From positions 4,279 to 68,278 of IMG/VR virus record IMGVR_UViG_3300033181_000072: a stretch of DNA of 64,000 nt; one strand, given 5' to 3'. The notes beneath the pieces are model-generated. The model was not told the DNA's origin. It saw only the letters and a list, made by a program, of their open reading frames with translations, and searched no databases. The stretch comes from a virus. Shown here piece after piece: positions 1 through 64,000 of the stretch (positions are counted from its first letter, which is position 1; every line of letters starts with the position of its first letter). A program made the translations under genes and the position numbers.

Positions 1-618
1 AGCCAGACGACGGTGCGTCTGGACAACCGTCTGACTGTGTTCGACGTGTCGGCGTTGGAAGAATCGGTGCGCCCACTGGCTACCCACCTCATCAACGTCT
101 GTCTGTGGAGCCAGGCACGTGCCGATCCCCGGCCGCGTCTGCTGATCGTGGATGAAGCGTGGCACATGCTCCAGTATCCCGCAGGCGCCGCCTTCTTGGA
201 GCGGGTAGCCCGTGGTGCGCGCAAACACTGGCTGGGCCTCATCACGGCAACGCAGGACGTGCAGGATGTGTTGGGGAGTCAGGCCGGTCACGCCATCCTG
301 ACCAACTCCGCCACCAAGCTCTTGCTGAAACAGGACACGACGACCATCGCCCCGGTCGTGGCGGCGTTCAGTCTGTCGCGTCAAGAACGGCATGACTTGT
401 TGAGTGCGGGCACCGGTAATGGTCTCCTGTACTGCCGAGGGAGCCATATCCCGTTGCGGATCATCGCGTCTGCACAGGAGCACAGCATTGCCACGAGCCG
501 ACCAGCGGAACGCCAGGCGCTCGATACGGTACCGTCTCGTGTGGTGGTACGGACGGTCCCGACGTCTGCCGGGAGCCTCTACGGGCAGGAACGTGTGGCG
601 CTGGAGGATGCGGTATGA
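1..618 (+). CDS. virB4: VirB4/TraC-like conjugative ATPase, C-terminal part (5' partial)
   Basis: Walker B LLIVDEAWHML, RGARKHWLGLITATQDVQD and NSATKLLLKQ motifs; frame is open to base 1. Confidence 0.8.
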   Translation, partial: SQTTVRLDNRLTVFDVSALEESVRPLATHLINVCLWSQARADPRPRLLIVDEAWHMLQYPAGAAFLERVARGARKHWLGLITATQDVQDVLGSQAGHAILTNSATKLLLKQDTTTIAPVVAAFSLSRQERHDLLSAGTGNGLLYCRGSHIPLRIIASAQEHSIATSRPAERQALDTVPSRVVVRTVPTSAGSLYGQERVALEDAV

Positions 619-1055
619 ACGAGCACCTTACCGTCGATCAGGCAGTCGTTGCCATGGCGCGCTGGTTGCAGATTCGGCAACAGTGGACGCCCCATGCGGG
701 TGCGGTGAATAGTGCGACCGTGGATCATAGTGCCCTGCTTCGGCGGCTCCTATCGGGTAAGGAGCCGTTGCCGGCGCCGCCGCCACGGGCGTGTAGTTAT
801 CCCTGGTATGACCTCATGGATGAAGGACGTGCCGATCACGTCATGGCGGAATCGCTCAGTCTGGGCAGCATGATGATCAATCAGTATCTATGGCAGGTCA
901 TCGAGCGACAGACGGAAGACGAGTACATCGTCATCTGCGAGGCGGTGTCCGGTCCCTACCGACTGTGGCGCGATCCACCACCGGCGTGGTCCGAGAGTGC
1001 CCGCAAAAATCGACACGTTGGCTGGAAGATCGCACGTATGGAGCAGCCGTCATGA
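615..1055 (+). CDS. Hypothetical protein (146 aa)
   Basis: ATGA overlap with virB4 stop; coupled to next gene. Confidence 0.5.
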   Translation: MNEHLTVDQAVVAMARWLQIRQQWTPHAGAVNSATVDHSALLRRLLSGKEPLPAPPPRACSYPWYDLMDEGRADHVMAESLSLGSMMINQYLWQVIERQTEDEYIVICEAVSGPYRLWRDPPPAWSESARKNRHVGWKIARMEQPS

Positions 1056-1486
1056 TTGATCCCGACACCCGTCACGCCGTCCTCGAACGGCTGCGTGCTG
1101 CCCGCGCCGCCCTCGCCGATCCAACCCAGTGGCGACGCACCGACTTCTTCCTTGCCGCCGATGGGACGCCCGTGACCCCCATCGCTCCCCATACGGAAAG
1201 CTGGTGCGTCAAGTCGGCTACGATCCTCACTGCCACCGCGTCTACCGATGGCACCAGCATTGACGATGCGACGACCGTCTACGTCCTCCTCCGCGACCTC
1301 TTCCATGACGCCGCAACGACCTGGATGGAAGAGCATCCTGTGCTCGCACACATGACTCACTCCGGCCACTGGGCTGCACGGGACTGCTACGACACCGTCA
1401 TCTCCCAGCTCGCTCAAGATGACCTCGACCTCAATAAAGCGGAGCCGTCCTCACGGACTCGCGGCCGAGAGGAGCAGAGGAAATGA
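1052..1486 (+). CDS. Hypothetical protein (MIDPDTRH..., 144 aa)
   Basis: ATG at 1052 overlaps previous stop (ATGA); the ORF-track start at 890 is unlikely. Confidence 0.5.
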   Translation: MIDPDTRHAVLERLRAARAALADPTQWRRTDFFLAADGTPVTPIAPHTESWCVKSATILTATASTDGTSIDDATTVYVLLRDLFHDAATTWMEEHPVLAHMTHSGHWAARDCYDTVISQLAQDDLDLNKAEPSSRTRGREEQRK

Positions 1487-1779
1487 ACACCTACGAACAT
1501 CTCCACATGCAGGAGATCCAGCAATGTGCGGCAGAACTGCGCACACGACTCGCCAGCCCCGGCCAGCGTAACTGGCTGGAATGGGGCCAGATGGGACTAG
1601 AACTCGCAGACATGGAGGACGATATCAACGACTACGAGCGATGGTTAGAACAGCAGTCGCTCCGGATGCTCTCCGGAGCAGGCCCATGCCCGCCTTTTGA
1701 CCTTGAAGCACACCGGGAGGAACGCCGCTTCATGCGACGGGCACAGCAACAAGGGGATGATTATGAGGGGGCGATGTGA
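1483..1779 (+). CDS. Hypothetical protein (98 aa)
   Basis: ATGA overlap, GAGG SD upstream. Confidence 0.5.
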   Translation: MNTYEHLHMQEIQQCAAELRTRLASPGQRNWLEWGQMGLELADMEDDINDYERWLEQQSLRMLSGAGPCPPFDLEAHREERRFMRRAQQQGDDYEGAM

Positions 1780-1786
1780 TACGGGA

Positions 1787-1849
1787 GGAGCAAGGCAGTA
1801 TGACAGGTGCTGTGCGGTGCTCTCAGGTGCTCCGATACTGCCTTGCTCC
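1787..1849. promoter_or_regulatory. Candidate oriT
   Basis: Perfect 15-bp inverted repeat GGAGCAAGGCAGTAT (1787-1801)/(1835-1849) enclosing GGTGCT x3 at 10-bp period, directly upstream of mobC. Confidence 0.55.
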
Positions 1850-1878
1850 CGATACGCTTCCCACGTTGGAGGGACACC

Positions 1879-2244
1879 TTGAGAGAGACGAAGGAGGTCC
1901 GCACGCATACCTTCTCACTGCGCTTGAGTGATGCTGAGTATGCCGTGTTGTCGATGCGGGCGCGGGCAGCGGGGCACGACCTGGCGGCCTACATCCGCAC
2001 GGTGGCACTGCGGAATGAGGCGCCCAAGGAGCGGAAAATCCCGGCGATCAACTACCAGACGTGGGGGAGGCTGGGGAAGCTGACGCAGGTATTGGAGTCG
2101 TTGCAAGAGTACCTGGCGCGTGGAGGTGTGCTGGACGCAGAGCAGCAGGGAGAGTTGGTCGGTGTCCTGGGAGCATTGCAAGAGGACCAGGGGCATCTGC
2201 GGGTCTTGCTGCTGGGAGGGACGGCGGAAGATATTGCCGGATGA
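1879..2244 (+). CDS. mobC: MobC-like relaxosome accessory protein (ribbon-helix-helix)
   Basis: TFSLRLSDAEYAVLSMRARAAGHDLAAYIR RHH pattern; TTG start after GGAGGGA; precedes relaxase. Confidence 0.8.
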   Translation: MRETKEVRTHTFSLRLSDAEYAVLSMRARAAGHDLAAYIRTVALRNEAPKERKIPAINYQTWGRLGKLTQVLESLQEYLARGGVLDAEQQGELVGVLGALQEDQGHLRVLLLGGTAEDIAG

Positions 2245-2795
2245 TCCAGAAGGCACGGACAGGCAACGGCTTTGGCGGGGTGTTGCGGTACGTATTGGAT
2301 ACGAGTACGGAGCTGGGGCACGATGGTGCGCGGATCGTCGGCAGCAACATGGGGGGCAAGACGGCGCGGGAACTCGGTGTCGAGTTCCGGGGGTTCACGG
2401 AGTTGAACCGCAAGATCTCCGAGCCGGTTTACCATTGCTCCCTGCGTCTGGCACCTGAGGAGCGATTGGAGGATCGGCAGTGGAAGCAGGTCGCGCAGCG
2501 GTATCTCGCGGGGATGGGATTCGAGGACCAGCCGTACCTGGCGGTCATGCACGACAAGCCGGGTGGTCAGCATATCCACATCGTGGCATCGCGGGTGGGT
2601 GCAGATGGCCGTGCGGTCAATCTGTGGCAGGATCGTGTCCGGTCTCAGGGGGTTGTGCGCGAGTTAGAAAGAGAGCACGGTTTACGGCACGCGGTGGAGC
2701 ACTGGCGAGATGATGGCCAGCAACGCACGAGTGACCGCTGGGGGCGGGCGCATATGCAGCCCGGACGGGAACGGGAGAAGGAGTTAGTGAGATGA
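2241..2795 (+). CDS. MOBP-family relaxase (184 aa, catalytic domain only)
   Basis: GNGFGGVLRYV (catalytic Tyr), YHCSLRLAPEE and HDKPGGQHIHIVASRV (3-His motif). Confidence 0.85.
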   Translation: MIQKARTGNGFGGVLRYVLDTSTELGHDGARIVGSNMGGKTARELGVEFRGFTELNRKISEPVYHCSLRLAPEERLEDRQWKQVAQRYLAGMGFEDQPYLAVMHDKPGGQHIHIVASRVGADGRAVNLWQDRVRSQGVVRELEREHGLRHAVEHWRDDGQQRTSDRWGRAHMQPGREREKELVR

Positions 2796-4405
2796 ATCCG
2801 CTGCGCTGGTTGATTGTATGTGGATTGCCGCTCACGTGGGCGACGTGCTGGTGGATCGCGGTTCCCCACGGCAACATTGTGGGGAGCTTGCCCGCGCGGG
2901 ACATCATGGGCTGGTACCTCATCGTCGGCATCATCCTGTTCATCAAGGCACCGGCTGGACCGGCTCGGCAGGATGCCACGCTGAAGGGTTCGGCGTCCTG
3001 GGCCACGAAGGGCGACCTGGCCGACGTACTGGTACCGGCGCGGGTGTTCGACCGGATCGGTGCTCTGGAGCCGGGCGCGTTCCTCGTCGGGGCGTGGGGC
3101 AAGGGCGCACTGGTGATCCCCCGTAGCCAGGCCACGGACCACGTGCTGCTCGTCGGGCCTCCAGGCACCGGCAAGACGCGCAGCCTGTTCATGCCCAACG
3201 CCGCACTCGGTCAGGGGTCCTTGGTCACGACCGACCCGAAGGGTGAGTTGTGGGAGTACACCAGCGGCTACCATCATCGCGCCGTACGTTATGCCCCGGG
3301 TGAACCCGACAACAGTGCGTGCTTGAACTGGATACCGCTGTGTGCCGATCCCAGGCGCTGTGACCTGCTCGCCGCCGCCGTCATGCAGGCGGGCCAGGGC
3401 GGCCGCCACGATGTGTTTTGGGAGCAGGCAGAGACACAGGTCGTGTCGGCGCTGTTTGCGTACACCGCGACGCTGAGTGTGCCGACACCGGCCACCGCGT
3501 ACAACCTGCTGGTGGAGGGCGCACCGGCGCTCATGAAGCGCTTCGAGGGCAGTGCCCTGCCGGGCCCGCGGATGGTCGCCAACAACTACACTGGCGATGC
3601 CCGGACGCTCGGCAATATCATGTCGGGGGTCGCCAATAAGCTGGGATGGCTGAAAGACGAGGGCGTGCGCCGTTTCACGTCGTCGAGTCTGGAACCGCCC
3701 GATTTCTCCCGGTTGAAGCACGAGTCCATTGCCGTGTACTGGGTGTTGCACGAGCAGGACACGGCGCGATTGCAGCCGCTCTCCAGCCTGTTCTTTACAC
3801 TGTTGCTGGATGAACTGACGACACAGGCGGGGCCCGTGCCGGTGACGTTGTTGCTCGACGAGTTGGCGAATCTGGGAGTGTTGCCGCATTTCCCCACCAC
3901 CATGACGATTGCCCGTGGCCGCGGTCTCAGTCTCGTGCTCGGATTGCAGTCGCTCAGTCAGTTGGAAGAGCGGTATGGGCACGCGGGTGCGCTCACCATC
4001 CAGAACTCATGTGCCACGAAGCTCTTCCTGCACGGCCTCGACTTTCAGTCAGCGCGGCAGGCATCTGACCTCCTGGGAGATGCCACCATCGCGTACCAGC
4101 GCACGAGCCGGAACGCCCACGGCACGACCACGAGTGATGATCAGGTCTCCCGGCGCCTCATGACACCTGATGAAGTGCGACGTCTGCCGGAGCACCAGCT
4201 GCTAATGGTGTGCAGTAACCGCCGTCCGGCCGCCGTGGTCAAACGTCCTTGGACCGTTGCGCCGTGCCCTGCTCCGGTGCGAGAGGCGTTGGGGCAGCCC
4301 CTGGCGTGGGAGCCTGTCCCGCCTGTGCATCCTGATCGTCCCACGCCGCCCAAGGCGCCGCCTCGGTGGTCGGGTCGGGTGGAGGGAGCGTTGCCGCGAG
4401 GGTGA
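2792..4405 (+). CDS. virD4: Type IV coupling protein VirD4/TraG
   Basis: Two N-terminal TM segments, Walker A GPPGTGKT, TDPKGEL, Walker B LLLDELANLG, QSLSQLEERYG. Confidence 0.92.
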   Translation: MNPLRWLIVCGLPLTWATCWWIAVPHGNIVGSLPARDIMGWYLIVGIILFIKAPAGPARQDATLKGSASWATKGDLADVLVPARVFDRIGALEPGAFLVGAWGKGALVIPRSQATDHVLLVGPPGTGKTRSLFMPNAALGQGSLVTTDPKGELWEYTSGYHHRAVRYAPGEPDNSACLNWIPLCADPRRCDLLAAAVMQAGQGGRHDVFWEQAETQVVSALFAYTATLSVPTPATAYNLLVEGAPALMKRFEGSALPGPRMVANNYTGDARTLGNIMSGVANKLGWLKDEGVRRFTSSSLEPPDFSRLKHESIAVYWVLHEQDTARLQPLSSLFFTLLLDELTTQAGPVPVTLLLDELANLGVLPHFPTTMTIARGRGLSLVLGLQSLSQLEERYGHAGALTIQNSCATKLFLHGLDFQSARQASDLLGDATIAYQRTSRNAHGTTTSDDQVSRRLMTPDEVRRLPEHQLLMVCSNRRPAAVVKRPWTVAPCPAPVREALGQPLAWEPVPPVHPDRPTPPKAPPRWSGRVEGALPRG

Positions 4406-4616
4406 CCAGCGAGCCAGTCCTACAGCCGCTCCACCATCGCCCGCACCACAGACGACAAAAGCGCCCCGGCCTGCCGCTATGGACAGATCGGAGCACGTGT
4501 GCTGTCCGGGGGGAGTGGGGGACTACGTTATCGGCGGCCTTCCGGGGGATGGCCTTGCGCTCGTCGAGGGTGAGCTAGTCGGCGCGAGCTTTGCCGCCCT
4601 TTATTCCCCCTTGCCA

Positions 4617-5132
4617 TCAAGAGATGAGCGGCAGGCCTCCGATATAGGGGTCAAGTCCCTGCGGGTAGAACTGGACGAGTCGGGGCAGATTCGCTTGCAC
4701 GCTCGGGTCGCTTTGTTTTGCACTATACCATTGGTCTACGGCGCTATTCATGTCGTGGCAAAACGTCTCCACATCCAGATTCAAGGCACCATAGATGATG
4801 TTATGGTGGGCGACATTATTATCCGCATTCGGCAGGGTGAATAGCACGCGGGCATATTGCATGTTCGGATGCCCCAACCGCCCTTGATGGAGGACACCGC
4901 AGCGCATGCTGTAGAGGTCTTGGCTGGTCAGGAAGTGATACTTGGGTAGGAACCATGCGTCGCACCATACCTTATACCGCTGACGAGTGGCTTCCCCGTT
5001 GGGCGATTCGAGGGCGGCGCAGATGTCTGGCAGGGCCAGCGCGACAACAATAGCGAGATAGTACAGCCCGGCGGAAATGGCGCGCTCGATTTGGTCAGTG
5101 AGTGCGCCCAGCGGGCTACCGTTAGCGCTCAT
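4617..5132 (-). CDS. HEPN-like protein (RxxxxH motif)
   Basis: All-helical pattern LALPDICAALE...YKVWCD...LYSMRCGVLHQG with the R-x4-H signature. Confidence 0.5.
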   Translation of the reverse strand: MSANGSPLGALTDQIERAISAGLYYLAIVVALALPDICAALESPNGEATRQRYKVWCDAWFLPKYHFLTSQDLYSMRCGVLHQGRLGHPNMQYARVLFTLPNADNNVAHHNIIYGALNLDVETFCHDMNSAVDQWYSAKQSDPSVQANLPRLVQFYPQGLDPYIGGLPLIS

Positions 5133-5364
5133 CGTCGATGCCACTTTCCGTCATCGGGAGGCGAAAGCCCGCAGCAGTCCGGCCAGATTCAGGGCCAAGC
5201 CGCAGATAATCAACCAAGCCCCACAGGTCAACAAGCGTGTCATTGTTGCCGCCCTCGTTCCGGGCGCGGATACTCAGTCGCCCATGCGTTTCGGCGCTGC
5301 GAACAAGCTCTACCGGATACCCCTCGCCGTGTTCTACCACGCTGATGAGCGTATACATGTCCAT
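5122..5364 (-). CDS. Hypothetical protein (80 aa)
   Basis: ORF overlapping HEPN-like gene start; no recognised motif. Confidence 0.35.
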   Translation of the reverse strand: MDMYTLISVVEHGEGYPVELVRSAETHGRLSIRARNEGGNNDTLVDLWGLVDYLRLGPESGRTAAGFRLPMTESGIDDER

Positions 5365-5687
5365 CGCATTCCCTTTAACTCAGCACGCCGCGACACTCGG
5401 CCAGTATAGCCCACGCGAGCGGGGGCGTACCGGTGCTCAAAACTGCGGGGTTGTGTTTCGCGTGACACAGCGAACAGCGCGTGCGTGGTGGTGCGAGCGG
5501 CAGGGCGGTGCCGGAAGAGCACTGGTGGAGACGTGCGATGACGTGCAGGCGAGTTCGTGGCACTTGCCCTAGATGCTGGCCTACTCCCGCAGGTTGAGCA
5601 CCGGCCACGGAAGACGCGCTGCTCCAGTAATTGCAGCGGTGTGGCATCATTGCTACGCTGATGCTGCCGAGACAGAAAGGTTCTGCC

Positions 5688-6365
5688 ATGTTTGGAATCC
5701 GTTGGCGCACGGGCCGCCAGTACGCGACCACGATAGCTCTGGTGTTGCTCACGGGATGCGGTACGGCGAGTTCGCCAGCAACCGCGCCGGGCTCCGCGAG
5801 TGTACCTGCAAATGTGTCCGCTCCCACCGTCGCCTCAGCACCGATACTCCCATCCACGATCGGGACGGCGAGCGCCATCTCCACGTCCGTCGCGGCGACA
5901 CCGGCAGCAGGAGCGACGGTAGCAACCGCTGGCGCGCGACCTGTCGCTTCGGCTGCGGCAAAAGGCGGCAGTATCGAGCAGAAGTTGACCTTCACCGGAG
6001 ATCTCAACGGCTCGTTTACCACGACTCCCCCACCTGAGCTCTGTGGCAAAAAGGATCAGACCATCGCGGGCACGGTCCACCATACCTTTGGCGCCGGGCT
6101 GATCAAAGGGAAGATCAACGACGATACCTACGGATTTTCATTGACCCTGCCTGACTATCACGGCCCGGACACCTACAAGGACGCCGCCGTGGTGACACTC
6201 ACAAATCTTGCGACCCAGGATGTGCTGCTCAACCTGGTCAACAACGATACGGTTGTGGTCGTTGCCGCAAGTGAGACCTCAGGAACTGTCGAATCGGACG
6301 TCAAGTCAACTCCTCCGTCCAAACCCACGAAGGTGCATATCTCGGGTACCTGGCGTTGCAGTTAA
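5688..6365 (+). CDS. Lipoprotein with Pro/Ala/Thr/Ser-rich linker
   Basis: Signal peptide with lipobox LLTGC, low-complexity linker, beta-rich C-terminal domain; AGAAAGG SD. Confidence 0.7.
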   Translation: MFGIRWRTGRQYATTIALVLLTGCGTASSPATAPGSASVPANVSAPTVASAPILPSTIGTASAISTSVAATPAAGATVATAGARPVASAAAKGGSIEQKLTFTGDLNGSFTTTPPPELCGKKDQTIAGTVHHTFGAGLIKGKINDDTYGFSLTLPDYHGPDTYKDAAVVTLTNLATQDVLLNLVNNDTVVVVAASETSGTVESDVKSTPPSKPTKVHISGTWRCS

Positions 6366-6423
6366 CACGGTCGGAAGCACAGCAAGTCACCGTGATCTTT
6401 CCAAGCGTCTCCCCGCAATAGAA

Positions 6424-6458
6424 AAAGCCCCCAGATCCACAACAGATCTGGGGGCTTT
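6424..6458. terminator. Bidirectional rho-independent terminator
   Basis: 14-bp inverted repeat AAAGCCCCCAGATC/GATCTGGGGGCTTT between convergent genes. Confidence 0.8.
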
Positions 6459-6491
6459 CACTTCATAGGGTGGACCCTCGGTGAGTGTACG

Positions 6492-6818
6492 CTACCCTGG
6501 CGGTGAGTTGACCACAGGCGGTAGCAGGTGTTCGGGCTCCAGCGGTGCATGTGCCACAGGCGGGACGTCGTTGGTGACAGCTTCTGCAATGACGGCATTG
6601 CTCAACTGCTGGCCCGGGCTGTCCGTATGGTACCAGCGGCTCGCGAGCGGAACGATTGCACCAAGCGTGGCCATGAGCATTAACAATATTGGCGTCCAGG
6701 ACAGACCAGGGTAGTACTGCTGCACAATGGGCACGATGGCTTGGAGCACGCTATAAATCACCGTCAGCGAGACGGCAATGGCTGTGCCTTCGAGTTTCGC
6801 TTGTGTGCCGTGGGTCAT
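6492..6818 (-). CDS. Holin-like membrane protein
   Basis: 108 aa, two TM helices, last gene of late operon downstream of lysin. Confidence 0.55.
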   Translation of the reverse strand: MTHGTQAKLEGTAIAVSLTVIYSVLQAIVPIVQQYYPGLSWTPILLMLMATLGAIVPLASRWYHTDSPGQQLSNAVIAEAVTNDVPPVAHAPLEPEHLLPPVVNSPPG

Positions 6819-7018
6819 CGCGCCCTCGCCTTCTGCCTGCGCTTTTCGGGACGTGGTACGGCAAGCGTGATGGTAAATTTCTTCTTCGGTGTCACAGCGA
6901 GATCATGCGCCTCAGCGGGATGATCGCAGTAGATGCATCGACCGTTCCTGCCCTGTTCCCACGTAGTACATGGCCCTTTTGCGCCCATTGCTATGAGCTG
7001 GAGTACTGGACTGTTCAT
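6815..7018 (-). CDS. Small hypothetical protein (CxxC-H)
   Basis: 67 aa, coupled to holin-like gene. Confidence 0.4.
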   Translation of the reverse strand: MNSPVLQLIAMGAKGPCTTWEQGRNGRCIYCDHPAEAHDLAVTPKKKFTITLAVPRPEKRRQKARAR

Positions 7019-7056
7019 GTGTGGCCTCCTTTGTTCGTCTGATCACGCAATGATGG

Positions 7057-8544
7057 CTAGGCGACGCTCAGGATCACGCCAGCCTCGACTGCGTTTGTAT
7101 TTGCAATGGCATCGGCCACACTGCCACGCGTCACACATGCCGGTCCCTGGTATGGCGCGCCGTTCTCGGGCAGATAGCACAACGGGTCCATGATGAGCAG
7201 GTATGCGCCGTCCACCTTGCCGTGATACGTGAGTGGATCGATTCTGACCCAATGCTGAATCGGCGTCCCATCGGCGTGCTCCGTCCAGCCCGGCGCGTCG
7301 GGGTAGAGGCGTGGCCGCACGAGCTGGTTGCGGACGAGCGCCAACACAACTTCGCCTGCTTTCCACGCAGCTTCGGCGTCGCTCATGGGGGTCCACATTC
7401 GGCCCTTCAGCCCGAACGACGGCGCGGCGTCGATGATGTCCTGAGAATCGGTGCCGTACGTGAAGATGTTCCCCGGGCGGTTTGCTGCTAGCCGTACGTC
7501 GTTGATCTTCGCCGTCCATGCGCGCATCAATTGGTAGTTGTCATAGTCGCCGGGAACCAGGGTACATTGTCCGCTGGCTCCGACTCCGGCACCGCAGCGG
7601 TTTTCTCCGCTGCCCTGTGGGTCAATTTGTGTGCAATAGTCCGTTACGGTCATGAGTCGTGCCTTTCTCGTTGGTAGTGGTGGTGGTGTCCACAATGGTT
7701 GCACCGGAACTTGGGGGGGTTGTGCTGGAGGTGGGGAGATGGGGATGGTTTGCGCGCCCACACGTGCCCACGTGGCCCGGATCGCCGTCTCGACTGCCGT
7801 GCCGCGTGTGGTGTAGTCGCCCCACTGTCCGGGATTCTGGCCGTCAGTAAACCAGCACACGCCCATGCACGCAGTACCCTCCAGTGCCGTTAGGTAGTCG
7901 AGCAACTGATAGCCAGCATCGATGTCGCGCATCTTGGTGCGCCAGCCGCCGCGCTTCTGCCGGTCCTCGACACCGAGTGCGTCACTGCCAAACTCGCCGA
8001 TCAGGAATGGCATATCGGGTGGCAGGTAGCCACGCTTGATGGCCTCGATACATCGCAGCGCATACCACGGTGCCGAGCCGCCGACGGTGAGGTCGAAATA
8101 CTCGTGCAACTCAACGGCATCGGGACGATCACTGCCCCACGCCTGCCGCATCGCTTCCCACTCTGGCCAGTCAGGGACACCGACCGAGAAGCTCCCGAAC
8201 AGCACGATGCCCCGGTAGCCCGCTTGTCTGAGCACGGTCCGGTACGACTGGTATGCCGTGACGTTGGCAGCCGTGGCGCTCATTTCGTTCCGGAAGCCAA
8301 AATACTCCGGCCAGGGTGTGCGTGTGTTGTGGATCTCCGCAATCACGCGGTCTGCCCACGCGGTGCCGTCGTCACAGTTGCCATCGTCTGGGAGGTAGGG
8401 GCGATAGATCACCTTCGCCCCGAGTGCTTGCGCGGGGGCAATTAAGGATGCGTCGCACAATTTCACGAGTTGCGCCCCGGTCGCTGCCCAGGTCAGGTCA
8501 GAGGTACTGGCACCAGGTAAAAGGTGAAAGGCGGCTACTGGCAT
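7057..8544 (-). CDS. Putative endolysin: N-terminal glycoside-hydrolase-like TIM barrel + Pro linker + C39-like cysteine peptidase
   Basis: GFRNEM, DAVELHEY and FLIGEFG (clan GH-A-like acid/base and nucleophile pattern); C-terminal NRCG...QHWV...IMDP triad; start at MPVAAF (8544). Confidence 0.6.
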   Translation of the reverse strand: MPVAAFHLLPGASTSDLTWAATGAQLVKLCDASLIAPAQALGAKVIYRPYLPDDGNCDDGTAWADRVIAEIHNTRTPWPEYFGFRNEMSATAANVTAYQSYRTVLRQAGYRGIVLFGSFSVGVPDWPEWEAMRQAWGSDRPDAVELHEYFDLTVGGSAPWYALRCIEAIKRGYLPPDMPFLIGEFGSDALGVEDRQKRGGWRTKMRDIDAGYQLLDYLTALEGTACMGVCWFTDGQNPGQWGDYTTRGTAVETAIRATWARVGAQTIPISPPPAQPPQVPVQPLWTPPPLPTRKARLMTVTDYCTQIDPQGSGENRCGAGVGASGQCTLVPGDYDNYQLMRAWTAKINDVRLAANRPGNIFTYGTDSQDIIDAAPSFGLKGRMWTPMSDAEAAWKAGEVVLALVRNQLVRPRLYPDAPGWTEHADGTPIQHWVRIDPLTYHGKVDGAYLLIMDPLCYLPENGAPYQGPACVTRGSVADAIANTNAVEAGVILSVA

Positions 8545-9170
8545 GGTTGGTTGCCCGCTGCGTCTGATATAGTATTGGCGTGACAGTTTGATGTGGCTTT
8601 GTCTCCACATCCCCATTGAAGCCACCTGCTCCCCGGTGCCTCTGATACCGATCTGACCTGCCCCACGTGGCCCTTTGGCCACGTCCCCATTGAGGCGCAC
8701 ATGCCTCCGCCCCCGGTCGCAGGCATGTGCGCTGGCACCTTGCCACCGATGAGCGGCCCGTCTAGGGGCAGTTCTGTGCGTCGTGGGCCATATTGGGAGA
8801 GCATCGCCGCCTGGGCTGCGTGCAGCGTGACGCGCCCAGCACACGTTTCGCGATGCCAGAAATTCTCGTCCTGATCCTTGACGTGTGCGTCGGCAATCGG
8901 TTGCGGCCACAAGTTTTTTGCACTGTTGCTCCCCGCGAGCTCGAGGGGAATGAGGTGATCCAGTTCAATCGCGCTGGCTGGCCCGATGTAGCCGTAGGCG
9001 CGGAGCACCTGCTGACGGACGGACAGCGGCACGTTTCTCACAGTAGACGTGTATCCCGGAACGCACACTGTCGCAGCGGTGACCTGGGGGAATGTGTCGC
9101 CAGGAGTGATGCGTGGGTCAGGATACGTGACGGCGAGAAGGGTCGCGATGATCAGGGTGCCGATGGTCAT
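8535..9170 (-). CDS. Secreted HNH-type endonuclease
   Basis: Signal peptide, PDPRITPG, ELDHLIPLELAGSNSAKNLWPQP; last ~80 aa look like a non-homologous extension. Confidence 0.65.
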   Translation of the reverse strand: MTIGTLIIATLLAVTYPDPRITPGDTFPQVTAATVCVPGYTSTVRNVPLSVRQQVLRAYGYIGPASAIELDHLIPLELAGSNSAKNLWPQPIADAHVKDQDENFWHRETCAGRVTLHAAQAAMLSQYGPRRTELPLDGPLIGGKVPAHMPATGGGGMCASMGTWPKGHVGQVRSVSEAPGSRWLQWGCGDKATSNCHANTISDAAGNQPCQ

Positions 9171-9246
9171 GACGTTGGTCCTTTCCGTGTTTCCAGCGTT
9201 GCGTCGGATTGCTTTTCCGCACCAACCAGATGATGGCAAGCGGCAC

Positions 9247-10194
9247 TCAATCAGTCACCTCTCCACGTTCGATCTTCCCGAGCCAGTCCAATGTCGCGGC
9301 GGTGGCGTCGTCCATCACGCGCTGGACCAGCGCGGGGGTGAAGTTGAACTGACGGATCGGGAAGTTGACGATCGGATGGATGTGGTAGACGCAGCCTTGC
9401 CCGTCCATCTTGCAGCGAACGTATGCCTCCTCCAGTTTGGTGCACTGGCGCATCATCAGGTCGGAGGAACGGAAGGCATTGTCAAGTGCATTGGCAGGTG
9501 GTGGGAGCGGATCGGTCGGACCCACGGCGCAGGCGTAGATGGTGCCACATCCCTGATCGACCAGTTTGGACAGGGGCTGGTTGTCCACCACGCCTCCATC
9601 CACCAGCGGCACGTCGGCGCCGTCGATGCGCACCGTTCGCCAGGGGAAGATTCCGGGAATGGCAGACGACGCGATGAGCGCATCCTCAATCGGGACCGTA
9701 GCGGTGTCGTCCGAGAACCAGACGGAGGTGCCGTCACGGATGTCGGTCGCGGCGATCAAGAGCTTGGGATACACCGGTGGCACGAAGGTGCGGGTGGTGA
9801 TGTCCTGGAGGTTCAGGGTCCGCTGTAGGCCATCGCGCACGAGTGGGCCGAGGGGGGCGTTGTCGCCGAGGCTGGCGATATGCTGTCGTTGGGAGATCAC
9901 CCGGCCTAGGATGTCACCTACATCCAGGCCAAGGAACTGGTTGGAGATGCGACCGAGGAGGTCGGCCCCGAGGTCGATCCCCGTGCCTCTGTGCACATCC
10001 AGTGCGTGGGCGAATCCGGCGAGCGCGCCGGCGCTGGTACCGGCGATGGCCGTGGGGATGATGCCCTTTTGCACGAAGGCCCGTGCGATGCCAAGTTCTA
10101 CCGCGACGAGTGGTCCCCCACCGGAATAGGAGATGCCGATCTTCGCCGGGTCCAGCGCCGGCACGTGGTCGTGAAGCAGGATCGGTTGGGTCAT
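9247..10194 (-). CDS. Patatin-like phospholipase
   Basis: SGGG oxyanion loop, GTSAG nucleophile elbow, DGG catalytic Asp motif. Confidence 0.9.
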   Translation of the reverse strand: MTQPILLHDHVPALDPAKIGISYSGGGPLVAVELGIARAFVQKGIIPTAIAGTSAGALAGFAHALDVHRGTGIDLGADLLGRISNQFLGLDVGDILGRVISQRQHIASLGDNAPLGPLVRDGLQRTLNLQDITTRTFVPPVYPKLLIAATDIRDGTSVWFSDDTATVPIEDALIASSAIPGIFPWRTVRIDGADVPLVDGGVVDNQPLSKLVDQGCGTIYACAVGPTDPLPPPANALDNAFRSSDLMMRQCTKLEEAYVRCKMDGQGCVYHIHPIVNFPIRQFNFTPALVQRVMDDATAATLDWLGKIERGEVTD

Positions 10195-10433
10195 AGCTCG
10201 GACACCTGTGTGCGTTGCCGTCGCGATAGGCGGTTGCGCCATGCGCGGTAGGCACGTACGTATGGCCTCTCTGCGAGAAGCCAGCCTGGATCAGCCAGCG
10301 GGATAACCAAATCAGGGACGCGTTTGTGTGCGGCTAGCCACTCTGCCGATGATGCTGCGCCCAAGCGTCGAATTCGTCGTGGGCTAGCTATGTTCACCTT
10401 CTTGTCGCGCACATTTACCCATCGCTCAGGCAT
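10191..10433 (-). CDS. Small basic hypothetical protein
   Basis: Coupled ORF in late operon. Confidence 0.4.
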   Translation of the reverse strand: MPERWVNVRDKKVNIASPRRIRRLGAASSAEWLAAHKRVPDLVIPLADPGWLLAERPYVRAYRAWRNRLSRRQRTQVSEL

Positions 10434-10632
10434 CAGTTAATCCCATCCGTTGTGCGAGTCGCTCCCACTTCCAATAGCGATCAAAGTAGCCCGCATAGCG
10501 TGGGTACCACGCAGGGCTGATGACTGATCCCAGCAACGTTTCGTCCTCCCAGCGTGCCCGGTTGTACTGTCGCCGTGCGATGTTCAGCCGTGCCAGGACG
10601 TAGCTCGCTGGCAGCCGTGGTCCGCGTCTCAT
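10426..10632 (-). CDS. Small hypothetical protein (MRRGPRL...)
   Basis: ATG 10632 overlaps upstream stop. Confidence 0.4.
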   Translation of the reverse strand: MRRGPRLPASYVLARLNIARRQYNRARWEDETLLGSVISPAWYPRYAGYFDRYWKWERLAQRMGLTDA

Positions 10633-10823
10633 CCGAGATACGGCGGCTGGATGGGTGTCGATCCACCTACCGTGACCGTTGCCGTCGGCTTCCCGGCCCG
10701 GCATGTTTTACAGCCATGGTCAACGACGATCACCGCCTTATTGCGGTCGAAACAGCGGCATTGCCTGATGACGGTTCCACAACTGCACTTCTCGATAAAA
10801 TGTCCTGCGTGTGACATGGTCAT
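10629..10823 (-). CDS. Cys-rich small hypothetical protein
   Basis: CSC..CRC..CKTC pattern; coupled. Confidence 0.4.
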   Translation of the reverse strand: MTMSHAGHFIEKCSCGTVIRQCRCFDRNKAVIVVDHGCKTCRAGKPTATVTVGGSTPIQPPYLG

Positions 10824-10837
10824 GTGTCCCTACTTTC

Positions 10838-11038
10838 TTACGTCTCAATCTGCACGAGCACCGTGTGCCCGGATCCAAAACTTCCCGCCGCCGCTGGCCC
10901 ATCCGACACCAGCTCGATGTAGCAGGGTGTGGGCACATGCCAGCCGTGTTCATCCGGTGGCCCCGACGTCACTCGCAGAATGCAGACGTGGCGGGTGCCC
11001 TCGGTGAACTTCCGCACCACCTGAAGCGTCAGCAGCAT
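10838..11038 (-). CDS. Small hypothetical protein
   Basis: 66-aa ORF in co-oriented run. Confidence 0.35.
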   Translation of the reverse strand: MLLTLQVVRKFTEGTRHVCILRVTSGPPDEHGWHVPTPCYIELVSDGPAAAGSFGSGHTVLVQIET

Positions 11039-11042
11039 TACG

Positions 11043-11252
11043 TCAGCCCCGATCCCGCGCCCAGCGCAGGTACTGGTACATGGCCACCTGTCGCCGTGTG
11101 AACCACAGCAGGTACTCGTCATGGGCTAGCCACTCGTGGATACAGCCCGTGGCCACGCGAGCACGCGTCATGATGAGTGCTATACGCGTCTCCGGGTCGG
11201 AGAACGTGAACAGAGCACGCATCTCGGCAGCGTTCGGGTAGTCGATCGTCAT
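11043..11252 (-). CDS. Small hypothetical protein
   Basis: 69 aa, ATGA-coupled to upstream membrane gene. Confidence 0.4.
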   Translation of the reverse strand: MTIDYPNAAEMRALFTFSDPETRIALIMTRARVATGCIHEWLAHDEYLLWFTRRQVAMYQYLRWARDRG

Positions 11253-11764
11253 GTCACGGGAGGAACAATTGCGTCCACCTTGTCCGTAAGGTGATCCGCC
11301 TTGACGTTCAGAAGGTCCACCTTGTCATCAACAGCCTGCACCTGTGTGTTGACCTGATCCACCTGGGCTGAGATGTCCACCGGGTGGTGCTGTCCTTGCA
11401 GGTAGCCGAGCAATCGGGACCGCTCAATACGGTCTTGGTTGTTGTTCCAGACCAATAACGCAAGGATGCCGGTCAACAACAGTCCAAACACGTCAGAGAG
11501 CAGATGGCTGCCTGGTACCGGGGGGCGGCTCATGGAGATGATGCCCATACCGACCGCGAGCGTCTTGATGACGATATGGACCCGCTGGCCGCGAATGTTG
11601 CCGTTGACGACAATCATCAGCGAACCATTTTCCTTATTGGCGCGCCGAACCGCACGATCACGGAGGAACTGCTGATGCGCGAGAAACGCCACAATCAGCC
11701 CCCAGAGCGCCACCGTGGTCCACATTGCCTCAACCAGGCTGATGGTTGGAGTCAGGTTGATCAT
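11249..11764 (-). CDS. Membrane protein with C-terminal coiled coil (lysis-region)
   Basis: Three hydrophobic segments; VDQVNTQVQAVDDKVDLL heptads; start MINLTP at 11764. Confidence 0.55.
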   Translation of the reverse strand: MINLTPTISLVEAMWTTVALWGLIVAFLAHQQFLRDRAVRRANKENGSLMIVVNGNIRGQRVHIVIKTLAVGMGIISMSRPPVPGSHLLSDVFGLLLTGILALLVWNNNQDRIERSRLLGYLQGQHHPVDISAQVDQVNTQVQAVDDKVDLLNVKADHLTDKVDAIVPPVT

Positions 11765-11958
11765 TGCGGGGTGTTCCGCCTTTCCTTGTTGTTCCATGCC
11801 GTCATTCGGGCATCACGTTCCATACGAATGAGTTGGAGCCGCAGCAACGCCTCTTGCTGTTGCTGCCGAATCAAGTCCTTTTCGTCGGGCGCATGGCGCT
11901 CAGGACGTTCCCGGAGTGGTCGCGCGAACGTGCTGAAGATGCGTCGCAACCACGTCAT
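11761..11958 (-). CDS. Small hypothetical protein (MTWLRRIF...)
   Basis: Both ends overlap neighbours by 4 nt. Confidence 0.45.
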   Translation of the reverse strand: MTWLRRIFSTFARPLRERPERHAPDEKDLIRQQQQEALLRLQLIRMERDARMTAWNNKERRNTPQ

Positions 11959-12179
11959 GGACGGCCCTCCTTGTGCGCGGCCTGGGCCAGGTCGGTAGCC
12001 GATTTGATGATGGGTGCTGCTTCCCGCGCGATGTCCCGCCACATATCGCGATCCTCGCGCATCGCCTGGTAGAAGCTGCCAAATACCCAGTAGCCCTTGT
12101 AGCCGCCGTACATGATCAGCATGAGAAACACAGGGAGCCCCCCCTGTGAGATCATCGTGATGATGTCTTGGATGGTCAT
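11955..12179 (-). CDS. Small membrane protein, possible holin/lysis accessory
   Basis: One TM helix then amphipathic REDRDMWRDIA segment. Confidence 0.5.
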   Translation of the reverse strand: MTIQDIITMISQGGLPVFLMLIMYGGYKGYWVFGSFYQAMREDRDMWRDIAREAAPIIKSATDLAQAAHKEGRP

Positions 12180-12207
12180 GCGTGTTCCTCAACGTCTGGC
12201 GGTGCCA

Positions 12208-12507
12208 TCAGTAGAGGCTTGTGACGATGATCTGCTGTTCTGCCGGGGCGGTCACCGTGCCGGTCCCCGTCACGCGGACGGTCCAGAGACCCACCGCATC
12301 CAGGAGCAGATCGAGGTGATAGCTGCCGATGCCATCGCGTACCACGGTGGTGTCCACGCCGAACGTAGCCACGCCCGTCGTGCTGTCAGGCCTGTGGTAG
12401 CGAAAGGTGATCGTCGTCGGGTCTGCGGGGACTGGCAGGCCAGTGCGCATGGTATAGAAGGTGACCTGGAGTTGGACCTCCTGGCCCAGCATCTTGGTAA
12501 CGGCCAA
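12208..12507 (-). CDS. Virion structural protein (BppU-like Ig/beta-sandwich)
   Basis: TTG start after AAGGAGG; ADPTTITFRY...GSYH...GLWTVR beta pattern typical of tail-end genes. Confidence 0.5.
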   Translation of the reverse strand: MAVTKMLGQEVQLQVTFYTMRTGLPVPADPTTITFRYHRPDSTTGVATFGVDTTVVRDGIGSYHLDLLLDAVGLWTVRVTGTGTVTAPAEQQIIVTSLY

Positions 12508-12520
12508 CGTGGCCTCCTTG

Positions 12521-14449
12521 CTAAGCGGGGATGAGCTCGAGCGCCGCGCGGCCACGATCCGTGACGGCGAGCGCCATACTTGCCGTGTCGCTCGCCGTGA
12601 GCATGGCGCTGCTCGTGTCGCTGATGAACATCGTGACGATGCCCGGAACATTGGCACCCGACTGGATACCGAGCGCGGAGGTGATCGCGGCGATAACGAC
12701 GCTGACGGTGCGACGGAAACCGACCATGCGCGAGGTGACGCTCGCCACGGCGATGGTGCTCGCCACCCTCCGTCCGTAGCTCGTCTGGCGCATCACACCG
12801 GTCGTGACCGACGTCGCAGACGTCGTGACGCGTTGGGTAGATGCCTGGCGGCTCGCACCCGTCGTGACCGGTGTCGTTGCGGTGGTGTCGCGCGCGGTCG
12901 CAACCTGGCGTGCTGCACCTGTGGTGGCCGCCGTCATACTCGCGGTGACCCGACCTGCGTGTAGCACACGGCTGACACTGGTCGTGATAGCCGTGCTACC
13001 GGCGGCGACCACGCGGCGATAGGCGATGGCACAGGTCGCTGCCGTGGCGATCATCGTTGACGAGAGGGTGTTCCGCATGGAGGACGTCTGACGCAGCGCG
13101 CTGGTCGTGATGGGCGCACTGCTGCTCCCGGTGCGCCCGAGTGCCTGCTGACGCGTTGCCGACGTCGCAACCGGTGTGGTGCTGCTCGTGCCTCTCCCGA
13201 GCGTGAGGAGGCGGCTCGCACTCGTGGTGACCGCAATCATACTGGTAACCGTGCGGGTGTACGCTGTCCTCCCGTTAGTTTTGACCGCCGTGGCTGCGGT
13301 CGTGACGGCAATACTCGATAGGAGAGAGCGAGCAATCGACTGTGTGCGGCTGGCTGTGGTCACAATGCCCACGCTCGTGCTGATTGACCGGGCGACCGCT
13401 TGCAGACGTGACACGGTCATCGTCAGGGCGGTACTACTCAGCGTTGACCGCGTGAGCACCTGCAAACGACTGGCACCCGTGCCGATCCCTGTAGAGGACG
13501 CCACTGAGCGGGATACTGTTTGACTCCGATTGGCCGCGGTTACGATACCGGTGCTGCTGTTGACCGAGCGAGCCAATGTTTGCGCACGTGTCGCTGCCGT
13601 AGCGAGGGCCGTGCTACTCAACGCTGACCGTGTCATCGACTGGGCTCGCTGCACGCTCGTGCCCAGCGCCGTGGTTGATGTCGTGGATCTGTTTGCCCCG
13701 AGTTGCCGTGACACCGCCGTTGCAGACGGGACGCTGCTCGTGATCGCACGGAGCAGTGCTTGCACCCGACGCGCTGACGTCGTCACCGCCGTAGTGCTCT
13801 GCGTTGACCGCATGAACGCCTGGACGCGTGTGCCGGAGGTGAGTAACCCGGTACTACTCAGGGTGGACCGCGACAGTGATTGAACACGGGTGGCGCTCGT
13901 GGTACTCCCGATTGCGGCTGCCACCGCCCGGATCGCTGCGATCTGGCGCAGCACGGAAGTGGTTGTTGCGATGCTGCTCCCGGCTGCTCGCGCCACGGCT
14001 TGGAGGCGCGTGACGGACGTCGTGAGTGCGGTTGCAGACGTCGTTGATCGGGCAGCGGTCGTCTGACGCGTCGCACTCGTGGCGATCCCCGTACCGCTCG
14101 TCGCGGAGCGCGTCAGCGTTTGGCTCCGGTTGGCACTGGTCGCGACCGTCGTCGCGCTGGCGGTCGAACGCGCCGCTGCGGTTTGCCGGGTCGCGCTGCT
14201 GGTAGTGGACGTACTGGTACTCGTTGCGCGGGTTCTGGCTGCTCGCGTTGTGGCGCGGGTGGTCACGACTACCGATGATGAGGTAGAGCGGGTGTAGGCG
14301 GTGCCCGACGCAGCCTTGATGATGATGAACCGGACCGACTCGCCACGATTCCATAGCTCGGTACCGGTGTCGTCACTCTTGCCCCGAACCCCGGCGACGA
14401 CCCCGCCCCGGTTCCACAGTTCGGCCCCGAGGTTCGCCGCGCTGGCCAT
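12521..14449 (-). CDS. Fibre-like protein with ~25 tandem 20-aa Thr/Ser/Ala/Arg repeats
   Basis: Repeat unit R[S/A]xxSxTxxxTSxxRxQxxx visible from about aa 50 to 600. Confidence 0.7.
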   Translation of the reverse strand: MASAANLGAELWNRGGVVAGVRGKSDDTGTELWNRGESVRFIIIKAASGTAYTRSTSSSVVVTTRATTRAARTRATSTSTSTTSSATRQTAAARSTASATTVATSANRSQTLTRSATSGTGIATSATRQTTAARSTTSATALTTSVTRLQAVARAAGSSIATTTSVLRQIAAIRAVAAAIGSTTSATRVQSLSRSTLSSTGLLTSGTRVQAFMRSTQSTTAVTTSARRVQALLRAITSSVPSATAVSRQLGANRSTTSTTALGTSVQRAQSMTRSALSSTALATAATRAQTLARSVNSSTGIVTAANRSQTVSRSVASSTGIGTGASRLQVLTRSTLSSTALTMTVSRLQAVARSISTSVGIVTTASRTQSIARSLLSSIAVTTAATAVKTNGRTAYTRTVTSMIAVTTSASRLLTLGRGTSSTTPVATSATRQQALGRTGSSSAPITTSALRQTSSMRNTLSSTMIATAATCAIAYRRVVAAGSTAITTSVSRVLHAGRVTASMTAATTGAARQVATARDTTATTPVTTGASRQASTQRVTTSATSVTTGVMRQTSYGRRVASTIAVASVTSRMVGFRRTVSVVIAAITSALGIQSGANVPGIVTMFISDTSSAMLTASDTASMALAVTDRGRAALELIPA

Positions 14450-14551
14450 TTAGACGATCGCTATCGAACGTGATAAAATAGAGGCAATTGAAGAGCGCCG
14501 CGACTGTTTCAGCAGTCCGGCGCCATGGCATCGAGGAATAGGAGTTCCACA

Positions 14552-15241
14552 ATGCAGCCTAATTCTACTACCCTTTTGGACCGAACCTGTCGTGAGTGCG
14601 GCACCGGCTTCACGAGTCCCGTTTGGGAGGTAAAGCGCGGAAGCGGCAACTTTTGCTCCCGTCACTGCGCGCGCATCTGGCAAGCCCGTCAACAATTCAC
14701 GACTGCCGAGACACGATTCTGGGAAAACGTTGAGAAATCCTCGGATGAAGGTTGTTGGCTTTGGACGGCTAATACAACTAGTTACGGCTATGGGCGATTC
14801 CGTTTTCAGGGTCAAGAGGCTCAAGCGCATCGCGTTGCCTGGAAACTTGTCAACGGCCCCATCCCGAAAGGGATGTACGTCTGCCACAACTGTCCAGGTG
14901 GAGATGTTCGGTCCTGTGTTAATCCAGCTCATCTGTTTCTTGGCACACATGCCGATAACATGTCTGATATGGTTCGCAAAGGCCGAAGTCCTTCTGGAAA
15001 GTACCATTGGTCTCACCTGCACTCCGAAAAAATTGTTCGCGGAAAACGACATGGGCGCGCTCGACTGACCGATACAGAAGTCGCTGAGATTCGCGCGTTG
15101 TATGCAAGCGGCGCATTGCGACAATGCCAATTGGCGAGACGGTTCCAAGTAGCTCATTCGACCATACACATGATCATCAGTGGAAAGACGTGGCAAAGCC
15201 TCAGTGCTATCACTCACGTTACTGACCAATCGTCAAAATAG
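14552..15241 (+). CDS. Free-standing HNH homing endonuclease (antisense to late operon)
   Basis: CxxC...CSRHC, GCWLW, AHRVAW, CVNPAHLFLGTHADNMSDM and C-terminal HTH; own TG-TAAAAT -10 and AGGAG SD. Confidence 0.88.
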   Translation: MQPNSTTLLDRTCRECGTGFTSPVWEVKRGSGNFCSRHCARIWQARQQFTTAETRFWENVEKSSDEGCWLWTANTTSYGYGRFRFQGQEAQAHRVAWKLVNGPIPKGMYVCHNCPGGDVRSCVNPAHLFLGTHADNMSDMVRKGRSPSGKYHWSHLHSEKIVRGKRHGRARLTDTEVAEIRALYASGALRQCQLARRFQVAHSTIHMIISGKTWQSLSAITHVTDQSSK

Positions 15242-16701
15242 CAGGATCCTGTAGTCACCAGACACTGGTTCCAAATTCGTACGGTGACCTGCCCTGCTTT
15301 GGTTGCGGTGAACGCCGCGAGCGTCTGTTTCTCCCAGGCACTTGCCGCGGCGACCGTGGCGGTCACCGACTGAGCAACGACACCAATCTCGGGATTGGCG
15401 ACGAGCTCCAGCCGTGGTCGGAGCCCCAGCGCAGCCGCATAGGTCGTGTCGTAGTTGCACCACGCGGCAATGGTCGTGGAGGTCGTGTCCACGTCGATCA
15501 CAAATGATTGGTAGCCAGGGCCAGTCAATCTGAGGCTCTGGGTGCCGCTATGGATCGTCGTCGTCTCGCGGATGCCCGTGTCACCGCGCTCGTAGCAGCC
15601 GCAGGCGACAAATGTGCCCTGGGGACGGGCCGCGCCGAGCAGGTCGGTTGTCGGCGCAGAGACACCTGCCGCTGGTGTTTTTGCTCCGGCGGTCAGCACC
15701 GTGGCACCCTCGGACGGCATGAACGCTGGCCGGGGGTTCCGTCCAATCAGCCCCTCGTACCCCAGTGCCGAACCGAGAAAGTAACTGCCACTCGTGCTAT
15801 GCGTTCCCGCCGTCACGTTCGTGCGCGGTGTGAGGGCACAGAAAACGTTGTAGTCCTCCACGATCTGCCCCACTGCCTTGGCGTTGACGCCCTCGTTACA
15901 CCCCATAATCCAGCAGTTATACATACTGCATTGGTTGCCAGCACTCGTGGCAACATTCGCGTCGTCCATCCTGAACGCGGAGTCGTTGTGGGCAATCGTG
16001 CAGTTGAGGAGGCGTACGCCTCCTCCCTTGAAGGCGTTGGTGCCGCTGCTCCGCACGCTGACCATGGCCCCACGTCCGCCGATCATCAGGCAGTTCTGAA
16101 ACAGGATGTTCGCGTTGTAATCGGCGACGGTGGACGTCGGAAGCGTCACAAAAGCGAATGTGTTATTCCAGCCGGTGCCCTGCATAATGCAGGAATCGAA
16201 CAGGTGGTTGGCAGCCCCGCCAGACGTGGGTGTGGAGATGTTGATGAGATTGGGCCCACTACCGTCATCGGCCACGAAGAGACACTGCCGGAACGTGATT
16301 CCCTGTGTGTTGGTACTCCCATCAATACCTGCGCCACCACCCTGCGTTGCATCGAACGCAATGCCCTGCACGGTGAGATACGAACGATTGTTGGCGATCA
16401 ACGTACTGTAGTTCGTCGTTGTGCCATTGGTGTCGCTGACACTCAAGTTGGTCCACCGCACCGCGCCGGGGTCACCGGTGTGGGAGCCATCAACGTCCGC
16501 GATCAGTGAGATGGGGCTGGCTGCCGTGCCAGAGTAGGCGAGCGTCGCGCTCTCCCGGTACGTGCCACTGCCGATGTAGGTTACATCCCCAGCAGCCAAC
16601 GCGCCAGTATTGAGCGCCTTATTGATGGTGAGCCACGCTGTTGACGGAGTTAGCCCATCATTGGCGTCAGAGCCCGACTTCCTGATGTAGCGAGCAACCA
16701 T
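15214..16701 (-). CDS. Tail fibre/spike with right-handed beta-helix and carbohydrate-binding-like C-terminus
   Basis: GSDANDGLTPSTAWLTINKA N-terminal motif of pectin-lyase-fold proteins; repeated FxQCxF / FxNCxM / LxNCTI strands. Confidence 0.75.
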   Translation of the reverse strand: MVARYIRKSGSDANDGLTPSTAWLTINKALNTGALAAGDVTYIGSGTYRESATLAYSGTAASPISLIADVDGSHTGDPGAVRWTNLSVSDTNGTTTNYSTLIANNRSYLTVQGIAFDATQGGGAGIDGSTNTQGITFRQCLFVADDGSGPNLINISTPTSGGAANHLFDSCIMQGTGWNNTFAFVTLPTSTVADYNANILFQNCLMIGGRGAMVSVRSSGTNAFKGGGVRLLNCTIAHNDSAFRMDDANVATSAGNQCSMYNCWIMGCNEGVNAKAVGQIVEDYNVFCALTPRTNVTAGTHSTSGSYFLGSALGYEGLIGRNPRPAFMPSEGATVLTAGAKTPAAGVSAPTTDLLGAARPQGTFVACGCYERGDTGIRETTTIHSGTQSLRLTGPGYQSFVIDVDTTSTTIAAWCNYDTTYAAALGLRPRLELVANPEIGVVAQSVTATVAAASAWEKQTLAAFTATKAGQVTVRIWNQCLVTTGSCYFDDWSVT

Positions 16702-16715
16702 CTACGCTACCGCAC

Positions 16716-16955
16716 TCATTGGATGCCTGTCTTCATCCTGATGATGGTTACAGCCACCATCTGGATGATCTGTGTCTGTTGTGCAGGCGTCAGGGTGCTG
16801 AGCACTGCGGGGAACTGGATGGCGTTGGCACCCGTGAAGTCAGCCAGGACTGTACTGCTCTGGCTGTCCACAATTTGTGCAGCAATGGTGAACGCGGGCT
16901 GGTTCAACTGGTTCGTCGCGCCTCGGGTGACGGCAAAGTTTTGCAAGTCGGGCAT
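16716..16955 (-). CDS. Small virion-associated hypothetical protein (79 aa)
   Basis: AAGGAG SD, start MPDLQNF. Confidence 0.55.
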   Translation of the reverse strand: MPDLQNFAVTRGATNQLNQPAFTIAAQIVDSQSSTVLADFTGANAIQFPAVLSTLTPAQQTQIIQMVAVTIIRMKTGIQ

Positions 16956-17057
16956 CGTGCGCTCCTTGCTGTGTACGCTACTGTCGATTAAAATAAGTAG
17001 AGCGGCGACGTCGGTAAACGCCCCGCTCCGTGGCACCGCAACTTTGGAGGAGTAACG

Positions 17058-17654
17058 ATGCGTTCTAATCCTATCATCACCAAAGTCTGTCCAAACTGTG
17101 GCGCGATGTTTGTATGGCGAGACACCCCTTCCCGTCAACGTCGATACTGTAGTATCGTTTGCCAGCATGTCGGTCTTCGCAGCCAAGAGGCCGATGTCTG
17201 GAACCGTATCGAACGTGGCAATGGGTGCTGGCCTTGGAAGGGGGCGAGATCCATCCGTGGGGGATACGGCACTTTGAATTACAAAGGACGCCTGTGGCCC
17301 GCACACCGGTTAGTGTGGGCGCTAACACATCCAAACGATCCGCTCCCGGAAGTCGTAATGCATACCTGCGACAATCCTCCCTGCTGCCGTCCTGATCACC
17401 TGATCGCCGGTACCCACTTGCTAAACGTGCATGATAAATGCGCAAAAGGTCGAGCGAACCTTCCCACACCTGAGAAACGCCTACGGGGCATGCAACAGAG
17501 TCTCGCAAAACTTAATGATGACCAGATACGCGAGATACGAGCGCGCTACCTCAACGGTGAGTCTTCCCCGAAGTTAGCCCACGAATACGGCGTGAATCAT
17601 ACGCTCATCTTACGTATTCACCACCATAAAGTATGGGCGCACGTTACCGATTAG
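17058..17654 (+). CDS. Free-standing HNH homing endonuclease (antisense to late operon)
   Basis: CPNC...CSIVC, GCWPW, AHRLVW, HTCDNPPCCRPDHL...NVHD and C-terminal HTH; GGAGG SD. Confidence 0.88.
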   Translation: MRSNPIITKVCPNCGAMFVWRDTPSRQRRYCSIVCQHVGLRSQEADVWNRIERGNGCWPWKGARSIRGGYGTLNYKGRLWPAHRLVWALTHPNDPLPEVVMHTCDNPPCCRPDHLIAGTHLLNVHDKCAKGRANLPTPEKRLRGMQQSLAKLNDDQIREIRARYLNGESSPKLAHEYGVNHTLILRIHHHKVWAHVTD

Positions 17655-18271
17655 TTAGAAAAACTTGCTGTTGGGGTCAATGTGTCGCCGGAAATCAGTG
17701 ATGCACTGGTGGGGAACAAGTCTTCCAATAGCAGGTTTGACCCGGCTACGGTCACGCTATCAAAAAGTCCGAGGCCGTAGACGACTCCAGTTCCCGATGC
17801 CGTGAAGGTGTTGCTGATATTGCGCGTAAACTGTCCACCCAATGCACCCGGAGCGGTGTAGGTGCCGAGGGTACCCAGGACGCGGGCTAGACCAATTGAA
17901 GCGTACTCGTTGGTCGTAACACCACCCGTAGCGCTCCCGAGTGACAGGTCGGTTTTGGTTTTTGTTACCGCCGCACTCATGAGACCAATAGCTTTGAATG
18001 CCATGGATGTACTACCGAACAACGCAAGATCTTGGCGGACTGCTCCCTGGTCGACGCGTTCGTTTGCTGAGATGCTGTGCCAGATCAGCTCCATCTTCTC
18101 GATGCTGCCATCGCTGCGCCGCTTCGGGCGGTGCTGTTTGGCTACGACCACACACGTCTCACCGAGCGATGCGGGACGGGTCACGCGACCGGGCAGGGAG
18201 ACAGCACGCGCCAGGTGCCTGGGGAGGAGGATGTTGCCGAGATCGGGGTCGCGATAGAGTACGGCTGCCAC
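17651..18271 (-). CDS. Minor tail/fibre-associated structural protein
   Basis: C-terminal GLFDSVTVAGSNLL...SLISGDTLT motif common in phage tail genes. Confidence 0.55.
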   Translation of the reverse strand: MAAVLYRDPDLGNILLPRHLARAVSLPGRVTRPASLGETCVVVAKQHRPKRRSDGSIEKMELIWHSISANERVDQGAVRQDLALFGSTSMAFKAIGLMSAAVTKTKTDLSLGSATGGVTTNEYASIGLARVLGTLGTYTAPGALGGQFTRNISNTFTASGTGVVYGLGLFDSVTVAGSNLLLEDLFPTSASLISGDTLTPTASFSN

Positions 18272-18783
18272 TAGACTACCTCCGCTTTGAAGCCCTGCCA
18301 GAACTCAACCTGACTCGTGTCAACCTCAAACTCACTGCCTGCAGCATGCTGCACGAGGCCAAACGCGCCGATGATGTCCTCGGTAGCACGCATACGCACG
18401 CCTGTGCCCTGCTTGATGGGGAATCGGGCATGGAGTGCGCTGTGGAGACGGTCCCAGCACTGCGTGAGGTCTTCCATCGCCTGCTCTGCCACGGCCATCG
18501 CTGATGCCTCGTGCTGGTCGATGATGCCGTCGTCAATGACGACCTTCAGGTACGCCTCGACGGCCGCTTTCGTGCTGTCGCAGAGCAGGCTGAACTCATT
18601 GCCCGCCTCAACCGGATCGTGCTTCTCACGCGTGAGGCCGTGTGTCAGCCAGTAGTCCACGTCGGCGAACGCTACCGTGACTGGACGCCCATCCTGGCTA
18701 TAGAGTTCGACGGGTGGCGGGTTGTTGACCACGGCATCTGCGGCAGTGGTGACGGGGACGCTTTGCTCGGGGAGATCGCTCAT
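18271..18783 (-). CDS. Hypothetical protein (170 aa)
   Basis: AGAAAGG SD, stop overlaps next start. Confidence 0.55.
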   Translation of the reverse strand: MSDLPEQSVPVTTAADAVVNNPPPVELYSQDGRPVTVAFADVDYWLTHGLTREKHDPVEAGNEFSLLCDSTKAAVEAYLKVVIDDGIIDQHEASAMAVAEQAMEDLTQCWDRLHSALHARFPIKQGTGVRMRATEDIIGAFGLVQHAAGSEFEVDTSQVEFWQGFKAEVV

Positions 18784-18797
18784 CGTGGGCCTTTCTG

Positions 18798-18834
18798 CAC
18801 AACAAAAAAGGACCAGCCAGGAATGGTGGTCCTT
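18798..18834 (-). terminator. Rho-independent terminator
   Basis: AAGGACCA/TGGTCCTT stem followed by T6 on - strand. Confidence 0.7.
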
Positions 18835-18858
18835 GCGGGAAGCAGGGAATGCTGTGGC

Positions 18859-20274
18859 TTACACGTCGTCGCTGAACGTGGCACGCCACGCGAAGGACGG
18901 CGCGGTGGTCACCGCAGCCGCCGCGAGACGAATGGTGAAGGCCGTGTTCGTGATCGTGTCCGCCCAGTAGCGTTGCTGGGGGTCGGTCGTCGGGGTCAGG
19001 CTGATCCGTCTCGGCGTCATGCCCATCCCGTGGGTCACGACCACTGAGGCCGCTGCTACCGCCACAGATGCAACGCCGGACGCCATATCGCGCATGAGCA
19101 GGGCAGATCCAAGATTGTCGTTGACGACACGGTTCCCCTTCAGGATCGTGGTGGCCTGCGTCGCGTTGATGTAACCACTGCCCAACGTCCCTTGCTGGTG
19201 GAGGCTGTTGTCGTAAATCATATTGTTGACGGTGTTGTTGCCATAGTCGTCATTGTCGTCAATGAACCACTTGGTTTGCCCGTTCGTCCCGTGGGAGATG
19301 ATGGTGTTGTGATGAATATTGTTCCCGCTTGCGCCGTAGTTGAGCGTGACACCACAGGCACTATTGGCCGCTGCGCCTGTCCCAATGAGGAACATCGCGT
19401 TATCGTGGACGTCGTTGTTATTGCCCGTCACGCGGATGTTGTGACCACTGAGCGAGTCGAATACGTTGTTTGCGATGCGCCCGCGACTACCCCCCGTCTG
19501 GATGCCCACCTGACCGTTGACAAACGCATTGTTCGTGATGGAGTTATTGCCCACAACATTGTCAATAATGTGCGCTTTGCCGTTAAATTCCAGATAGTTG
19601 CTGTGGATGCTGTTTTCCTCAGCATCGTGGAGATTGAACCCAAAACCGCTGTTTGCCGCATCAGGGCTGTTCTGGCCCAGGGTGACCAGACAACTGTGGA
19701 TCTCATTCTCCCACGGATGTGCCCCGGTACCGGTGTTCACCGGAAGATCGATCCCTGCGGTATAGCAGGACACCATGAACACGTGATGTACGACGCAACG
19801 GTTCGCACCGGGCATGATAATGCCACCGCTCGCAGCAGCACCAGCAGCGAGGCCACCGTTTTGCCCCCCGGAGTTGCCGTCAATCGTGAAGCTACTAATC
19901 TCGATGCCCTGTGCATTATTACTGCCTGTGGGATCGGGAATGAGCGTGACGGCCCAGCAGTTTGCGCCATTGACAAGCCGCATCCGTGTGCCCCAGCCTG
20001 TCCCGTGCAACGACTGGAAGCTTGCCACGTTGATGGTCCCACCGAGGCTGTAGTCGCCCTCAGTCAGAAGGACTTTGCCGCCCTTCTGACCAGCGTTGTT
20101 GACGGGCAATGCCGCGAGCGCCGCATTGATCGTGGTTTGGTCGTTGGTGCCAGTGCAGACATAATCAGCACGTGATGGGTTTTTGGCATTGCTGGCAGCG
20201 ACAACGAGCGTGGGGCCACCGGACTTTTGCGCCGTCGCCGTCGTTGTGGAGGGAACCGAGTTAAAGTAGGGCAT
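18859..20274 (-). CDS. Tailspike/depolymerase with parallel beta-helix (pectate lyase-like)
   Basis: ADYVCTGTNDQTTINAAL and GGKVLLTEGDY N-terminal motif; many N-rich beta-helix repeats. Confidence 0.8.
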   Translation of the reverse strand: MPYFNSVPSTTTATAQKSGGPTLVVAASNAKNPSRADYVCTGTNDQTTINAALAALPVNNAGQKGGKVLLTEGDYSLGGTINVASFQSLHGTGWGTRMRLVNGANCWAVTLIPDPTGSNNAQGIEISSFTIDGNSGGQNGGLAAGAAASGGIIMPGANRCVVHHVFMVSCYTAGIDLPVNTGTGAHPWENEIHSCLVTLGQNSPDAANSGFGFNLHDAEENSIHSNYLEFNGKAHIIDNVVGNNSITNNAFVNGQVGIQTGGSRGRIANNVFDSLSGHNIRVTGNNNDVHDNAMFLIGTGAAANSACGVTLNYGASGNNIHHNTIISHGTNGQTKWFIDDNDDYGNNTVNNMIYDNSLHQQGTLGSGYINATQATTILKGNRVVNDNLGSALLMRDMASGVASVAVAAASVVVTHGMGMTPRRISLTPTTDPQQRYWADTITNTAFTIRLAAAAVTTAPSFAWRATFSDDV

Positions 20275-20804
20275 TACAACCGACCTTCCACGAAGATGTT
20301 GTTGTCGGTCGTGCCATTGATATTTGTGGGCGCGGTGCTGTAGATATGGAGGACTGTACAGGGGATGTCGTCGCCGTACGCTCCACCGTTTTCGTAGACG
20401 GCTTCGCTCCCGAGACTTGCTGGCGCATCCCGTTTGATGTAAATGCGCGTCCCGCTCTTGTTCTGTACGCGGAGATGCCGCACCTGACTCGCAAACGTCA
20501 GCAGCGTATCCGCGTTCGCCGTCAGCGCTGTTGGAGGTGCCGAGAGCGCGACTTCCGCGCCTGCGGACGGATTGACGACGGTAGAACCGACCGTGCGAAC
20601 GACCAGGCCGTACTCGGTGCCTCCTGGTGTTCCGGCAATCACCGCCGCTAACTCTGCCGGATTGGCCCCGGCAATGCGGTGACGCTCGCGGTGAACGGGC
20701 TGGCCGTTGACGAGCACCGGTTGACCGTTGACGGTCAGTTGCTCGGTATCAAGGTTAGGGCCTATCTGTGCCCCACCGGGCATTTGGATCGTGCCGTCAG
20801 CCAT
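20274..20804 (-). CDS. Virion structural hypothetical protein
   Basis: 176 aa, beta-rich, stop overlaps next start. Confidence 0.55.
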   Translation of the reverse strand: MADGTIQMPGGAQIGPNLDTEQLTVNGQPVLVNGQPVHRERHRIAGANPAELAAVIAGTPGGTEYGLVVRTVGSTVVNPSAGAEVALSAPPTALTANADTLLTFASQVRHLRVQNKSGTRIYIKRDAPASLGSEAVYENGGAYGDDIPCTVLHIYSTAPTNINGTTDNNIFVEGRL

Positions 20805-20825
20805 GGTGTCTCCGTTGTGCTGTGG

Positions 20826-20861
20826 ACAACAAAAAAGGGCCGATTACATGTGACGGTCCTT
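20826..20861 (-). terminator. Rho-independent terminator
   Basis: AAGGACCG/CGGCCCTT stem followed by T6 on - strand. Confidence 0.65.
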
Positions 20862-20890
20862 TCAGGTGCGGGGAGAGAGGTACGAGACCC

Positions 20891-21214
20891 TCAAGGCCGC
20901 GCCGCTTTCGCCGAGCGGAATCGCTTACCCACCTCTTCCTGCGCAAGGGGTAGCGTCGATGCGACCCCGATTGCTACCAAGTAATAGGCGTGAACCAGCT
21001 GCGTCTCAGGACCGCCCGCCAGCGGGACCGTACTCTGCGCGGTAAAGGTGCAGCCAGCATCCGTGCAGTGCATCATCGGCGTTTGGAGGAAGGCGGAGTT
21101 ATCAGTGCCGTCCACGTGCTTGGTGTACGACGCGGCCGTCATCGGGATGTGAAAGTGATGCTCGTTGTATTCAAGATCCACCATGTCATCGGTGTTTAAG
21201 CGTGCTGCGCGCAT
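20891..21214 (-). CDS. Hypothetical protein (107 aa)
   Basis: GGAG SD; co-oriented in tail region. Confidence 0.5.
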   Translation of the reverse strand: MRAARLNTDDMVDLEYNEHHFHIPMTAASYTKHVDGTDNSAFLQTPMMHCTDAGCTFTAQSTVPLAGGPETQLVHAYYLVAIGVASTLPLAQEEVGKRFRSAKAARP

Positions 21215-21231
21215 GGGAGTCTCCTCCGTGA

Positions 21232-22545
21232 TCAGATATTGGCCTCGGCGGTCACCGTATAGTTGATCGCGTAGCAGTCTCCGGGAGCCGCAGCGGTCAG
21301 CTCAAAGCGAGCCCCCGTCGTCGATGCATTGGGGATGTTCAGGGTGCCAATGTTTGCATTGGATCCTGGGGTGATGGTGATGGTCGGTACGACGACTTTG
21401 GCATGTCGCCAGTAGACCGGGGTGTCCAGGACGTTCCCGGCGGCCGCTGCCGTGAATCGGGCACTCGCCTGGGTGACTTCGTAGTACCGTTCACAGCGTG
21501 CAAGGATATCGGCAATCGGTGGAGGCGTGTAGGCGAGCGGGAGCACTCCCACCGCAGTCGTCACCTTGCCCACGTACATCGTGGCTCCGGGAGGACACGA
21601 GATTGATATATCCAACGTGTTCACAGAGCCGCCCAGCACCCGCGTACAGGTAATCGTCTCCCACATGTTAGTTCGGAGACTGGGGGAGCCGTTGGTCTGG
21701 GTTGCTCCGTTTCCATTCTCGGTGATGTTTACGGTAGCGCCCGGAATGTTGGAGAAGACGCGAGCACTCACGGTCACGGGAACGCCCCGGAGGACATTGG
21801 GTGCTTCGATGCGCTGCTGGACGCCGGCATAGGGAGACGTCCCCGAAGTGAATACGATCTTCGCTGACGTCTGGGAGAGAAAGTCACACGTCACGGTGTC
21901 GAGGGAGACCGCCACGCTGCCGGTACCTGCGGCCAAGAGAACTTGCCACCGATCGGCAGCATACGCCCCATGGGTCGTGAACGGGCCATTTCCGCGCTGC
22001 CAGATCTCGAATCCCCCATTGATCAACAGATTGGTGCGCGGACTGGTATTCCCGACGGGAGCGACGGCATAGGCGCGGAGATCACCGACCACATTCGCAT
22101 CGGTCAGTGACGTTTGCCCAGCATTGATCCGGATGTTGTACAGGGGAAGTTCCCAACGGGTCGCGGATTGACTGAGACCGGGAATCGCGGGCGTCGCGCC
22201 AACAGAGGTGGTAGGAGTGCCCTGCAGGATCGCGTAGTCACACGTCTGCGCGCTTTCATCCAGTCGAATCACCACGGTATCGATCCGGGGGTACGTCGGA
22301 TCTGCGGGCGCAAACACGAGGTTGGTCTGCGGGGATGCATCATCCGTAAAATAGTGACCGTTGATCCAGGCAGCACCCGCCCCCATCCCTGCGGTCATAT
22401 TGCCATTGGTACAGCGCAGGCTGAATTCCGCGCCGTTCCCGGCAATCACCCCTGACTGGAGCCAGAGACTTGCCATACTCGTCCACTGGCCTTCACCGAT
22501 ATTGGAGCCCGGGCCCGAGGCAAACGGCCAACTGGATCTGCCCAC
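21232..22545 (-). CDS. Minor tail protein / receptor-binding protein with galactose-binding-like domain
   Basis: ADPTYPRIDTVV, WELPL and NLLINGGFEIWQRG motifs; position after hub gene. Confidence 0.75.
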   Translation of the reverse strand: MGRSSWPFASGPGSNIGEGQWTSMASLWLQSGVIAGNGAEFSLRCTNGNMTAGMGAGAAWINGHYFTDDASPQTNLVFAPADPTYPRIDTVVIRLDESAQTCDYAILQGTPTTSVGATPAIPGLSQSATRWELPLYNIRINAGQTSLTDANVVGDLRAYAVAPVGNTSPRTNLLINGGFEIWQRGNGPFTTHGAYAADRWQVLLAAGTGSVAVSLDTVTCDFLSQTSAKIVFTSGTSPYAGVQQRIEAPNVLRGVPVTVSARVFSNIPGATVNITENGNGATQTNGSPSLRTNMWETITCTRVLGGSVNTLDISISCPPGATMYVGKVTTAVGVLPLAYTPPPIADILARCERYYEVTQASARFTAAAAGNVLDTPVYWRHAKVVVPTITITPGSNANIGTLNIPNASTTGARFELTAAAPGDCYAINYTVTAEANI

Positions 22546-22547
22546 GT

Positions 22548-23675
22548 TTATCTCCTTTGGAGCAAGCTCAGTTGGGCTTGCAGGTGACTGAAACGGGAAA
22601 AGAAGCCGAGCCGGTGGCGCATGCCGGGGGTGCCGATCACCGGTGCGATGATCTCCCCGCGCTGGGCATCGAGCGTGATGCCGACCTCGCGGATCACGTC
22701 CTGGATCGTCTCTCCATCGATACGCACGGTCACGCGATCACCGAGGCTGAAGTCCCGACCGAACTGCAGTGCATCCGTGAGCGCCGGGGTCACTTGCAGT
22801 TCATACTGCTCCGCGTGCTCTGAAAGTGCCGTGGCGATAGCCTGCACGAGTTCCGTCGTGGTGGCGACATCCCTGCGGTCGAGGAACGTCTCAATCCTTC
22901 CCCATTCCGCGATGCTGTCCGTATCCCCTAGTTCGGCGAAGGTGCGGAGGATGCCCTCTCCCTGCCCTCCTGCGATGATGTAGTTCGTCTGCGCGTTGTT
23001 CCGGACGTAGTCGAAGCCGTCCAGAGTCCCGAGTTCGACCGAAAACACCGTGGTGTCGGACCGGTCGGCCGTCTGGTACGTGTCGAAGATCAGCGTATCC
23101 TCGCCCTGGCGCACCTGACAGCCCAGATCACCACCGCTGAGCGCGAGATCCGTGATGAGCGTCAGCAGGTTCACGAATCGTGCGCGTCCCGAGATCACAA
23201 GTCCCCGGTGCTGATCGGGCGCGAGCGTCAGGCCAGGAACCTGGCGTGCCGGGGGCGCCGTCGGTCCGGCATTGTCGGAGACATACCCCTTGATCACGGT
23301 CTCCGCAGCGCCCTGCCGAATATCGGCCTCCTGACCGGCATAGGGTGGTCCACCGGGAACGGGGGCCGCCAGATGATCGTTGAACCAGACCAGATCATCG
23401 GGTCCGGACAACTCATAAGTATTGGTTGCCCCGGCGAGTTGCCGACGGAAGTGCCGCATCGGGCCACTGATGAGGGGAAGGTCGTTGCGGGTGACGATGA
23501 TCCCATTGCCCGCGACCAGGAGTGTGTGCAGGCGCTCCTGCACGGGGACGGTGAGTTGCCAAAAGCCGACCTGATTGAAACGTGGCTTGAACGTCGCGGT
23601 GGTGAAGGTGTCCAGTTCGGCGAGTCGTCGCCCGTACCGATCACGGATGAAGACATGATACCGTGGGATGCTCAT
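22548..23675 (-). CDS. Baseplate hub / Tal-like protein (siphovirus ReqiPepy6 Gp37-like)
   Basis: RFNQVGFWQL, NYIIAGGQGEG and FGRDFSLGDRVTV motifs; follows Dit. Confidence 0.75.
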   Translation of the reverse strand: MSIPRYHVFIRDRYGRRLAELDTFTTATFKPRFNQVGFWQLTVPVQERLHTLLVAGNGIIVTRNDLPLISGPMRHFRRQLAGATNTYELSGPDDLVWFNDHLAAPVPGGPPYAGQEADIRQGAAETVIKGYVSDNAGPTAPPARQVPGLTLAPDQHRGLVISGRARFVNLLTLITDLALSGGDLGCQVRQGEDTLIFDTYQTADRSDTTVFSVELGTLDGFDYVRNNAQTNYIIAGGQGEGILRTFAELGDTDSIAEWGRIETFLDRRDVATTTELVQAIATALSEHAEQYELQVTPALTDALQFGRDFSLGDRVTVRIDGETIQDVIREVGITLDAQRGEIIAPVIGTPGMRHRLGFFSRFSHLQAQLSLLQRR

Positions 23676-24664
23676 GCGCCCAGATACCGGAGACGGTAAC
23701 GCAGCGTCATGCGCGTCTCGCCCGTGACTCCCCCTGCTTCCATCTGGAGTGCGTTGCTGCCGATCACCAGCGGCCAGAGTGTTGAGTCGGCGCTGAGTGT
23801 CCGAAAGAGCGAGGTGCCCGCTCCATCCCACACGGACTTGCTGCCCGGCGTGGTATCAATCGTGAGTTGCGTGAAGGAGGGGAGCGTCAGCCGAAGTTTC
23901 AGGTACGCTCCGGTGGTCAGATTCCGTAGGACCGGATCAATGGCGGGTCCGGTGAGCGTCCAGATGGGCCACGCCTCCGCATCCCCGGTGTTGATCAGGG
24001 TGTCCGTCGCAAAGACGGTGCTGCCCCCGAGACGGAGTGGGAAGAACGGGAAGAACGTGGCAGATGCGCCGTTCCCGTACCTTTTCGTGATCGGGACGGC
24101 CGCGTACCAGTAGGGATCCGCCGCCCAGAGAACGACACCGAAGCGTTGCCACTCGACGCCGTCCGTGTCGGCACCCCCGCGCCCCTGGAGCCCATCCGCA
24201 TACCGACAGGTCAACTGTCGTTCACTGCCGTCTGGTGCAATCAGTCGGAGGAGGCCGTCACCGCGCGTGCTGTCAAACCACGTGAGCACACTCCGGAGTG
24301 TTGACCAGAGTGCACCCCGATTCGCCGCATACACGAGTAACGGGAGCATGAGTTGACGTGCGCTTATGCGGGCCTGACGCAAACGCGCACCCGGCTGAAA
24401 AGGCAGTTCGTCATGGGCGAGCATCACGGGAGGCATCCAGAGACCTTGCTGTCCGCGTTCTATTTGGAACTGTGCTTGCCCACTCAGCGAATGGTCCGTT
24501 CCCAACGCGTCTCGCCAGATCATGACTTCACCGGGAGATGTCGTGACCGCCGCTGTGGTGGTTGAAGCTGCGGTGGTCGTTGAGGATGTGGTCGTGGACG
24601 TCGTTGTGGTGGTTGCGGGTGTCGTGCCCCAGCCACTCAGCCAGAAATCGAGGATTGCCGCCAT
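23672..24664 (-). CDS. Distal tail protein (Dit)
   Basis: ADPYWY, NTGDAEAWP and LWPLVIGSN motifs; directly after tape measure. Confidence 0.8.
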   Translation of the reverse strand: MAAILDFWLSGWGTTPATTTTTSTTTSSTTTAASTTTAAVTTSPGEVMIWRDALGTDHSLSGQAQFQIERGQQGLWMPPVMLAHDELPFQPGARLRQARISARQLMLPLLVYAANRGALWSTLRSVLTWFDSTRGDGLLRLIAPDGSERQLTCRYADGLQGRGGADTDGVEWQRFGVVLWAADPYWYAAVPITKRYGNGASATFFPFFPLRLGGSTVFATDTLINTGDAEAWPIWTLTGPAIDPVLRNLTTGAYLKLRLTLPSFTQLTIDTTPGSKSVWDGAGTSLFRTLSADSTLWPLVIGSNALQMEAGGVTGETRMTLRYRLRYLGA

Positions 24665-24685
24665 GCGTCGTCGCTCCTCGTCGTG

Positions 24686-27600
24686 TTACTGGTAGAGCAA
24701 GTCGCGTTGTGCGAGGACGGTCCGCACCTCGCGGGCAACATCAGCCATGCCGACACCGCTAATGTTCACGTTGTTGGTCGGGCGACGCATCATCGCATCA
24801 GCAACAGCGTCTCCCAGTCGCTCATAATCCACCTCGCTCCGCCCCCCGGTCCCTGATGACGGCAACGCGGGCTGCCCGGCTGCTGCTCTCGTGACTGAGT
24901 TGAGCATCCGCTCGACGTCTCCATACCCCATCCCGATGTCGGAGAGCGCACGGCTGGTTGCCTGTGAGATCACCATTTCATCAGAGTGGAGATAGGCGAG
25001 TCCGTCGGTCGCCGTCTGGCCGCCCAAAAGGAACGGCTCGACGTAACCGAGCAGGCTGGCGTGATTGACCTGAAGGTAGTCGCTGATGGACATATCCTGC
25101 ACGCCGCCGTGCAGGGCGGACCGCATCATGCCGTTGCCCTCGTACACGCCCACGTGGCCGTTCTTCCCCCACTCGAAATAGACGAGGTCGCCGGGGCGCT
25201 GTGGGTAGCCGGAGTGCGCGGCTCCCCGCTCATCCCACCGTCCCCAGGCATCGATAGCCGAGGAACCCCGCCAGCCGACCCCGGCCACATCCTCGACATA
25301 AGTTTCGCAAAAGGACTGGTCGCCGTCCCAGTATTTACTGATACCCGTACCACCGGTGACCCGTGCGGCTGCGGCGATCTGGTCACCGCGCGCGTTGTTC
25401 ACGCCGTCAGCCTGACTGCCGCCTGCGCCGAACGGTGGCCCCATGCCCGCACCCACGCCCGCATTCGCCAGGGCTGCATCCGTTGCCTGCTTCTTCCACT
25501 CCGCCTGAGCGTTGTCTTTGCCGTAGGTGCCTTCCCAGATCTTCCGGTCCGCCTCCGGGAAGGCACCGATATTGGCGGCGGCTGCGTGGCGTGTGGCTGG
25601 CCCTGGTCCTGGTCCTGGTCCTGACCCCAGCAGCGATGCCTGGTATGCCGCGGCGCTGTACGCCTTTTCCAGCGCGTTCGCCTGGGTGATCATGCTGCTC
25701 ATACTGTCATTGGCCGTACCCGCGTAGGACTGCCACGCCTGGCCCATGGTGGTGAGGCCCTCTTTGGTCTGTTTCGCCTGGTCGTCGATCTGCTCAACCG
25801 CGAGTCGGTGCGTTTCGGCTTGAGCGGTTCTGACCTCGGCATAGTGGACATGGATGGCCTCAAGGCGTTTGCCGAACGTGAAGTCTTGTTGCTTTTTCTC
25901 GTCGTTCAGCTGTTCGATGGCCGCCTTGCCGGTCTTGTCGATCGCATCACGGCGACCTTCAAAATAGAGTTTGGTCTGGTTCTGGGCAACGACATAGTCG
26001 TTATCCCGAACGATCTTCTCTTTCTCTAGCGCGTCCTTGCGGTTGAGATACGTCTGCTCCGCCTGGCGCTGTTGCAAGAGATAATGATCGGCTTCCGCCT
26101 GGCGCTCTTTGATGATTTGGTCGAGCCTGGCGTCTCGGTCTTTGGTGTACTGCTCGATCAGGCCACGGACCTGCTCTTTTTTGGCGTTGAGGGCGTCGAT
26201 CTGGGCCTGCCTAAACGCCTTGAGTTGATCCTGAAGTACCTGCAGGTCATGTTTGGCTGTCTGCTCGATCTCGAACTTGAGAGCCGCCTGATGGTCTTTA
26301 AAGCGGGTGAGCCGGTCTTGTAAATCCTGCACGTGATACTTGGACGTCTGCGACACCTCGAAGCGCTCAGTTGCCTGCTCATCCTTGAATCGTGTGAGCG
26401 CGTCGCGAATATCATCAGTCCGATGCTTCGCCGTCTGCTCGACCTCGTATTTCAGCGCGGCCTGGTGGTCTTTGAAACGCGTCAGTTCCTCGTGCAGCGC
26501 GTCCGTCTGGCGTTTCGCGGTACGCTCGATTTCATCACGGCGAGCGGTCTGCGTATCTTTGAACTGCTGCACTTCCTGATGCAGTGCGTCCGTCTGTGCC
26601 TTCGTGGTGAGTTCGAGCTGAACCTTCCGCTGCGCCTCGCCGTCCTTGAACGCCTTGAGCTGGTCGGCGATCCCCTGTTTCTGTGCGGCAGTCTGTTGGC
26701 GGATACCCTCGATCTGATCTTTGATCGCCTCTTCCTGGCGTGCCAGTCGGTCACGGCGCATGAGGTCGGCAGCCTGGGCGTCGATCTTAGCAATATCGGC
26801 GGCGAGTTTCTCCGCGTGGGCCACGTCGCCCTCATTGAGTGCGCCATGATACTGCTGAAGCAACACACCTGCTGGCGCCCCCACCCGTTTCGCCAGCGCC
26901 TCTTCTTCACGCTGCTGGCTGTCCGTACGCTTGAGCACATCCTGCTGCGCCTTGAGCGCATCGATCCGTGCCGCCGCCGCTGCATCGATCTGTCGCAGTT
27001 GTTCCTGCGCCTGGCGATCCTGGGCCTTGATCTGCTCATCGATGGCGTGGAGTTGGGCGGTTTTCGCCTCGTCGATGGCTCTAATCTCGCGCGCTTTGCC
27101 TTCCTCGAACTCGTGGGTCTGCTCGTTGATCGCGCGGAGTTGCTCCGCTTTCGTTTCCTCAATGGCCTTGATTTCCCTCGCCTTGGCTTCGTCGAAGCTC
27201 CGGGTCTGCTCTTCGAGAGCGTGCAGGTCAGCGGTCTTGCGCTCTTCGATACCCCGAAGTTCCCGTGCCTGATCTTCCTCGTACGCCTTCGCGCGCACCT
27301 CCATGTCGTGCAGGTGCTTCGCCGTCGCGGCCTCAGTGTCGCGGATCTCCCTGGCGGTGGACTCCTCACGTCCCCGCGTTTCCTCGTCAAGTGCGTGCAG
27401 CCGCGTCTCTTTGCCCAATTCGATCAGGCGTGTCTGCCCGGTGATCCCGGCTTCTTCTGACTGCAACGCGTGCTGCTGGTCGGCCTCGAACAGCCGCAGC
27501 GATTCCTGCGCCTCATGCTCCTGCTGCGTGAACGCCTTGCGGGCTGCTTCGGCCCGTCCCTCGAACGCGCGAACGGCGCTCTCGTGGATGTCGTGGTCAG

Positions 27601-29857
27601 CCTGGAGGGTGGCGGTTTTGGCCTTTTCCGCTGCCTGGATCTGCTCCGTCGTAGTCTGGTCGGCCAGCCGCTTTTGCTCCGATGCGTTGAACTCCGCCGC
27701 CTGCTGCTCGCGGCCAAGCGCGGTCAGGTCGTACTGAAGCTGTTGCTCCCGCGTCTTGATCTCGTGGTCCTTGGCCTCGTCGTACTGGCGCTTTTCCTCG
27801 GTCAGCGCATCAGTCTCTGCCCGCTCCTGCTTCTTGGACGCTTCCTCGTACGCACGGAAGCGCTCATCGGCGGCGCGGGTATCGAGGGTCTTCTGTTCCT
27901 CTGCGAACTTCTCCGCCGCCTTGATGCGCTCCTCGAATGCCGCCTTTTCGCCCTGGGCAGCATCCACCGCCATTTTCTTCGCGGCGACACCGACCTGGTG
28001 ATACTCGTCGGGGATCGTCGCAAGCTCGCTGTAATGCGCCTTGACGGTTTCCGTTGCGCCGCCGAAGTACTCACCAACGTCGTGAACAGCGGTGCCCAAA
28101 GCTTTGAAGGTACCACCCAGCACATGAAAGAGCGGCTCGTTGTCGTGTAGCCACGTCCCCAGTCGGCCCAGGCTCTCTAACAGGCCGTCAACCTTCTCGC
28201 GGAACCAATCGACGTGGTCATACGCTGCCTTGATGCCGATACCCAGACCGACAACGGCGACGGCGACGAGTCCGAAGGTCGCGATCAATGGCAGGCCCGC
28301 CGCCTCCAGCAGCAGCGTCGCCACCGACGCCACGCCTTCGCCTTCCGCCAGCAAGCCGAATCCGACAGACGCCGCCGTGGTTGCCGCCGCAATCGCTCCA
28401 GCGATCGCCGGGATGGCCGTGGTCACAGCGAGAAACGCCGTCTGCGCAACCGTGGCCGCCATCACCGCCACCTGATACGTGCCCCAGATCAGCACCACAT
28501 CTCGGATGACGTTGTGACTTGCGGCGAACCCGACAACCGCCTCAATCCCCTGGCCGAGCATGCCCCGCAAGCCGCTCGTGGCCACCATCACGTCGTGGAT
28601 GCCGCCGCCCAGCGCCTCAAGCCCCTTGATGCCCGCCAGCAGCGCCGGTTGCAGATTCTCACTAAACTGGATACCACTTGCCTGCACGCTGGCCTTCAGG
28701 ACATCGAACTGGCCGCCGACGGTCTCCAGCTTCCGTGCCAGGCTATCGTTATTGATCGTCGCGATCTTCGATTGATCCGTCCCGTCCTTGAGAGTGCCCG
28801 CGTAGTCTCTTGCCGCCGTGCCAAGCAGTGTCGCCACGCCCAGGCCGCCGCGCTGCGCATTGATGAGCTTGTACGCCTCAGCCGTGGCCTCCGCCTCGCC
28901 GTATCCCATTTTCTGGAAGGCGTCGTGCAAGTCTTTGAGGACACCGTCGAGGCCCTTGGCGTGGATCCCCGCCGCCGTGAAGTCGTTGACGAGGTCAATG
29001 CCCGTGGCCTTGCCCAGTCGCACGAGTTCGGCTTCTGCCTGCTTGCCTGGATTGATCATGTGAGTGAGCATGTCGGTGACCTGCACCCCGGCGCCCGCTG
29101 CGTCAAAGCCGTGCTTCGTCAAGGCGACAAATGCCGCCGACACCTGCTCCAGCGGTACTCCCAGGTTGGCGGCCACACCGATGGCGCGTCCAGAGTGCTC
29201 GCTGAACTGCTCCAACGTCATATTGCCCTCAGCGGCGGCGAGATGGAAGATGCCCATGGTCTTGGTGGCAGCCACGAGCACATCGTTGTGTTTCTCTTGC
29301 GCCGTGGCTGCGGTACTGACATCGGTGCCATATTCGTGCATCGCGTTGGCGAGCACATTCGCGGTCTTGCTCGCGTCCCCACCAGTAGCCACCGCTGACG
29401 CCGTCGCGGCGTTCAAGATCTCCATCGATGACGCCGTGTCACCGGTGATGTTCATGACGTGCTGAAAACCCTCAGCAAGATTCTTGATGGGTGCCCCAGT
29501 CTCACTCGCCAGTTTCAAAACGCCGTCATGCAGCGCGCCCACATCGGCACTCGTCATCGTCGTATTGTTTTGAATGGTGGTGAGTTGCGTATTAAACTCA
29601 GTGCCGGACTTGACGACGCCCAGAATGCTCTGACTCAGCACGTCAAACGCTTTCGCGCCAGCGGTCAGACTCGTACCGGCAAACATCCCATTGACGAGAT
29701 TCGTGGCGCTGAGGAACGACTTTCCCATCCGATCGGCCTGCTGCTCGACCCGGTCACCGAACGCCTTGGCTTTGGCTTGCCCCTCCACGAAGGCGCGATC
29801 CAATGGCGAAAGATCCACCAGAAGTTGGATAAATGCATCACCAACGTCAAGCGACAT
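24686..29857 (-). CDS. Tape measure protein (TP901-type) with C-terminal NlpC/P60-CHAP-like peptidoglycan hydrolase
   Basis: 1723 aa; TP901 TMP core, long 29-aa-period coiled coil, FCETYV...PGDLVYF...GHVGVY catalytic Cys/His. Confidence 0.92.
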   Translation of the reverse strand: MSLDVGDAFIQLLVDLSPLDRAFVEGQAKAKAFGDRVEQQADRMGKSFLSATNLVNGMFAGTSLTAGAKAFDVLSQSILGVVKSGTEFNTQLTTIQNNTTMTSADVGALHDGVLKLASETGAPIKNLAEGFQHVMNITGDTASSMEILNAATASAVATGGDASKTANVLANAMHEYGTDVSTAATAQEKHNDVLVAATKTMGIFHLAAAEGNMTLEQFSEHSGRAIGVAANLGVPLEQVSAAFVALTKHGFDAAGAGVQVTDMLTHMINPGKQAEAELVRLGKATGIDLVNDFTAAGIHAKGLDGVLKDLHDAFQKMGYGEAEATAEAYKLINAQRGGLGVATLLGTAARDYAGTLKDGTDQSKIATINNDSLARKLETVGGQFDVLKASVQASGIQFSENLQPALLAGIKGLEALGGGIHDVMVATSGLRGMLGQGIEAVVGFAASHNVIRDVVLIWGTYQVAVMAATVAQTAFLAVTTAIPAIAGAIAAATTAASVGFGLLAEGEGVASVATLLLEAAGLPLIATFGLVAVAVVGLGIGIKAAYDHVDWFREKVDGLLESLGRLGTWLHDNEPLFHVLGGTFKALGTAVHDVGEYFGGATETVKAHYSELATIPDEYHQVGVAAKKMAVDAAQGEKAAFEERIKAAEKFAEEQKTLDTRAADERFRAYEEASKKQERAETDALTEEKRQYDEAKDHEIKTREQQLQYDLTALGREQQAAEFNASEQKRLADQTTTEQIQAAEKAKTATLQADHDIHESAVRAFEGRAEAARKAFTQQEHEAQESLRLFEADQQHALQSEEAGITGQTRLIELGKETRLHALDEETRGREESTAREIRDTEAATAKHLHDMEVRAKAYEEDQARELRGIEERKTADLHALEEQTRSFDEAKAREIKAIEETKAEQLRAINEQTHEFEEGKAREIRAIDEAKTAQLHAIDEQIKAQDRQAQEQLRQIDAAAAARIDALKAQQDVLKRTDSQQREEEALAKRVGAPAGVLLQQYHGALNEGDVAHAEKLAADIAKIDAQAADLMRRDRLARQEEAIKDQIEGIRQQTAAQKQGIADQLKAFKDGEAQRKVQLELTTKAQTDALHQEVQQFKDTQTARRDEIERTAKRQTDALHEELTRFKDHQAALKYEVEQTAKHRTDDIRDALTRFKDEQATERFEVSQTSKYHVQDLQDRLTRFKDHQAALKFEIEQTAKHDLQVLQDQLKAFRQAQIDALNAKKEQVRGLIEQYTKDRDARLDQIIKERQAEADHYLLQQRQAEQTYLNRKDALEKEKIVRDNDYVVAQNQTKLYFEGRRDAIDKTGKAAIEQLNDEKKQQDFTFGKRLEAIHVHYAEVRTAQAETHRLAVEQIDDQAKQTKEGLTTMGQAWQSYAGTANDSMSSMITQANALEKAYSAAAYQASLLGSGPGPGPGPATRHAAAANIGAFPEADRKIWEGTYGKDNAQAEWKKQATDAALANAGVGAGMGPPFGAGGSQADGVNNARGDQIAAAARVTGGTGISKYWDGDQSFCETYVEDVAGVGWRGSSAIDAWGRWDERGAAHSGYPQRPGDLVYFEWGKNGHVGVYEGNGMMRSALHGGVQDMSISDYLQVNHASLLGYVEPFLLGGQTATDGLAYLHSDEMVISQATSRALSDIGMGYGDVERMLNSVTRAAAGQPALPSSGTGGRSEVDYERLGDAVADAMMRRPTNNVNISGVGMADVAREVRTVLAQRDLLYQ

Positions 29858-29859
29858 GT

Positions 29860-30102
29860 TTACTCCACTTCCAGGGTTTCCAGCAACGCATGGGGACGTT
29901 CGGACATGCCAATCATGATCGATCGGGCACGATCAGCAACGGAACGGCGACGGACTCTGCCCGCGTGATGGTAGAGAGCGAAGACGGTGGCGGGGGGAAG
30001 ACAATCAAGTGTGGCAATCGTGTAGCCAGGAAACGACTGCATCACATCGGCAAACACGGCTGCCCACGTCTGGTGTTGGCCACCATCGCCTACGGCTTTG
30101 GG
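29860..30102 (-). CDS. Tail assembly chaperone GT extension (reached by -1 frameshift)
   Basis: -1 frame is open from slippery site CCCAAAG (30096-30102) to stop at 29860. Confidence 0.75.
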   Translation of the reverse strand, partial: PKAVGDGGQHQTWAAVFADVMQSFPGYTIATLDCLPPATVFALYHHAGRVRRRSVADRARSIMIGMSERPHALLETLEVE

Positions 30103-30626
30103 TTGCCCTGTTCGTCTACGTGCAACGCCTCCTGACTCAGCTGGCGCGTGATTGCTCGCAGTTGGTCGGCGGCGGCGGTACTGAGGGAGGCGAGTAAACC
30201 GGGCGGCAGACCCGGGATCATGACGCGGGTCAACTGCTCATCCCGCCGCGTTACCTCGTCGAGGAGCGCCTGGATCTGCGTATCGTCCTCGCACGCGTCC
30301 ACGGCTTGTGCCGCCTGGACCACGCGTTTGAGCCTCCACGAGAGCGCGCGAAGCGCTCCCGTTGTCACGGGCGGGATGGTGATCTCGATGGTCTCACCAC
30401 CACGCCGCTTGAGCGTGACGAGGATATCATCCTGGTCATCGGCAATCTCATAGCGATCCCGGAGTGGCTCGCGCTCAGGCTGGGATGCAGAGATGAGCAG
30501 GTCAGGAGACGTCCCGGGCATATCCAGGACTTTGCCTCCGGCGCGGGAGACACGGGCACGGAACTTCCGCGCCGCGTCATCCTGCGCATCCTGTTGCTCC
30601 TCCGTGAGGTTACTCGTAGCTACCAT
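30090..30626 (-). CDS. Tail assembly chaperone G
   Basis: Between major tail and TMP, ends at slippery heptamer. Confidence 0.75.
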   Translation of the reverse strand: MVATSNLTEEQQDAQDDAARKFRARVSRAGGKVLDMPGTSPDLLISASQPEREPLRDRYEIADDQDDILVTLKRRGGETIEITIPPVTTGALRALSWRLKRVVQAAQAVDACEDDTQIQALLDEVTRRDEQLTRVMIPGLPPGLLASLSTAAADQLRAITRQLSQEALHVDEQGNPKP

Positions 30627-30637
30627 GCGTCAACTCC

Positions 30638-31225
30638 TTAGATCGTCAACACGTCACGGATGACGGGGTTGTAGCTACCGATGCGCGTGAACTCACAGGG
30701 GATGCTCGTGGGTGCCCCGACGCGCTGCGCGATCACGACTGCTGCCATCGACAGCGCGACCGGGAAAAGCACACGGCGCGGGTTGCCCTTGGTGTTCGGC
30801 GGCGCGACGCCCTCGAATCCCACTGCGACGTACCGGATCAGCGCGTCATCGGTCAGCGCCAGGTCGCTATGACCAGGGACGCCAGCCGCAGCGGCCACGG
30901 TCGTGATCGCGCCTCGGCCCGTCGCATCACGGAGGTTGAGCAGCGTCGCTTCGAGCAAGGCGCACATGATCTTGTCGTCACTGCCCGCTCGAAGATGGAG
31001 CGTGACGTTGCGGTCCTGCGCCGTACGGACGTCCGTGAAGCGCTGCGCGAGCGACATGGAGACTCCCGCGTCGGTGGTGTAGCCGACGTCACGCCACGTA
31101 CCGCCCCAGGCAGCACCGAACGCGATCGTGTCTGCAGGAAGCACATCCGGCGTCGCCGAGTTCCCCGCCGCGCCGATATAGAGCTTACATGTGCCTTCGA
31201 GAATATTTGTGGAATCAGTCGCCAT
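30638..31225 (-). CDS. Major tail tube protein
   Basis: WRDVGYTTDAGVS motif and canonical position. Confidence 0.8.
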   Translation of the reverse strand: MATDSTNILEGTCKLYIGAAGNSATPDVLPADTIAFGAAWGGTWRDVGYTTDAGVSMSLAQRFTDVRTAQDRNVTLHLRAGSDDKIMCALLEATLLNLRDATGRGAITTVAAAAGVPGHSDLALTDDALIRYVAVGFEGVAPPNTKGNPRRVLFPVALSMAAVVIAQRVGAPTSIPCEFTRIGSYNPVIRDVLTI

Positions 31226-31262
31226 GCCTCGCGTCCTTTCTGGTTATATGCGCGTCCCACCG

Positions 31263-31583
31263 TTATCCGGCGGTGACGACCTCGGTGACGGGGGTACTTT
31301 CCGGGTGCGTAGGATCAACCACGGGCGGAGTCGGTGCAGCGCCGACGGCGGTCTCGGGTGCGACGGGCGGCGCAGCCGGGGGCGGTGCGACGTCACCGAA
31401 CTGGTGACCAGGATACGTGCGCAGCTCTTCGGCTTCCTCTTCGGTCACTTCAACCGCAACACCGCGCTCCGCGAGCGGACCGAGGATGCCATCACGCGCG
31501 AAGAAGTGGAACTTGCTCTTCTTGCCCATGACAGGCCGCATATCGAGTTCATCGCTGGGGCCGAGGTACTGAATGTAGGGCAT
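31263..31583 (-). CDS. Hypothetical protein with Pro-rich tail
   Basis: GGAGG SD; between tail terminator and tube genes. Confidence 0.5.
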   Translation of the reverse strand: MPYIQYLGPSDELDMRPVMGKKSKFHFFARDGILGPLAERGVAVEVTEEEAEELRTYPGHQFGDVAPPPAAPPVAPETAVGAAPTPPVVDPTHPESTPVTEVVTAG

Positions 31584-31595
31584 CGGTTCCTCCGT

Positions 31596-32027
31596 CTATC
31601 CTGCTGCGCCACGAAGCGCATCAAATCGTGTGGTCAGTGTGGTGGTCGTGATCGGCCATCCCTGTGGCTCCTCATCCGTCGCTGGAGCAGTCAGCGTCGC
31701 TGACTTCAGGAGCCACCGGCCGCTAATCAATCGGGGGCCGCGCAGACGGCCGTCAGTATCGATCACGCTGTCGTACAGTGCCCGGTAGAGCGCCATGGTG
31801 TCCTGACCCGTCGCACCGTAGCACCGGACGTAGTACCGCTGCTGGAGGGTCGGATCGGATGCCGCCACGTCACCACCTACCGCCTGGATGACGATGGATG
31901 CCGGCGGAGGACTTGGCTGCCCTTCTGGTAGTCCTGGAGGCGCACCGTAGATACGGGTCCCGACCAGCGCGGTAATACCGGCATCGGCCAGAAATGCGCT
32001 TCGGATCGCTGCAATGGTATCGATCAC
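31596..32027 (-). CDS. Tail terminator protein
   Basis: LADAGITALVGTRIY motif; canonical position. Confidence 0.7.
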   Translation of the reverse strand: MIDTIAAIRSAFLADAGITALVGTRIYGAPPGLPEGQPSPPPASIVIQAVGGDVAASDPTLQQRYYVRCYGATGQDTMALYRALYDSVIDTDGRLRGPRLISGRWLLKSATLTAPATDEEPQGWPITTTTLTTRFDALRGAAG

Positions 32028-32416
32028 CGCAGACCCAATTTCCGTTTCTGTTCCGCCCAGCGTTGCTCCAACTCGGTCAACGTCTGGGCAAGGGCACCCG
32101 TCCCGGTCCGTCCGCGCGCACCCTGGTCCACCCAGCGGTAGTAACCGCAGTTGGAGCCCACGATACCGGTCAGCTTGCCGGTCCCTGGATAGCTCGGCAG
32201 CGCGTTCCCATTCTCGTCGCTCCCTGGAGAGCGAAGTACGTTCCCGGCGGCATCCATGACCACACCATGTTGAGAGCGCCGTGCGGTCCCCGTACGCGTC
32301 GGTGTGCGCGACTTGAGGAAGATCACGCTCTCGAGGATCGCCGCATCAAGGGCATCAGTCACTGCGTGAGTGATTTCGGTGATGGCCTCCTGACGACGAT
32401 CGGTAACCCGGCTCAC
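32024..32416 (-). CDS. Neck / HK97 gp10-like protein
   Basis: RTPTRTGTARRS and YYRWVDQG motifs; GTG start overlapping upstream stop. Confidence 0.65.
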   Translation of the reverse strand: MSRVTDRRQEAITEITHAVTDALDAAILESVIFLKSRTPTRTGTARRSQHGVVMDAAGNVLRSPGSDENGNALPSYPGTGKLTGIVGSNCGYYRWVDQGARGRTGTGALAQTLTELEQRWAEQKRKLGLR

Positions 32417-33030
32417 GATTGCACCACACGGAGATGGACGATCTGAGGATGGAGCGGACCTGGTGTGACCACGCCCAGCACCTCCCACGTTTGACCGTTC
32501 ACATGCACGCGATCCGCAGGCGTGATATCAATCTCTGCGCTGACTTCCATGACGACATCACTGATGGTCATAATGCCCTGCGCATTCGTCATCTCGTGCT
32601 CACCCGGAGCGGAGATCCAGCACGGCACGTTCGTCGCTATGGAAAGATAGCCCTGCGTGTTGCCACCCCATGTGTCCTGGGTTGCACCCGGAATCCGACG
32701 CAGGATGGAGCAGGTGTGCGTGCGCAGACCCGGGGCTTCGGCATTGAGCCGGAGGTGATGTGTACCGAATTGGGCTCGGTGGCGCACGAGATACGTAGTG
32801 CCGTCCGGCGTGACCAGACGGTCGCCCCAGGCGATGTCCGGGCAGCCACGGAGCGTGTACACCGTCACACTGTCAAGTGGCATGCTGGTGCGGTCGTGGA
32901 CTGCGGCGCGGACCGGGTCAATCTGAACCGGAATCGCGTCGAGCCCAGGCACCGGTACCGGTGCGCCGGTCCCGGTGGCGGTGAGGGGACAGCGCTGGAC
33001 CGCAACCGTGGTGCTGCTCTTCCTGCGCAC
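32413..33030 (-). CDS. Head-closure protein (two tandem SPP1 gp16-like domains)
   Basis: Two GDRL/ADRV...G.TY/W.V motifs; position after adaptor. Confidence 0.6.
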   Translation of the reverse strand: MRRKSSTTVAVQRCPLTATGTGAPVPVPGLDAIPVQIDPVRAAVHDRTSMPLDSVTVYTLRGCPDIAWGDRLVTPDGTTYLVRHRAQFGTHHLRLNAEAPGLRTHTCSILRRIPGATQDTWGGNTQGYLSIATNVPCWISAPGEHEMTNAQGIMTISDVVMEVSAEIDITPADRVHVNGQTWEVLGVVTPGPLHPQIVHLRVVQS

Positions 33031-33031
33031 G

Positions 33032-33454
33032 TTACCGTCCGCGACTGCCCGACGCGACCGTGAACATGCGTGGCCGTGCGGAGGTCACGAGCAGTGCAGG
33101 TGGCAGGAGCAGGACATCAAGTTCTGCTTCGCCCCGTTGGGTCAGGAGTTGACCGCGTGCAATCCAGTCCATCGGCTTGCGTTGCATCCGGTGGTCCCCG
33201 TAGTCATCTGAGATGACGGCCGGGAGTGCCGGGGCAAGATAGCCAGCAGTCAAGAAAATGGCGGCGTTCTTGACGTGCTGTGCATCGGCCCCCGTTCGGG
33301 TCTGCGCGAGCGGATCCCGGCGCAACACGAACGCTTCGGCACGCCCCTGGTAGATAGAGAGTCCGATGATGCCATCGGGAAGATCCCCATCATCCAGGCT
33401 CGTATCCAGGGCGGCGCGCACGGCTGGGTAGTCAGAGGTCGTCAGCAGTGCCAA
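33032..33454 (-). CDS. Head-tail adaptor (connector)
   Basis: 140 aa helical protein directly after capsid cluster. Confidence 0.6.
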   Translation of the reverse strand: MALLTTSDYPAVRAALDTSLDDGDLPDGIIGLSIYQGRAEAFVLRRDPLAQTRTGADAQHVKNAAIFLTAGYLAPALPAVISDDYGDHRMQRKPMDWIARGQLLTQRGEAELDVLLLPPALLVTSARPRMFTVASGSRGR

Positions 33455-33460
33455 CGCGCG

Positions 33461-33715
33461 TTACTTCGTCGCCGGCTTGGAAGGCACAACGGGTTCCGGG
33501 GTCGTTTCCGGGGCGGGTTCCGGTGGGGGAGGAACTGCGGTGACTTCCACCAGGTCACGTCGACTCAAGCGGATCCCTACTTCAGAGGTCCGTGCCACCC
33601 GGACGGGCGTCTTTCCGGCAACGTACGCCTCGCCCTCGGGGTGTTCGGGGTTACGTTCCCAGAGCACGACGCGATCATCGTCACGGCCGCTCTGCACGGT
33701 TAAGAATTCTGGCAT
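33461..33715 (-). CDS. Small capsid-associated hypothetical protein
   Basis: GAAAGGA SD; Pro-rich C-terminus; follows major capsid. Confidence 0.5.
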   Translation of the reverse strand: MPEFLTVQSGRDDDRVVLWERNPEHPEGEAYVAGKTPVRVARTSEVGIRLSRRDLVEVTAVPPPPEPAPETTPEPVVPSKPATK

Positions 33716-33790
33716 CGATCAGTCCTTTCTTGGAGACTACACGCATGCGCGTCTAGCGCGAGGGGAAGACGAGAGACGGAGCAAGCCGTA

Positions 33791-35008
33791 TCACGCGTTA
33801 ATACTGAGCACCCGCGTGGCATTTTGGTCGAGCACGGCAAACCCTTGGACTTCGGTCATCACGAGGATGTTGGTCTGGCGAGCCACGAATCGTTCGACTT
33901 CGGTGATGTCTCCACCGACTTCAAACACCTGTTGGAGCGCCAGCCGAGCATCGAAGCCAACGATCTTCATGACTGGTGCATCGACGGTCCAGCCAATGGC
34001 CACATTGTCCGCCAGGCTGGGGTTGATGGCGCGAAAACCACCGAATCCGCCCGCACCCTGAATGGCGACCAGGGGGATATTCGCAGAGCCTGTATTGAGC
34101 AGCATTGCCTGAAGCACAGACGCGGCTTGCGCGATAGCCGTGGTCAGGGCATAGGGGCTGGGAAACTGAAGTTTGTAGTTCAGCCAGCCACGGAGCGTGA
34201 GCAGACCTGCAGTTGCCGTCGCATCGAGGGCGGTGAGGTTATAGTTGGTCGCAGCGGTGAGGGAGTTGCCGTCCCCGTTCACCAGGACATCGATGGCCGC
34301 AGCCACCTTGTCGGTCTCCGCCTGGATCGCCATCCGGGCAATCGTCAGCGCCACCATGTCGATACGCTGGCGTCGCAGAATCTCGTAGGTGGCCTCCAGT
34401 GCCCGCCCGAACTTCTTCAGGCGGATCGTGTGGTCAGCGCCGACGATCTTCGCACGGGGCACCTCGGCGCCCTGAGCGACCCGCACCCTGCGCTCGGACG
34501 CCGGGTCATCGATCAGGTAGAACGCGCGGTAGGCGTCACCATCGATCGGTGTCGTGATGGCGACCATTTCATCCAGGGGGATGGCCGGGGCCAGCTGCTT
34601 GTAGCGCGCTTGCGCCGCGTCGACAAACGGTTGCATGACCGTGCCGGGCCCGTTATCGACGGTGGTGAACAGGGAACGGGTCGAGACATCACGGCCCGTG
34701 ACGGCGCGCCGCCACTGCCGTGCCATCCATTCGGGCACGAGGCCACGCGTCTCCGCCGTCTTGTCGAACGCGTCAAACGTGTCGGCATGGAGGCCCACGG
34801 CGACGTCGGAGCGGGTGGCAATGCCCGCGGCCTTCATCAGACGGCCAAAGGCATCGAGGCCATCTTTGTAGCCATCGGACGGGTCTTGCTCTTCCAGCCA
34901 GACGGAGAGATTCTGTCCCCGGCTGTACGCCTGTCGGTAGAGTTCGCCGGAGCCCATGCGAGCCAGGAGGTCCAGCGCGCGCGGCTTTTGATCGGTGACG
35001 TGAGGCAT
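33791..35008 (-). CDS. Major capsid protein (HK97 fold)
   Basis: 405 aa; KKFGRALEATYE and C-terminal TEVQGFAVLD patterns; canonical position. Confidence 0.8.
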   Translation of the reverse strand: MPHVTDQKPRALDLLARMGSGELYRQAYSRGQNLSVWLEEQDPSDGYKDGLDAFGRLMKAAGIATRSDVAVGLHADTFDAFDKTAETRGLVPEWMARQWRRAVTGRDVSTRSLFTTVDNGPGTVMQPFVDAAQARYKQLAPAIPLDEMVAITTPIDGDAYRAFYLIDDPASERRVRVAQGAEVPRAKIVGADHTIRLKKFGRALEATYEILRRQRIDMVALTIARMAIQAETDKVAAAIDVLVNGDGNSLTAATNYNLTALDATATAGLLTLRGWLNYKLQFPSPYALTTAIAQAASVLQAMLLNTGSANIPLVAIQGAGGFGGFRAINPSLADNVAIGWTVDAPVMKIVGFDARLALQQVFEVGGDITEVERFVARQTNILVMTEVQGFAVLDQNATRVLSINA

Positions 35009-35069
35009 GAGAGATCCTTTCTGTAGAACGGCTGCGGCGCGCGCCGGAGCCCAATGGGGAGTGGGGGAA

Positions 35070-35498
35070 CTAGATCAGGACGTCGACGTTGGTGGGATCG
35101 GCCACCGCCTGGATCTTGCCCGTCATCCTGCCGAGTTCAGCGGCGACAGCGGTATTGACGGAGCGGATGTAGCCACGTGCTGCGGCGGCACCCAGGGCGC
35201 CGACGAACTTCGTACCCAGCGTGAGGGCTGCCGCCAATCCACCAGGAAGCGTGGTCATGCCGCCGAACTGGACATTGCACTTGCCGTCCTGCTCCACGAG
35301 GACCAGCTTGCCGAGCACGGGATCTCCGTCGGCACAGAGCGCCACGGTGTTATCGCCGGACAGCGTGACCGCGAGTCCGACGCCGGTCGAACCACCAGGG
35401 CGGGTGCTGTCATATGCGATGGTGACGCCATCGATGGAATAGGTTGCGAACTGTGCGGCGATGCCCTCATGGGAGAGCGTGTTACGGGGATCAGGCAT
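35070..35498 (-). CDS. Capsid decoration/cement protein
   Basis: 142 aa Gly-rich beta protein between protease and capsid. Confidence 0.6.
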   Translation of the reverse strand: MPDPRNTLSHEGIAAQFATYSIDGVTIAYDSTRPGGSTGVGLAVTLSGDNTVALCADGDPVLGKLVLVEQDGKCNVQFGGMTTLPGGLAAALTLGTKFVGALGAAAARGYIRSVNTAVAAELGRMTGKIQAVADPTNVDVLI

Positions 35499-35541
35499 GG
35501 GGATGTTTCCTTCCTTCTGCTACCACGGCACCTGCCGGTCG

Positions 35542-36918
35542 TTAGCCGCTGAACGCCATATCGGGGCGACTGCGGGGCTTCGGTACGTCCTCGTCAATCT
35601 CAACGGTTCCCTCAACACTGGCCCGTCCGCCGACGAACAGCTTGTTGCCCACGGACCGCCAGTCATCGCGCATGCGCTTGATCGCGGGCAAGGGCGAGGT
35701 CTCCAGGATGCCCCGGTACGTCTCCTCAGAGAAGTCGGTGCCGAACGCCCGTGCGCCTTCGGTGAGCGCGTCGCGCACCAGGTCGCTGCGATAGGTGCGG
35801 CCATCGTCGGCGAGGGGACGCAGCCGCACCAGTTCGTCGGTCGCGGCACGCACGGCTGCGGGAATGTCTTCCCCAACCGGGATCCCGGCGGTACTCAAGA
35901 GTTCACGCACCGTGGCAATAATCGGTGATGGTGCACTATAGGGACGTGCTGTTTGCTGATCGGGTTGCGTAGTGCTCTCAGCCGGTGTGGGTGTGCTCTC
36001 CGGAGTACGCGTTGGCTCGGATGGTGGGGCGGTTGGCGTGACCGCCGCGTCAGCCGTCGCTGTCGGCGGTGTCTGTTGGCGCTCTTGTTCTGCTGGCATA
36101 CGGCTCTCCTCTGCGCGTGGTGACGCGATGGTGGCTCCCGCAACTGCTCGCGGGGCCGTCGGCAAATGAATGCGGTAGCGTGCTTCGAGAATGCGGATAG
36201 ACTCCGGCTTGAGCCTGCCGTCACTTGCCTGCTGGCGCGCTTTGATAATGGCCGCGCCGGGAGTCGCGCCCTCGTAGACCGCACTGACTTCGGCCAGTCG
36301 TGCGTTTTTCACCCACGAAAAGGCCAGCTCCTCGGTGATGTTGCCCTTGCTGTCTTTGATGGGATAGGTCAAGCCAGGAATGTGGGGGCAGTCCCAGTCC
36401 CACACGTCCAGGCCACAGATGGAGCACTCCATGGAGCCGGGGACGAAGCCGATGGATACATCCTTGACGATGCCCGCACGCATCCCAAGGATCAGGTCGT
36501 CGGTGTTCACCCCGTTGAGGTTGAGCCCTGGGATCGTGAAGAAGTCCGCCTGCACCTTCGCCACGCCATCACCACCCGGGCCGACATACGTGCCAGCAAT
36601 GGACCGACCGAAGGGGAGAATACGGTTGTTGTGCGAGTTGAGGAACGACACGCCATCCTGGGCGTCTGCCGCATAGTTCTGCAGGCTCGATATATCCATC
36701 TTCGTGTAGTAACTGTCAAGTTGGTTGTTCGAGATCAGGGCACGCCAGAAGAATGGCGGATTGTCTTCGAAGATGCTGGGGTCGAGCGCGCCGCTCTCTG
36801 CGGCCACCCGTTGTGCGGTCGCCACATCGGTCATCCGCTCCACCGCTGCCGGATGTGCGTACACTGCGGGAATGGCCGTATCGCTCGCGTCGAGCGTTGC
36901 GGCATCACGTTCAGTCAT
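35542..36918 (-). CDS. Prohead maturation protease with C-terminal scaffold
   Basis: LNSHN (His), VSIGF (Ser) and AEVSAVYEGA motifs, then Pro/Thr linker and helical scaffold. Confidence 0.8.
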   Translation of the reverse strand: MTERDAATLDASDTAIPAVYAHPAAVERMTDVATAQRVAAESGALDPSIFEDNPPFFWRALISNNQLDSYYTKMDISSLQNYAADAQDGVSFLNSHNNRILPFGRSIAGTYVGPGGDGVAKVQADFFTIPGLNLNGVNTDDLILGMRAGIVKDVSIGFVPGSMECSICGLDVWDWDCPHIPGLTYPIKDSKGNITEELAFSWVKNARLAEVSAVYEGATPGAAIIKARQQASDGRLKPESIRILEARYRIHLPTAPRAVAGATIASPRAEESRMPAEQERQQTPPTATADAAVTPTAPPSEPTRTPESTPTPAESTTQPDQQTARPYSAPSPIIATVRELLSTAGIPVGEDIPAAVRAATDELVRLRPLADDGRTYRSDLVRDALTEGARAFGTDFSEETYRGILETSPLPAIKRMRDDWRSVGNKLFVGGRASVEGTVEIDEDVPKPRSRPDMAFSG

Positions 36919-37348
36919 CATCGTCAGTGCTCCTCGTTATGCTCTCCAGTAGCATGCATGGTGGCTTGTTCGGCTTGCCCGGATAGTGGGGCCACGGCCC
37001 CGCGTCGCAGTCGCAGTACTGCCACGGGCTGCGGTCCTGCGTGCCAGGCAATGGCGTGCTGTGACACACGCCATAGCGGATGTCGGAAGGTGGTATGCGA
37101 CGTGGCCCAGGTATGGCGGGCACGGATTCCCGATAGGCCGGGAATGGCCCGGATGATGGGTAACGCCGTGTGTGTCCTGGTTCGCGGTTTGGTCGGTAGC
37201 CCTCGATGCCTACAATGGCTGCCATTGTCTGTGGCGTCTCCCGGTAACGGGCGTAGACCAGCCCCGGTGGTGATGCTGGCGGGACGTAGGGACGTGACTG
37301 GGCAACGACCGGCGGTGTCATCAGCCAGCGCCAGATACGGCGCAGCAC
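36911..37348 (-). CDS. Hypothetical Pro-rich protein
   Basis: Fills the gap with overlapping start/stop; no motif. Confidence 0.3.
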   Translation of the reverse strand: MLRRIWRWLMTPPVVAQSRPYVPPASPPGLVYARYRETPQTMAAIVGIEGYRPNREPGHTRRYPSSGPFPAYRESVPAIPGPRRIPPSDIRYGVCHSTPLPGTQDRSPWQYCDCDAGPWPHYPGKPNKPPCMLLESITRSTDDDD

Positions 37349-37572
37349 TAGAGCGGGCGCTGTTGACGGATATCGCCCGTGCGCTGCTGGACGCGTGGAT
37401 CTGCTCGTTGTGGCTGCTGCACCACACGCTTCTCTGTTGGCGTTGAGCCTGGCTCGTGGACAACGGTGTCACATTGCGGACACGTTACCCGCTTCGCAGT
37501 GCTGCCCAGAAAAGCGTGCGCACACTCGGGGCAGCGGAAGGTCTGGTAGGTACGGCTAGAATTCTGTTCCAT
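37348..37572 (-). CDS. Small zinc-ribbon protein
   Basis: CPEC...CPQC. Confidence 0.5.
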   Translation of the reverse strand: MEQNSSRTYQTFRCPECAHAFLGSTAKRVTCPQCDTVVHEPGSTPTEKRVVQQPQRADPRVQQRTGDIRQQRPL

Positions 37573-37575
37573 GTT

Positions 37576-39066
37576 TTACGTCCTCTCGATGACACGCAAC
37601 GGTGTTCGATTGCTCCCCGGATCGGGGTTACTGGGTGGCGTCGGCGGGGGCGCCACCGGTACCTCACTACTGGGGCCGCTTGGCCAGGCGCGCGGCACGT
37701 CCTGGTCAGGCGCATGGCCCACCGTTGCCTGTGCCGCTTCGTCCTGACTGATCCAGCCTGCCGCATACTCGGCAAAGGTGTTGGCATTCTTGAGCTGCCG
37801 CGTCTGCTCATCACGGTAGAGTTCTGCTGCACGGAGTTCCGCAAAGCGGAATTGCACCGTGGCGACGATGCCCTGTGCTTGCAGCGCCAGAGAAAAGAGC
37901 CGTTCGAGCAGGTTCTCGCAGAGATGTTGGACGGACTTGATGGAGGCGGCGTAGACTTCCCACTGCCGATTTGCATTTGCTTCACTGGTCCCGCCATCGC
38001 CGCCTGCAAAAAGCAAGGGGGTGGATTTCAGCCCGCGCATGGTCATGCGTTCGAGGTTCTTCAGCAGACTATCGACGGCGCCGAGGCTTTGCGCGTCCAC
38101 CGTCCCCACCGGTTTGTTCACGCTCACGATGTCGGTATGCACGAACGCATCGTCCGGCTGGAGTTGCGCATAGGTTTGCTTGATCTCCGCCAGTGTGTCG
38201 TTCACCCACGTCTGCCATGCCTCGGGGTCTTGCTGCACATCGGCCGGTGCGCGGTCGTACATCTGCTGAAGATTGAGGATCAGGTCCAGACGGGGATAGC
38301 CCTGTTGGGACACCACTCTCCGGAGGTCATGGAGCAACCCGATCAGGAACACCGAGGAAAACAGCGCGGGCGCAGCCATGGCACGTCCGTAGGGTGAGCC
38401 TGGGAGCGGGTCGAGTGGAAGATAGCGGACCGTGGGCCGATCCAGCGGAAGAAATCCACCGCGTTGCCACTGCCCCAGTTGCCAGATGACGCCGCGCACG
38501 GGATCGGTCACGCGCTGGAAGCGGGCAGATGATGGGTCCGGTGTGGCCAGATCCACCGGGATGCGCCCGTCCCCATCCAACACCAGTTCTGCCATCAGCG
38601 CCCCACGGAGGAACGCGCCAATGAACAGCCGTCCCACGATGACGTCGAAGGACCCGTACAGATCGGCAAGCAGCGCAAAGAACGTATCCAGCCGCGCCTG
38701 TGCTTGCGGTGCAGGCTCCTCGGTGCCGGGAATGAAGGTGACGATTTCCCACCCAGGGTTCGCCATGCGAAGGAAATCCCATAATGCTCGGCTGATGTCG
38801 GGTGACAAATCGGCCAACAACTGCATGAGCTGCTGAGACGGCATGCGGTCGAGCGTCTGCGCGTCCAGGGTGAGGGTACGCCAGGCGCTCTCCGCCGACG
38901 GCGGCGGCTGTACGACCCGGAAAGCCCCAAAGAACGAATCTTCGGTATCCAGTGAGGTGCGGCCGCCAACGGAGGGACGAAGCGCGGTGGTGTCTGCCGC
39001 AGGACTGCTCTCCGTGGCACCATCGGAGCGTGGCGTGGTCGTGCGTATGACGATATTGTCTACCAT
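37576..39066 (-). CDS. Portal protein
   Basis: 496 aa immediately after terminase; PYGRAM...P motif. Confidence 0.8.
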   Translation of the reverse strand: MVDNIVIRTTTPRSDGATESSPAADTTALRPSVGGRTSLDTEDSFFGAFRVVQPPPSAESAWRTLTLDAQTLDRMPSQQLMQLLADLSPDISRALWDFLRMANPGWEIVTFIPGTEEPAPQAQARLDTFFALLADLYGSFDVIVGRLFIGAFLRGALMAELVLDGDGRIPVDLATPDPSSARFQRVTDPVRGVIWQLGQWQRGGFLPLDRPTVRYLPLDPLPGSPYGRAMAAPALFSSVFLIGLLHDLRRVVSQQGYPRLDLILNLQQMYDRAPADVQQDPEAWQTWVNDTLAEIKQTYAQLQPDDAFVHTDIVSVNKPVGTVDAQSLGAVDSLLKNLERMTMRGLKSTPLLFAGGDGGTSEANANRQWEVYAASIKSVQHLCENLLERLFSLALQAQGIVATVQFRFAELRAAELYRDEQTRQLKNANTFAEYAAGWISQDEAAQATVGHAPDQDVPRAWPSGPSSEVPVAPPPTPPSNPDPGSNRTPLRVIERT

Positions 39067-40604
39067 CCCTTCGCCGCCCCCATGGCAAGTACTGGCAGCA
39101 CGGGACGCCGTGGCGGCTCATCGAATGCCATCACCACAGCGTCCCCATCGTCCGTTGATCGACCAATACGCGGCTTGATGTCCTCTTTGCTCTCTACCTG
39201 GATCCTGCCACCACTCCGGACGGTCCAGTGCGGCGCGGTGAGATCCCCGGTCAAGGTATCGTCCGGCGGGAGCGCGATGTCCGTACCGCTGAGGGGATCG
39301 AGCAATTCACGGAGTCGCCACCACGCGTGGGACCGCCGGTTGATGAAGCCAAGCTCACCGGATCGGTCCGTTGCGTCGGTGCGCTCGCTCGAGTTGAAAG
39401 CATCAACGCGCTGGCGCCGCTCGCGGAGACGGTCAAAGACACCCGCGCCCATCCCGATGACATCAATCACCGCACGGCCGCCCTGGGCAGTGAGCACACC
39501 TTCGACACGACCACTCGTCGCCATCGTGTCTTCACGGGAGTAGCGGCGCAACTCGCCGATCACATTGCCAAAGCGCAGGGCGAGCACCGTCTTGTCCGTG
39601 CCGCTTCGGGCAACGTCAACACCGACTGCGGTCAGCGTGCCTGGGCGCCCCGACTCGTGCCAAATGCGCCACCGGTCGTTTGCTGCTTCGATCCAGGCCA
39701 GCGGGATGACGCCGTCTTCTTCACTCGACGCGAACTCACCGGCCACGCGATTCTGGTACACGGCGGTTGCCGTGCCCCACTGTCGCGCGCGCTGGTCCGC
39801 CCACTCCCGGCTAACGCGGCCCGCCTGGATCGTGTCTTCCAGCGTCACGCGCCGGGTGTGCCAGTCCTCATAGCCTGGCTTGTGGCTGTGAATGTCATAG
39901 AACCGGCCGTTCGGCTCTCCGGGCGTTGAGGTGGCCAGTGCCAATGCCTCGTTGCTCGTGTCGCCACCGGCGTTGGAGAAGGCACCTTCCGCGGCATCGA
40001 AGGTCGCAGCGGGGATCACCTTCGCTTCATCAAAGACATAGAGCAGGGCATCGGCGTGCGCCCCCTCGATCAACTCGGGGGTATCGCTCGCGACGGCAAA
40101 TGCTTCTCCACTCCGGAGCTTGAGACCCAGCATCAGCAGTTCAGACCGCGTGTCGAACGGTGGCCGTCCCAGCTTGTCCCAGCGCAGCCGATGGGACCAC
40201 TTGTGGATCTCTGGCCACAGGTACTTGCTCAGTTGGCGCCAGGCGCTCGCGGTCGTCGGCACTTTCCAATCGACACCGGCGGCATCACGGGTCAGGGCGA
40301 ACCAGAGCACCGTCCATGCATTGAGTGCGGTCTTGCCGAGCCCGTGCGGCCCACGGACGGCGACGCGCTTGGAGGCGATCAGGCTGGCAAGGATGTCATC
40401 TTGATAGGCTGTGGGCCCCTGGCCCTCGCGCCAGAGAAAGCAGTCATGCACAAAGGCAACGGGATCGTTGCGATAGCCCGCAAGCTCAGTCTTCGCCTTG
40501 TCCGGTGTCGAGCGCTTCGAGAAGCCGAAGGGCTTTGTCGGTAAGGACACCGTGGAGGACGGCAGACTCAGAGGCGGGCTGCTTTGCGAGCCACGTTTCG
40601 TCAC
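39060..40604 (-). CDS. terL: Terminase large subunit (start codon uncertain)
   Basis: Walker A GPHGLGKT, Walker B YVFDEA, STP coupling motif, nuclease GVDVARSGTD and DDGDA. Confidence 0.93.
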   Translation of the reverse strand: MTKRGSQSSPPLSLPSSTVSLPTKPFGFSKRSTPDKAKTELAGYRNDPVAFVHDCFLWREGQGPTAYQDDILASLIASKRVAVRGPHGLGKTALNAWTVLWFALTRDAAGVDWKVPTTASAWRQLSKYLWPEIHKWSHRLRWDKLGRPPFDTRSELLMLGLKLRSGEAFAVASDTPELIEGAHADALLYVFDEAKVIPAATFDAAEGAFSNAGGDTSNEALALATSTPGEPNGRFYDIHSHKPGYEDWHTRRVTLEDTIQAGRVSREWADQRARQWGTATAVYQNRVAGEFASSEEDGVIPLAWIEAANDRWRIWHESGRPGTLTAVGVDVARSGTDKTVLALRFGNVIGELRRYSREDTMATSGRVEGVLTAQGGRAVIDVIGMGAGVFDRLRERRQRVDAFNSSERTDATDRSGELGFINRRSHAWWRLRELLDPLSGTDIALPPDDTLTGDLTAPHWTVRSGGRIQVESKEDIKPRIGRSTDDGDAVVMAFDEPPRRPVLPVLAMGAAKGW

Positions 40605-40857
40605 GGAAGTGCCGCGCTTGAACTGAAAGCGTAGTGAGGACCTCTCGGAGATAATCGGCAATCAGGTCACCCAACTCAGCCTTTTTTAACTGATCGACGG
40701 GTGTCGAACCATCGAGACCGCCGGCCGCGCGCCACGCGCTGATCGTGCTTCTGCCAATGTGGTATTGACGAGCAACCGCTGATACCGACTGACCGGCGAG
40801 CAACGCGGCCATGACCTGTGCTTTGGTGTCATCACTGTGGGGCGTGCCGCGTGCCAT
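40486..40857 (-). CDS. terS: Terminase small subunit (N-terminal HTH)
   Basis: GQSVSAVARQYHIGRSTISAWR HTH, upstream of terL. Confidence 0.7.
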   Translation of the reverse strand: MARGTPHSDDTKAQVMAALLAGQSVSAVARQYHIGRSTISAWRAAGGLDGSTPVDQLKKAELGDLIADYLREVLTTLSVQARHFRDETWLAKQPASESAVLHGVLTDKALRLLEALDTGQGED

Positions 40858-40883
40858 CGTGGTGCCTATCTCGCCGTGGTCCG

Positions 40884-41144
40884 TTATGCCGAAGGCAGCA
40901 TCTCCGCTGCCGGTGGAACAGCCGCTGGGTCCGGTGGGGTCACCGGAAATTCCCTGATCACGGCATCGATCTGCGTCACCGCCTGCTCGAACTCGGCGAC
41001 TGCCGCGGTCTCTACCGCAACCTGTGATTGCGCGGTCTGGAGTGCCGCCTGTGCTGACTGGAGATTCGTCGCATGCGCCTGGCGCTTGCCATCGATATAG
41101 TCCCGCAGCCCGGTGAGTCGCTCTGCAATATCCTGATTTTCCAT
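40884..41144 (-). CDS. Small coiled-coil hypothetical protein
   Basis: GAAAGGA SD, start MENQDIA. Confidence 0.5.
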   Translation of the reverse strand: MENQDIAERLTGLRDYIDGKRQAHATNLQSAQAALQTAQSQVAVETAAVAEFEQAVTQIDAVIREFPVTPPDPAAVPPAAEMLPSA

Positions 41145-41286
41145 GGGGCCATCCTTTCCGGGAGATGATGTGTGTGTGCGAGGCCAGCCGTCGCGTTGCC
41201 GCTGTGGCGGGAGGTTGCACCGCAACGCGATCGTGGCCATGGGGAGTGTCGCGTGGTGACTGGGCATACCTCGCCCGTCTGATTTC

Positions 41287-41328
41287 ATCGTACCGCGCAA
41301 ACGGCGCCATCCGCGCCATCCGCGCCAC
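41287..41328 (-). promoter_or_regulatory. Candidate late promoter with three 9-bp direct repeats
   Basis: GCGCCATCC x2 + GCGCCAC (41304-41328) just upstream of - strand TACGAT (41287-41292). Confidence 0.45.
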
Positions 41329-41352
41329 AAAGTTGAAAAACTCGTTGCAGAC

Positions 41353-41958
41353 TCAGGCGGGAAGTTCGTCTGCCATACTTGATTCGGTCCAGCGATCCCC
41401 GTACGCAAGGCGTGCGACGGCTTCCAAGGCTTCGAAGACAGAGCGTTGCACCGTGCGCTGTGAGACGTTCCACCGGCGCGCCAAGTCCTCCGTGCTCATG
41501 CGTGGTTGGAGGATCAGGCAGAAGCGCAGGGCCTGTGTCTGCTGCCCGTGCATCCCGCTGTGTAGGAGAGCGTCGATATCCGCTTTCGGCACGACCATGA
41601 ACTGCTGCACGTCTTTATAGGTACCGCCGTCCTTGAGCTGGTCGGCGAGGTGGGGGGTCGGGTCGCTGTGTGTCCCCACGCCACGTCGCGTATCGGACAG
41701 TCCGGTGCTGCTCGAACCGATAGGGACGAAGACACGTTGCGTGCGATAGGCGAGGAGCGCGAGATCCATGCCGGGGTAGGTGTAGATCGTCTGGAAGTAC
41801 CTGCGAATCGCTCGCCGTACTTCCTCCTGCTGTAACGATGTGAGCGGTACCCCTGAGCGCCGTGCCGGCTGCGGCTCCGATAGTTCCCCCACCGTGCGCT
41901 CCCTCTGTGCGGTCGTTTGCAACGCGGGCATCGTTGGCAGTTCCTTCCGTATAAACAT
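41353..41958 (-). CDS. Late transcriptional regulator (sigma-70 region-4-like HTH)
   Basis: C-terminal TEDLARRWNVSQRTVQR HTH; last early gene before packaging genes. Confidence 0.65.
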   Translation of the reverse strand: MFIRKELPTMPALQTTAQRERTVGELSEPQPARRSGVPLTSLQQEEVRRAIRRYFQTIYTYPGMDLALLAYRTQRVFVPIGSSSTGLSDTRRGVGTHSDPTPHLADQLKDGGTYKDVQQFMVVPKADIDALLHSGMHGQQTQALRFCLILQPRMSTEDLARRWNVSQRTVQRSVFEALEAVARLAYGDRWTESSMADELPA

Positions 41959-42244
41959 AACGCATACCTGAAGATACAGTAACGATTATCCGCGTAACCG
42001 TTGCCACAGCACACCACAGAGGAAGCCGAACGCGAGTTGTGTCAGGCCGATGAGCACGAGTAGTGTGTCCGTGGTCACGGCTCCAACGCCTGTAGCGCCC
42101 GTGCGGCCTTCAGCGCAGCGAGTGCGGCGAGGCGGGTGTCGGGGTCGGTCATGGGTGCTCCTTCACGTTCAGCAACTGATTGACGGCCGTACGCGCTTGT
42201 TGCGCCTGAACCTTTCGCGCGTCCTCAATCCAGTCGATGACCTC

Positions 42245-42445
42245 CTATGCGTCGAACATGGCGATGATGGCGTTTGGCTGTGTGCCCACGATCTGTCCGT
42301 ACGGCCCTCCGCGTCTGCCGAATAGTCGTACACGGTCGCTCGTGCCCTGCCGCCTGCCACCCAGGACAAGGCAAACGTCGGCGGTTTTACTCTCCATGAG
42401 TTCCTGTTGTTGTTCGCACTTGGCTAGCAAATCGTTCGGACTCAA
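42245..42445 (-). CDS. Small hypothetical protein
   Basis: Coupled early-region ORF. Confidence 0.4.
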   Translation of the reverse strand: MSPNDLLAKCEQQQELMESKTADVCLVLGGRRQGTSDRVRLFGRRGGPYGQIVGTQPNAIIAMFDA

Positions 42446-42876
42446 CCTGCCACCTCCTCCCCCATCCCCAGCAGCCGGTACAGGTCGGCACGTTTTTGAT
42501 TCATCGCCCGCTCCAACTGCCCTGTTCGCTCAGCGTCTATGTCCGTGGTCAGTGCCACCCATTCGCTAAAATCCCATACAGCGCGTTCAAGCCGCTCCAC
42601 CGCTGACCGTATGTCCTTGTGCCGCTCCTCCACCCGCGTAAAGTCCGCTTTCGTTGCTAGGAGATAGGCGGGTGTTTCCGCCTGGTACGCCCGTTGCTCG
42701 CTCACGATGAACTCCCCTTCCTCTGTCCCTGGCACGAACCGCAGCAACTCCACCATTTCGTGTTGTTTCGGTGCGCGGCCAGTCCACAACGCCGCCTCAT
42801 CAGCCACCCATGTCAGCATCTCCCACGCGCCGGGGGCGGGTGTGAACGTCACAGTGTGATCGTTTTGCTCGCTCAC
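42442..42876 (-). CDS. Hypothetical protein (144 aa)
   Basis: GGAGG SD, 4-nt overlaps. Confidence 0.45.
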   Translation of the reverse strand: MSEQNDHTVTFTPAPGAWEMLTWVADEAALWTGRAPKQHEMVELLRFVPGTEEGEFIVSEQRAYQAETPAYLLATKADFTRVEERHKDIRSAVERLERAVWDFSEWVALTTDIDAERTGQLERAMNQKRADLYRLLGMGEEVAG

Positions 42877-43124
42877 TTCCGCCTCCTCATCACACGATCT
42901 TGTGCCACATCCAGCGCGTACTGCTTCTCAATCTCGGGAAAGCGCACCGCAGACCAGTCACTCAGCGCGGCGTGGTACGCAAGCTCTGCCACTTTCTCCG
43001 CTGCCCTTGCTGCTCGCGTTACGGCTTTCGCGTCGTTCAGTGCCCGGTGAGCAGCAGCCACGCGAAGCCCGGCCGCCGCCTCTGCGACGGTCTCGTAGTC
43101 GTCAGTGATGGGTTGCTCGCTCAT
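42873..43124 (-). CDS. Hypothetical protein (MSEQPIT...)
   Basis: AGGGAGG SD, 4-nt overlap. Confidence 0.45.
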   Translation of the reverse strand: MSEQPITDDYETVAEAAAGLRVAAAHRALNDAKAVTRAARAAEKVAELAYHAALSDWSAVRFPEIEKQYALDVAQDRVMRRRK

Positions 43125-43188
43125 GGTTGCCCTCCCTGTCCCCACGTGAAATGCAGCGGCAGACACAACAACAGTCGCTGTCGTGTGG

Positions 43189-43473
43189 TCATTCCACTCC
43201 CATCCGCTGACGCATACGTCGGATGATGTCGTAACATCTCGGGCTACAGCACCAGCCACCGCCAATTCTGATTTGATAGAACGTGGGACGGAACAGGCTC
43301 CCACAGTTGAAACAGGTACGTTTATCGGCAAATACCGTCCGTGAATCTCGCATTTCTGTCCCCTGTTCCGTGTGCGCCGCCGCCATGAATGCGTCGTGGT
43401 ACTGCTGGCTTTTCACGCCATGCGCCTCCCGCACGGCTGCCAGGGAGGGGTAGACGTCGCGGGGAGGGATCAT
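43189..43473 (-). CDS. Hypothetical protein with CxxC...CC zinc motif
   Basis: CFNC...CCSPRC. Confidence 0.45.
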   Translation of the reverse strand: MIPPRDVYPSLAAVREAHGVKSQQYHDAFMAAAHTEQGTEMRDSRTVFADKRTCFNCGSLFRPTFYQIRIGGGWCCSPRCYDIIRRMRQRMGVE

Positions 43474-43679
43474 GGGGTCACCAGCGCATCGATATAGTCA
43501 TCAAGTGCCTCCTGTGCCGGACGCATCGTGCTACGTGCCTGTTCAGCCGTCATAACGGCTCCCGTCGGCATATCGATAATCAGGCCGGACGGCGAGGCGC
43601 TAGCCATGGACGTGATTGCGTGTGCATAGGTTACTGCCATGATCAGTCTCTTGAGTCGCTCTGCCTGCTCTGCGGTCAT
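43470..43679 (-). CDS. Small hypothetical protein
   Basis: ATGA-coupled. Confidence 0.45.
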   Translation of the reverse strand: MTAEQAERLKRLIMAVTYAHAITSMASASPSGLIIDMPTGAVMTAEQARSTMRPAQEALDDYIDALVTP

Positions 43680-43921
43680 CCCGTCACCGCCTCCTCCACG
43701 TCGTACAGCGCGCGGATCATCGCCGCACCGAGCGCAGCCCAGGCTTCCTTGCTATCGCCCCAATCCCCGTCCAGTTTGCACGTCCGTGCCAGTTGACGGC
43801 GGGCTTGCTCGACGCGGAGTGCGCGTTCATCGTCCGCTCCGTACCCCTGTGCAGCGTCTACCCGTGCAAAAGCATAGACCACCGCCGCTGCGAACACGGC
43901 CACACCCTCATCGTGTGTCAT
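43676..43921 (-). CDS. Small hypothetical protein, paralog of 45294-45530
   Basis: Shared THDE.VAVF.AA.VYA...AR.QL...DWGDS.EA..AL...VEEAV pattern. Confidence 0.6.
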   Translation of the reverse strand: MTHDEGVAVFAAAVVYAFARVDAAQGYGADDERALRVEQARRQLARTCKLDGDWGDSKEAWAALGAAMIRALYDVEEAVTG

Positions 43922-43990
43922 GCTACCTCTCCTTTCGTTCCCTGCCCGTCCTGGGCATCCTGGCGCGATATTTGGCCACGCCTGTATACG

Positions 43991-44487
43991 TCACCTTGCC
44001 GCCCACATTGAAAGCTGTGCCCCGGTTGGTGCCAACGATTCCGGCATGCGGTCGGGTGTCAGTTGCAGCGCCACGAGTCCTCCCTGTGTCCTACCGACAC
44101 GCTGCCAATCCGCTTTCAGGTAGCAGCAGCCAGGGTTGCTACTCCGCACCTTGTCGGCGTCTACGAATGTCACCATGCCCAAAGCTGGCAGCTGCGGCCA
44201 CTGCCAACGTGTGACGGCCACCGCCTCGCGTATCAGGTCACTGGACAGCATCACGCTTTCGTTCCTGAAACAACTGCATACCCAAGCCCCCGCCGAGGCA
44301 TGCTTGACGTATTCAGCAAATGGCCACGAGGTCACCCAAAGCGCGTCGACGTTCTCGGTCAGCAACACGAGGCACCGGCCAGGAGGAACGAATTGCGGCG
44401 TGCCAGGCTTTTGGCGGTTGTAATGTCGGTCAGCTAGCCGGACTGTCGCGGGTCAGCGCGGTGTGATAGTCGCCACATACCCATCAT
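43991..44487 (-). pseudogene. Frameshifted Mom-like (GNAT-fold) DNA modification gene
   Basis: MWRLSHRADP in one frame continues as LADRHYNRQKPGTPQFVPPG...VTFVD...PGCCY in another; length 497 nt is one base short of a whole frame. Confidence 0.55.
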
Positions 44488-44873
44488 GCACCAGCCTCGC
44501 CATTGTCCAGCCACGCCTGAATACTGAGTTCCACACGCGCCTGTTTGCGCGTGCTCCGTGCGCTGCGGTACTCCACCTGGAGGTGCGTCGGGTCGTCGTC
44601 GGCAATGACGGTGCCCTTCAGCCCATCGATGTAGCTTTTGATGGCTCCGGCGCAGTTGTCGACGTCCACGCTCAGGCTGCCGTAGCGCGTGGCCGTCACG
44701 CGTGCCCGCTCCAGGTACGGCACCTGCGCCTCCAGGCACAGCAGCCGCACGAGATCGCGGCAGTCCTGCGCGTGTCGGTGGCGAGCTGCCCAGGGCATCC
44801 GGTGGAGCTCGCTGGTGGTGGGCGCGTTACCCGGGCAACGGATCAGCCACACGCGGTCGTTCATTACTACCAT
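44484..44873 (-). CDS. rusA: RusA-like Holliday junction resolvase
   Basis: DVDN...K...DGL...DDD catalytic pattern. Confidence 0.8.
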   Translation of the reverse strand: MVVMNDRVWLIRCPGNAPTTSELHRMPWAARHRHAQDCRDLVRLLCLEAQVPYLERARVTATRYGSLSVDVDNCAGAIKSYIDGLKGTVIADDDPTHLQVEYRSARSTRKQARVELSIQAWLDNGEAGA

Positions 44874-44964
44874 CGCTCCGGCGCATCGTACGTGCAGTGC
44901 TCCAGCCACAAGATGAGGCATGCGGCGATGACCAGGACAGCAGCGAGTACCAGCACGACCTGAA

Positions 44965-45297
44965 TCACGCGCATGCTGCTCGATAGCGTGCAAGCTGTTC
45001 CATCCAGAACGTGTGGCGGTCGGCAGTCCGTCCGATGTGCTCCTGTGCGTCCTCGTCTTCGTGACACCGTCCGGTCCCTGGTGCCTGCTGGATCGCCCGT
45101 TCCCACTCACCGAGCGAGACGTCGATCTGTGCCGTGATAATGTCCATGGTTTGCGTGACGTGGTCATCCACGAGTATCACTCCCTCCACTATCGTCATTA
45201 CCGTCGTACGTATCGCTCCCCCTCCCGCCGCACCATCGGCCCGTCCGTCAGTTCGCTCATGCCGTACATCTCCCGCAGCGAGATCAGCATCCGTCAC
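44965..45297 (-). CDS. Hypothetical protein (start uncertain)
   Basis: Co-oriented early ORF. Confidence 0.35.
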   Translation of the reverse strand: MTDADLAAGDVRHERTDGRADGAAGGGAIRTTVMTIVEGVILVDDHVTQTMDIITAQIDVSLGEWERAIQQAPGTGRCHEDEDAQEHIGRTADRHTFWMEQLARYRAACA

Positions 45298-45530
45298 TCC
45301 CTTACCGCCTCCTCCACGTGCACCTGTGCCACGGCTAACGCTCCCATCGCCTCGTCACTGTCGCCCCAGTCATCGGGCAAGCCCAGTGCGCGGGTCAGTT
45401 GTTGCCGCGCATGCCAAAGCTGTGCCGTCCATTCCTGTCCAGGATAAACAGCACGATGGCTGAAATTAACCCGCTCCAACGCATACACCTGTGCCGCCGA
45501 AAACACGGCCACGCGCTCGTCGTGTGTCAC
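45294..45530 (-). CDS. Small hypothetical protein, paralog of 43676-43921
   Basis: GTG start overlapping ASCH stop; paralog motif. Confidence 0.6.
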   Translation of the reverse strand: MTHDERVAVFSAAQVYALERVNFSHRAVYPGQEWTAQLWHARQQLTRALGLPDDWGDSDEAMGALAVAQVHVEEAVRE

Positions 45531-46003
45531 AGCAACCTCCCTTGCCCCGCGTTCACCGTCATCAGTGCCGCTTCCGGCTCCCACTCCCACAATCCTAAAC
45601 TGCCCCTTGCTGGTACAGGTTCGTCGAACCGTGTGGCGTTCCGCAACAACCACATCCAGCGGCCCGGTGAATAGTCCCCCAGCGCCAACTCTTGCTCAGA
45701 CAGTAAGCTCCCACCGAACAGTTGCGGGCGCCCGAGTCGCACCGTCGTCAGGTAGTCCACCAGCTCTACCGTGCCGAGCACCACGCCTCGTGGGAGGTCG
45801 TGTGGCATGGCGATTCCGATGCTGGCGAGCAACGTGCGGTGTGGCTCCTCGTAGCACAACTCCACAGCCGCCGCAGGCATACCCTTGCTGGCGTGAATGG
45901 CCAGCAGACCGGTGTAGCGGTGTCGCCAGCTGCGCGTCTCAATCTGCTTCATGCCATGGACGACGTACGACGCCCAGGGCTGGGAAAGCGACAATGCCCT
46001 CAT
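45527..46003 (-). CDS. ASCH domain protein
   Basis: MRALSLSQPWAS...GMKQIETRSW, GVVLGTVEL and PVPARGSLGLW. Confidence 0.9.
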   Translation of the reverse strand: MRALSLSQPWASYVVHGMKQIETRSWRHRYTGLLAIHASKGMPAAAVELCYEEPHRTLLASIGIAMPHDLPRGVVLGTVELVDYLTTVRLGRPQLFGGSLLSEQELALGDYSPGRWMWLLRNATRFDEPVPARGSLGLWEWEPEAALMTVNAGQGRLL

Positions 46004-46122
46004 GGCTGCACTGCTTTGTTGGCCAAGGCAAGCAGGATGTCACCATGGCAGTCCTCGTCTGGCCGTCGTTTGGCGGTCTGCAAGCTGGTGTAGCCCTTGC
46101 ACCAACATGCCCAAGGTTTCAT
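46000..46122 (-). pseudogene. Orphaned original C-terminus of the DUF4326 gene (40-aa mini-ORF)
   Basis: MKPWACWCKGYTSLQTAKRRPDEDCHGDILLALAN duplicates CWCKGYTS...CHGDVL of 46772-47107. Confidence 0.75.
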
Positions 46123-46775
46123 CGCTGCGTCGCTATTGCATTGGTGGCCATCGTGTCTCTTCGTGCGCGTAGTCTAATTGCCGCACCCGACGATTCTCTT
46201 GCCTGGCGCTGTGCCAGCCTTTTATGGCAACGCCGACACAGCGTGCCATTGACTCCGAACCGCTCCCCGGAAATCCGGACTGGCGACCCAGTCGGGACAT
46301 CCCTGCGGCCATCAGGATCACCGCACACGACGCACGGTGGCCAGGACTTTTTACGGCGGGCTTCGGTCATTCGTGTGACACTGCCGTGTATCCGATCTGG
46401 TCCCTGCGCAGCGTCAAATCGGTAGTGTTCCCGGTGCGTATGAAAGAGCACGAGGTTGGAAAGGTAACTGTGCGTCCGGACTCCATCTCGGTGCCCAATC
46501 TCCTTACCCCGAATCGCCTCTATTCCCCAGACCTTGATCGCGACCAATCGGTGAGTGCGGACCGGGCGTTGCACATCACGACTGTAGGCCAGGTAGACGA
46601 CCGGATAGCCGGTATTCCCAGGTGATCCCTTGAGCCCCCTGCCCCGACGAAGGTTCGTCACGACACCGGTCTCCACGTCCACGTCGTAGTGTCCGTGGTC
46701 CAACATCCAACGGCCATACTCGTCCAGAGTCAGTCGCTGCATGGCTTCCTCATCTGTTCGGAGTGTCATCATCAT
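46119..46775 (-). CDS. HNH homing endonuclease
   Basis: GYPVVYL, RTHRLVA, EIGHRDGVRTHSYLSNL; C-terminal CxxC...CxxC. Confidence 0.8.
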   Translation of the reverse strand: MMMTLRTDEEAMQRLTLDEYGRWMLDHGHYDVDVETGVVTNLRRGRGLKGSPGNTGYPVVYLAYSRDVQRPVRTHRLVAIKVWGIEAIRGKEIGHRDGVRTHSYLSNLVLFHTHREHYRFDAAQGPDRIHGSVTRMTEARRKKSWPPCVVCGDPDGRRDVPTGSPVRISGERFGVNGTLCRRCHKRLAQRQARESSGAAIRLRARRDTMATNAIATQR

Positions 46776-47107
46776 GATCGTTCCTTTCGATTCAACAGAT
46801 CCGACAAGACATCACCGTGGCACGGCTTCCCTTCCCGGCACTTGCCAGTGCGCCGCGAGGTGTAACCCTTACACCAGCAGCAAATGTGTTTTCCGAGCAA
46901 CGGCGCTAACCAGTCGGGCTCGCGCTCTAATCGTTGGACCGCGTAGATCCTGAAGTCGTCGAGCGACAGCCGCGGGTTCTTCCACGGCGTGTCGGGGTAG
47001 GTGACTGGATTGCCGTCAACAAACTGCCGGAACGCCCGGCCGATGTAGACGGCGTCCGGGGGGCGGAGAGAATCATTGACGTGCCAGACGCGTGGACCAT
47101 CGCTCAT
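46772..47107 (-). CDS. DUF4326-family protein
   Basis: VYIGR, WKNP, LLGKHICCWC and PCHGDVL motifs. Confidence 0.8.
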   Translation of the reverse strand: MSDGPRVWHVNDSLRPPDAVYIGRAFRQFVDGNPVTYPDTPWKNPRLSLDDFRIYAVQRLEREPDWLAPLLGKHICCWCKGYTSRRTGKCREGKPCHGDVLSDLLNRKERS

Positions 47108-47147
47108 GACGTCACCCGCCGTGCATGCATCATCGTGGTACCGTCGA

Positions 47148-47720
47148 TTAGTAAGTGGTGTCATCATCGTCTTCGACGTCCAGACCATCCTCGATCTTGG
47201 CATCGTCGAGATCTGACAGTTCGTCGGCAATGCGCACAGTCGGCACAGTCGGCAGTTCCCAGCGGTGTACCGGTTCAGGTTTATTCCCTCGTGCGACGGC
47301 CCGGGCTGCTGCCTCGGACACGGGGGTCAGTCCATACACGCTGGTTGGCGCGTAATACTGCGTGGCTACCCACGCGATGTCGGCTCCGTCAAGGGTCGTT
47401 CCCCGGTAGCGTGGCACGGCATAGCGCAGCCAGCACACCCGTACAAACGGGAGGGAGGCGGGCACAACCCGGAGCAGACGGGGGTCTGTCGTGCAGCCGA
47501 TCTGGACAATGAGCCGTCCATCCGGGCCGACGAGTCGGGGGAAGTGCTGAGCCACATCGTGAAACAGCGCGACAGGATCATCGGTCCACTCGGCCGTCGG
47601 AGTTGCACCCGGCCAGGGCGGATCGGTCACCATCGCGTCGGCGTGGTCGATATGCGGCAGGAGCTCGCGACTATCGCCCCAGTATAGAGTGACGGTATCG
47701 GACTGGTAGTAGGGCCTCAC
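47148..47720 (-). pseudogene. Truncated N6A/N4C DNA methyltransferase fused to an unrelated phage-protein C-terminus
   Basis: LYWGDSRELL and VTDPPW (motif IV) present; SAM-binding FxGxG motif absent; C-terminal half unrelated. Confidence 0.6.
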
Positions 47721-47953
47721 CGCATCGCCTCCTCGAACAATGCCCGCTGCCGTGCTCTCTGCACACCGGCCGTTGCTGCCCCCACGTCAATTTGACCAGG
47801 CCGCACGAGATCCGGCGCAGGTGGCTGGTGCGCTCGCCAGTTGTCCCACGTGCGACAGGCGTCGTTGATGCAGAGCGCGATAAACTGCTCCTTGCTCTGG
47901 CCAGGATGCGGCTGGCGTTGTGCCGGTACATCAGCGATCCAGAGCGTGGTCAT
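47717..47953 (-). CDS. Small hypothetical protein
   Basis: 4-nt overlaps on both sides. Confidence 0.45.
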   Translation of the reverse strand: MTTLWIADVPAQRQPHPGQSKEQFIALCINDACRTWDNWRAHQPPAPDLVRPGQIDVGAATAGVQRARQRALFEEAMR

Positions 47954-48690
47954 TCACCGACCATCCGAAGACGCGGCGTCTCGGCATGCCGCGCAATCAG
48001 TCGTTGCCGTTCCTGTTCCGGCAGCTCCCGCCAGCACGGAAGCGCTTCAAGTGCGGCCGACGCCCGGCGATGCATCGGCAGTGCGTCCGCGCGTGCTCGT
48101 AGTGCCGCTTCTCCCTCCTCCGCCCACTGCTGGTACCCAATCGCCCATTCCCGCTCGAATGTTGGTGACAGGACAGGTCTTGCCATTCCCGGTACCGGTC
48201 GGTCCGATGTCGGCAACGTACTGCGTTCCCGGGCCGTTGCGATGGTCTCGGTAAGATCGCGTCCGAGCAACTGCTGTCGGTACGCTTCGTACGCCTTGCT
48301 GAACTGCGACCGCAACACACCAATCGTGTCGATATCCCAATCGCAGATCGTCACCCACCCCAGGGACGTGACCGCGTGTGCCGTCACCGGGTTCGTGAAC
48401 TCGGGTATGCCGTAGCGACCAACGCACTTGAGTTGCTGTCGGACTTCTTCCCACGCCACCTCGGGTGGCCCGATGCCAAGGGCTTCGTCCAGCGCCAGGG
48501 AGCGCACCTCAGCAACAGCCGGGAAGAACGTCGCCGTGCGTACTGCCCGCTTGGCTGCATTGAATACGGCCTGGGGCGGCAGGTCACCCAGTCCAGCTGC
48601 GAAGGCCGTCACGGTCTCAGCTTCGATCGTTTTGTCTGGCCAGGCTGCTTTGAGCAGGGTGAGCACCTGTGCGATGCCTTGCTCGGTCAC
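47950..48690 (-). CDS. Helicase loader/inhibitor-like replication protein (G39P-like)
   Basis: AQVLTLLKAAWP...DLP...FFPAVAEVR motif; follows initiator. Confidence 0.65.
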   Translation of the reverse strand: MTEQGIAQVLTLLKAAWPDKTIEAETVTAFAAGLGDLPPQAVFNAAKRAVRTATFFPAVAEVRSLALDEALGIGPPEVAWEEVRQQLKCVGRYGIPEFTNPVTAHAVTSLGWVTICDWDIDTIGVLRSQFSKAYEAYRQQLLGRDLTETIATARERSTLPTSDRPVPGMARPVLSPTFEREWAIGYQQWAEEGEAALRARADALPMHRRASAALEALPCWRELPEQERQRLIARHAETPRLRMVGE

Positions 48691-49736
48691 GTTGAACCTC
48701 CCATCCGTGCTAATTCTTGAATCGACAAACCGCGCCCGCTGCGTCCTGGGCTGGCTCGCGCTGGCTGCTTTGATGTCACGCCGTGCTTCCAGGCTTCGTA
48801 GGCCGGAATGCGCTGGCAGATTGTGGTCAACGAGAGATTTGAGAGCATCCACGCGTCGCCCCAGTCGCCAGTTGCGGCTGCCACGTATGCCTCCGCGATC
48901 AGCGCTGGCTCAGCGGAACAGCTTTTGACCGCCGCAGCGTCTCGGGAGGTGTGGTGCAGCGTGATGCCAGCATTTGCCACGGCGTCGAGCACGTCCTGAA
49001 AGCGAGAGGGCTTGCGAATGGGCAACACCGACGGGCGGTCGCTTGGTGCGGGGGGTGGCGCGGCAGTGGGGGGCGTCTTACGGTCCTGCTCTGACGCTGG
49101 TTTTTGTGCTTTGCCCGGTACTGGCTCGTTTTGGAGCGGTGTTTCCTCGACGGACGGTGCGGGACGTTGTGGCGTTTCTGCGGGCGCCGCCGCAGGCGGA
49201 ACGTCCTCCACCGTAGGTGGTACAGGTTCACAGTAGACGGTAGACGGTTTAACGGTTAACGGTAGACGGTTAACGGTTAAGGGTCGTACAAGTACGGTAC
49301 TTGTATGAGAGTCGTCTGGTACAAGTACCGTACTTGTACCAGACGACTCTGGATGCGATTGCGCTATACTCTCGTCATCGTCAGACGTCGTCGGTGGCAC
49401 CTGCACGTACCCCTCGGGTGCAGGAATGGTACTGGCCTTCTCATTTTTGTTTGGATACTGGTGGCGAGTAAAGTTGGTGACCTGGATATACCGTACGTCT
49501 CCTGCCGCATAGCGAATGATGAACCCGCGCTGGCTGAGCTCTGTCAGCAATCGATCTATGTCCGTGTCATCATAGGGAAGGATCTCTGCCTTGATCCGTC
49601 GCTGCCGTTCCTCTAAACGACCAGCGCGATCTGCGATGCACCACAATCCCTGGAAGAGCAGACGTCCCAGGGGTTCGACTTCTGCGAGGCTATCGTTCGT
49701 GAAAAATCCCGGCTTCAGCGAGCGAGTACGCGCCAT
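48687..49736 (-). CDS. Phage replication initiator / replisome organiser
   Basis: MARTRSLKPGFFTND...RLLFQGLWCIADRAGRL wHTH; contains iteron-like repeats. Confidence 0.85.
   Translation of the reverse strand: MARTRSLKPGFFTNDSLAEVEPLGRLLFQGLWCIADRAGRLEERQRRIKAEILPYDDTDIDRLLTELSQRGFIIRYAAGDVRYIQVTNFTRHQYPNKNEKASTIPAPEGYVQVPPTTSDDDESIAQSHPESSGTSTVLVPDDSHTSTVLVRPLTVNRLPLTVKPSTVYCEPVPPTVEDVPPAAAPAETPQRPAPSVEETPLQNEPVPGKAQKPASEQDRKTPPTAAPPPAPSDRPSVLPIRKPSRFQDVLDAVANAGITLHHTSRDAAAVKSCSAEPALIAEAYVAAATGDWGDAWMLSNLSLTTICQRIPAYEAWKHGVTSKQPARASPGRSGRGLSIQELARMGGST
49233..49350. repeat. Candidate phage replication origin inside initiator gene
   Basis: Seven GTWRACG-type units (49233-49280), TACAAGTAC-G-GTACTTGTA (49287-49305) and a 43-bp palindrome with 21-bp arms (49308-49350). 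Confidence 0.7.
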
Positions 49737-49977
49737 TAGTGTGGCCCTCGCCGACAGGACATGTTTGCCGTGTCACCTATTGAGCAGAATTTACCCCAGC
49801 CGTAGCGATGCTCGGACGGTGTCAACTCGAACGAAGCGCCGCACTGCGTACATACGTGTGCCACACGTCTCTTCGGCATGGGCATCTATATAAACTCCTG
49901 CATAAAACGGTTCACGTCTGGGTCTGCGGACTTCAGTAAGTGCTGGGGCGCATCTGCCTGCCATGCCTTCACGATCG

Positions 49978-50415
49978 TCAACATCCGTCCTTCGTTCCTT
50001 CATTCATTGCTGTCATGACGCCACGCCCTTCGCGTCTCCATCGGTCTGGACCCAGTGTGAATGATTCCCACAACCCTGCGTGGGTGAACGTGAAGCACGT
50101 CCAGGTCGGACCATCGCCTTCCAGCGTCCAGAACTCGTAGCGCGGCAGCGCAGGATGCGGCAAGAGCTCGACCGCACGTCTCCACTTTGGATCAGGTCGT
50201 GTGCCCGCGGTGGCCTTCACCTGCACGAGTTTCGCGTCATGGGTGCCGAGCGCGAGCAGGTCAAACAGGCCAAAGATGTCCCGACCGTAGGGGATACGTT
50301 CGCCGTTGGCATCCACTTCAGCAGCGTGGCCCGCCAGATGCACGACGTAGCCCATCAGGCGCAGCTCCCGCGCGGCCAGTTCCTCGACATCGCGCCCGAG
50401 AGCAAAGGTGCTCAT
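49978..50415 (-). CDS. PD-(D/E)xK nuclease, Hjc-like resolvase
   Basis: GRDVEELAA...LFDLLAL...LVQVK motif. Confidence 0.7.
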   Translation of the reverse strand: MSTFALGRDVEELAARELRLMGYVVHLAGHAAEVDANGERIPYGRDIFGLFDLLALGTHDAKLVQVKATAGTRPDPKWRRAVELLPHPALPRYEFWTLEGDGPTWTCFTFTHAGLWESFTLGPDRWRREGRGVMTAMNEGTKDGC

Positions 50416-51287
50416 TCGGTGCCGTTGCCGTCGGGGAATTGGTCCCACGTGCGGCCGTCGAGCAGCCGATCTTGACCGGACCGGAACGCATTGCCCTGCT
50501 TGTGGAAGTAGGCGACTCCCTTGTCCTGGCACTGGTCGCGGATGTCGCGAAACCAGTCAGGATCAGCCGGGCGCCGACGTGGCCCGGACTCACCACCGGT
50601 GATGACCCAATCGATACCGGTCAGGTTCATGTTCACCAGTGGTCCGAGGAGCGGTTCACACGACAAAAAGCGCACGGCTGCGGGGATCGTCCGCAGCACA
50701 TCGATCCGTGAGGTGTACGCCTGGCTCTCCACGCTGGTGCCGATCCAGATGTTGGGGCGCGGCCACAGCCACCAGAGCGACACGTCTGGCGTGGGCCGAG
50801 AGAAGCGCCGCAGGTGTTGATCCTGGGGATGGCGCTCAGCCAGGCCCTCCATAGCACCGTAGACACCGTGCGGCGTACAGGTCGTGAGGAAGTCTGCCAG
50901 CCGCTGTGGGCGCTTCGTCAGCACCTGAAACGTGTGACTGGGGCACATGGCCATCACCCCGAAGATCTGCCGCAATTGCGCGTCGGTGACCTGCTCATGG
51001 GCGATATCGGTCATGGAGCAGACGAAGATCTTCCGCGCTCCACCCCAGTGCAACGGTTTGAGCAGTGCCTTGTCGTCTAGCCGCAGCGTGTCGACCCCCA
51101 CCACGTAGCGTGGTCCCCCATAGCGGACGTTGAGCGCCTCGGCATAACATGAGGCGCATCCCGGACTGATACGGGTACATGTCCAGTTACCGACCGTGCC
51201 CCGGAGCGGGTTCCACGTTGCACCTGGTGTCGTTGTGCCATCGGGATGATGCGTGTGTGTCCACTCAATCGACGTCTTCTCAGCCAC
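50412..51287 (-). CDS. Phage Gp37/Gp68 (DUF5131) radical-SAM-like protein
   Basis: TSIEWT, CTRISPGCASCYA, FVCSMTD, LTKRP, FLSCEPLLG and WVITGGESG. Confidence 0.9.
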   Translation of the reverse strand: MAEKTSIEWTHTHHPDGTTTPGATWNPLRGTVGNWTCTRISPGCASCYAEALNVRYGGPRYVVGVDTLRLDDKALLKPLHWGGARKIFVCSMTDIAHEQVTDAQLRQIFGVMAMCPSHTFQVLTKRPQRLADFLTTCTPHGVYGAMEGLAERHPQDQHLRRFSRPTPDVSLWWLWPRPNIWIGTSVESQAYTSRIDVLRTIPAAVRFLSCEPLLGPLVNMNLTGIDWVITGGESGPRRRPADPDWFRDIRDQCQDKGVAYFHKQGNAFRSGQDRLLDGRTWDQFPDGNGTE

Positions 51288-52104
51288 CGCCCCACCCCCA
51301 GCGGAGGACGGTGTATGCGGGGTAGCGCACTCCCCAGTCCCACGCCTGATCGCACCTTGGTACCCAGAGATCCAGGGTATAGGGCGCACTCCCCCGATCT
51401 TCGACAATCACGTCGCCCCATCCTTCGACACGAACAATGGAACCGAGCGGCAGCCACCACGCGCCACCGGCAGCCCCGAGATGTGTCCAATTGCCATCGG
51501 CCATATACCCGTGATCGCAAAACGCGGTAATTCTCCCGTCATCTGCCAGTGCTGGCCTCGCGGTCGGGAGAAGCAGTGCGAGTGCTGCCAGTATCGCGAC
51601 AGCCACGTGTTTCCAATGGGTGCGGTTACTTATCATCGCCACCGCAGATCGGCTTACGCCATACGATGCCGCGATGTCTTTCTGCCGCTCCCCGGCTTCG
51701 AGTCTGACAAGGATGTCCCGAACGTTGTCTTCGGTGAGCCTTGCCCCGGGCAAGGCGGACCCGCGCGGCATCCTTCCCTTTTGGACCTTGTCCAAGGCAT
51801 TGTCGGTTCGTGTCCCGAGAAATAGGTGCTCGACATTGATGCACCGTGGGTTGTCGCAACGATGGAGGATGCAGCCACCGGGAGGAATCTCGCCGTTCAC
51901 CTGTTGCCAAGCCACCCGATGGGCATACGACAACTTGTGACGAATGTTGATGACCCCGTACCCGTTTTCGTTGACGTACCCCGTCCATTCGATGCATCCG
52001 GACGGTACAGCCGTACCCTGAGCGGCTATGCGTTCCCGGATCTCATGCGGCGTGGCCGGTGGTTGTTTTACGTATTGACCATACTCATCTCGTATTAGCT
52101 GCAT
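51280..52104 (-). CDS. HNH endonuclease fused in-frame to a signal peptide and 3D (MltA-like) domain
   Basis: GCIEWTG, AHRVAW, HRCDNPRCINVEHL; then VAILAALALLLP..ALA/DD; GSIVRVEGWG...VEDRG...LDLW (3D). Confidence 0.8.
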   Translation of the reverse strand: MQLIRDEYGQYVKQPPATPHEIRERIAAQGTAVPSGCIEWTGYVNENGYGVINIRHKLSYAHRVAWQQVNGEIPPGGCILHRCDNPRCINVEHLFLGTRTDNALDKVQKGRMPRGSALPGARLTEDNVRDILVRLEAGERQKDIAASYGVSRSAVAMISNRTHWKHVAVAILAALALLLPTARPALADDGRITAFCDHGYMADGNWTHLGAAGGAWWLPLGSIVRVEGWGDVIVEDRGSAPYTLDLWVPRCDQAWDWGVRYPAYTVLRWGWGGG

Positions 52105-52211
52105 TGATGATTCCCTCCGTTGTGAGACGCGGTCACTCTGCCATCGTCAGCATGTGCGGGCGTGGGCACCAGTAGACCAACAAGGCACAGTGCGGTGAGT
52201 AGCTTCCTCAT
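52095..52211 (-). pseudogene. Orphaned original N-terminus (signal peptide) of the 3D-domain gene
   Basis: MRKLLTALCLVGLLVPTPAHADDGRVTA matches ALADDGRITAF inside 51280-52104. Confidence 0.8.
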
Positions 52212-52255
52212 GGTTCACTGGCCTCGGCTGCCCGTGCCCGCTGTACCCACTGCTC

Positions 52256-52534
52256 GTGCCCCAGCCGAGCTTCCTGGCGTGTCGTGTAACGTTCCTGGCT
52301 GTCGGACAATGGACCGCCGAACACCATGGTCTCGTAGAGGATGGGCGCACCGTTACCATCAAATCTGTGGTCGATCGAGAGAAAGACGGTGGACACATGC
52401 ACGTCGTCGGTGAGTTCCGTGTAGCAGGTCATCCGTGCGATGTCACTCTGCGCCGTCTCGAACCACTGCGACCATGTCGCAAAGTCTGCCAGCACGGGGT
52501 GCTTCTTGTCGTCAAGGATGTAATACATGGTCAT
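52256..52534 (-). CDS. Hypothetical phage protein
   Basis: VSTVFLSIDH...LYETMVFGG...RYTT pattern seen in phage early genes. Confidence 0.55.
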
Positions 52535-52625
52535 CGGACCAGCCCTGACCGCACCATGCAGCGGTCGCACAACAATCCTGGTCGCACCAGCCGGGGCATA
52601 GCCGTCCAGCCGCATCGTGTCGGCA

Positions 52626-53522
52626 TCAAATGGCCTCCCATGTCACTTCGCCAGTCTGGTGCGACACAATGGATGTGCCATCGCCGGAGATTTCCTCGCC
52701 ATTGAGCGCTGCCTGATAGAGCCGTTGCATCTGATCCGCCGTCAGCGTCTTACCGCTGTCCATGCCAAACCGCAACTTGATGTAGCGCCTGGCCCAATCC
52801 TGCACACTCTTCTCCTCAGCGCCCTGGCTCTTCCAGGCTTCGAGGATGTCCTTCCACCCGATGTCGTTGCCTTGTGCCCCATTGGCAGGTTTCGGCGGTG
52901 GTGGCGGCACCACACTGAGTTTTGCGGGAGCCGGTGGAGTGGGAGCGGGAGCATTGCGGGGACCAGTCGGGCGAGGCGCTTGTTGCTGTTGGGGAGGTCG
53001 TGCCTGCGTTGCCGGAGGCGTCTGGGTAGCCCCGGTCCCGAGCATGTCCGCCTTGTCATACAGAGAATTTCCAAAGGCGTTGCCGAACGTCCTGGCACAG
53101 CGCTTGAGACCATCGGACACCGCCTCTTTCGCTGCTTTTTCGAACGACTCGGGCCGTGCGCTGTCGGGTCCATTCGTCCGACTATAGGAGACGATCCCAA
53201 AACCGACGTCTTCACGATCGACGCGCTCGCTCGTGGCAGACCATATCCACAAGTGGACATCTGCCTCGTACCAGAGCGCGTCCCCTTCGCGGCACCGCTG
53301 GCGTGATTTGACCGCGTATCCCCAGCGCCCGAAACCGAAGATCTCATTGAGCATATCGATGACGTCGTGGGACTCCACGTACGACAGCATCTTGCCGCCG
53401 CCGCTGTCGTCGCCGTATCCCTTGCGTTGCTTGACGCGGGCCGCGTCAAGGGGCTTTTTCAAGCGCTCCACCTGGGCTTCCGTGAAGATGTCGATGTCCC
53501 TGGCCGTACTTTGCACTACCAC
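52626..53522 (-). CDS. Rad52/Rad22-family single-strand annealing recombinase (Sak-like)
   Basis: LSYVESHDVIDMLNEIFGFGRW, EDVGFG and AAKEAVSDGLKRCARTFGNAFGNSLYD. Confidence 0.92.
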   Translation of the reverse strand: MVVQSTARDIDIFTEAQVERLKKPLDAARVKQRKGYGDDSGGGKMLSYVESHDVIDMLNEIFGFGRWGYAVKSRQRCREGDALWYEADVHLWIWSATSERVDREDVGFGIVSYSRTNGPDSARPESFEKAAKEAVSDGLKRCARTFGNAFGNSLYDKADMLGTGATQTPPATQARPPQQQQAPRPTGPRNAPAPTPPAPAKLSVVPPPPPKPANGAQGNDIGWKDILEAWKSQGAEEKSVQDWARRYIKLRFGMDSGKTLTADQMQRLYQAALNGEEISGDGTSIVSHQTGEVTWEAI

Positions 53523-53652
53523 GGCTGTATCCCTCCTATCCCGAACGCGAGTACCAGAGCGCTGTACGCGAGCCAGAGCGCGTAGACGACGAGCATGGCG
53601 GACACGGCGATGCCGATGAGATTGAGTGCGACTGATTCGTGTTCGCTCATGC

Positions 53653-53916
53653 TCATCCCTTCTTGTAGTCACGGAACATCTGGAGCATCAATGCCGTTTG
53701 CTCTGGCGTGGCGCTGATGGCAGACTGCAACCACTCGACAAGAAAAGCGTCCGCCTCGGCTGATGCCGCGCAGTCGTAGAGCATGCTCGCCATCTCTCTT
53801 GCCTTGCTGGGTGTGATGGTGATCATGTGCTCCCCGATTACGACCGTGACCAGCGGTTGTCTGGTCTTAGCGCCGTAGACGGATCGGACCTCGAAGCGTT
53901 CGTCAATATGACTCAT
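53653..53916 (-). CDS. Hypothetical phage protein
   Basis: 87-aa coupled ORF. Confidence 0.5.
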   Translation of the reverse strand: MSHIDERFEVRSVYGAKTRQPLVTVVIGEHMITITPSKAREMASMLYDCAASAEADAFLVEWLQSAISATPEQTALMLQMFRDYKKG

Positions 53917-54134
53917 GGCCACACCATCGGCGCGATGTGTCGTACCAGCCAGGTGAGCACCCACGCATCTATCCAGAGTTGGGTGGCGGCGATCATCGCG
54001 ATAACGAGGACCGCCCATCGTGGCGACCTGGTGGCGCCTGTTTGCCGTTCTCGGTTGCGAAAGCGCCGCGGCATGCGGTCCCTCTCCCATTCCTCAGCAA
54101 CCAGGGGTGGGTTCGTGCGGATGATGTGATTCAT
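53913..54134 (-). CDS. Small membrane protein
   Basis: C-terminal TM segment. Confidence 0.4.
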   Translation of the reverse strand: MNHIIRTNPPLVAEEWERDRMPRRFRNRERQTGATRSPRWAVLVIAMIAATQLWIDAWVLTWLVRHIAPMVWP

Positions 54135-54328
54135 GCGCGTTGCCCGTCTTTTTCGGTGAATGCGTGCAGGTCGGCGAGAGCTTCCGCAAGCAGATCCTCA
54201 ATGAGCCCGACGTCTGAGTTGGTGGTCGGCATCCGGCCTTTTCGGCCGATGCGTAACATCTGCATCAGGCGCAGCACGCGTTTCTCGCACGCGGTGCGCC
54301 GCTCGATGGTGGTGTCGATGTATTTCAT
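54131..54328 (-). CDS. Small hypothetical protein
   Basis: ATGA-coupled. Confidence 0.4.
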   Translation of the reverse strand: MKYIDTTIERRTACEKRVLRLMQMLRIGRKGRMPTTNSDVGLIEDLLAEALADLHAFTEKDGQRA

Positions 54329-54615
54329 CGCAGCACCTCGCCGGTCGCCATGTCGTAGCTCCGCTCAGGCGTCGTGGTCAGCGTCGAGCGCACGCCACTG
54401 AACTCCATTGCCGACTGACGCGGCATCGCATCGCCGAGTTTGATGAACTCGGCTTTTGCGAGCTTCATCCCTTCCTCCAGTTCGCCGAGGTGGAAGTCGA
54501 TGAACTCCTGGGAGCTGTCGTAGATCGTGTGCGTCTTGGTGCCACCCAGCGCGGAGTTTGCCCGGTCCTTGAGAATCGTGATCGCTGCTTTGAGGTCGTG
54601 CAGTTCGTCTTCCAT
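54325..54615 (-). CDS. Small hypothetical protein
   Basis: Coupled early ORF. Confidence 0.45.
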   Translation of the reverse strand: MEDELHDLKAAITILKDRANSALGGTKTHTIYDSSQEFIDFHLGELEEGMKLAKAEFIKLGDAMPRQSAMEFSGVRSTLTTTPERSYDMATGEVLR

Positions 54616-54812
54616 CAGTGCTCGATCTTCTCCAAACGTTCAATCGCTACCAATGCGGGTGCAGGGATGCCGCTCTCGTGTGACCACAGCCCGCTTGCCT
54701 GGACGTGCTCGCGCTCGTCATCGGCGACATAGATCGTGTCGAGCATACCGACCAGTCCAGGTGTGCTCTTACTGCGGACGTGGTCGCCGGGGTGCAGGTT
54801 CGGGCACATCAC
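54615..54812 (-). CDS. Small SH3-like hypothetical protein
   Basis: LHPGDHVRSK...G pattern. Confidence 0.4.
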   Translation of the reverse strand: MMCPNLHPGDHVRSKSTPGLVGMLDTIYVADDEREHVQASGLWSHESGIPAPALVAIERLEKIEH

Positions 54813-55030
54813 TCCTGCCCCTCTCCAGCGGCACGCTTGCAGCGCAGGCAGGGGAAGCCGTTGGCTGGGCACTCGTCGAACACCCGCGCCCAGCGTCCTC
54901 TTGGGGGAGTCTGGCCACACAGAGAACGCCGTGTGGCGGGATCGTCGGGGAACAGTGGCGTCGCAGCGGGGACCAAATGCCAGTGATTGACTCCGACAAT
55001 GGCAACGACGCGGTACAGACGAGCGCTCAT
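54809..55030 (-). CDS. Small Cys/His hypothetical protein
   Basis: HWH...SLCG...CLRC; overlaps neighbours by 4 nt. Confidence 0.4.
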   Translation of the reverse strand: MSARLYRVVAIVGVNHWHLVPAATPLFPDDPATRRSLCGQTPPRGRWARVFDECPANGFPCLRCKRAAGEGQE

Positions 55031-55212
55031 GGCCATACCGTCTCTCCCAGAGCCAAGACGATCAGGGTATACCCGAGCCATATACAGAAGGCAGCCAGTA
55101 CGCCACCCGCGGCCAGTCCCAGCAGCTGCAAGAAGTTCAATCGTGTGTCGTCGTATCGCAGCAGGTCGTCGTCGTCCTCAGGGCCCAGGGTCATCGGTAC
55201 GCCTAGTTTCAT
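55027..55212 (-). CDS. Small membrane protein
   Basis: Single TM segment. Confidence 0.4.
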   Translation of the reverse strand: MKLGVPMTLGPEDDDDLLRYDDTRLNFLQLLGLAAGGVLAAFCIWLGYTLIVLALGETVWP

Positions 55213-55562
55213 GACTGCTCCCTCTCGTCCCGCCCCAGATACCCGCGATCCTCGCCGTGCAGGTACTCCCCAATGGCGAGTGCAATCGCCACGGCCAAGG
55301 CAATGGCCACGAGGCTCACGACGGTCAGGAACCTGCGGAGGTAGGTGGAGACGTTCATCGAGTCGCCGCCTGTACAGGCGCTACAGACGCCGCGTGTCCG
55401 CGGCGCAAGTACGGTCCACATCTGCCAGCCCCCGAGCGGCACGTACCCGCAGCGTGCACGGTCATGCGGCCTCCCAATGTGCCACACGTGATCATCGTCA
55501 CCGATGACGTACATCCGTTCCGCTACGGGCTGCTGCTGTGTGTTTGACTCTGCTCGTCTCAC
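55209..55562 (-). CDS. Hypothetical protein with C-terminal TM
   Basis: Coupled ORF. Confidence 0.4.
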   Translation of the reverse strand: MRRAESNTQQQPVAERMYVIGDDDHVWHIGRPHDRARCGYVPLGGWQMWTVLAPRTRGVCSACTGGDSMNVSTYLRRFLTVVSLVAIALAVAIALAIGEYLHGEDRGYLGRDEREQS

Positions 55563-55918
55563 ACGAGGCTCCTCTCAATATGCTGCTGCGCGTACACCTC
55601 GACATCGACGCGGCGTAAGCGCACCGTCCGTCCCACACGCACCACGGGCAGTTCCCGGCGGGAGATGAGTTGATTGACCAGTGAGGGCGAGACACGGAGG
55701 TGATCCGCAGCCTCAACTTTGGTCATCAGCAGCGGACCAGCCGTCGCTGCTGCTTTCCCTTGCAGTTGTGCTGCGAGTTCCTCCCGCACGACCTCACGCA
55801 CCGCCGTGACGAACGTCGTGAGTTGTGCCTGCGCTGCCATCTCCGCCATGCTCGCCACCTCTGACACGCGCTGTTGTGGTGTCAGGTTGGGGAGGCGTGT
55901 CAGGCGTACGTCGTTCAT
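55559..55918 (-). CDS. Excisionase-like helix-turn-helix DNA-binding protein
   Basis: LLMTKVEAADHLRVSPSLVNQLISRRELPVVRVGRTVRL (HTH_17 pattern). Confidence 0.85.
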   Translation of the reverse strand: MNDVRLTRLPNLTPQQRVSEVASMAEMAAQAQLTTFVTAVREVVREELAAQLQGKAAATAGPLLMTKVEAADHLRVSPSLVNQLISRRELPVVRVGRTVRLRRVDVEVYAQQHIERSLV

Positions 55919-56235
55919 GACTTGCCCTGCTCGATTTCTTCCAGCAGTGCCAGAATCTCTGCAACCTTGCTATTCCAGCGCTCCATTGCCTCGGTGGAGA
56001 CTCTGTCGCGCTCTAACTTTTGCAGGTAGGCATGGGTACGCGATATCTCCAAGTCGATATCCGACGGGGTCTTGTCGATGTACACCTTCCCGAGTCCCGT
56101 AGGGGGCCCGTACGCCTGCGCCTGCGATGAGTCTGTTAACTCGCCACTAATCAGCGCCTTCTCTCGCAGCAACCGCTTGAGTGTTGTGAGGTGATCAGCG
56201 GGTGATGTCTCCGGTACACCGTCGGGTGTTGTCAT
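55915..56235 (-). CDS. Hypothetical helical protein
   Basis: GGAGG SD, start MTTPDG. Confidence 0.45.
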   Translation of the reverse strand: MTTPDGVPETSPADHLTTLKRLLREKALISGELTDSSQAQAYGPPTGLGKVYIDKTPSDIDLEISRTHAYLQKLERDRVSTEAMERWNSKVAEILALLEEIEQGKS

Positions 56236-56705
56236 CGGGTCTCCTCCCGGCACGTGAAGCCCAGCACCCGGAGCGCGTCGGTATGCTGAGCAATCGCCGT
56301 CTGCTGTGCGACGATCACGGCAGCGCGGCGAGCGGTGTAGCCGTACATCACCTGGCGCATGTCCAGGTTCGCAATGGCGGCGTGCAGGTGCCAGATCGCA
56401 GTGACGTGGAGAGCTGCGGCCGGGTGGTTGCACGAGTGGCGGTAGTACTGGCTGCCGCACACAAGGTGCGTTTCGGTGGCGATGTGCTTGCCGTACGGCT
56501 CCCCGATAACCGGCTCGTAGACGCGAATGGTGTGCATGAGTGGTTGCTCACTCGCGCTGGCGAGGAGCACGTCGTGTGTGGCGGTCAGCGTGCCGTCCGG
56601 CTCCTCTTGCCAGCTATGGGAGTCGATACGGGCTTCGAGGAGCGTCTGGGGCTGGCGCTTGGAGTGAGGCGAAGATGCCAGTGCCTTCGTGTGGTAGACT
56701 GTCAT
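56232..56705 (-). CDS. SWIM-like zinc-finger protein
   Basis: HLVCGSQYYRHSCNH metal-binding cluster. Confidence 0.45.
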   Translation of the reverse strand: MTVYHTKALASSPHSKRQPQTLLEARIDSHSWQEEPDGTLTATHDVLLASASEQPLMHTIRVYEPVIGEPYGKHIATETHLVCGSQYYRHSCNHPAAALHVTAIWHLHAAIANLDMRQVMYGYTARRAAVIVAQQTAIAQHTDALRVLGFTCREETR

Positions 56706-56723
56706 AGGTAGCAGTCCTTTCCG

Positions 56724-56752
56724 GGGCCGCGTGACGGCAAATCACGCGGCCC
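56724..56752. terminator. Perfect 11-bp GC-rich hairpin (terminator or processing site)
   Basis: GGGCCGCGTGA-N7-TCACGCGGCCC between Cro-like gene and early operon. Confidence 0.5.
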
Positions 56753-56893
56753 TTTGCAATTCCTCAAGCAGCCCGTTGGCTGCCTGAAGTTCCTTCCTTG
56801 CCGCCGCAATGAGCACCAGTGCGCGGGGCGACGTTCGCGCCATGCGCTCCAACTCCATCAGGTGCGCCGAGGCCACCTCTTGGTGCTGAAGCG

Positions 56894-57139
56894 CTAGCCT
56901 GGTGGGGGCCGGGCGGTCTCAAGGGCTCCTGGAGTCGCTGCCGCATCCCCACTATCCACGGGATCGGGAAGCGACAAGCGAACCGATAGGGGCATGGAGC
57001 GATACAGTCCGATGGCGCGGCGCATGATGGTCGAGAAGGGCGTGCCCTGATCACGCGCTTCTGACTCGATCCACTCGCGCATTGATCGCGGGATCGTGAA
57101 GCTGGTGACCATGTTTTCGGGCCTGACTTTGCCGCCCAC
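56894..57139 (-). CDS. Cro-like ribbon-helix-helix regulator
   Basis: VTSFTIPRSMREWIESEARDQGTPFSTIMRRAI; divergent from repressor. Confidence 0.7.
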   Translation of the reverse strand: MGGKVRPENMVTSFTIPRSMREWIESEARDQGTPFSTIMRRAIGLYRSMPLSVRLSLPDPVDSGDAAATPGALETARPPPG

Positions 57140-57154
57140 CGGTGCCTCCGCAAC

Positions 57155-57250
57155 TGCTTATCACTACAAACACTATACAGATGTTTGGCGTAATAAGCAA
57201 TAGCTAAAGTGACGAGTTTTGAAAATTCGCCATGTTCGCAGTAATAAGCA
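57155..57250. promoter_or_regulatory. Lysis-lysogeny switch operators
   Basis: GT[A/G]ATAAGCA three times (57155-64 inverted, 57190-99, 57241-50) between divergent regulators. Confidence 0.6.
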
Positions 57251-57276
57251 GGGCTGACGCGGCGTACACTTCCAGC

Positions 57277-57738
57277 ATGGAGAAGCAAACGTTCGCGGGT
57301 TATGTCCAAGCACGGCGTTGGGAGCTGAAACTGTCCCAGGACGGGCTAGCAAAGGCTGCTGGAAAGCCGATCACGAGGGGCTATCTTGGTCAGTTGGAGC
57401 GCGGTTTTATCAAGCGACCAGGGCGCGAGCATCTGGCCGCACTGGCGCGTGGTTTGGATGTGTCCGTAGAGGACCTGGTGCGAGCGATGGGCATGCTCCC
57501 TGGAGCCGCACACGAAACAGGGGTGGATGATGATTTACCACATCTGAACGACCGCGTACGGATCGGTCTTCGGCGTGCACGGACCCAGATGCCTGATGAT
57601 GACTACGAGCGCCTCGTTGCGACCATCGAGAGCCAGGTCGAGGCAGCGCTGAAGAGCGTTGAAGACGGAACGCTCGAACCTTCGGTGACATCCCGGCACG
57701 TCGATAAGATCCTCGACAAGCACCTGGGGCACCACTGA
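57277..57738 (+). CDS. XRE-family phage repressor (ImmR-like)
   Basis: RRWELKLSQDGLAKAAG...TRGYLGQLERG HTH; no S24 peptidase domain. Confidence 0.88.
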   Translation: MEKQTFAGYVQARRWELKLSQDGLAKAAGKPITRGYLGQLERGFIKRPGREHLAALARGLDVSVEDLVRAMGMLPGAAHETGVDDDLPHLNDRVRIGLRRARTQMPDDDYERLVATIESQVEAALKSVEDGTLEPSVTSRHVDKILDKHLGHH

Positions 57739-57782
57739 ACGCATATCAGAGAAGCAAAGGCAGGCCGAATCCCTATGAAGAG

Positions 57783-58241
57783 TTGGCAAAGCAACTCCGC
57801 GTGGAGATGCCGATGCCCACATCGCGCAAGTTGCGAGCGTGGCGCGACTGGCTCTGGGACTGCTTTCGCGTCGTTCTGGTTGCACCGGAACTGCCAGAGC
57901 ACTTCGACGGAACGGGCATCTTCCTTGGCAGCGAGGATTGCCGTGGGATCATCCTACTTCGCCGTGGGACAGAGCATGCTATCTGGACGTTGGTCCATGA
58001 GCTGGGGCATATCCTTACCGAGCGCTGTTATGACGTTGACGCCGCACAGGACGGGCTGCAATGGCAGACGACAGGTGACGAGCAGGCCGCCGACGAGTTC
58101 GCCTGTTGTTTCATCATTGATGAATACGAGCTACTGGAGTTTATGGGTGAGGGGCGAACCGTGAGACAGTTTGCACAATATCTGAAGGTTCCAGTGAGCG
58201 CAGTGCTACTCAGGTCGCGGTTGATGGGATTGATGGTGTAG
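57783..58241 (+). CDS. immA: ImmA/IrrE-family metallopeptidase (anti-repressor)
   Basis: TLVHELGH zinc motif, EQAADEFA; adjacent to repressor. Confidence 0.88.
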   Translation: MAKQLRVEMPMPTSRKLRAWRDWLWDCFRVVLVAPELPEHFDGTGIFLGSEDCRGIILLRRGTEHAIWTLVHELGHILTERCYDVDAAQDGLQWQTTGDEQAADEFACCFIIDEYELLEFMGEGRTVRQFAQYLKVPVSAVLLRSRLMGLMV

Positions 58242-58250
58242 CACGTCCCA

Positions 58251-58290
58251 GAGCGGTTGATTGTGGCCCGATTTGGGCAGTTGTAGGAGG
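58251..58290 (+). repeat. 40-bp cassette-leader repeat, copy a
   Basis: GAGCGGTTGAT-TGTG-GCCCGATTTGGGC-AGTTGTAGGAGG, 6 nt before ATG 58297. Confidence 0.9.
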
Positions 58291-58296
58291 CACGTC

Positions 58297-58560
58297 ATGG
58301 AATATCTGATGCTCGCCGTATTCCTCGGTCTTATCCCCGCTTTCATCGCTCATAACAAGGGGAGAAGCTTCTTCGGTTGGTGGGTGTATGGTGCGTTGCT
58401 GTTTATCGTCGCTCTGCCCCACGCAATCCTCATGCGGCCCGATACGCTACGGTTGGAAAGGGAACAGATTGACGCGGGAGGCCGGAAGTGCCCGCATTGC
58501 GCTGAGTTTATCAAGCAAGAGGCAATTGTATGCCGGTACTGTGGGCGTGATGTGCCATAG
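58297..58560 (+). CDS. Membrane protein with C-terminal zinc ribbon
   Basis: Two TM segments, KGRSFFGWW, CPHC...CRYC. Confidence 0.75.
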   Translation: MEYLMLAVFLGLIPAFIAHNKGRSFFGWWVYGALLFIVALPHAILMRPDTLRLEREQIDAGGRKCPHCAEFIKQEAIVCRYCGRDVP

Positions 58561-58604
58561 GTGATGCCGATGTCACAGCAGCAGATGTGCCGGAAGCGGA
58601 GGTT

Positions 58605-59045
58605 ATGATGCGCTGGTTCTGTGCGATTGCGGTTGTACTACTGGCAGGGTGTGGAGCAGCCGATTTCGGACTAGTAGCGCCGACGCCGACGGGGAGTACC
58701 ACGGCAACCGCATTACCGGCCACGTCCGTCCCGCAGCTCACGAGCGTGCCGACCGCAGAGGAGAAGATCCTGACAGAGATGTCGGGCGACGGCAATGGCC
58801 AGACCGCACTGTTCACGGTCACTGGGCCATGGGCCATCAGCTATACCTACGATTGCACAGGTCGCAGTGGAACCATCGTGTCGCTGGACGTCTGGGATGT
58901 TGCGGGCAAACGCATACCGGAGAACTTCCACCAGGGCACGATGAAGCCGGGCACCGGTGCAGATGTCGTACACCTGGCCACGCCAGGCACTTGGCTCGTG
59001 CATGTGGGATCGATTTGTCGCTGGCACTTGACGGTACGCGGGTGA
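58605..59045 (+). CDS. Lipoprotein
   Basis: Lipobox LLAGC, Pro/Thr linker, beta-sandwich with two Cys. Confidence 0.75.
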   Translation: MMRWFCAIAVVLLAGCGAADFGLVAPTPTGSTTATALPATSVPQLTSVPTAEEKILTEMSGDGNGQTALFTVTGPWAISYTYDCTGRSGTIVSLDVWDVAGKRIPENFHQGTMKPGTGADVVHLATPGTWLVHVGSICRWHLTVRG

Positions 59046-59075
59046 CGGGGGCCCGGTTTGGGCAGGTGTAGGAGT
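59036..59075 (+). repeat. 40-bp cassette-leader repeat, copy b
   Basis: ACGCGGGTGAC-GGGG-GCCCGGTTTGGGC-AGGTGTAGGAGT; overlaps upstream stop. Confidence 0.88.
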
Positions 59076-59088
59076 GGAGGTTGTGGGC

Positions 59089-59868
59089 ATGGTACGTCTG
59101 TTGTGGGCACTGGTTTTGGTTCTGTCGCTTTTGGTACCTGCTGCGTCGGTGTCAGCTGAAAGTTCGTGTCAGTTCATTCTGGGCTTCAGTATGCTGCACG
59201 ATCTCATCCCAAATACGGTGGGGGACTGCGTAGATAACGAAGCACACAATCCACTGAATGGTGACGGTCTTCAACACACCTCAAGAGGGCTCATGGTGTG
59301 GCGCAAAGACGATAACCGCATGGCCTTTACTGACGGCGCTACGTCATGGATCATCGGTCAGACCGGGGTTATCTCTCGCCCCAATGGAGTGCGTTACACA
59401 TGGGAGCCGAACCCGGAGAAACTTCCCGTGACTGATGGGCAAGTGACGATGCTTGTCGGTAGCTGCGCCGTACCCAAGAGTGATCCGAACGGTCCCGTAA
59501 CGGTCAGTACGTTGGTGTTCTTGGATGAAGCATCGTTCGCTCAGCCTGCACGGCGGTGCCTAACGCTGATACCTGATATCACGACCGATCGTTTATATGC
59601 CTACCTCAATCAGAACGGTGCGGGCTTCGGTGGCACCAATCTGTGTCGCTGCCAGAACATCCCGGCCTCGCGATCAGTATTTGGCAATCCGACGGCAACT
59701 GGCTGGGTTACTCACGTGGTGCAACAGTGGGGCACGAACACGTTCAGTCGTTTTGACGTAGCAATTGTGCAAAGTGATCGCGGGTGGCTCATTGATGACA
59801 TTACCTGTACGAGGGGCGGGCCCGAAACATCGGTATACGCAGGAAGTCATTCCTCCTGCACACAATGA
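59089..59868 (+). CDS. Secreted protein, paralog of 61826-62647 (shared N-terminal domain)
   Basis: Signal peptide; CQFILGF...GDGLQHT..GLMVWRK.DN..AFTDG domain. Confidence 0.75.
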   Translation: MVRLLWALVLVLSLLVPAASVSAESSCQFILGFSMLHDLIPNTVGDCVDNEAHNPLNGDGLQHTSRGLMVWRKDDNRMAFTDGATSWIIGQTGVISRPNGVRYTWEPNPEKLPVTDGQVTMLVGSCAVPKSDPNGPVTVSTLVFLDEASFAQPARRCLTLIPDITTDRLYAYLNQNGAGFGGTNLCRCQNIPASRSVFGNPTATGWVTHVVQQWGTNTFSRFDVAIVQSDRGWLIDDITCTRGGPETSVYAGSHSSCTQ

Positions 59869-60323
59869 GCGGGCCGACCTCTACCCTAAAGCCGCCCAAG
59901 CCCGCAGTAAAGCCTTTGACCGCAGGCCAGGGTTGTGGGTGCCTGCTGCTGATCGTCGCGATCGTCGCCGGTATCCTCTGGCTGATCGACCGGACGAACA
60001 GCAGTACCACGTCAACCGCCCCGACCGGTGCACCGACCGCGCAGTCGAACGAATCCATGGCCCTGCAAATCGTGGCGGCATCTGGCGACAGTCCAGCGGC
60101 CTACAAGCAGCAACTTGATCTCATCGCTCCCCACTGTGACGAGCCGCGCGACCAGGTTGCGGGGATGCCCGTGGTAATCCAAAAGACGCTCAAGGACCGT
60201 GGCGTGAACGAATCCATGCTCTCCATCATCACAAACGGCGGGATGGCGGTGAAGGCAATTAGTGGGACGACTCGGTGTGCTGACATCTTTGCTGCGTACG
60301 CCGCGCTACGGATACCAAGGTAG
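59865..60323 (+). CDS. Single-pass membrane protein
   Basis: GCGCLLLIVAIVAGILW TM; ATGA-coupled. Confidence 0.65.
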   Translation: MSGPTSTLKPPKPAVKPLTAGQGCGCLLLIVAIVAGILWLIDRTNSSTTSTAPTGAPTAQSNESMALQIVAASGDSPAAYKQQLDLIAPHCDEPRDQVAGMPVVIQKTLKDRGVNESMLSIITNGGMAVKAISGTTRCADIFAAYAALRIPR

Positions 60324-60348
60324 TGGCGACGTGACGTTCGCCGTGCCT

Positions 60349-60388
60349 GAGCGGATGATTTGTGCCCGGTTTGGGCAACTGTAGAAGG
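60349..60388 (+). repeat. 40-bp cassette-leader repeat, copy c
   Basis: GAGCGGATGAT-TTGT-GCCCGGTTTGGGC-AACTGTAGAAGG, 7 nt before ATG 60396. Confidence 0.9.
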
Positions 60389-60395
60389 GCAAGCC

Positions 60396-61289
60396 ATGGG
60401 TAGGCGACGAGGTTCACGAGGCAGCTACAGGCGTCACTATCGTGGAGGGGGACAAGGCAATGCTTTCGGTTTCATTACGGTGCTTATGGTTGCACTGGGA
60501 GCGTTTGTAGGAGAGTTCTTTAACAAGAAGCAGTTAACGACTCATGATGCTGCGCCTCCACGATTCAAGGCACAGAGCGTTGAACCTGCACGACCTCTTG
60601 ATGATCGGGTACCGGTCGACGCGCTGCCGGTCGGTGCGCCTGATTCAATGCAATCGGCGACTGGCAGAGACGTGCCGTCGCTGGGGCGACCGTTGCCAGT
60701 TATCAACTACACACTATCGCCAGAAGAGTATGGCCGGTTCTGCCTCATCAGTAGTGCAATTGCAAAACTGAAGGAAGCTGAATGGGTGCGGTTTTCGTGG
60801 TACTACAAGGGCGAAGGGTCCACTACGAATCGCTGGCCGGTACATATACGATGTAACCAAGGAAGCGGGGAATCTGATGCCCCTGTATGGGGCATTGAGG
60901 TGGATGACGTCTTTGATTTTTACTTCTACCCTGAGGGAATATACGTGTTTGCCGGCAACAAGGGCACCGTCGTTGAGCCCAATGTCATGAATTATGTTCT
61001 GATCAGAGCAAAAGTAAGTATCTGCGAGCAGCGAATATACCTTGAGGACGCGACGGACACGGTAGAAATCGTTCGCCGAGAGCATATGTACCTTCGCCTC
61101 GACGGGCACCCTGACATGAGACATTCATACAATCCCATGGTTCCCGTAGCGCGGATAGGCGTCATCGAGATTGCGATCAACGAGCAACACATCATGCTTT
61201 TGGAGGTATCGAGCAAGGCTATTGCATTGGAGGCTGGCAGCCAGCTGGCGCAGGCACTCTCGCTGCCTACGGATGGTGAAACACCGTAG
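60396..61289 (+). CDS. Membrane-anchored hypothetical protein (DG.PD.R..N motif)
   Basis: Basic N-terminus, one TM, LDGHPDMRHSYNPMVP resembling C-termini of DUF4236-type proteins. Confidence 0.6.
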   Translation: MGRRRGSRGSYRRHYRGGGQGNAFGFITVLMVALGAFVGEFFNKKQLTTHDAAPPRFKAQSVEPARPLDDRVPVDALPVGAPDSMQSATGRDVPSLGRPLPVINYTLSPEEYGRFCLISSAIAKLKEAEWVRFSWYYKGEGSTTNRWPVHIRCNQGSGESDAPVWGIEVDDVFDFYFYPEGIYVFAGNKGTVVEPNVMNYVLIRAKVSICEQRIYLEDATDTVEIVRREHMYLRLDGHPDMRHSYNPMVPVARIGVIEIAINEQHIMLLEVSSKAIALEAGSQLAQALSLPTDGETP

Positions 61290-61320
61290 GCAGCGAGTCA
61301 GAATTGCGCGTCCCGTGTAT

Positions 61321-61360
61321 GAGCGAATGATCGCGGCTCGGTTTGGGCAGTTGTAGGAGG
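61321..61360 (+). repeat. 40-bp cassette-leader repeat, copy d
   Basis: GAGCGAATGAT-CGCG-GCTCGGTTTGGGC-AGTTGTAGGAGG. Confidence 0.9.
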
Positions 61361-61370
61361 TTGTGATGTT

Positions 61371-61814
61371 ATGGGCGACATTGAGGTTCCAGTAGTAGAC
61401 CACTACCAGCAACGTGCTGCTGAGCTCATTAACACGATTCTCCCAAATGGCCGGGGCACACTTACGTGGAACTCGCCCGCTCAGGCAAAGCAGTTATTAG
61501 GGCAAATTCGTATGGTGCAAAAAGGGCTTCGTCTGGTGAAAAAAGACATTGCTATCACGATGAAGACCATACGATCAGCGGTGACCACGCAGTCGACTAC
61601 CATGAATAGAAGCATCTTGGTAAGCGTATTCTTTGGCGTACGGGCAGCCGGTAGGGTGCGAGCGCTCAACCGCGAGGGCATCCGACAGAAGGAAATACAG
61701 ATACTGGCACCGTATCAGGCGGTGTCCCGAAGTATTGATGATGCATTACTCCGATTGGATGCTGCCAAACTCCAAATCGAAAGTAGTACACAGAACCGTT
61801 TTGGCAATCTGTAG
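61371..61814 (+). CDS. Helical hypothetical protein
   Basis: Follows repeat d SD. Confidence 0.6.
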   Translation: MGDIEVPVVDHYQQRAAELINTILPNGRGTLTWNSPAQAKQLLGQIRMVQKGLRLVKKDIAITMKTIRSAVTTQSTTMNRSILVSVFFGVRAAGRVRALNREGIRQKEIQILAPYQAVSRSIDDALLRLDAAKLQIESSTQNRFGNL

Positions 61815-61818
61815 GAGG
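61794..61818 (+). repeat. Degenerate cassette-leader repeat, copy e (3' half)
   Basis: AACCGTTTTGGCAATCTGTAGGAGG, 17/25 matches to the 3' consensus. Confidence 0.5.
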
Positions 61819-61825
61819 TGTTGTT

Positions 61826-62647
61826 ATGCGTCGGTTGTTTCTGTCCCTGGTGATAGCGGTGTCGTTGATGGTGCCGGTCGCGTCAGCATCGGCTCAGGCG
61901 GTGGGGTGTTCGTTCCAGCTTGGCTTTGCGGCACTGGCGGCAATGATTCCCGCAAAGGTGGGTGCGTGCCTAGAGAACGAGAACCACAACCCACGCAACG
62001 GTGACGGACTCCAGCACACCACTGGCGGCTTGATGGTGTGGCGGAAGTCGGACAACTGGACGGCTTTTACGGACGGTTATCACAGTTGGATCAATGGTCC
62101 GAATGGGCTGCAGCAACGACTGAATACCGAGCGCTTTGTGTGGGAGTGGACGGATAGCGGCCCGCTGGACCCGACAATCATGATTATCCCCAATGGGGGG
62201 CTGAGTGATCGCCCACCGTGCGTTGGGGGTGATCTCCTTACTTTCGGGCCTGCGTCGGCCAGTGTGGATTTCGCTGCGACCCTCCTGTCTGAATCCAGGT
62301 ATATCGGTCGCTGCATCGACTTTATAGGGCAACTCAGAGAAATCGATTCTAGAACGCCGCAAGCAACGCTGTCAGGTACGTACAGGGTAACTCTGCACTA
62401 CATCGTGGACGTTGATCTCAGTCAGATGATCGACCCAGCGCTCGCCAAGAGCGGCTGGATCCACACGAAGCCCGGGGAACTGGTCGAGGTCGTTGGTGTG
62501 CTCACCGGCGTACGCGCTGACCTCGGAGCCACCCACCTCAGCATAGCAGCCCGCCTTAGCTCGACAGGATTGATCGGGAGTGGCTGCCAATATTACGCAG
62601 TCGGGTTCGGTCCAGCAGTTCAATGCTTCGATCAGAACCAGCGGTAA
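61826..62647 (+). CDS. Secreted protein, paralog of 59089-59868 with different C-terminal domain
   Basis: Signal peptide; CSFQLGF...GDGLQHTTGGLMVWRKSDNWTAFTDG. Confidence 0.75.
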   Translation: MRRLFLSLVIAVSLMVPVASASAQAVGCSFQLGFAALAAMIPAKVGACLENENHNPRNGDGLQHTTGGLMVWRKSDNWTAFTDGYHSWINGPNGLQQRLNTERFVWEWTDSGPLDPTIMIIPNGGLSDRPPCVGGDLLTFGPASASVDFAATLLSESRYIGRCIDFIGQLREIDSRTPQATLSGTYRVTLHYIVDVDLSQMIDPALAKSGWIHTKPGELVEVVGVLTGVRADLGATHLSIAARLSSTGLIGSGCQYYAVGFGPAVQCFDQNQR

Positions 62648-62701
62648 AGGAGTGATACGTTTATTCATCCTGTTTTGATTTGTGCCTTGATTTCAGTCCC
62701 G

Positions 62702-62741
62702 GTGCGTTTGATCGTCGCCCAGTTTGGGCAGGTGCCGTGGG
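62702..62741 (+). repeat. 40-bp cassette-leader repeat, copy f (SD lost, no gene follows)
   Basis: GTGCGTTTGAT-CGTC-GCCCAGTTTGGGC-AGGTGCCGTGGG. Confidence 0.8.
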
Positions 62742-62983
62742 CTAGGGGCAGGCGGTAGTGTGAGCGAGGCGCGAAGTGAGGGTGCGGCGGATAGCAAATG
62801 CTGACCTAGCCATGACGCGGTACTGCGAGACAAGGGTGTCATGTCCAAAGTCGCCAACTTTATCGGGGCGCAGGGGAGGTAGGGGGGGAGGGAGACGAGC
62901 CGATATGACTCCCATCACCAGAGATTTGGATTTTCCGTACACAATAATCGCAAAATTGCTATAATACGCTGACGGAGAGTTGC

Positions 62984-63406
62984 ATGGCGAAGAGGGGTGC
63001 TGGCGGTGACATATTCGTTGGAGAGCTTCGGCCAGCACGAAGCGCGTACAGAATTCAGACCACGCCTACCTTTGAGGATGGCCTGAAAGAGCTTGGACGA
63101 TCGGATGCGGAACGTCTATATGCCAAAATTCAACAATTCGAGCGCCATTGGCGTGGAGGACTTTCCGAACCCGACTTGACACGGATGTTTGACTACAAGG
63201 CGCTGAACGGTTCGGAATACAAGAAATGGGGTGTTCGCCAACTGACGCTACTTAGGAATTTCCGGGTCATCTTGACCGATATACCGTCCCTCAATCCGCC
63301 CATCATGTACTACGCATGGACCTTTCGCAAGACTCGGCAGAACGACAAGGTTGAAACGAACCGAGGAATGTTGATATGCAAGTCAATCCGGGAGAGATTA
63401 CTGTGA
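62984..63406 (+). CDS. RelE/HigB-like toxin
   Basis: YRIQTTPTFEDGLKEL...YKAL...FRVI...FRK pattern; TATAAT upstream; precedes HTH gene. Confidence 0.6.
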   Translation: MAKRGAGGDIFVGELRPARSAYRIQTTPTFEDGLKELGRSDAERLYAKIQQFERHWRGGLSEPDLTRMFDYKALNGSEYKKWGVRQLTLLRNFRVILTDIPSLNPPIMYYAWTFRKTRQNDKVETNRGMLICKSIRERLL

Positions 63407-64000
63407 TGGAGAATGTGGAGGATGTTCAAGTAAGCATTGGCCATAGGACGATCGCAGACCTTGTGCGTGAAACGCTAAGCGATGATACCGGTACCAAAGC
63501 GTATCTGCGTCAGTGGTGGCTGACGACGGCCATCGAATCCCTGATCGCTGCCAGGCATCGGGCCGGATTGAGCCAGGACAAGTTGGCCCAGTTGCTTGGC
63601 ACACAGCAGTCCGTGGTTGCTCGTATGGAGAAAGATGACGACGGGCGAATGTCCCTTCACCGCTTTATCGATTATGCACTAGCGTGCGGAGAAATACCCT
63701 TCGATGTTCAACTGATCGACGTGCAGCGGATGAGTGCCTATGCAAAGATGGCACCGGATGCGGCGCGAACCGTCACCACCTTTTCAAATCACGTGTACGC
63801 CCTTGCCAACGCGGTTGCGTTCGGGCCCACCACATCCCAGCAGCCAGCGACGAACCAGGGGGTATCAGCCCCGTGGTTCCTATCTCCGCAGGGCAAACGT
63901 GAGGCGGAGTCACTGGGACAAGGGACGCCAGTGCAGCCGGTGGGTGATACCAGGATCGACCAAAGACCGCGCGACTATGATTCTGCTCGTTTGTTGGGAG
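63406..64000 (+). CDS. HigA-like XRE HTH antitoxin (3' partial; not in ORF track)
   Basis: Translated manually: LIAARHRAGLSQDKLAQLLGTQQSVVARME; start overlaps toxin stop; open to window end. Confidence 0.75.
   Translation, partial: MENVEDVQVSIGHRTIADLVRETLSDDTGTKAYLRQWWLTTAIESLIAARHRAGLSQDKLAQLLGTQQSVVARMEKDDDGRMSLHRFIDYALACGEIPFDVQLIDVQRMSAYAKMAPDAARTVTTFSNHVYALANAVAFGPTTSQQPATNQGVSAPWFLSPQGKREAESLGQGTPVQPVGDTRIDQRPRDYDSARLLG

What the first reader, a model, noticed from the sequence alone, without database searches (positions are those of the whole stretch)
46000..47107. HNH inserted in the DUF4326 gene with a recoded replacement C-terminus; the old C-terminus survives as a coupled mini-ORF
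Seen: DUF4326 ends ...GKHICCWCKGYTSRRTGKCREGKPCHGDVLSDLLN. After the HNH gene lies MKPWACWCKGYTSLQTAKRRPDEDCHGDILLALANKAVQP (46122-46000): the same motif with synonymous changes (TGG TGT AAG GGT TAC ACC vs TGG TGC AAG GGC TAC ACC). Its ATG overlaps the HNH stop and its stop overlaps the ASCH start. Inference: the mobile unit is [new gene end + HNH], which repairs the target gene without splicing, makes the site cleavage-resistant and keeps translational coupling intact.
Basis: partly seen in the sequence, partly recalled or inferred. Interest (0 to 1): 0.7.

Follow-up and report, generated by a model that had tools for sequence, protein, structure and literature searches.

The report
Phage homing nuclease carrying spare gene-end
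A selfish nuclease gene sits inside a small phage gene, brought a working replacement for the part it displaced, and left the gene's original tail behind as a tiny reading frame; this insertion style is known from fungal mitochondria and recurs here across a family of phage nucleases.

Summary
On the minus strand a complete DUF4326 gene (47107-46772), an I-HmuI-like HNH gene (46775-46119), a 40-codon mini-ORF (46122-46000) and an ASCH gene (46003-45527) are linked by three ATGA overlaps. The mini-ORF is a second, diverged copy of the DUF4326 C-terminus.

Two HNH-free alleles (L003, L004) have DUF4326 directly coupled to ASCH. Their gene end is the orphan type: 92% nucleotide identity to L004, against 60-67% for the end now in use.

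Relatives of this HNH show the same design:
- L019/L020 (sister HNH) and L008, in DUF4326 at the same CWC codons.
- L007, in a metallopeptidase gene.
- L017, as a mirror image at an ASCH 5' end.
- L013 and L016, where the HNH sits in frame at the same DUF4326 site without duplication.

Best reading: a free-standing homing endonuclease inserted by one-sided double-strand-break repair. The imported tract may be the whole DUF4326 gene, not only its end. Cleavage resistance and translation of the relic are untested.

The closest known kind is the mobile-ORF gene hybrid of fungal mitochondria. This scan has noted similar HNH end-duplications on other DNA before.

The parts
46772..47107 (-). Complete DUF4326 gene (111 aa) now in use. 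It belongs to a different lineage from the HNH-free alleles along its whole length.
   Evidence: Pfam PF14216 E 3e-6, profile positions 4-81 of 82. It is 82-86% (N-part) and 60-67% (C-part) identical to L003/L004.
46772..46891 (-). Replacement C-end (about codons 73-111). It holds the CWC...CHGD motif and, in its last codons, an AAGGA Shine-Dalgarno (46786-46782) 6 nt before the HNH start.
   Evidence: GC3 is 0.625, like the HNH (0.626) and unlike the N-part (0.79); this is weak evidence from only 40 codons.
46119..46775 (-). Free-standing HNH homing endonuclease gene (218 aa), I-HmuI-like, with a C-terminal four-Cys zinc ribbon. Its start overlaps the DUF4326 stop (ATGA).
   Evidence: Pfam HNH_3 is weak (E 0.0018, below cut-off). 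AF2 model pLDDT is 88.5. The top Foldseek hit is I-HmuI 1u3e, E 1.5e-5, prob 1.00. Family-invariant residues H75 R76 H95 C148 C151 C180 C183 and near-invariant N107 H117 D121 are present. The gene is absent from L003/L004.
46000..46122 (-). Orphan mini-ORF (40 codons), the native DUF4326 C-end. Homology to the empty alleles starts sharply at 46107. Its ATG overlaps the HNH stop and its stop overlaps the ASCH start.
   Evidence: It was not called as a gene in L005/L006.
46859..46879 (-). Upstream copy of the 21-nt direct repeat (codons for the CWC motif and the four residues after it).
   Evidence: 18 of 21 identical to 46087-46107, all differences synonymous.
46087..46107 (-). Downstream copy of the direct repeat. 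It marks the right junction of the inserted DNA and the inferred position of the break.
   Evidence: Junctions in L019, L008, L013 and L016 fall within about 3 codons of the same motif.
45527..46003 (-). ASCH gene. It is the native downstream neighbour of DUF4326 and is joined to it by ATGA in the empty alleles.
   Evidence: 96-97% identical to L003/L004. Pfam ASCH at cut-off. Gene tables.
47148..47720 (-). 190-aa gene (DPPW motif, no Pfam hit) upstream of DUF4326. L003 carries an unrelated 115-aa gene at this position. This is the possible left part of the imported block.
   Evidence: blastn finds no homology between L003 2414-2790 and window 47735-47090. No Pfam hit.

Best explanation
The HNH gene is a free-standing, I-HmuI-like homing endonuclease whose target is the DUF4326 gene, at or next to the codons of its invariant CWC motif.

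**Inferred origin**
1. A phage with the native arrangement DUF4326-ATGA-ASCH was cut there.
2. The left end of the break was repaired by copying from a related donor phage that carried its own DUF4326 allele followed by the HNH gene.
3. The right end had no homologous partner beyond the HNH. It was joined back illegitimately, as in 'one-sided' double-strand-break repair.

**Shown result**
- The donor's DUF4326, or at least its end, now serves as the working gene. The HNH follows it with its own ribosome-binding site embedded in the new gene end.
- The recipient's last 36 codons are stranded behind the HNH. No intron or intein is involved.

**Inferred consequences**
- The relic stays open, starts on the HNH stop and ends on the ASCH start. 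Ribosomes leaving the HNH can therefore be passed on to ASCH, which has no good ribosome-binding site of its own.
- The relic also gives the cassette a right-hand homology arm. Against empty alleles, the unit that moves is then exactly [new gene end + HNH] between two direct repeats.
For: **The nuclease**
- The family has 196 relatives with conserved catalytic and zinc residues.
- The confident model's best structural match is I-HmuI.

**Presence/absence and which end is native**
- L003 and L004 have DUF4326 directly overlapping ASCH.
- blastn places L003 2790-3071 on window 47090-46809 and L003 3001-4582 on window 46107-44526. About 70 nt therefore match twice, and the right junction is sharp at 46107.
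- The orphan is 91.8% identical to the L004 end. The end in use is 60-67% identical. ASCH is 96% identical.

**Recurrence**
- The sister HNH P0007 (54% identity, tree support 99/96) in L019/L020 follows a DUF4326 gene. It is itself followed by a 27-codon orphan whose ATG overlaps the HNH stop and whose stop overlaps the next gene's GTG.
- In L008 the HNH reads in frame into an orphan copy of the DUF4326 end (score 102 versus at most 44 in shuffles).
- L007 shows the same design in a PhageMetallopep gene.
- L017 is the mirror image at an ASCH 5' end.
- L013 and P0045/L016 carry the HNH in frame between CWC and CHGD.

**Exclusions and precedents**
- No Rfam intron and no promoter or terminator lie in the region.
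- One-sided illegitimate break repair is documented in T4 (PMC2988022).
- C-terminal duplication by mobile endonuclease ORFs is documented in fungal mitochondria, with near-identical identity figures: native 91-98%, inserted 64-81% (PMC3630166).
Against: - No cleavage, homing or expression data exist. The lineage is thinly sampled: only two empty alleles, and no donor-like genome.
- The direction of the event (gain or loss of the cassette) cannot be read from structure alone.
- The left boundary of the imported DNA is unresolved. It lies anywhere from about 46893 to 47735.
- About half of the gene junctions in this genome are 4-nt overlaps. The ATGA at the relic's start is therefore less special than it looks.
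- The HNH_3 Pfam hit is below its gathering score.
Confidence: 0.8

Rival explanations
1. The direction is reversed. The duplicated arrangement is older, and the 'empty' alleles L003/L004 arose by recombination between the two direct repeats. That event would excise [new end + HNH] precisely.
For: The 21-nt near-identical repeats make such a deletion easy. The deletion product would look exactly like L003/L004.
Against: This only moves the origin of the duplication back in time. An HNH-linked insertion still has to be assumed. L003 and L004 carry two different C-end types (75% identical), which fits old independent alleles better than two recent excisions.
Confidence: 0.1
2. This is ordinary phage mosaicism. 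An illegitimate recombination between two phages happened to fall inside DUF4326, and the HNH is a passive passenger that did not cause the event.
For: These phages are mosaic around this locus. The upstream gene is replaced, and L003 and L004 are themselves mosaic within DUF4326.
Against: Related HNH genes are found at or within about 3 codons of the same CWC motif in five independent DUF4326 lineages: window, L019, L008, L013 and L016. End duplications flank family members in two other genes as well. Chance recombination does not predict this.
Confidence: 0.06
3. An ancestral tandem pair of DUF4326 paralogues existed. The HNH then replaced the first two thirds of the second copy.
For: It would also leave a 3' fragment behind the HNH.
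Against: No relative has two DUF4326 genes. The orphan is nearly identical to the single-copy gene end of L004 and continuous with it into ASCH.
Confidence: 0.03

Closest known systems
Mobile-ORF (mORF) gene hybrids of fungal mitochondria: Allomyces macrogynus atp6 (Paquin et al. 1994, as cited in PMC3630166) and Glomus sp. atp6, atp9, cox2, nad3 (Beaudet et al. 2013, PMC3630166)
   Same: An endonuclease ORF is inserted near the 3' end of a gene together with a foreign in-frame C-terminus. The native C-terminus is left downstream and stays much closer to the relatives' gene: native 91-98% versus inserted 64-81% there, 92% versus 60-67% here.
   Different: This case is in a phage, not an organelle. 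The nuclease is an I-HmuI-like HNH, whereas I recall the mitochondrial mORFs as LAGLIDADG/GIY-YIG enzymes; the passages I read say only 'endonuclease'. The relic is kept as a start/stop-overlapping mini-ORF in a translationally coupled operon. The same nuclease family also occurs fused to the relic, or fully in frame at the same site.
Free-standing homing endonucleases of T4-type phages (SegF, SegG, MobE; 'intronless homing') and one-sided illegitimate double-strand-break repair (Parker, Belisle and Belfort 1999, via PMC2988022)
   Same: A nuclease gene without an intron or intein sits next to its target gene. It spreads by break repair with co-conversion of flanking DNA. One-sided homology gives illegitimate junctions.
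   Different: Those elements usually sit between genes and leave no duplicated gene end. The review does not use the word 'duplicat' at all.
I-HmuI (Bacillus phage SPO1, PDB 1u3e)
   Same: It is the best and only significant structural match to the model: E 1.5e-5, 120 columns, 27% identity. It shares the HNH_3-type catalytic core with an N-terminal DNA-binding sheet.
   Different: I-HmuI is encoded in a group I intron; this gene is not. The C-terminal part here is a four-Cys zinc ribbon conserved across the family.
Genes-in-pieces: mobE in nrdA of Aeromonas phage Aeh1 (Friedrich et al. 2007, via PMC2988022, PMC8351571)
   Same: An HNH homing endonuclease gene is inserted inside a phage coding sequence without a splicing element.
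   Different: There the gene is split into two polypeptides that reassemble. Here the gene is made whole by a spare end, and the old end is redundant.
ShiLan-type insertion with a hidden HNH in an actinophage methylase (PMC11855218)
   Same: An HNH element lies inside a phage ORF without an intron or intein, and the host frame stays open. It resembles the in-frame relatives L013 and L016.
   Different: There the HNH is read in another frame than the host gene, and no gene-end duplication is described.

Membership tests
HNH homing endonuclease (I-HmuI-like, Pfam HNH_3) | HNH catalytic core (beta-beta-alpha-metal fold with conserved His/Asn/His) | tested here: met
   Pfam HNH_3 alone is only E 0.0018, below its cut-off. 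The AF2 model (pLDDT 88.5) matches I-HmuI 1u3e at E 1.5e-5, prob 1.00. H95, N107 and H117 are invariant or nearly so in 30 relatives.
HNH homing endonuclease (I-HmuI-like, Pfam HNH_3) | Presence/absence polymorphism at one site in otherwise homologous genomes | tested here: met
   L003 and L004 lack the gene, while the flanks are 82-97% identical.
HNH homing endonuclease (I-HmuI-like, Pfam HNH_3) | Site-specific cutting of the allele that lacks the gene, and immunity of the allele that has it | not testable with these tools
   There is only an indirect hint. Junctions in five DUF4326 lineages cluster within about 3 codons of the CWC motif. The window allele has four non-synonymous codons just 5' of the motif.
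mORF-type gene hybrid (endonuclease plus carried C-terminus) | The inserted C-terminus is in frame with the resident gene and followed by the endonuclease ORF | tested here: met
   a complete DUF4326 domain, with the HNH start overlapping its stop.
mORF-type gene hybrid (endonuclease plus carried C-terminus) | The native C-terminus is retained downstream and is closer to relatives' genes than the inserted one | tested here: met
   92% versus 60% identity to L004.
mORF-type gene hybrid (endonuclease plus carried C-terminus) | Mitochondrial genome; LAGLIDADG or GIY-YIG endonuclease (nuclease families recalled, not read in the cited passages) | tested here: not met
   This is a virus record with an HNH nuclease. 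It works like a mORF hybrid but is not a member of that set.
Group I/II intron or intein | A ribozyme structure, or a protein-splicing (Hint) domain, flanking the endonuclease | tested here: not met
   No Rfam intron at E up to 1 in 45400-47800. Stop codons separate the ORFs, and there is no Hint-domain hit.
DUF4326 (PF14216; rhodanese-phosphatase clade according to PMC9503650) | A match to the Pfam model above its gathering score over the whole domain | tested here: met
   28.2 bits against a cut-off of 25, profile positions 4-81 of 82. The family assignment and proposed ADP-ribose-phosphate role come from the literature only.

The most novel reading that the evidence does not exclude
This HNH lineage is a phage homing-endonuclease family that routinely invades coding sequences without any splicing element and heals them with a spare gene end.
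- The stranded native end is kept under selection for two reasons. It acts as a translational relay to the downstream gene, and it is the right-hand homology arm for further homing.
- The three forms seen at the one DUF4326 site would be stages of one pathway: separate mini-ORF (window, L019), relic fused to the HNH (L008), and HNH fully in frame with no duplicate (L013, L016).
- That pathway would turn a selfish nuclease into an internal domain of its host protein.
Probability: 0.3. Interest if true: 0.75.

Novelty: new variant of a known kind. Interest (0 to 1): 0.6.

Why it matters
- **A third way into coding sequence.** Homing endonucleases are thought to enter coding sequences only when protected by an intron or intein, or else to sit between genes. 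Here a phage HNH family does it by bringing a spare copy of the gene end. Until now this route has been documented mainly in fungal mitochondria.
- **A testable target.** The junctions point to a precise, conserved target, the CWC codons of DUF4326. Target recognition, immunity and one-sided repair therefore become directly testable with a small enzyme.
- **Annotation.** Short unannotated ORFs behind nuclease genes can be relics of the neighbouring gene. 'Fusion' proteins such as DUF4326::HNH can be insertion products.
- **Gene expression.** The relay arrangement, if real, shows how a selfish insertion avoids polar effects in a translationally coupled operon.

Tried and rejected
**Searches that found nothing useful**
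- Nucleotide searches of the phage collection, near and distant modes, found nothing. The protein mode gave only remote DUF4326 hits.
- Single-protein scans of IMG/VR with DUF4326 and with the HNH found no relative.
- The 30-sequence HNH alignment was too diverse for a scan. The 10-sequence alignment gave 4 metagenome loci, 2 viral loci and 1 partial genome locus.
- A conserved ASCH 5' pattern was not found in IMG/VR.
- ASCH homologues closer than 53% are limited to the L003 cluster, so no further alleles of this locus exist in the databases.
Filled and empty alleles could not be counted in reads.
The repeat was defined by alignment instead.
- No promoter, convincing terminator or Rfam family lies in 45400-47900.

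**Ideas considered and dropped**
1. *A sharp left breakpoint at about codon 70.* The drop in identity there is matched by the L003-versus-L004 comparison, so the C-part is simply fast-evolving.
2. *Deliberate synonymous recoding of the CWC-motif codons.* There are 2 differences to L004 in 21 nt, against 4 between L003 and L004.
3. *The second HNH of this genome (51280-52104) belongs to the same family.* It is not found by the family profile.
4. *Assembly chimera.* The locus is identical in three records, and L019/L020/L021 come from three runs.

Full report
**What is in the window**

The window comes from a 70-kb IMG/VR virus record with about 61% G+C. Four minus-strand ORFs follow each other, each joined to the next by a 4-nt ATGA overlap:
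- DUF4326, 47107-46772, 111 aa.
- HNH, 46775-46119, 218 aa.
- A 40-codon ORF, 46122-46000.
- ASCH, 46003-45527.

Pfam confirms DUF4326 above its cut-off. ASCH scores at its cut-off. HNH_3 is only weak.

The 40-codon ORF aligns without gaps with the last 36 codons of DUF4326, with the two stops in the same column. It is the only second hit when the genome is searched with the DUF4326 protein (E 1.4e-9). It scores 108, against at most 60 in codon shuffles. The same 20 kb is identical in two other assemblies.

A protein search found two close DUF4326 relatives at 77-78% identity. On their contigs, L003 and L004, DUF4326 is joined directly to ASCH by the same ATGA overlap, with no HNH.

The C-terminus of these alleles is the orphan type. 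The L004 protein end is almost letter for letter the mini-ORF. Nucleotide identities are as follows:

| Window segment | vs L004 | vs L003 |
|---|---|---|
| Orphan | 91.8% (100% over the last ~70 nt) | 72.7% |
| C-end in use | 60.2% | 67.2% |
| DUF4326 N-part | 81.8% | 86.1% |
| ASCH | 96.0% | 96.6% |

blastn shows each empty allele matching the window twice over 68-71 nt. The second match starts sharply at 46107 and runs on through ASCH and beyond. So the stranded piece is the native end, and the end in use is foreign.

**How much was imported**

The data do not support a breakpoint there.
- The C-part of DUF4326 evolves fast in general: L003 versus L004 is 75%, against 90% for the N-part.
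- The window allele is about 1.3 times as divergent from L003 as L004 is, in both parts alike.
- L003 and L004 are 100% identical in codons 31-60, where the window is 83-96%.
- The gene upstream of DUF4326 is unrelated between the window and L003.

The imported block may therefore be the whole DUF4326 gene, perhaps with the 190-aa gene before it, plus the HNH.

One weak counter-hint exists. GC3 of the new end (0.625) matches the HNH (0.626), not the N-part (0.79), but this rests on only 40 codons. The left edge stays open. The right edge is exact.

**The nuclease**

An exhaustive search found 196 relatives, about 40 of them full length. The catalytic His/Asn/His positions and four Cys of a C-terminal zinc ribbon are conserved, and all are present in the window protein.

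The AF2 model is confident (pLDDT 88.5). Its only significant structural match is the homing endonuclease I-HmuI (E 1.5e-5).

No intron model, promoter or convincing terminator lies in the region. The gene is therefore a free-standing homing endonuclease gene read within the operon. An AAGGA ribosome-binding site sits inside the last codons of the new DUF4326 end.

**The same design elsewhere**

I looked at the genomic context of thirteen family members.

| Locus (HNH) | Context |
|---|---|
| L019/L020 (P0007, sister, 54% identity, support 99/96) | Follows a DUF4326 gene. A 27-codon orphan copy of that gene's end follows it; the orphan ATG overlaps the HNH stop and its stop overlaps the next gene's GTG |
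| L008 (P0010) | The HNH ORF runs in frame into an orphan copy of the preceding DUF4326 end (score 102 vs at most 44) |
| L007 (P0006) | Same three-part design in a PhageMetallopep gene, again with overlapping start and stop |
| L017 (P0013) | Mirror image: an ASCH N-terminal fragment is fused to the HNH, and a full ASCH follows |
| L013; L016 (P0045) | The HNH lies in frame between the CWC and CHGD motifs of DUF4326, with no duplicate |
| L018 (P0014) | In frame in a PolX-like gene |
| P0008 contigs | A convergent DUF4326 gene overlaps the HNH 3' end; no DNA could be read |
| L014, L022-L024, L026 | No duplication |
| L009 | Cut at the 5' end, so not informative |

In all five DUF4326 cases the junction lies within about three codons of the CWC motif. 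This motif is invariant in the small DUF4326 alignment.

In each genome the new end resembles its own orphan, with the same loop length, more than it resembles the new end of the other genome. The duplications were therefore probably made separately, by transfer between close relatives.

**Mechanism**

Shown:
- A presence/absence polymorphism.
- A foreign working gene end.
- A native stranded end.
- A sharp right junction.
- Recurrence with related nucleases at one site.

Inferred:
- The nuclease cuts empty DUF4326 alleles at the CWC codons.
- The left end is repaired from a donor allele, and the right end is joined without homology. This is the outcome described for one-sided break repair in T4 (PMC2988022).
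- Once formed, the arrangement offers homology on both sides of the break. The unit that then moves into empty alleles is exactly [new end + HNH].
- Immunity of the filled allele is untested. The motif codons differ only synonymously and at background level, but four codons just upstream are changed non-synonymously.
- Translational relay through the relic is plausible. ASCH has no good ribosome-binding site and is ATGA-coupled in the empty alleles. The start-on-stop and stop-on-start pattern recurs in three mini-ORF cases. However, about half of all gene junctions in this genome overlap in this way, and there are no expression data.

**Comparison with what is known**

The closest known kind is the mobile-ORF gene hybrid of fungal mitochondria (Allomyces atp6; Glomus atp6, atp9, cox2, nad3). 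There an endonuclease ORF carries a foreign C-terminus, and the native one stays behind. The identity figures are almost the same as here (PMC3630166).

This case differs in several ways:
- It is in a phage.
- It uses an HNH enzyme.
- It keeps the relic as a coupled mini-ORF.
- It belongs to a family that also shows fused and fully in-frame forms at the same site.

I found no description of such end duplications in the phage homing literature I could search. That search is not exhaustive.

DUF4326 itself is proposed to be a rhodanese-phosphatase-type enzyme acting on ADP-ribose derivatives (PMC9503650).

**Earlier notes of this scan**

These are unchecked AI notes. They report:
- A second HNH with a duplicated signal peptide in this same genome (e1-5327630). 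I confirmed that the ORF exists and that it is not a member of this HNH family.
- Similar HNH end-duplications on other DNA (e1-350922, e1-2445415, e1-4845674).

The kind has thus been seen before in this scan. What this report adds is the successful empty-allele test and the family-wide picture.

**Verdict**

- Observation: confirmed.
- Interpretation: right in its core, with the unit's left edge, immunity and coupling still open.
- Novelty: a new variant of a known kind.
- Interest: 0.6.

Noticed in passing
L019:157-1475 (also L020, L021): The sister HNH (P0007, 54% identity) sits behind a 138-aa DUF4326 gene (157-573). It is followed by a 27-codon orphan copy of that gene's end (1392-1475). 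The orphan ATG overlaps the HNH stop, and its stop overlaps the next gene's GTG at 1472.
   Followed up: yes
L008:1-1609: A 316-aa protein with a C-terminal DUF4326 domain (1-951) is followed by an HNH (929-1609). The HNH's own C-terminus reads in frame into an orphan copy of the DUF4326 end (about 1475-1550). After the LAD residues the orphan seems frameshifted relative to the native tail.
   Followed up: partly
L007:2-1230: An HNH homologue (52% identity, 419-1165) lies behind a PhageMetallopep gene. A 21-codon orphan copy of that gene's end follows (1165-1230; TGATG overlap with the HNH stop, ATGA overlap with the next gene).
   Followed up: yes
L013:3-857 and L016:1874-2704: Each is a single open frame in which the HNH domain is inserted between the CWC and CHGD motifs of DUF4326, with no duplication. 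An internal Met lies where free-standing family members start, so separate translation of the nuclease is possible.
   Followed up: partly
L017:3001-4192: This is a mirror-image case. The first ~38 codons of an ASCH gene are fused to the HNH N-terminus (GTG start at 3001). A full ASCH follows with ATC where its start codon should be (3698). The nearest in-frame ATG is at 3656, inside the HNH 3' end, and the gene caller missed this ASCH.
   Followed up: partly
L018:3001-4416: A 471-aa ORF combines a PolX-like (DNA pol beta palm/thumb) N-part, the HNH and a 45-aa tail. This is an in-frame insertion of the same HNH family into a third kind of gene.
   Followed up: no
window 51280-52104 (-): A second HNH_3 gene (274 aa) in this genome is fused to a signal-peptide-like segment and a 3D-type domain. 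It is not detected by the profile of the HNH family studied here.
   Followed up: partly
window 47148-47720 (-) versus L003:2435-2782: The gene just upstream of DUF4326 differs completely between the window (190 aa, DPPW motif, no Pfam hit) and L003 (115 aa). Both flanks are about 90% identical. This is a mosaic boundary next to the nuclease target.
   Followed up: partly
window 46772-47107 (-), alignment A1: The columns invariant across the five-sequence DUF4326 alignment, apart from the start Met, are C-W-C and C-H-G-D, separated by a loop of very variable length (4 to 16 residues). This loop is where the HNH family inserts. The four residues may be a metal site or the active site.
   Followed up: no
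P0008 contigs (no DNA available): An HNH family member (47% identity) lies convergent to a DUF4326 gene, and the two 3' ends overlap by about 50 nt. This is a further, different association with the same target family.
   Followed up: no

Follow-up and report, generated by a model that had tools for sequence, protein, structure and literature searches.

We describe a phage gene for a predicted exported protein whose leader region is occupied by an HNH nuclease: a leader stands orphaned upstream in a 38-codon open reading frame (ORF), and the nuclease, joined in frame to a second leader copy, runs on into the rest of the gene. We lean, by a modest degree, towards an invasion of the 5' end of this 3D-type gene by an HNH_3 homing-endonuclease gene (HEG), which would have left an A-HEG-A' layout, followed by fusion and leader cleavage. 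An earlier note on this DNA had reported the nuclease in the leader region and the orphan leader upstream, and everything it stated about the sequence holds. Its interpretation stands in part: HNH-free homologues exist, the two leader copies align and a comparable case occurs in the same genome, whereas for the 'recoded' leader an imported gene end is the simpler explanation, and internal initiation fares poorly.

The window, that is the whole stretch of 64,000 nucleotides that was analysed, is part of a 70,282-bp IMG/VR virus record. The same DNA occurs on rock-metagenome contigs of up to 138 kb from several metagenomes, at no less than 99.97% identity. The genome is that of a prophage-like phage. 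The locus belongs to a long early operon on the minus strand, in which almost all adjacent genes share a few bases of overlap, in the order Rad52-like gene, 135-aa gene, 38-codon ORF, 274-codon ORF, DUF5131 gene and, further along, DUF4326 gene, second HNH gene and ASCH-like gene. Termination-reinitiation coupling links nearly every other gene of this operon, and inside the HNH-3D locus neither a promoter nor a terminator was found.

A nuclease in the leader region of an exported-protein gene

The features of the locus are collected in the table below. ORF 52104-51280 (minus strand) encodes 274 amino acids in the order that had been claimed for it, nuclease first, then leader and 3D-type domain in frame: the HNH_3 module is followed by the second leader with DDGRITA and by an 80-residue barrel domain. 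Behind the nuclease the protein reads ...WKH-VAVAILAALALLLPTARPALA-DDGRITAFCDHG... and continues into the C-terminal domain; the predicted signal-peptidase I site, ALA/DD, falls between 51544 and 51543.

Table. Features of the HNH-3D locus and of the DUF4326 locus in the same operon.
Feature	Coordinates	Strand	Remarks
Upstream gene, 135 aa, without known family	52208..52615	-	TGA overlaps orphan ATG (ATGA)
Orphan 38-codon ORF	52095..52211	-	Leader, DDGRVTA and 10-codon tail; gene call recurs in an independent assembly
Left junction ACCGCGT	52127..52133	-	Codons T-A plus 1 nt; 3D-gene homology ends here
HNH Shine-Dalgarno GGAGGG	52113..52118	-	8 nt before ATG 52104; duplex -10.0 kcal/mol
HNH_3 and helix-turn-helix module, residues 1-167	51604..52104	-	Ends at natural C-terminus WKHV; stopless
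Second leader, residues 167-187	51544..51606	-	Helix in model; GTG 51606 a candidate internal start
Right junction ACCGCGT	51522..51528	-	Same codon phase as left junction; 605 nt away
Mature exported domain (predicted), 87 aa, DDGRITAFCD...RWGWGGG, and stop	51280..51543	-	Double-psi beta-barrel / 3D-like fold
DUF5131 gene	50412..51287	-	GTG start overlaps end of fusion ORF by 8 nt; Shine-Dalgarno pairing -9.7 kcal/mol
DUF4326 case, same operon	46000..47230	-	DUF4326 gene, HNH ORF and mini-ORF, in that order

The nuclease part is readily recognized. Pfam HNH_3 (PF13392) matches residues 60-103 with an E value of 2.4e-15, and PHROG HNH families match with E values down to 8e-31. Residues 117-167 align with 24 relatives as a C-terminal helix-turn-helix module ending in W-x-H-V, to which HTH_23 and KORA add weak matches (E about 0.01). 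In most of these stand-alone HNH_3 relatives (24 proteins of 150-270 aa) the chain terminates no more than 3 residues beyond a conserved W(K/R)H(V/I), which corresponds to residues 164-167 in the fusion. The genome's two other HNH_3 paralogues (plus strand, 14525-15241 and 17058-17654) likewise terminate there, each with a stop codon; the fusion nuclease thus lacks its stop and is joined in frame to what follows. All 18 columns that are invariant in a 25-sequence alignment are kept. We predict that the nuclease is of the free-standing HNH_3 homing-endonuclease type, outside any intron or intein.

Two other explanations were discarded. An intron or intein is ruled out, as the locus gave no match in an Rfam search (E at most 1), hence no ribozyme, and the fusion contains no Hint/intein domain by Pfam. 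An assembly error is likewise ruled out by the occurrence of the identical protein on seven contigs. A sequence search of solved structures with the nuclease part returned no match, and a single-sequence AlphaFold model of the whole fusion (pLDDT 40) was unusable.

Leader features were read by eye, the criteria for a Sec leader being a charged n-region, an h-region of 7-15 residues and small residues at -3/-1. The orphan leader appears complete and of Sec type, with n-region MRK, h-region LLTALCLVGLLV (12 hydrophobic residues) and c-region PTPAHA, so that the charged n-region, the hydrophobic h-region and AHA at -3/-1 are all present. In the second leader, the hydrophobic core follows WKHV directly in the same frame, and an n-region of the Met-Arg-Lys type is absent: a 13-residue h-region and ALA are found, the place of the n-region being taken by the nuclease tail (R161, K165, H166). 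At 51584, a low-depth contig variant, which may be an error, would put Glu into the core of this second leader.

The orphan ORF reads MRKLLTALCLVGLLVPTPAHA-DDGRVTA-SHNGGNHQCS followed by a stop. Its stretch 52211-52095 encodes the leader and DDGRVTA as claimed, in 38 codons, but the view that it afterwards merely drifts to a stop has to be abandoned. The 10-codon tail is supplied by the insert, whose own leader sequence it is, and contains the HNH Shine-Dalgarno. The orphan's TAA lies 7 nt beyond the HNH ATG, and the orphan ORF and the HNH ORF are therefore coupled; on present predictions, the orphan is translationally coupled on both sides.

The two junctions are related by more than their shared ACCGCGT, which was found at both and exactly 605 nt apart, in agreement with the insert of about 605 bp proposed before. 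In a repeat search the motif extends to a 35-nt direct repeat, 74% identical, with the same 605-nt spacing. The duplicated segment had been open to the suspicion of being unrelated; the two leader copies do align, and BLASTP of the orphan with the post-HNH segment gave 9/11 identities with E 1e-4 in this single comparison. Removing the 605 nt in silico restores a single open frame of 108 codons, because the codon phase (ACC-GCG-T) is equal in both copies. The GC content of the insert, 0.58, lies below the 0.61-0.64 of its flanks, a difference that is not decisive.

No insertion would be required if the 38-codon ORF were an independent small secreted-peptide gene, or if two tandem 3D paralogues had a nuclease between them. 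We consider this very improbable: small secreted-peptide genes do occur in phages and the ORF is intact and coupled to its neighbours, but its 3D homology comprises the leader and exactly the first seven mature residues, stopping at the codon phase at which the second copy enters the domain, its tail is the nuclease ribosome-binding region, and excision of the 605 nt yields a gene of a length typical for the family. The small-peptide version is rejected, being contradicted by the tail, the limit of the homology, the phase and the restored frame.

Uninterrupted homologues of the 3D-like gene

The label '3D' given to the C-terminal domain stands only with a qualification. In Pfam, the window protein scores 13.5 bits against 3D, below the gathering cut-off of 23.8; yet a profile search of 1.84 billion representatives brought up 2407 relatives. 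In those that were tested, PF06725 (3D, with E values as low as 2e-14) is accompanied by LysM or CBM5_12, partners that mark the family as extracytoplasmic. None of the ten longer profile relatives that were scanned contains an HNH domain. An alignment-based AlphaFold model (pLDDT 93) consists of an N-terminal helix, the leader, and a barrel. Foldseek related it to SPI (Streptomyces papain inhibitor), PA4485, expansins, MltA and YuiC, all of them double-psi beta-barrel (DPBB) proteins, with probabilities up to 1.0, TM about 0.55 and E values of only 3e-3 to 0.1. On the strength of these relatives and this model the domain is taken to be 3D-like, of the DPBB type.

HNH-free homologues of 109-114 aa have the form leader-(D/T)G.(I/V)TA-(Y/F)CD, directly joined, and occur in phage (L003, L045, L046) and chromosomal (L001/L032) contexts. 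Two of them, P0002 (109 aa) and P0001 (111 aa), were retrieved by a word-indexed search with the post-HNH part; each is 80% identical in the mature part, and their leaders run straight into DDGRITAYCD or DTGVVTAYCD. P0002 lies on a phage-like contig, is coupled to its upstream neighbour by a 4-nt overlap and starts with GTG; P0001 is chromosomal, with citrate synthase and riboflavin genes as neighbours, and was recovered from samples that also yielded the phage. Two further phage contigs (L045, L046) bear versions of the 114-aa class with ordinary leaders. The joined arrangement of leader and body on which the earlier reading depended, here an MRRLL- or VNRLL-type leader followed by DDGRITA-YCD, is thus seen in P0001, P0002, L045 and L046. 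Judged from these homologues, the gene is normally uninterrupted.

The domain in the window keeps every invariant column of its family. Its dN/dS against the chromosomal homologue P0001 is 0.08 with synonymous sites saturated, a value that shows only long-term constraint on the domain and is silent on the period since the fusion.

A direct counterpart of the locus without its insert, the empty allele, was sought in IMG/VR, among metagenome contigs and in four rock-metagenome runs, and none turned up. In IMG/VR, the exact reconstructed junction had no match, a degenerate junction pattern found nothing, and the 3D protein alone retrieved neither an empty allele nor a sister phage. For the upstream gene, no relative exceeds 52% identity, and these relatives come without a 3D gene. 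A blastn search with 1.5 kb of the locus against 50,697 phage records gave no match. Across 49800-54000, contigs from the four rock-metagenome runs display the HNH-containing form only. One contig joint, linking 51032 to 52603, has a side of 23 nt and a depth of 2 and is too weak for use. The HNH-3D fusion is carried by seven contigs in total, all at least 99.97% identical; these carriers are one clonal lineage.

Origin and expression of the fusion

The divergence of the two leader copies bears on where the second one came from. Over DDGR(I/V)TA both copies are equidistant (15/21 nt) from P0002, and homologous 3D genes of different genomes share 70-77% nucleotide identity, compared with 74% between the copies. 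Since the copies differ as much as 3D genes of different genomes do, an imported homeologous gene end is a simpler explanation than the deliberate recoding that the word 'recoded' suggests. By analogy with the mitochondrial gene hybrids described below, the orphan would be the resident leader, and the second leader the imported copy.

The most likely origin of this arrangement is a one-sided repair in which a donor leader and the nuclease were copied in; the mobile-ORF gene hybrids of fungal mitochondria are accounted for in the same manner. A free-standing HNH_3 gene would start the process by invading the 5' end of a phage gene for a Sec-exported DPBB protein, the donor phage carrying the nuclease gene just upstream of a homeologous 3D gene. 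The nuclease would cut the 3D gene of the recipient immediately behind its leader, at ACCGCGT/TTTGCGAT or close to it; from the side of the gene body, the broken end would then invade the donor and copy back through the donor leader and on through the nuclease, and the far end would be rejoined without homology, duplicating the gene end. The recipient leader with seven mature codons (A) would thereby be cut off and kept as the orphan, its 38-codon ORF bridging translation from the upstream gene to the nuclease start, and the diverged second copy (A') would continue after the nuclease into the gene body.

For expression we favour, at a level close to an even chance, translation of the fusion followed by cleavage by leader peptidase. 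The strong ribosome-binding site of the nuclease would give one 274-aa preprotein, whose internal leader would insert with N-in/C-out topology and be cut by signal peptidase I after ALA187. Cleavage would free the 87-aa domain outside, while the nuclease, still bearing what is left of the leader, would stay on the cytoplasmic side; leader peptidase would so assume the role that splicing has for introns and inteins. As signal peptidase I acts at the membrane's outer face, the nuclease would be membrane-tethered unless the leader remnant is degraded. A folded zinc-binding domain of 167 residues ahead of a 13-residue core is an unusual Sec substrate.

After the same insertion, the exported protein might also come from an internal start, GTG 51606 or ATG 51636, with read-through being incidental. 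Initiation at 51606 was an earlier suggestion, and the codon indeed sits exactly at the start of the second leader, giving a leader of 21 residues as in the orphan, with a GTG like that of the homologue P0002; but this leader is devoid of Lys or Arg, and anti-Shine-Dalgarno pairing there amounts to -3.3 kcal/mol against about -10 at neighbouring real starts. ATG 51636 would supply a charged n-region (MISNRTHWKH), its pairing (-5.1 kcal/mol) being at a spacing of only about 2 nt. Both starts lack an upstream stop for termination-reinitiation, and in the HNH-pilin parallel described below the start codon is absent altogether. We therefore judge internal initiation unlikely.

The fusion could, finally, be a recent accident, neutral or mildly harmful, in which the stop of the nuclease and the start of the leader were lost and one or both halves are dead and decaying. 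In this sense one may read the accessory nature of the 3D gene, the single clonal lineage of carriers, the lack of any other HNH-3D fusion among the 150 best of the 2407 profile matches, and the variant at 51584. Decay is, nevertheless, less easily reconciled with a nuclease that retains all invariant residues of its family, a 3D domain with its invariant columns and low dN/dS, and a second leader with a clean hydrophobic core and an A-x-A site; an analogous pilin fusion, moreover, has persisted through about 50% sequence divergence. Homing-endonuclease genes usually pass through a cycle of gain and loss. All in all, we find the accident improbable and retain insertion, fusion and leader cleavage as our working model.

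Parallel loci and known systems

A second locus of the same operon resembles the first. The HNH ORF next to the DUF4326 gene (46775-46119, 218 aa) matches PHROG HNH families with E 3e-8, and the mini-ORF of 40 codons that follows it (46122-46000) repeats the DUF4326 C-terminus, CWCKGYTS...CHGD(V/I)L: DUF4326 ends in ...CCWCKGYTS...CHGDVLSDLL and the mini-ORF reads ...CWCKGYTS...CHGDILLAL. This mini-ORF overlaps its neighbours at both ends, with its ATG on the HNH stop and its own stop on the start of the next gene. The likeness to the 3D locus drawn in the earlier note is apt in that a gene end is duplicated alongside an HNH ORF, but at DUF4326 this is the 3' end. At both loci the endonuclease is flanked by diverged copies of a gene end, one of which is continuous with the gene body. 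The orphans at both preserve the chain of stop-start overlaps, which may explain why they have stayed open.

In unrelated phage DNA, two other proteins, P0108 (298 aa) and P0276 (303 aa, on the phage-like contig L047, which bears NinG), have an HNH_3 nuclease in frame before a type IV pilin, with the junctions ...SWRTV-SQSG/FTLIEL... and ...SWKTV-QLG/FTLIEL.... Here the short prepilin leader is replaced by the nuclease, but the prepilin-peptidase site retains its Gly(-1) and Phe(+1). With an overall identity of only 50% between the two proteins, the fusion must have persisted while their sequences diverged widely. On L047, the segment from the nuclease end to the cleavage site contains no ATG, GTG or TTG, and any functional pilin there must hence be a product of the fusion. 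A nuclease followed directly by a leader-like hydrophobic stretch is confined, within the 120 best relatives, to P0108, P0276 and the window protein. A search for an HNH-free relative of the pilin phage brought up L050 as its only relative, and this has no pilin gene at all. In the library searched, no paper reports a signal or prepilin leader with a homing endonuclease fused to it.

To our knowledge, HEGs are thought to survive inside genes only by means of self-splicing introns or inteins, and to lie between genes otherwise. We tentatively propose, while regarding it as rather less than probable, that they can also reside without splicing inside genes of exported proteins, as extensions of the leader: a leader peptidase would separate the products, namely signal peptidase I at the 3D locus and prepilin peptidase where the nuclease precedes a pilin, and the diverged leader would give immunity to cutting. 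If true, this would be a proteolytic route, third beside introns and inteins. The 3D locus, its DUF4326 twin and the HNH-pilin fusions point to two further tricks of phage HEGs: a spare copy of the displaced gene end, so far documented mainly in fungal mitochondria, and a cleavable leader peptide as the point at which nuclease and host protein are separated. If confirmed, this would extend the range of sites that HEGs can invade, account for part of the phage gene calls that look like an 'odd fusion' or an 'orphan mini-ORF', and provide a natural case of a large cytoplasmic domain before a working signal peptide.

As for known systems, the flavivirus capsid-anchor/prM region has an internal signal peptide that is cut by host signal peptidase, freeing the exported protein downstream. 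It resembles the fusion in that a cytoplasmic nucleic-acid-binding domain precedes an internal signal sequence; it differs in belonging to evolved polyproteins of the eukaryotic ER, without a homing element.

Free-standing phage HEGs (T4 seg/mob genes, I-HmuI-like HNH_3) share with our locus the HNH_3 plus helix-turn-helix composition, several copies per genome, the position within operons and a ribosome-binding site of their own. Unlike the present nuclease, they occupy intergenic positions or divide a gene into two parts that are translated separately; we know of no report of them as in-frame leader extensions or with a duplicated 5' gene end. Their homing is expected to be accompanied by co-conversion of flanking markers (PMC2790892, PMC10448857). 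The 'ShiLan' element in an actinophage methylase is a splicing-free HNH inside a phage protein-coding gene (PMC11855218), for which, as here, it is an open question how both products arise. There, the HNH is encoded in a different frame and the host protein accommodates the insertion as a loop, whereas here it is in frame and N-terminal, with a predicted cleavable leader after it.

The closest known kind is the mobile-ORF (mORF) gene hybrid of fungal mitochondria, with Allomyces macrogynus atp6 and Glomus atp6, atp9, cox2 and nad3 as examples (PMC3630166; the mORF work of Paquin et al. 1994 as cited therein). In these hybrids an endonuclease ORF arrives with a foreign gene C-terminus and the native C-terminus is left behind (PMC3630166). 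Common to both are the endonuclease ORF in a gene end, the orphaned displaced end and the contiguous diverged duplicate (64-81% identical in the hybrids, 74% here); the endonuclease frequently shares the reading frame of its host gene, and neither an intron nor an intein is involved. The mitochondrial cases concern the 3' end, a type that this phage also has at DUF4326, and GIY-YIG or LAGLIDADG enzymes; the 3D locus concerns the 5' end, in a phage, with HNH_3. Unlike the duplicates of the mORF hybrids, the piece duplicated here is a signal peptide and would offer a ready-made proteolytic cut: a phage-borne hybrid at the 5' leader, in which the nuclease runs in frame into a putatively cleavable leader, appears to be new.

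Uninterrupted relatives and a possible variant of the second leader

The 3D homologue P0001 stems from the samples that also yielded the phage, and its gene adjoins citrate synthase and riboflavin genes. It shares 76.7% DNA identity with the phage 3D gene, beginning directly after the ACCGCGT heptamer at the junction; P0001 may be the host's own copy of that gene. On another phage contig, L045, the leader and 3D domain form a single gene preceded by one for a C5 cytosine methylase. Another kind of HNH gene (HH...N...H, 154 aa) is situated roughly 240 nt downstream of the leader+3D gene.

At window position 51584, one low-depth contig of a rock-metagenome run (X5) carries T in place of the plus-strand G. 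The T could reflect either a sequencing error or a variant; it would put Glu in place of Ala174 within the hydrophobic core of the second leader, the signal-peptide copy following HNH_3 in the 274-codon fusion ORF.

Features discussed in this part
Feature	Location	Strand
HNH_3 gene, 238 aa, free-standing	window 14525-15241	+
HNH_3 gene, 198 aa, free-standing	window 17058-17654	+
DUF4326 gene, 218-aa HNH ORF, 40-codon mini-ORF, in this order	window 46000-47230	-
P0001, 111 aa, chromosomal 3D homologue without HNH	L001:10001-10336 = L032:2932-3267	
Leader+3D gene, 114 aa, uninterrupted, then HNH gene	L045:2914-3959	
P0276, HNH_3 and type IV pilin in frame	L047:4001-4912	

Other HNH_3 genes

In phage-like DNA, two HNH_3 endonucleases, P0108 and P0276 (50% identical), each form an in-frame fusion with a type IV pilin, in which the nuclease takes the place of the prepilin leader and the cleavage site G|FTLIEL is retained. 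In L047 there is no internal start codon close to where nuclease and pilin join.

Both free-standing HNH_3 genes lie antisense between tail or fibre genes of the minus strand. Their GC content (0.52-0.54) is below that of the genome (0.61), and their proteins bear zinc-ribbon-like CxxC motifs at the N-terminus.

Early operon and DUF4326 locus

In the early operon (window 45280-58104, minus strand), nearly every gene overlaps its neighbour by 1-10 nt, mostly through ATGA or GTGA, and the orphan gene pieces adjoining both of its HNH genes keep this chain. At the DUF4326 locus, the C-terminus of DUF4326 (CWCKGYTS...CHGD) recurs in the mini-ORF, which is coupled on one side to the HNH stop and on the other to the start of the next gene. 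The arrangement resembles that of mORFs, the mobile endonuclease ORFs of fungal mitochondria, in which the gene end is duplicated and the hybrid lies at the 3' end.

Follow-up and report, generated by a model that had tools for sequence, protein, structure and literature searches.

Few phage accessory-gene hot spots are known to us in which a dedicated short sequence both expresses and joins the genes, the cases being the T4 PeSLs and the cluster K SAS/ESAS. Integron attC sites are imperfect palindromes of 57-141 nt that bear R''/L'' and L'/R' boxes and fold when the DNA is single-stranded. In leader-peptide translational coupling, as in tap-repA of IncFII plasmids, a very short open reading frame (ORF) stops right where ribosomes bind for the gene that follows; a moron, by its definition as a promoter-gene-terminator unit, is expected to carry its own promoter and terminator. 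The promoter-early stem-loops (PeSLs) of T4-type phages are mobile regulatory cassettes composed of a terminator stem-loop and then a near-consensus sigma-70 promoter (PMC2839356, PMC4122927). In cluster K mycobacteriophages, the SAS has the consensus GGGATAGGAGCCC, while the ESAS consists of 17-bp inverted repeats with a variable spacer (PMC3203893). The motif described here appears to resemble PeSLs and SAS/ESAS functionally and is a member of neither.

The DNA carrying the motif is a prophage integrated in a rock-dwelling Chloroflexota; the window, a stretch of 64,000 nt, is part of a 70,282-base virus record, and prophage DNA is contained in six runs, all of them DNA runs. A co-directional block runs from the repressor to the integrase, with host genes beyond, and the array of accessory genes and motif copies is placed between the repressor/ImmA pair and the integrase. 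The integrase carries the Pfam domains Phage_int_SAM_3 and Phage_integrase; locus searches found no close relatives of ImmA or of the integrase, the nearest integrases being those of prophages, 44% identical at most. Among the phage's products are a Rad52-like annealing protein and, encoded beside the array, two HTH proteins; no sigma factor is encoded. The features, with SD standing for Shine-Dalgarno sequence, are as follows.

57232-57738, + strand: XRE-type repressor-like gene, heading the co-directional lysogeny block
57783-58241, + strand: ImmA/IrrE M78 peptidase gene, with the repressor-like gene at the head of that block
58246-58291, + strand: motif copy 1, in the 55-nt gap from the ImmA stop (58241) to the gene 2 ATG (58297), nhmmer 40.5 bits; 9-codon frame from TTG 58257 to TAG 58286
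58297-58560, + strand: gene 2, membrane protein with a zinc ribbon
58605-59045, + strand: gene 3, lipoprotein
59031-59075, + strand: motif copy 2, ahead of gene 4 (ATG 59089), with TGA at 59043-45 and TAG at 59069-71
59089-59868, + strand: gene 4, secreted protein
59865-60323, + strand: gene 5, single-pass membrane protein
60343-60389, + strand: motif copy 3, ahead of gene 6 (ATG 60396); 9-codon frame from ATG 60355 to TAG 60384
60396-61289, + strand: gene 6, single-pass membrane protein
61311-61360, + strand: motif copy 4, ahead of gene 7 (ATG 61371); 9-codon frame from ATG 61327 to TAG 61356
61371-61814, + strand: gene 7, member of a family of about 140 aa of unknown function
61797-61818, + strand: half copy 6, the 3' half of the motif alone, with the gene 8 ATG (61826) downstream
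61826-62647, + strand: gene 8, secreted paralogue of gene 4
62696-62741, + strand: motif copy 5, 5' and core parts, without TGTAG-SD and with no gene behind it
62938-62965, + strand: canonical sigma-70-like promoter, TACACA and TG-n-TATAAT at a spacing of 16 nt, upstream of a gene pair (62984-63406, and a second gene from 63376 onward)

The whole 70,282-base record contains six motif places, which fall on the + strand within 58.2-62.7 kb: the core TTTGGGCA occurs five times on that strand and is confined to the array region, and a 20-nt core plus SD at up to four mismatches matches the six array places alone. This bears out the original prediction of five full copies and one degenerate copy, all in the same orientation and none elsewhere in the window. 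The layout of its consensus also holds, except in copy 2, where ACGCGGGTGAC replaces GAGCG..TGAT, and in copy 5, from which the TGTAGGAGG part is missing; it had stated that each copy leads one or two genes, but no gene follows copy 5. The genes led are not all unrelated as supposed, given that genes 4 and 8 have an N-terminal domain of about 100 aa in common, and the description of their products as membrane, secreted or lipoproteins applies to genes 2-6 and 8, gene 7 having no clear membrane segment. The seven accessory genes (58297 to 62647) have a GC content of 0.51-0.62 against 0.60-0.64 in the remaining phage; this lower GC, 0.55-0.57 for the array, fits later acquisition.

Each copy either separates two ORFs of the same strand, in the space between them, or overlaps the end of the upstream gene, and the intergenic gaps of 43-81 nt are filled by the motif. 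Where the 3' block is retained, the motif ends in a strong SD; TGTAGGAGG stands 5-10 nt ahead of start codons, on the + strand only and at 58-62 kb only. An 11-nt fragment of the 5' part lies directly upstream of copy 5 (62676-62686). Pairwise identity among copies is 60-86% and conservation is block-wise, a pattern that favours constraint over recent copying; the core block is near-invariant in 9/9 copies (n=9 known copies, some with common ancestry) while adjoining positions vary.

The motif contains two conserved stop triplets, a TGA in the 5' block and a TAG overlapping the SD of the next gene, and in five copies one of these is the real stop codon of the upstream gene: the TGA for gene 3 and for the gene-3-like ORFs of two other loci (L023 and L020), the TAG for gene 7 and for a zinc-ribbon ORF of L023. 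In copy 2, the TGA (59043-45) that ends gene 3 overlaps a GTG at 59042; half copy 6 encodes the last codons of gene 7 (..NRFGNL-stop), whose TAG (61812-14) overlaps the SD of gene 8. Inside the motif runs a 9-codon frame, start-I-x-A-R-F-G-Q-L-stop (NTG ... TAG), and the NTG start of this putative mini-ORF is present in all seven free-standing copies. Comparison of the copies in pairs counts 77 synonymous differences for the frame ending at TAG, as opposed to 28 and 29 for the other two, and 189 of 2000 column shuffles reach that value (p ~0.09, not significant). The tail peptide has no match among Pfam and PHROG models.

Three further motif copies occur in L023 (L023a and L023b) and L020, two loci of the same lineage, and L023 also holds the only homologue of gene 3. 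Homology of the window to these loci starts or stops inside the motif at three junctions:

window 58770-59065, matching L023 2674-2969: homology block with an edge inside the motif
window 59050-59366, matching L023 1373-1689: homology block with an edge inside the motif
window 61796-62146, matching L020 3966-4321: homology block with an edge inside the motif

By sequence comparison, then, the motif appears to mark where gene cassettes were swapped in related DNA. It does not look like the genome-wide host repeat that the original prediction had allowed for: the host DNA sampled, some 27 kb, has a single copy, which is cassette-associated and is the single copy of a 21-kb contig (L047). Upstream of the same gene family, the N-domain genes, the motif is absent in seven other Chloroflexota lineages and three IMG/VR loci. 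Strict exact and degenerate patterns found no true copy in IMG/VR, JGI metagenome contigs or GTDB genomes, the matches being due to chance or to an unrelated Elusimicrobia repeat, and BLAST of the array region and of one copy found no match among INPHARED phages. Neither cassette variants nor motif joints were found in four other metagenome runs, searched as contigs, which drop rare variants, or in five assemblies; the prophage is 100% identical throughout.

Like a PeSL, the motif is composite, fills the gaps in an array of small ORFans, ends in an SD and start codon, is present several times over a few kb, alongside degraded half copies, and is located at insertion, deletion or replacement breakpoints between relatives. 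It differs from a PeSL in having no sigma-70 -10 box and no terminator, only a 4-bp stem inside the motif, and in belonging to the lysogeny block of a temperate phage; excised mini-circles between neighbouring copies are a PeSL feature, whereas the contigs of four runs (subject to the same loss of rare variants) hold no such joints. With SAS/ESAS it shares a short, asymmetric, SD-containing sequence in one orientation a few bases before starts (3-8 nt for SAS, 5-10 nt here), a restriction to the non-structural part of a temperate siphophage, an upstream stop that sometimes falls inside the sequence, an inverted repeat just upstream and absence from the host genome at large. However, its sequence is unrelated to GGGATAGGAGCCC and its host is a Chloroflexota; its repeat is 4+4 bp at fixed spacing rather than 17 bp with a variable spacer; and SAS precedes conserved early genes cluster-wide, whereas the present motif precedes only accessory cassettes of one narrow lineage, including a chromosomal locus. 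The stop of the putative mini-ORF at the ribosome-binding site of the following gene recalls tap-repA, but here a regulatory RNA partner is lacking and the element recurs ahead of unrelated genes. As for morons, a terminator scan yielded three sites against 5.4 expected, not above background, and the array has a GC content of 0.55-0.57 against 0.60-0.64.

The motif most likely acts as a portable stop-and-restart translation signal rather than as a folded RNA or an integron site. Our main reading, to which we give a probability of about 0.45, is that of a lineage-specific, portable inter-cistronic junction or leader of about 45 nt that doubles as a cassette-exchange joint; on this reading, the array genes would be accessory, moron-type genes accumulated between the repressor/ImmA genes and the integrase. 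The whole array would be read as a single long message expressed in the lysogen, and ribosomes finishing the upstream gene, or the 9-codon relay frame (NTG-I-x-A-R-F-G-Q-L-TAG), would terminate on the SD and restart on the next gene, so that any cassette with the module would be translated wherever it lands. The module being the only sequence common to otherwise unrelated cassettes, it would also be their joining and exchange point. Exchange would probably proceed by short-homology recombination, the phage having a Rad52-like annealing protein of a kind whose short-homology activity is on record (PMC3945230). The longest exact runs common to the copies are 7-19 nt and the minimum homology reported for Red-beta is 23-27 bp; the present copies are thus poor recombination substrates. 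Against the junction reading, simple coupling would not need the 30 conserved nt upstream of the SD (blocks A and B), the coding signature of the relay frame falls short of significance (189/2000 shuffles), and no SD precedes the putative mini-ORF itself. A bolder version of the junction, to which we assign a low probability, makes the motif a relay element: a translated 9-codon mini-ORF (Met-Ile-x-Ala-Arg-Phe-Gly-Gln-Leu), starting on the upstream stop and stopping on the downstream ribosome-binding site, would pass ribosomes between cassettes, and its peptide or codons would also define the joint where Chloroflexota phage and host swap envelope-protein cassettes.

Each copy might instead be an internal promoter for an alternative host sigma factor, every cassette bringing its own promoter plus SD, a reading that we consider unlikely. 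It would take GnnTGAT as a -35-like and GGGCAG, 13-14 nt away, as a -10-like element, with transcripts beginning at the conserved TGTAG. An arrangement in two blocks around a variable 4-nt spacer suits it, as does the retention of the upstream blocks in copy 5 and L023b, which have lost the SD; in L020 and L023a, the distance from TGTAG to GGGCAG is constant despite a displacement of the SD by 5-6 nt, which fits an initiation region, and the chromosomal L047 copy lies within 650 nt of intergenic DNA that must supply the gene with a promoter. Yet a consensus scan finds no sigma-70 -35/-10 boxes at a spacing of about 17 nt at the motif copies, no -10 box lies 16-19 nt from the TTGAT block (the hexamers at 17-19 nt are GTTGTA, TTGTAG and TGTAGG), and canonical promoters occur nearby, at 62938-62965 of the window and as TTGACA-17-TATAAC in L037. 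The predicted start would moreover fall on or inside the SD in copies 1-4, a tight geometry, the phage has no sigma factor, and the SigB/SigF-type consensus to which the elements are likened may not be this host's. The promoter at 62938-62965 exemplifies the ordinary promoter form in this DNA. A single weak terminator-like site, at 60335-60353, extends over the start of copy 3 at its 5' edge, the other copies having none, and an array without terminators does not require internal promoters. Sigma-54, sigma-28 and CsrA-site readings were rejected by eye for wrong spacing. It is improbable that the copies have no function and are mere stubs of a small ancestral gene (possibly of Pmp3-like or zinc-ribbon type), whose last ~13 codons plus SD would have stayed behind whenever recombination at that gene end inserted or replaced a cassette. 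Three real ORFs do read through motif or motif-like sequence in the same frame, namely gene 7, the zinc-ribbon ORF of L023 (30.2 bits to its Pfam model) and the L047 Pmp3 gene, whose native tail is ..VERLIEAMG..; differences in the TAG-ending frame are mostly synonymous, and half copies or fragments lie at 61797, at 62676 and in L023b. Still, the Pmp3 similarity is short (Smith-Waterman p ~0.005, uncorrected for the eight gene ends tested), the prophage has no Pmp3 gene, no longer gene remnants are seen upstream of copies 1, 3 and 4, and neutral decay should be even, which the near-invariant core beside variable neighbours is not. The 3' end of ImmA was discarded as a relative of the motif, its similarity being marginal (p 0.02) and to one copy only.

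The core itself could be read at the level of DNA or of RNA. As DNA, the palindrome GCCC-N5-GGGC might be the operator of a dimeric phage or host HTH regulator co-regulating the cassettes, much as stoperators do in cluster A mycobacteriophages: no part other than the inverted 4+4 core is found in all full-length copies, it lies in one orientation at gene starts, and genes for two HTH proteins adjoin the array. Half sites of only 4 bp, asymmetric conserved flanks, the lack of copies at the lytic genes and a chromosomal-locus copy with no phage regulators nearby make this very improbable. As RNA, an SD-adjacent hairpin acting in the transcript as operator or processing site, which the original prediction had proposed, is still harder to credit. 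Its stem has four G-C pairs only, not the series of variants rescued by G-U pairing that had been described: the "position 5" variants sit in the loop or closing pair, and the sole stem change among copies is one C>T, in copy 4, which does retain a G-U pair. No pair has changed on both sides and the 7-pair consensus fold shows no covariation; none of the seven copies folded is more stable than its shuffles (z -0.1 to +1.8, positive in 6/7), minimum-energy folds keep the hairpin inconsistently, Rfam has no match to the motif, and in the half copy two of the four pairs are gone although the reading frame and codons are intact. From the integron model, cassette shuffling with breakpoints inside the motif survives in outline, from two loci, and the array of same-strand ORFan cassettes of unknown function, separated by repeats, does adjoin a tyrosine recombinase gene; a dedicated integron-like system moving cassettes as circles has nonetheless hardly any probability. 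The enzyme is an ordinary phage integrase with prophage relatives and not of the IntI type (33.8 bits to TIGR02249, cut-off 265; 26.7 to NF011946, cut-off 435). Structure prediction gave no attC-like fold, inspection of the copies revealed no GTTRRRY/RYYYAAC pair (R''/R'), the repeat brings the SD of the next gene, and the motif and the integrase site have no att-like repeat in common; known sites of tyrosine or serine recombinases are longer than the core, and reads or contigs of four runs, the latter prone to losing rare variants, hold no joints.

The locus thus offers a compact example, from a little-studied phylum, of one element shared by a prophage and a chromosomal locus, with breakpoints inside it. 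The relay element, if true, would represent a kind of cassette system other than integrons and PeSLs. If a relay mini-ORF or a promoter role were shown, it would provide a simple rule for how newly acquired genes are expressed on arrival, as well as a sequence handle for lysogenic-conversion cassettes in Chloroflexota metagenomes.

The array between 58.2 and 62.7 kb is built around a repeat of about 45 nt, and the five full copies and one half copy of the original prediction lie at the positions first assigned to them, on the + strand throughout; neither the core nor the core with its Shine-Dalgarno (SD) sequence recurs elsewhere in the 70-kb record. The copies and the blocks of the motif are as follows.

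58246, + strand: full copy 1
59031, + strand: full copy 2, block A divergent
60343, + strand: full copy 3
61311, + strand: full copy 4
61797-61818, + strand: half copy, block A absent
62696, + strand: full copy 5
Block A: GAGCGnnTGAT, then a variable 4-nt spacer
Block B: GCCCGGTTTGGGCAG
Block C: nTGTAG running into GGAGG

Gaps of 43-81 nt separating the genes are filled by the motif, and the array shows no excess of terminator-like sites. The copies were thought each to lead one or two genes, which is true in general but not of copy 5, which lacks both block C and a gene behind it. Identity among copies is only 60-86%, with exact shared runs of 7-19 nt; the near-invariant core thus seems to have been selected rather than recently copied. 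An 11-nt fragment (TGATTTGTGCC, 62676-62686), identical to part of copy 3 and located 20 nt upstream of copy 5, looks like the scar of an earlier junction.

Most of the genes in the array do encode membrane, lipoprotein or secreted products, gene 7 (61371-61814) being no obvious envelope protein; they are also not all unrelated, as two are paralogous in an N-terminal domain of ~100 aa. This module (59089-59460 and 61826-62200), for which there is no Pfam family, occurs on >600 Chloroflexota proteins as a signal peptide followed by C-x-F-x-LGF...NPxNGDGLQ...VWRKxDNWTAFTDG, joined to C-terminal domains as varied as CAP, LysM, DUF4232, BNR and peptidases, and is met repeatedly in prophages as cargo placed between the repressor and the integrase, as in the comparison locus L039. 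The ~140-aa protein family that includes gene 7 is widespread, with 267 representatives at E<=0.001; it shows the conserved end ..PY..IDxxLxxLDxxKLQIE and corresponds to no Pfam or PHROG family. In the contig L023 (2347-2949), a gene-3-like domain follows an N-terminal zinc ribbon and membrane segment in a single 200-aa fusion; in the window, these two parts are separate genes (58297-58560 and 58605-59045).

The window spans bases 4279-68278 of an IMG/VR virus record 70,282 bases long. Metagenome contigs of 80-139 kb from rock samples contain the same sequence, and in them the integrase gene gives way to ordinary cellular genes (NYN, transketolase, PurU); the DNA is thus that of an integrated prophage. 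Named homologues of one cassette protein are Chloroflexota or Dehalococcoidia; no sister prophages were found. The right end is arranged as follows.

Early operon, leftward: Rad52-like gene, HTH_17 gene, small genes
Start of the rightward block: XRE-type repressor-like gene, ImmA/M78 peptidase, seven accessory genes, gene-less motif copy
Rest of the rightward block: gene pair with its own canonical promoter, 240-aa gene, integrase

Behind copy 5 lies a G-rich stretch of 240 nt without genes (62742-62983), with a near-consensus extended -10 promoter at 62938-62965, 3' of the motif; the gene pair after it (a 140-aa gene and an HTH gene with overlapping ends) has a toxin-antitoxin-like arrangement.

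Around the closest secreted-protein homologues, three further copies were found outside the prophage, for nine known in all. One is upstream of a paralogue, in a locus of chromosomal appearance that carries resistance genes for chromate and copper (L020/L047), and two lie in one 13.7-kb contig (L023/L024). Homology breakpoints at the motif, expected under an integron-like model, are real, although the integron analogy itself fails: homology between the window and both of these loci begins or ends inside the motif. The L023 gene-3-like ORF is 80% identical to the window up to the G after GGGCA, where an unrelated gene takes over, while for the secreted-protein genes the match runs from block B onwards and the upstream DNA is unrelated. 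The L047 copy sits in a 650-nt gap (L047:6207-6852) that retains, just upstream of the motif, the final codons of an ORF like gene 3, which suggests that this cassette derives from an array resembling that of the prophage.

Genes of the same family from seven other Chloroflexota lineages lack the motif, and nothing comparable turned up in IMG/VR, GTDB representatives or a JGI contig set under strict and codon-degenerate patterns. In the roughly 27 kb of host genome sampled, the host-like contig L047 (21 kb) has a single, cassette-associated copy and the 6.4 kb of host flank adjoining the prophage has none. Given one copy in the sampled host DNA and no comparable database match under these patterns, the element is not a repeat spread across the host genome, nor a promoter in general use; it is a feature of a narrow lineage and of the junctions between gene cassettes. 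An Elusimicrobia repeat (L015-L019, e.g., L018:3520-3543), without a match in Rfam, shares 24 identical nt with the motif core plus TGTAGGAG in unrelated flanks, probably by coincidence.

Gene 3 and its two relatives use the TGA of block A as their stop codon, and gene 7 and the L023 zinc-ribbon ORF, which passes the Pfam threshold, use the TAG of block C; this TAG overlaps the SD of the gene that follows. The base before the TGA is T, G or A in all free-standing copies, giving an NTG start that would open a 9-codon frame ending at TAG. Copies read in this frame as ..ERLIVARFGQL, ..ERMICARFGQL, ..ERMIAARFGQL, ..RVTGARFGQV and ..RVMMARFGQL, and many of their differences are synonymous (four Arg codons; Ala, Gln, Ile, Pro and Leu pairs). 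Synonymous pair differences number 77 in the TAG-ending frame versus 28 and 29 in the remaining frames, a signal that is suggestive only, since 189 of 2000 column shuffles match it.

A serious rival is an alternative-sigma promoter at the motif copies, as the original prediction had proposed in a SigB/SigF form. The TTGAT block has no sigma-70 -10 box at a usable spacing, though canonical promoters occur nearby, and the phage carries no sigma factor genes. A decaying gene-end stub ranks lower. The Pmp3-like gene beside the chromosomal copy ends in ..VERLIEAMG.. in the same frame, a tail native to the Pmp3 family, and descent of the motif from a gene end is a weak lead; the RFG tail of gene 7 is absent from its homologues and was probably gained by fusion to the motif. 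A protein operator at the repeat also ranks lower.

An RNA hairpin ranks lower as well: seven copies, taken with their flanks, are no more stable when folded than shuffled sequences (z from -0.1 to +1.8), and the stem, first described as keeping its pairing only if G-U/G-T is allowed, shows no compensatory change at any of its four pairs, the half copy having both sides of two pairs altered without pairing being restored. The motif has no Rfam match. A site-specific recombination site is likewise placed lower; against an integron in particular stand the integrase, a tyrosine enzyme of the normal phage type that falls far under integron-integrase thresholds, and the lack of an attC-like fold.

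The closest counterparts to the motif are the promoter-early stem-loop (PeSL) cassettes of T4-type phages (PMC2839356, PMC4122927) and the SAS/ESAS elements of cluster K mycobacteriophages (PMC3203893), the function of the latter being still unverified in 2025. The likeness covers where and in which orientation the motif lies, the SD it contains, its half copies and its association with breakpoints. The promoter, terminator and sequence features by which each system is defined are not matched by the motif. The best-supported reading of the sequence is that of a portable junction and leader, which would end the upstream reading frame and offer a strong SD to the next gene, with ribosomes possibly relayed through the mini-ORF, and would act as a joint in the exchange of cassettes. 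Even for Rad52-like annealing proteins, the copies as they now stand make poor substrates.
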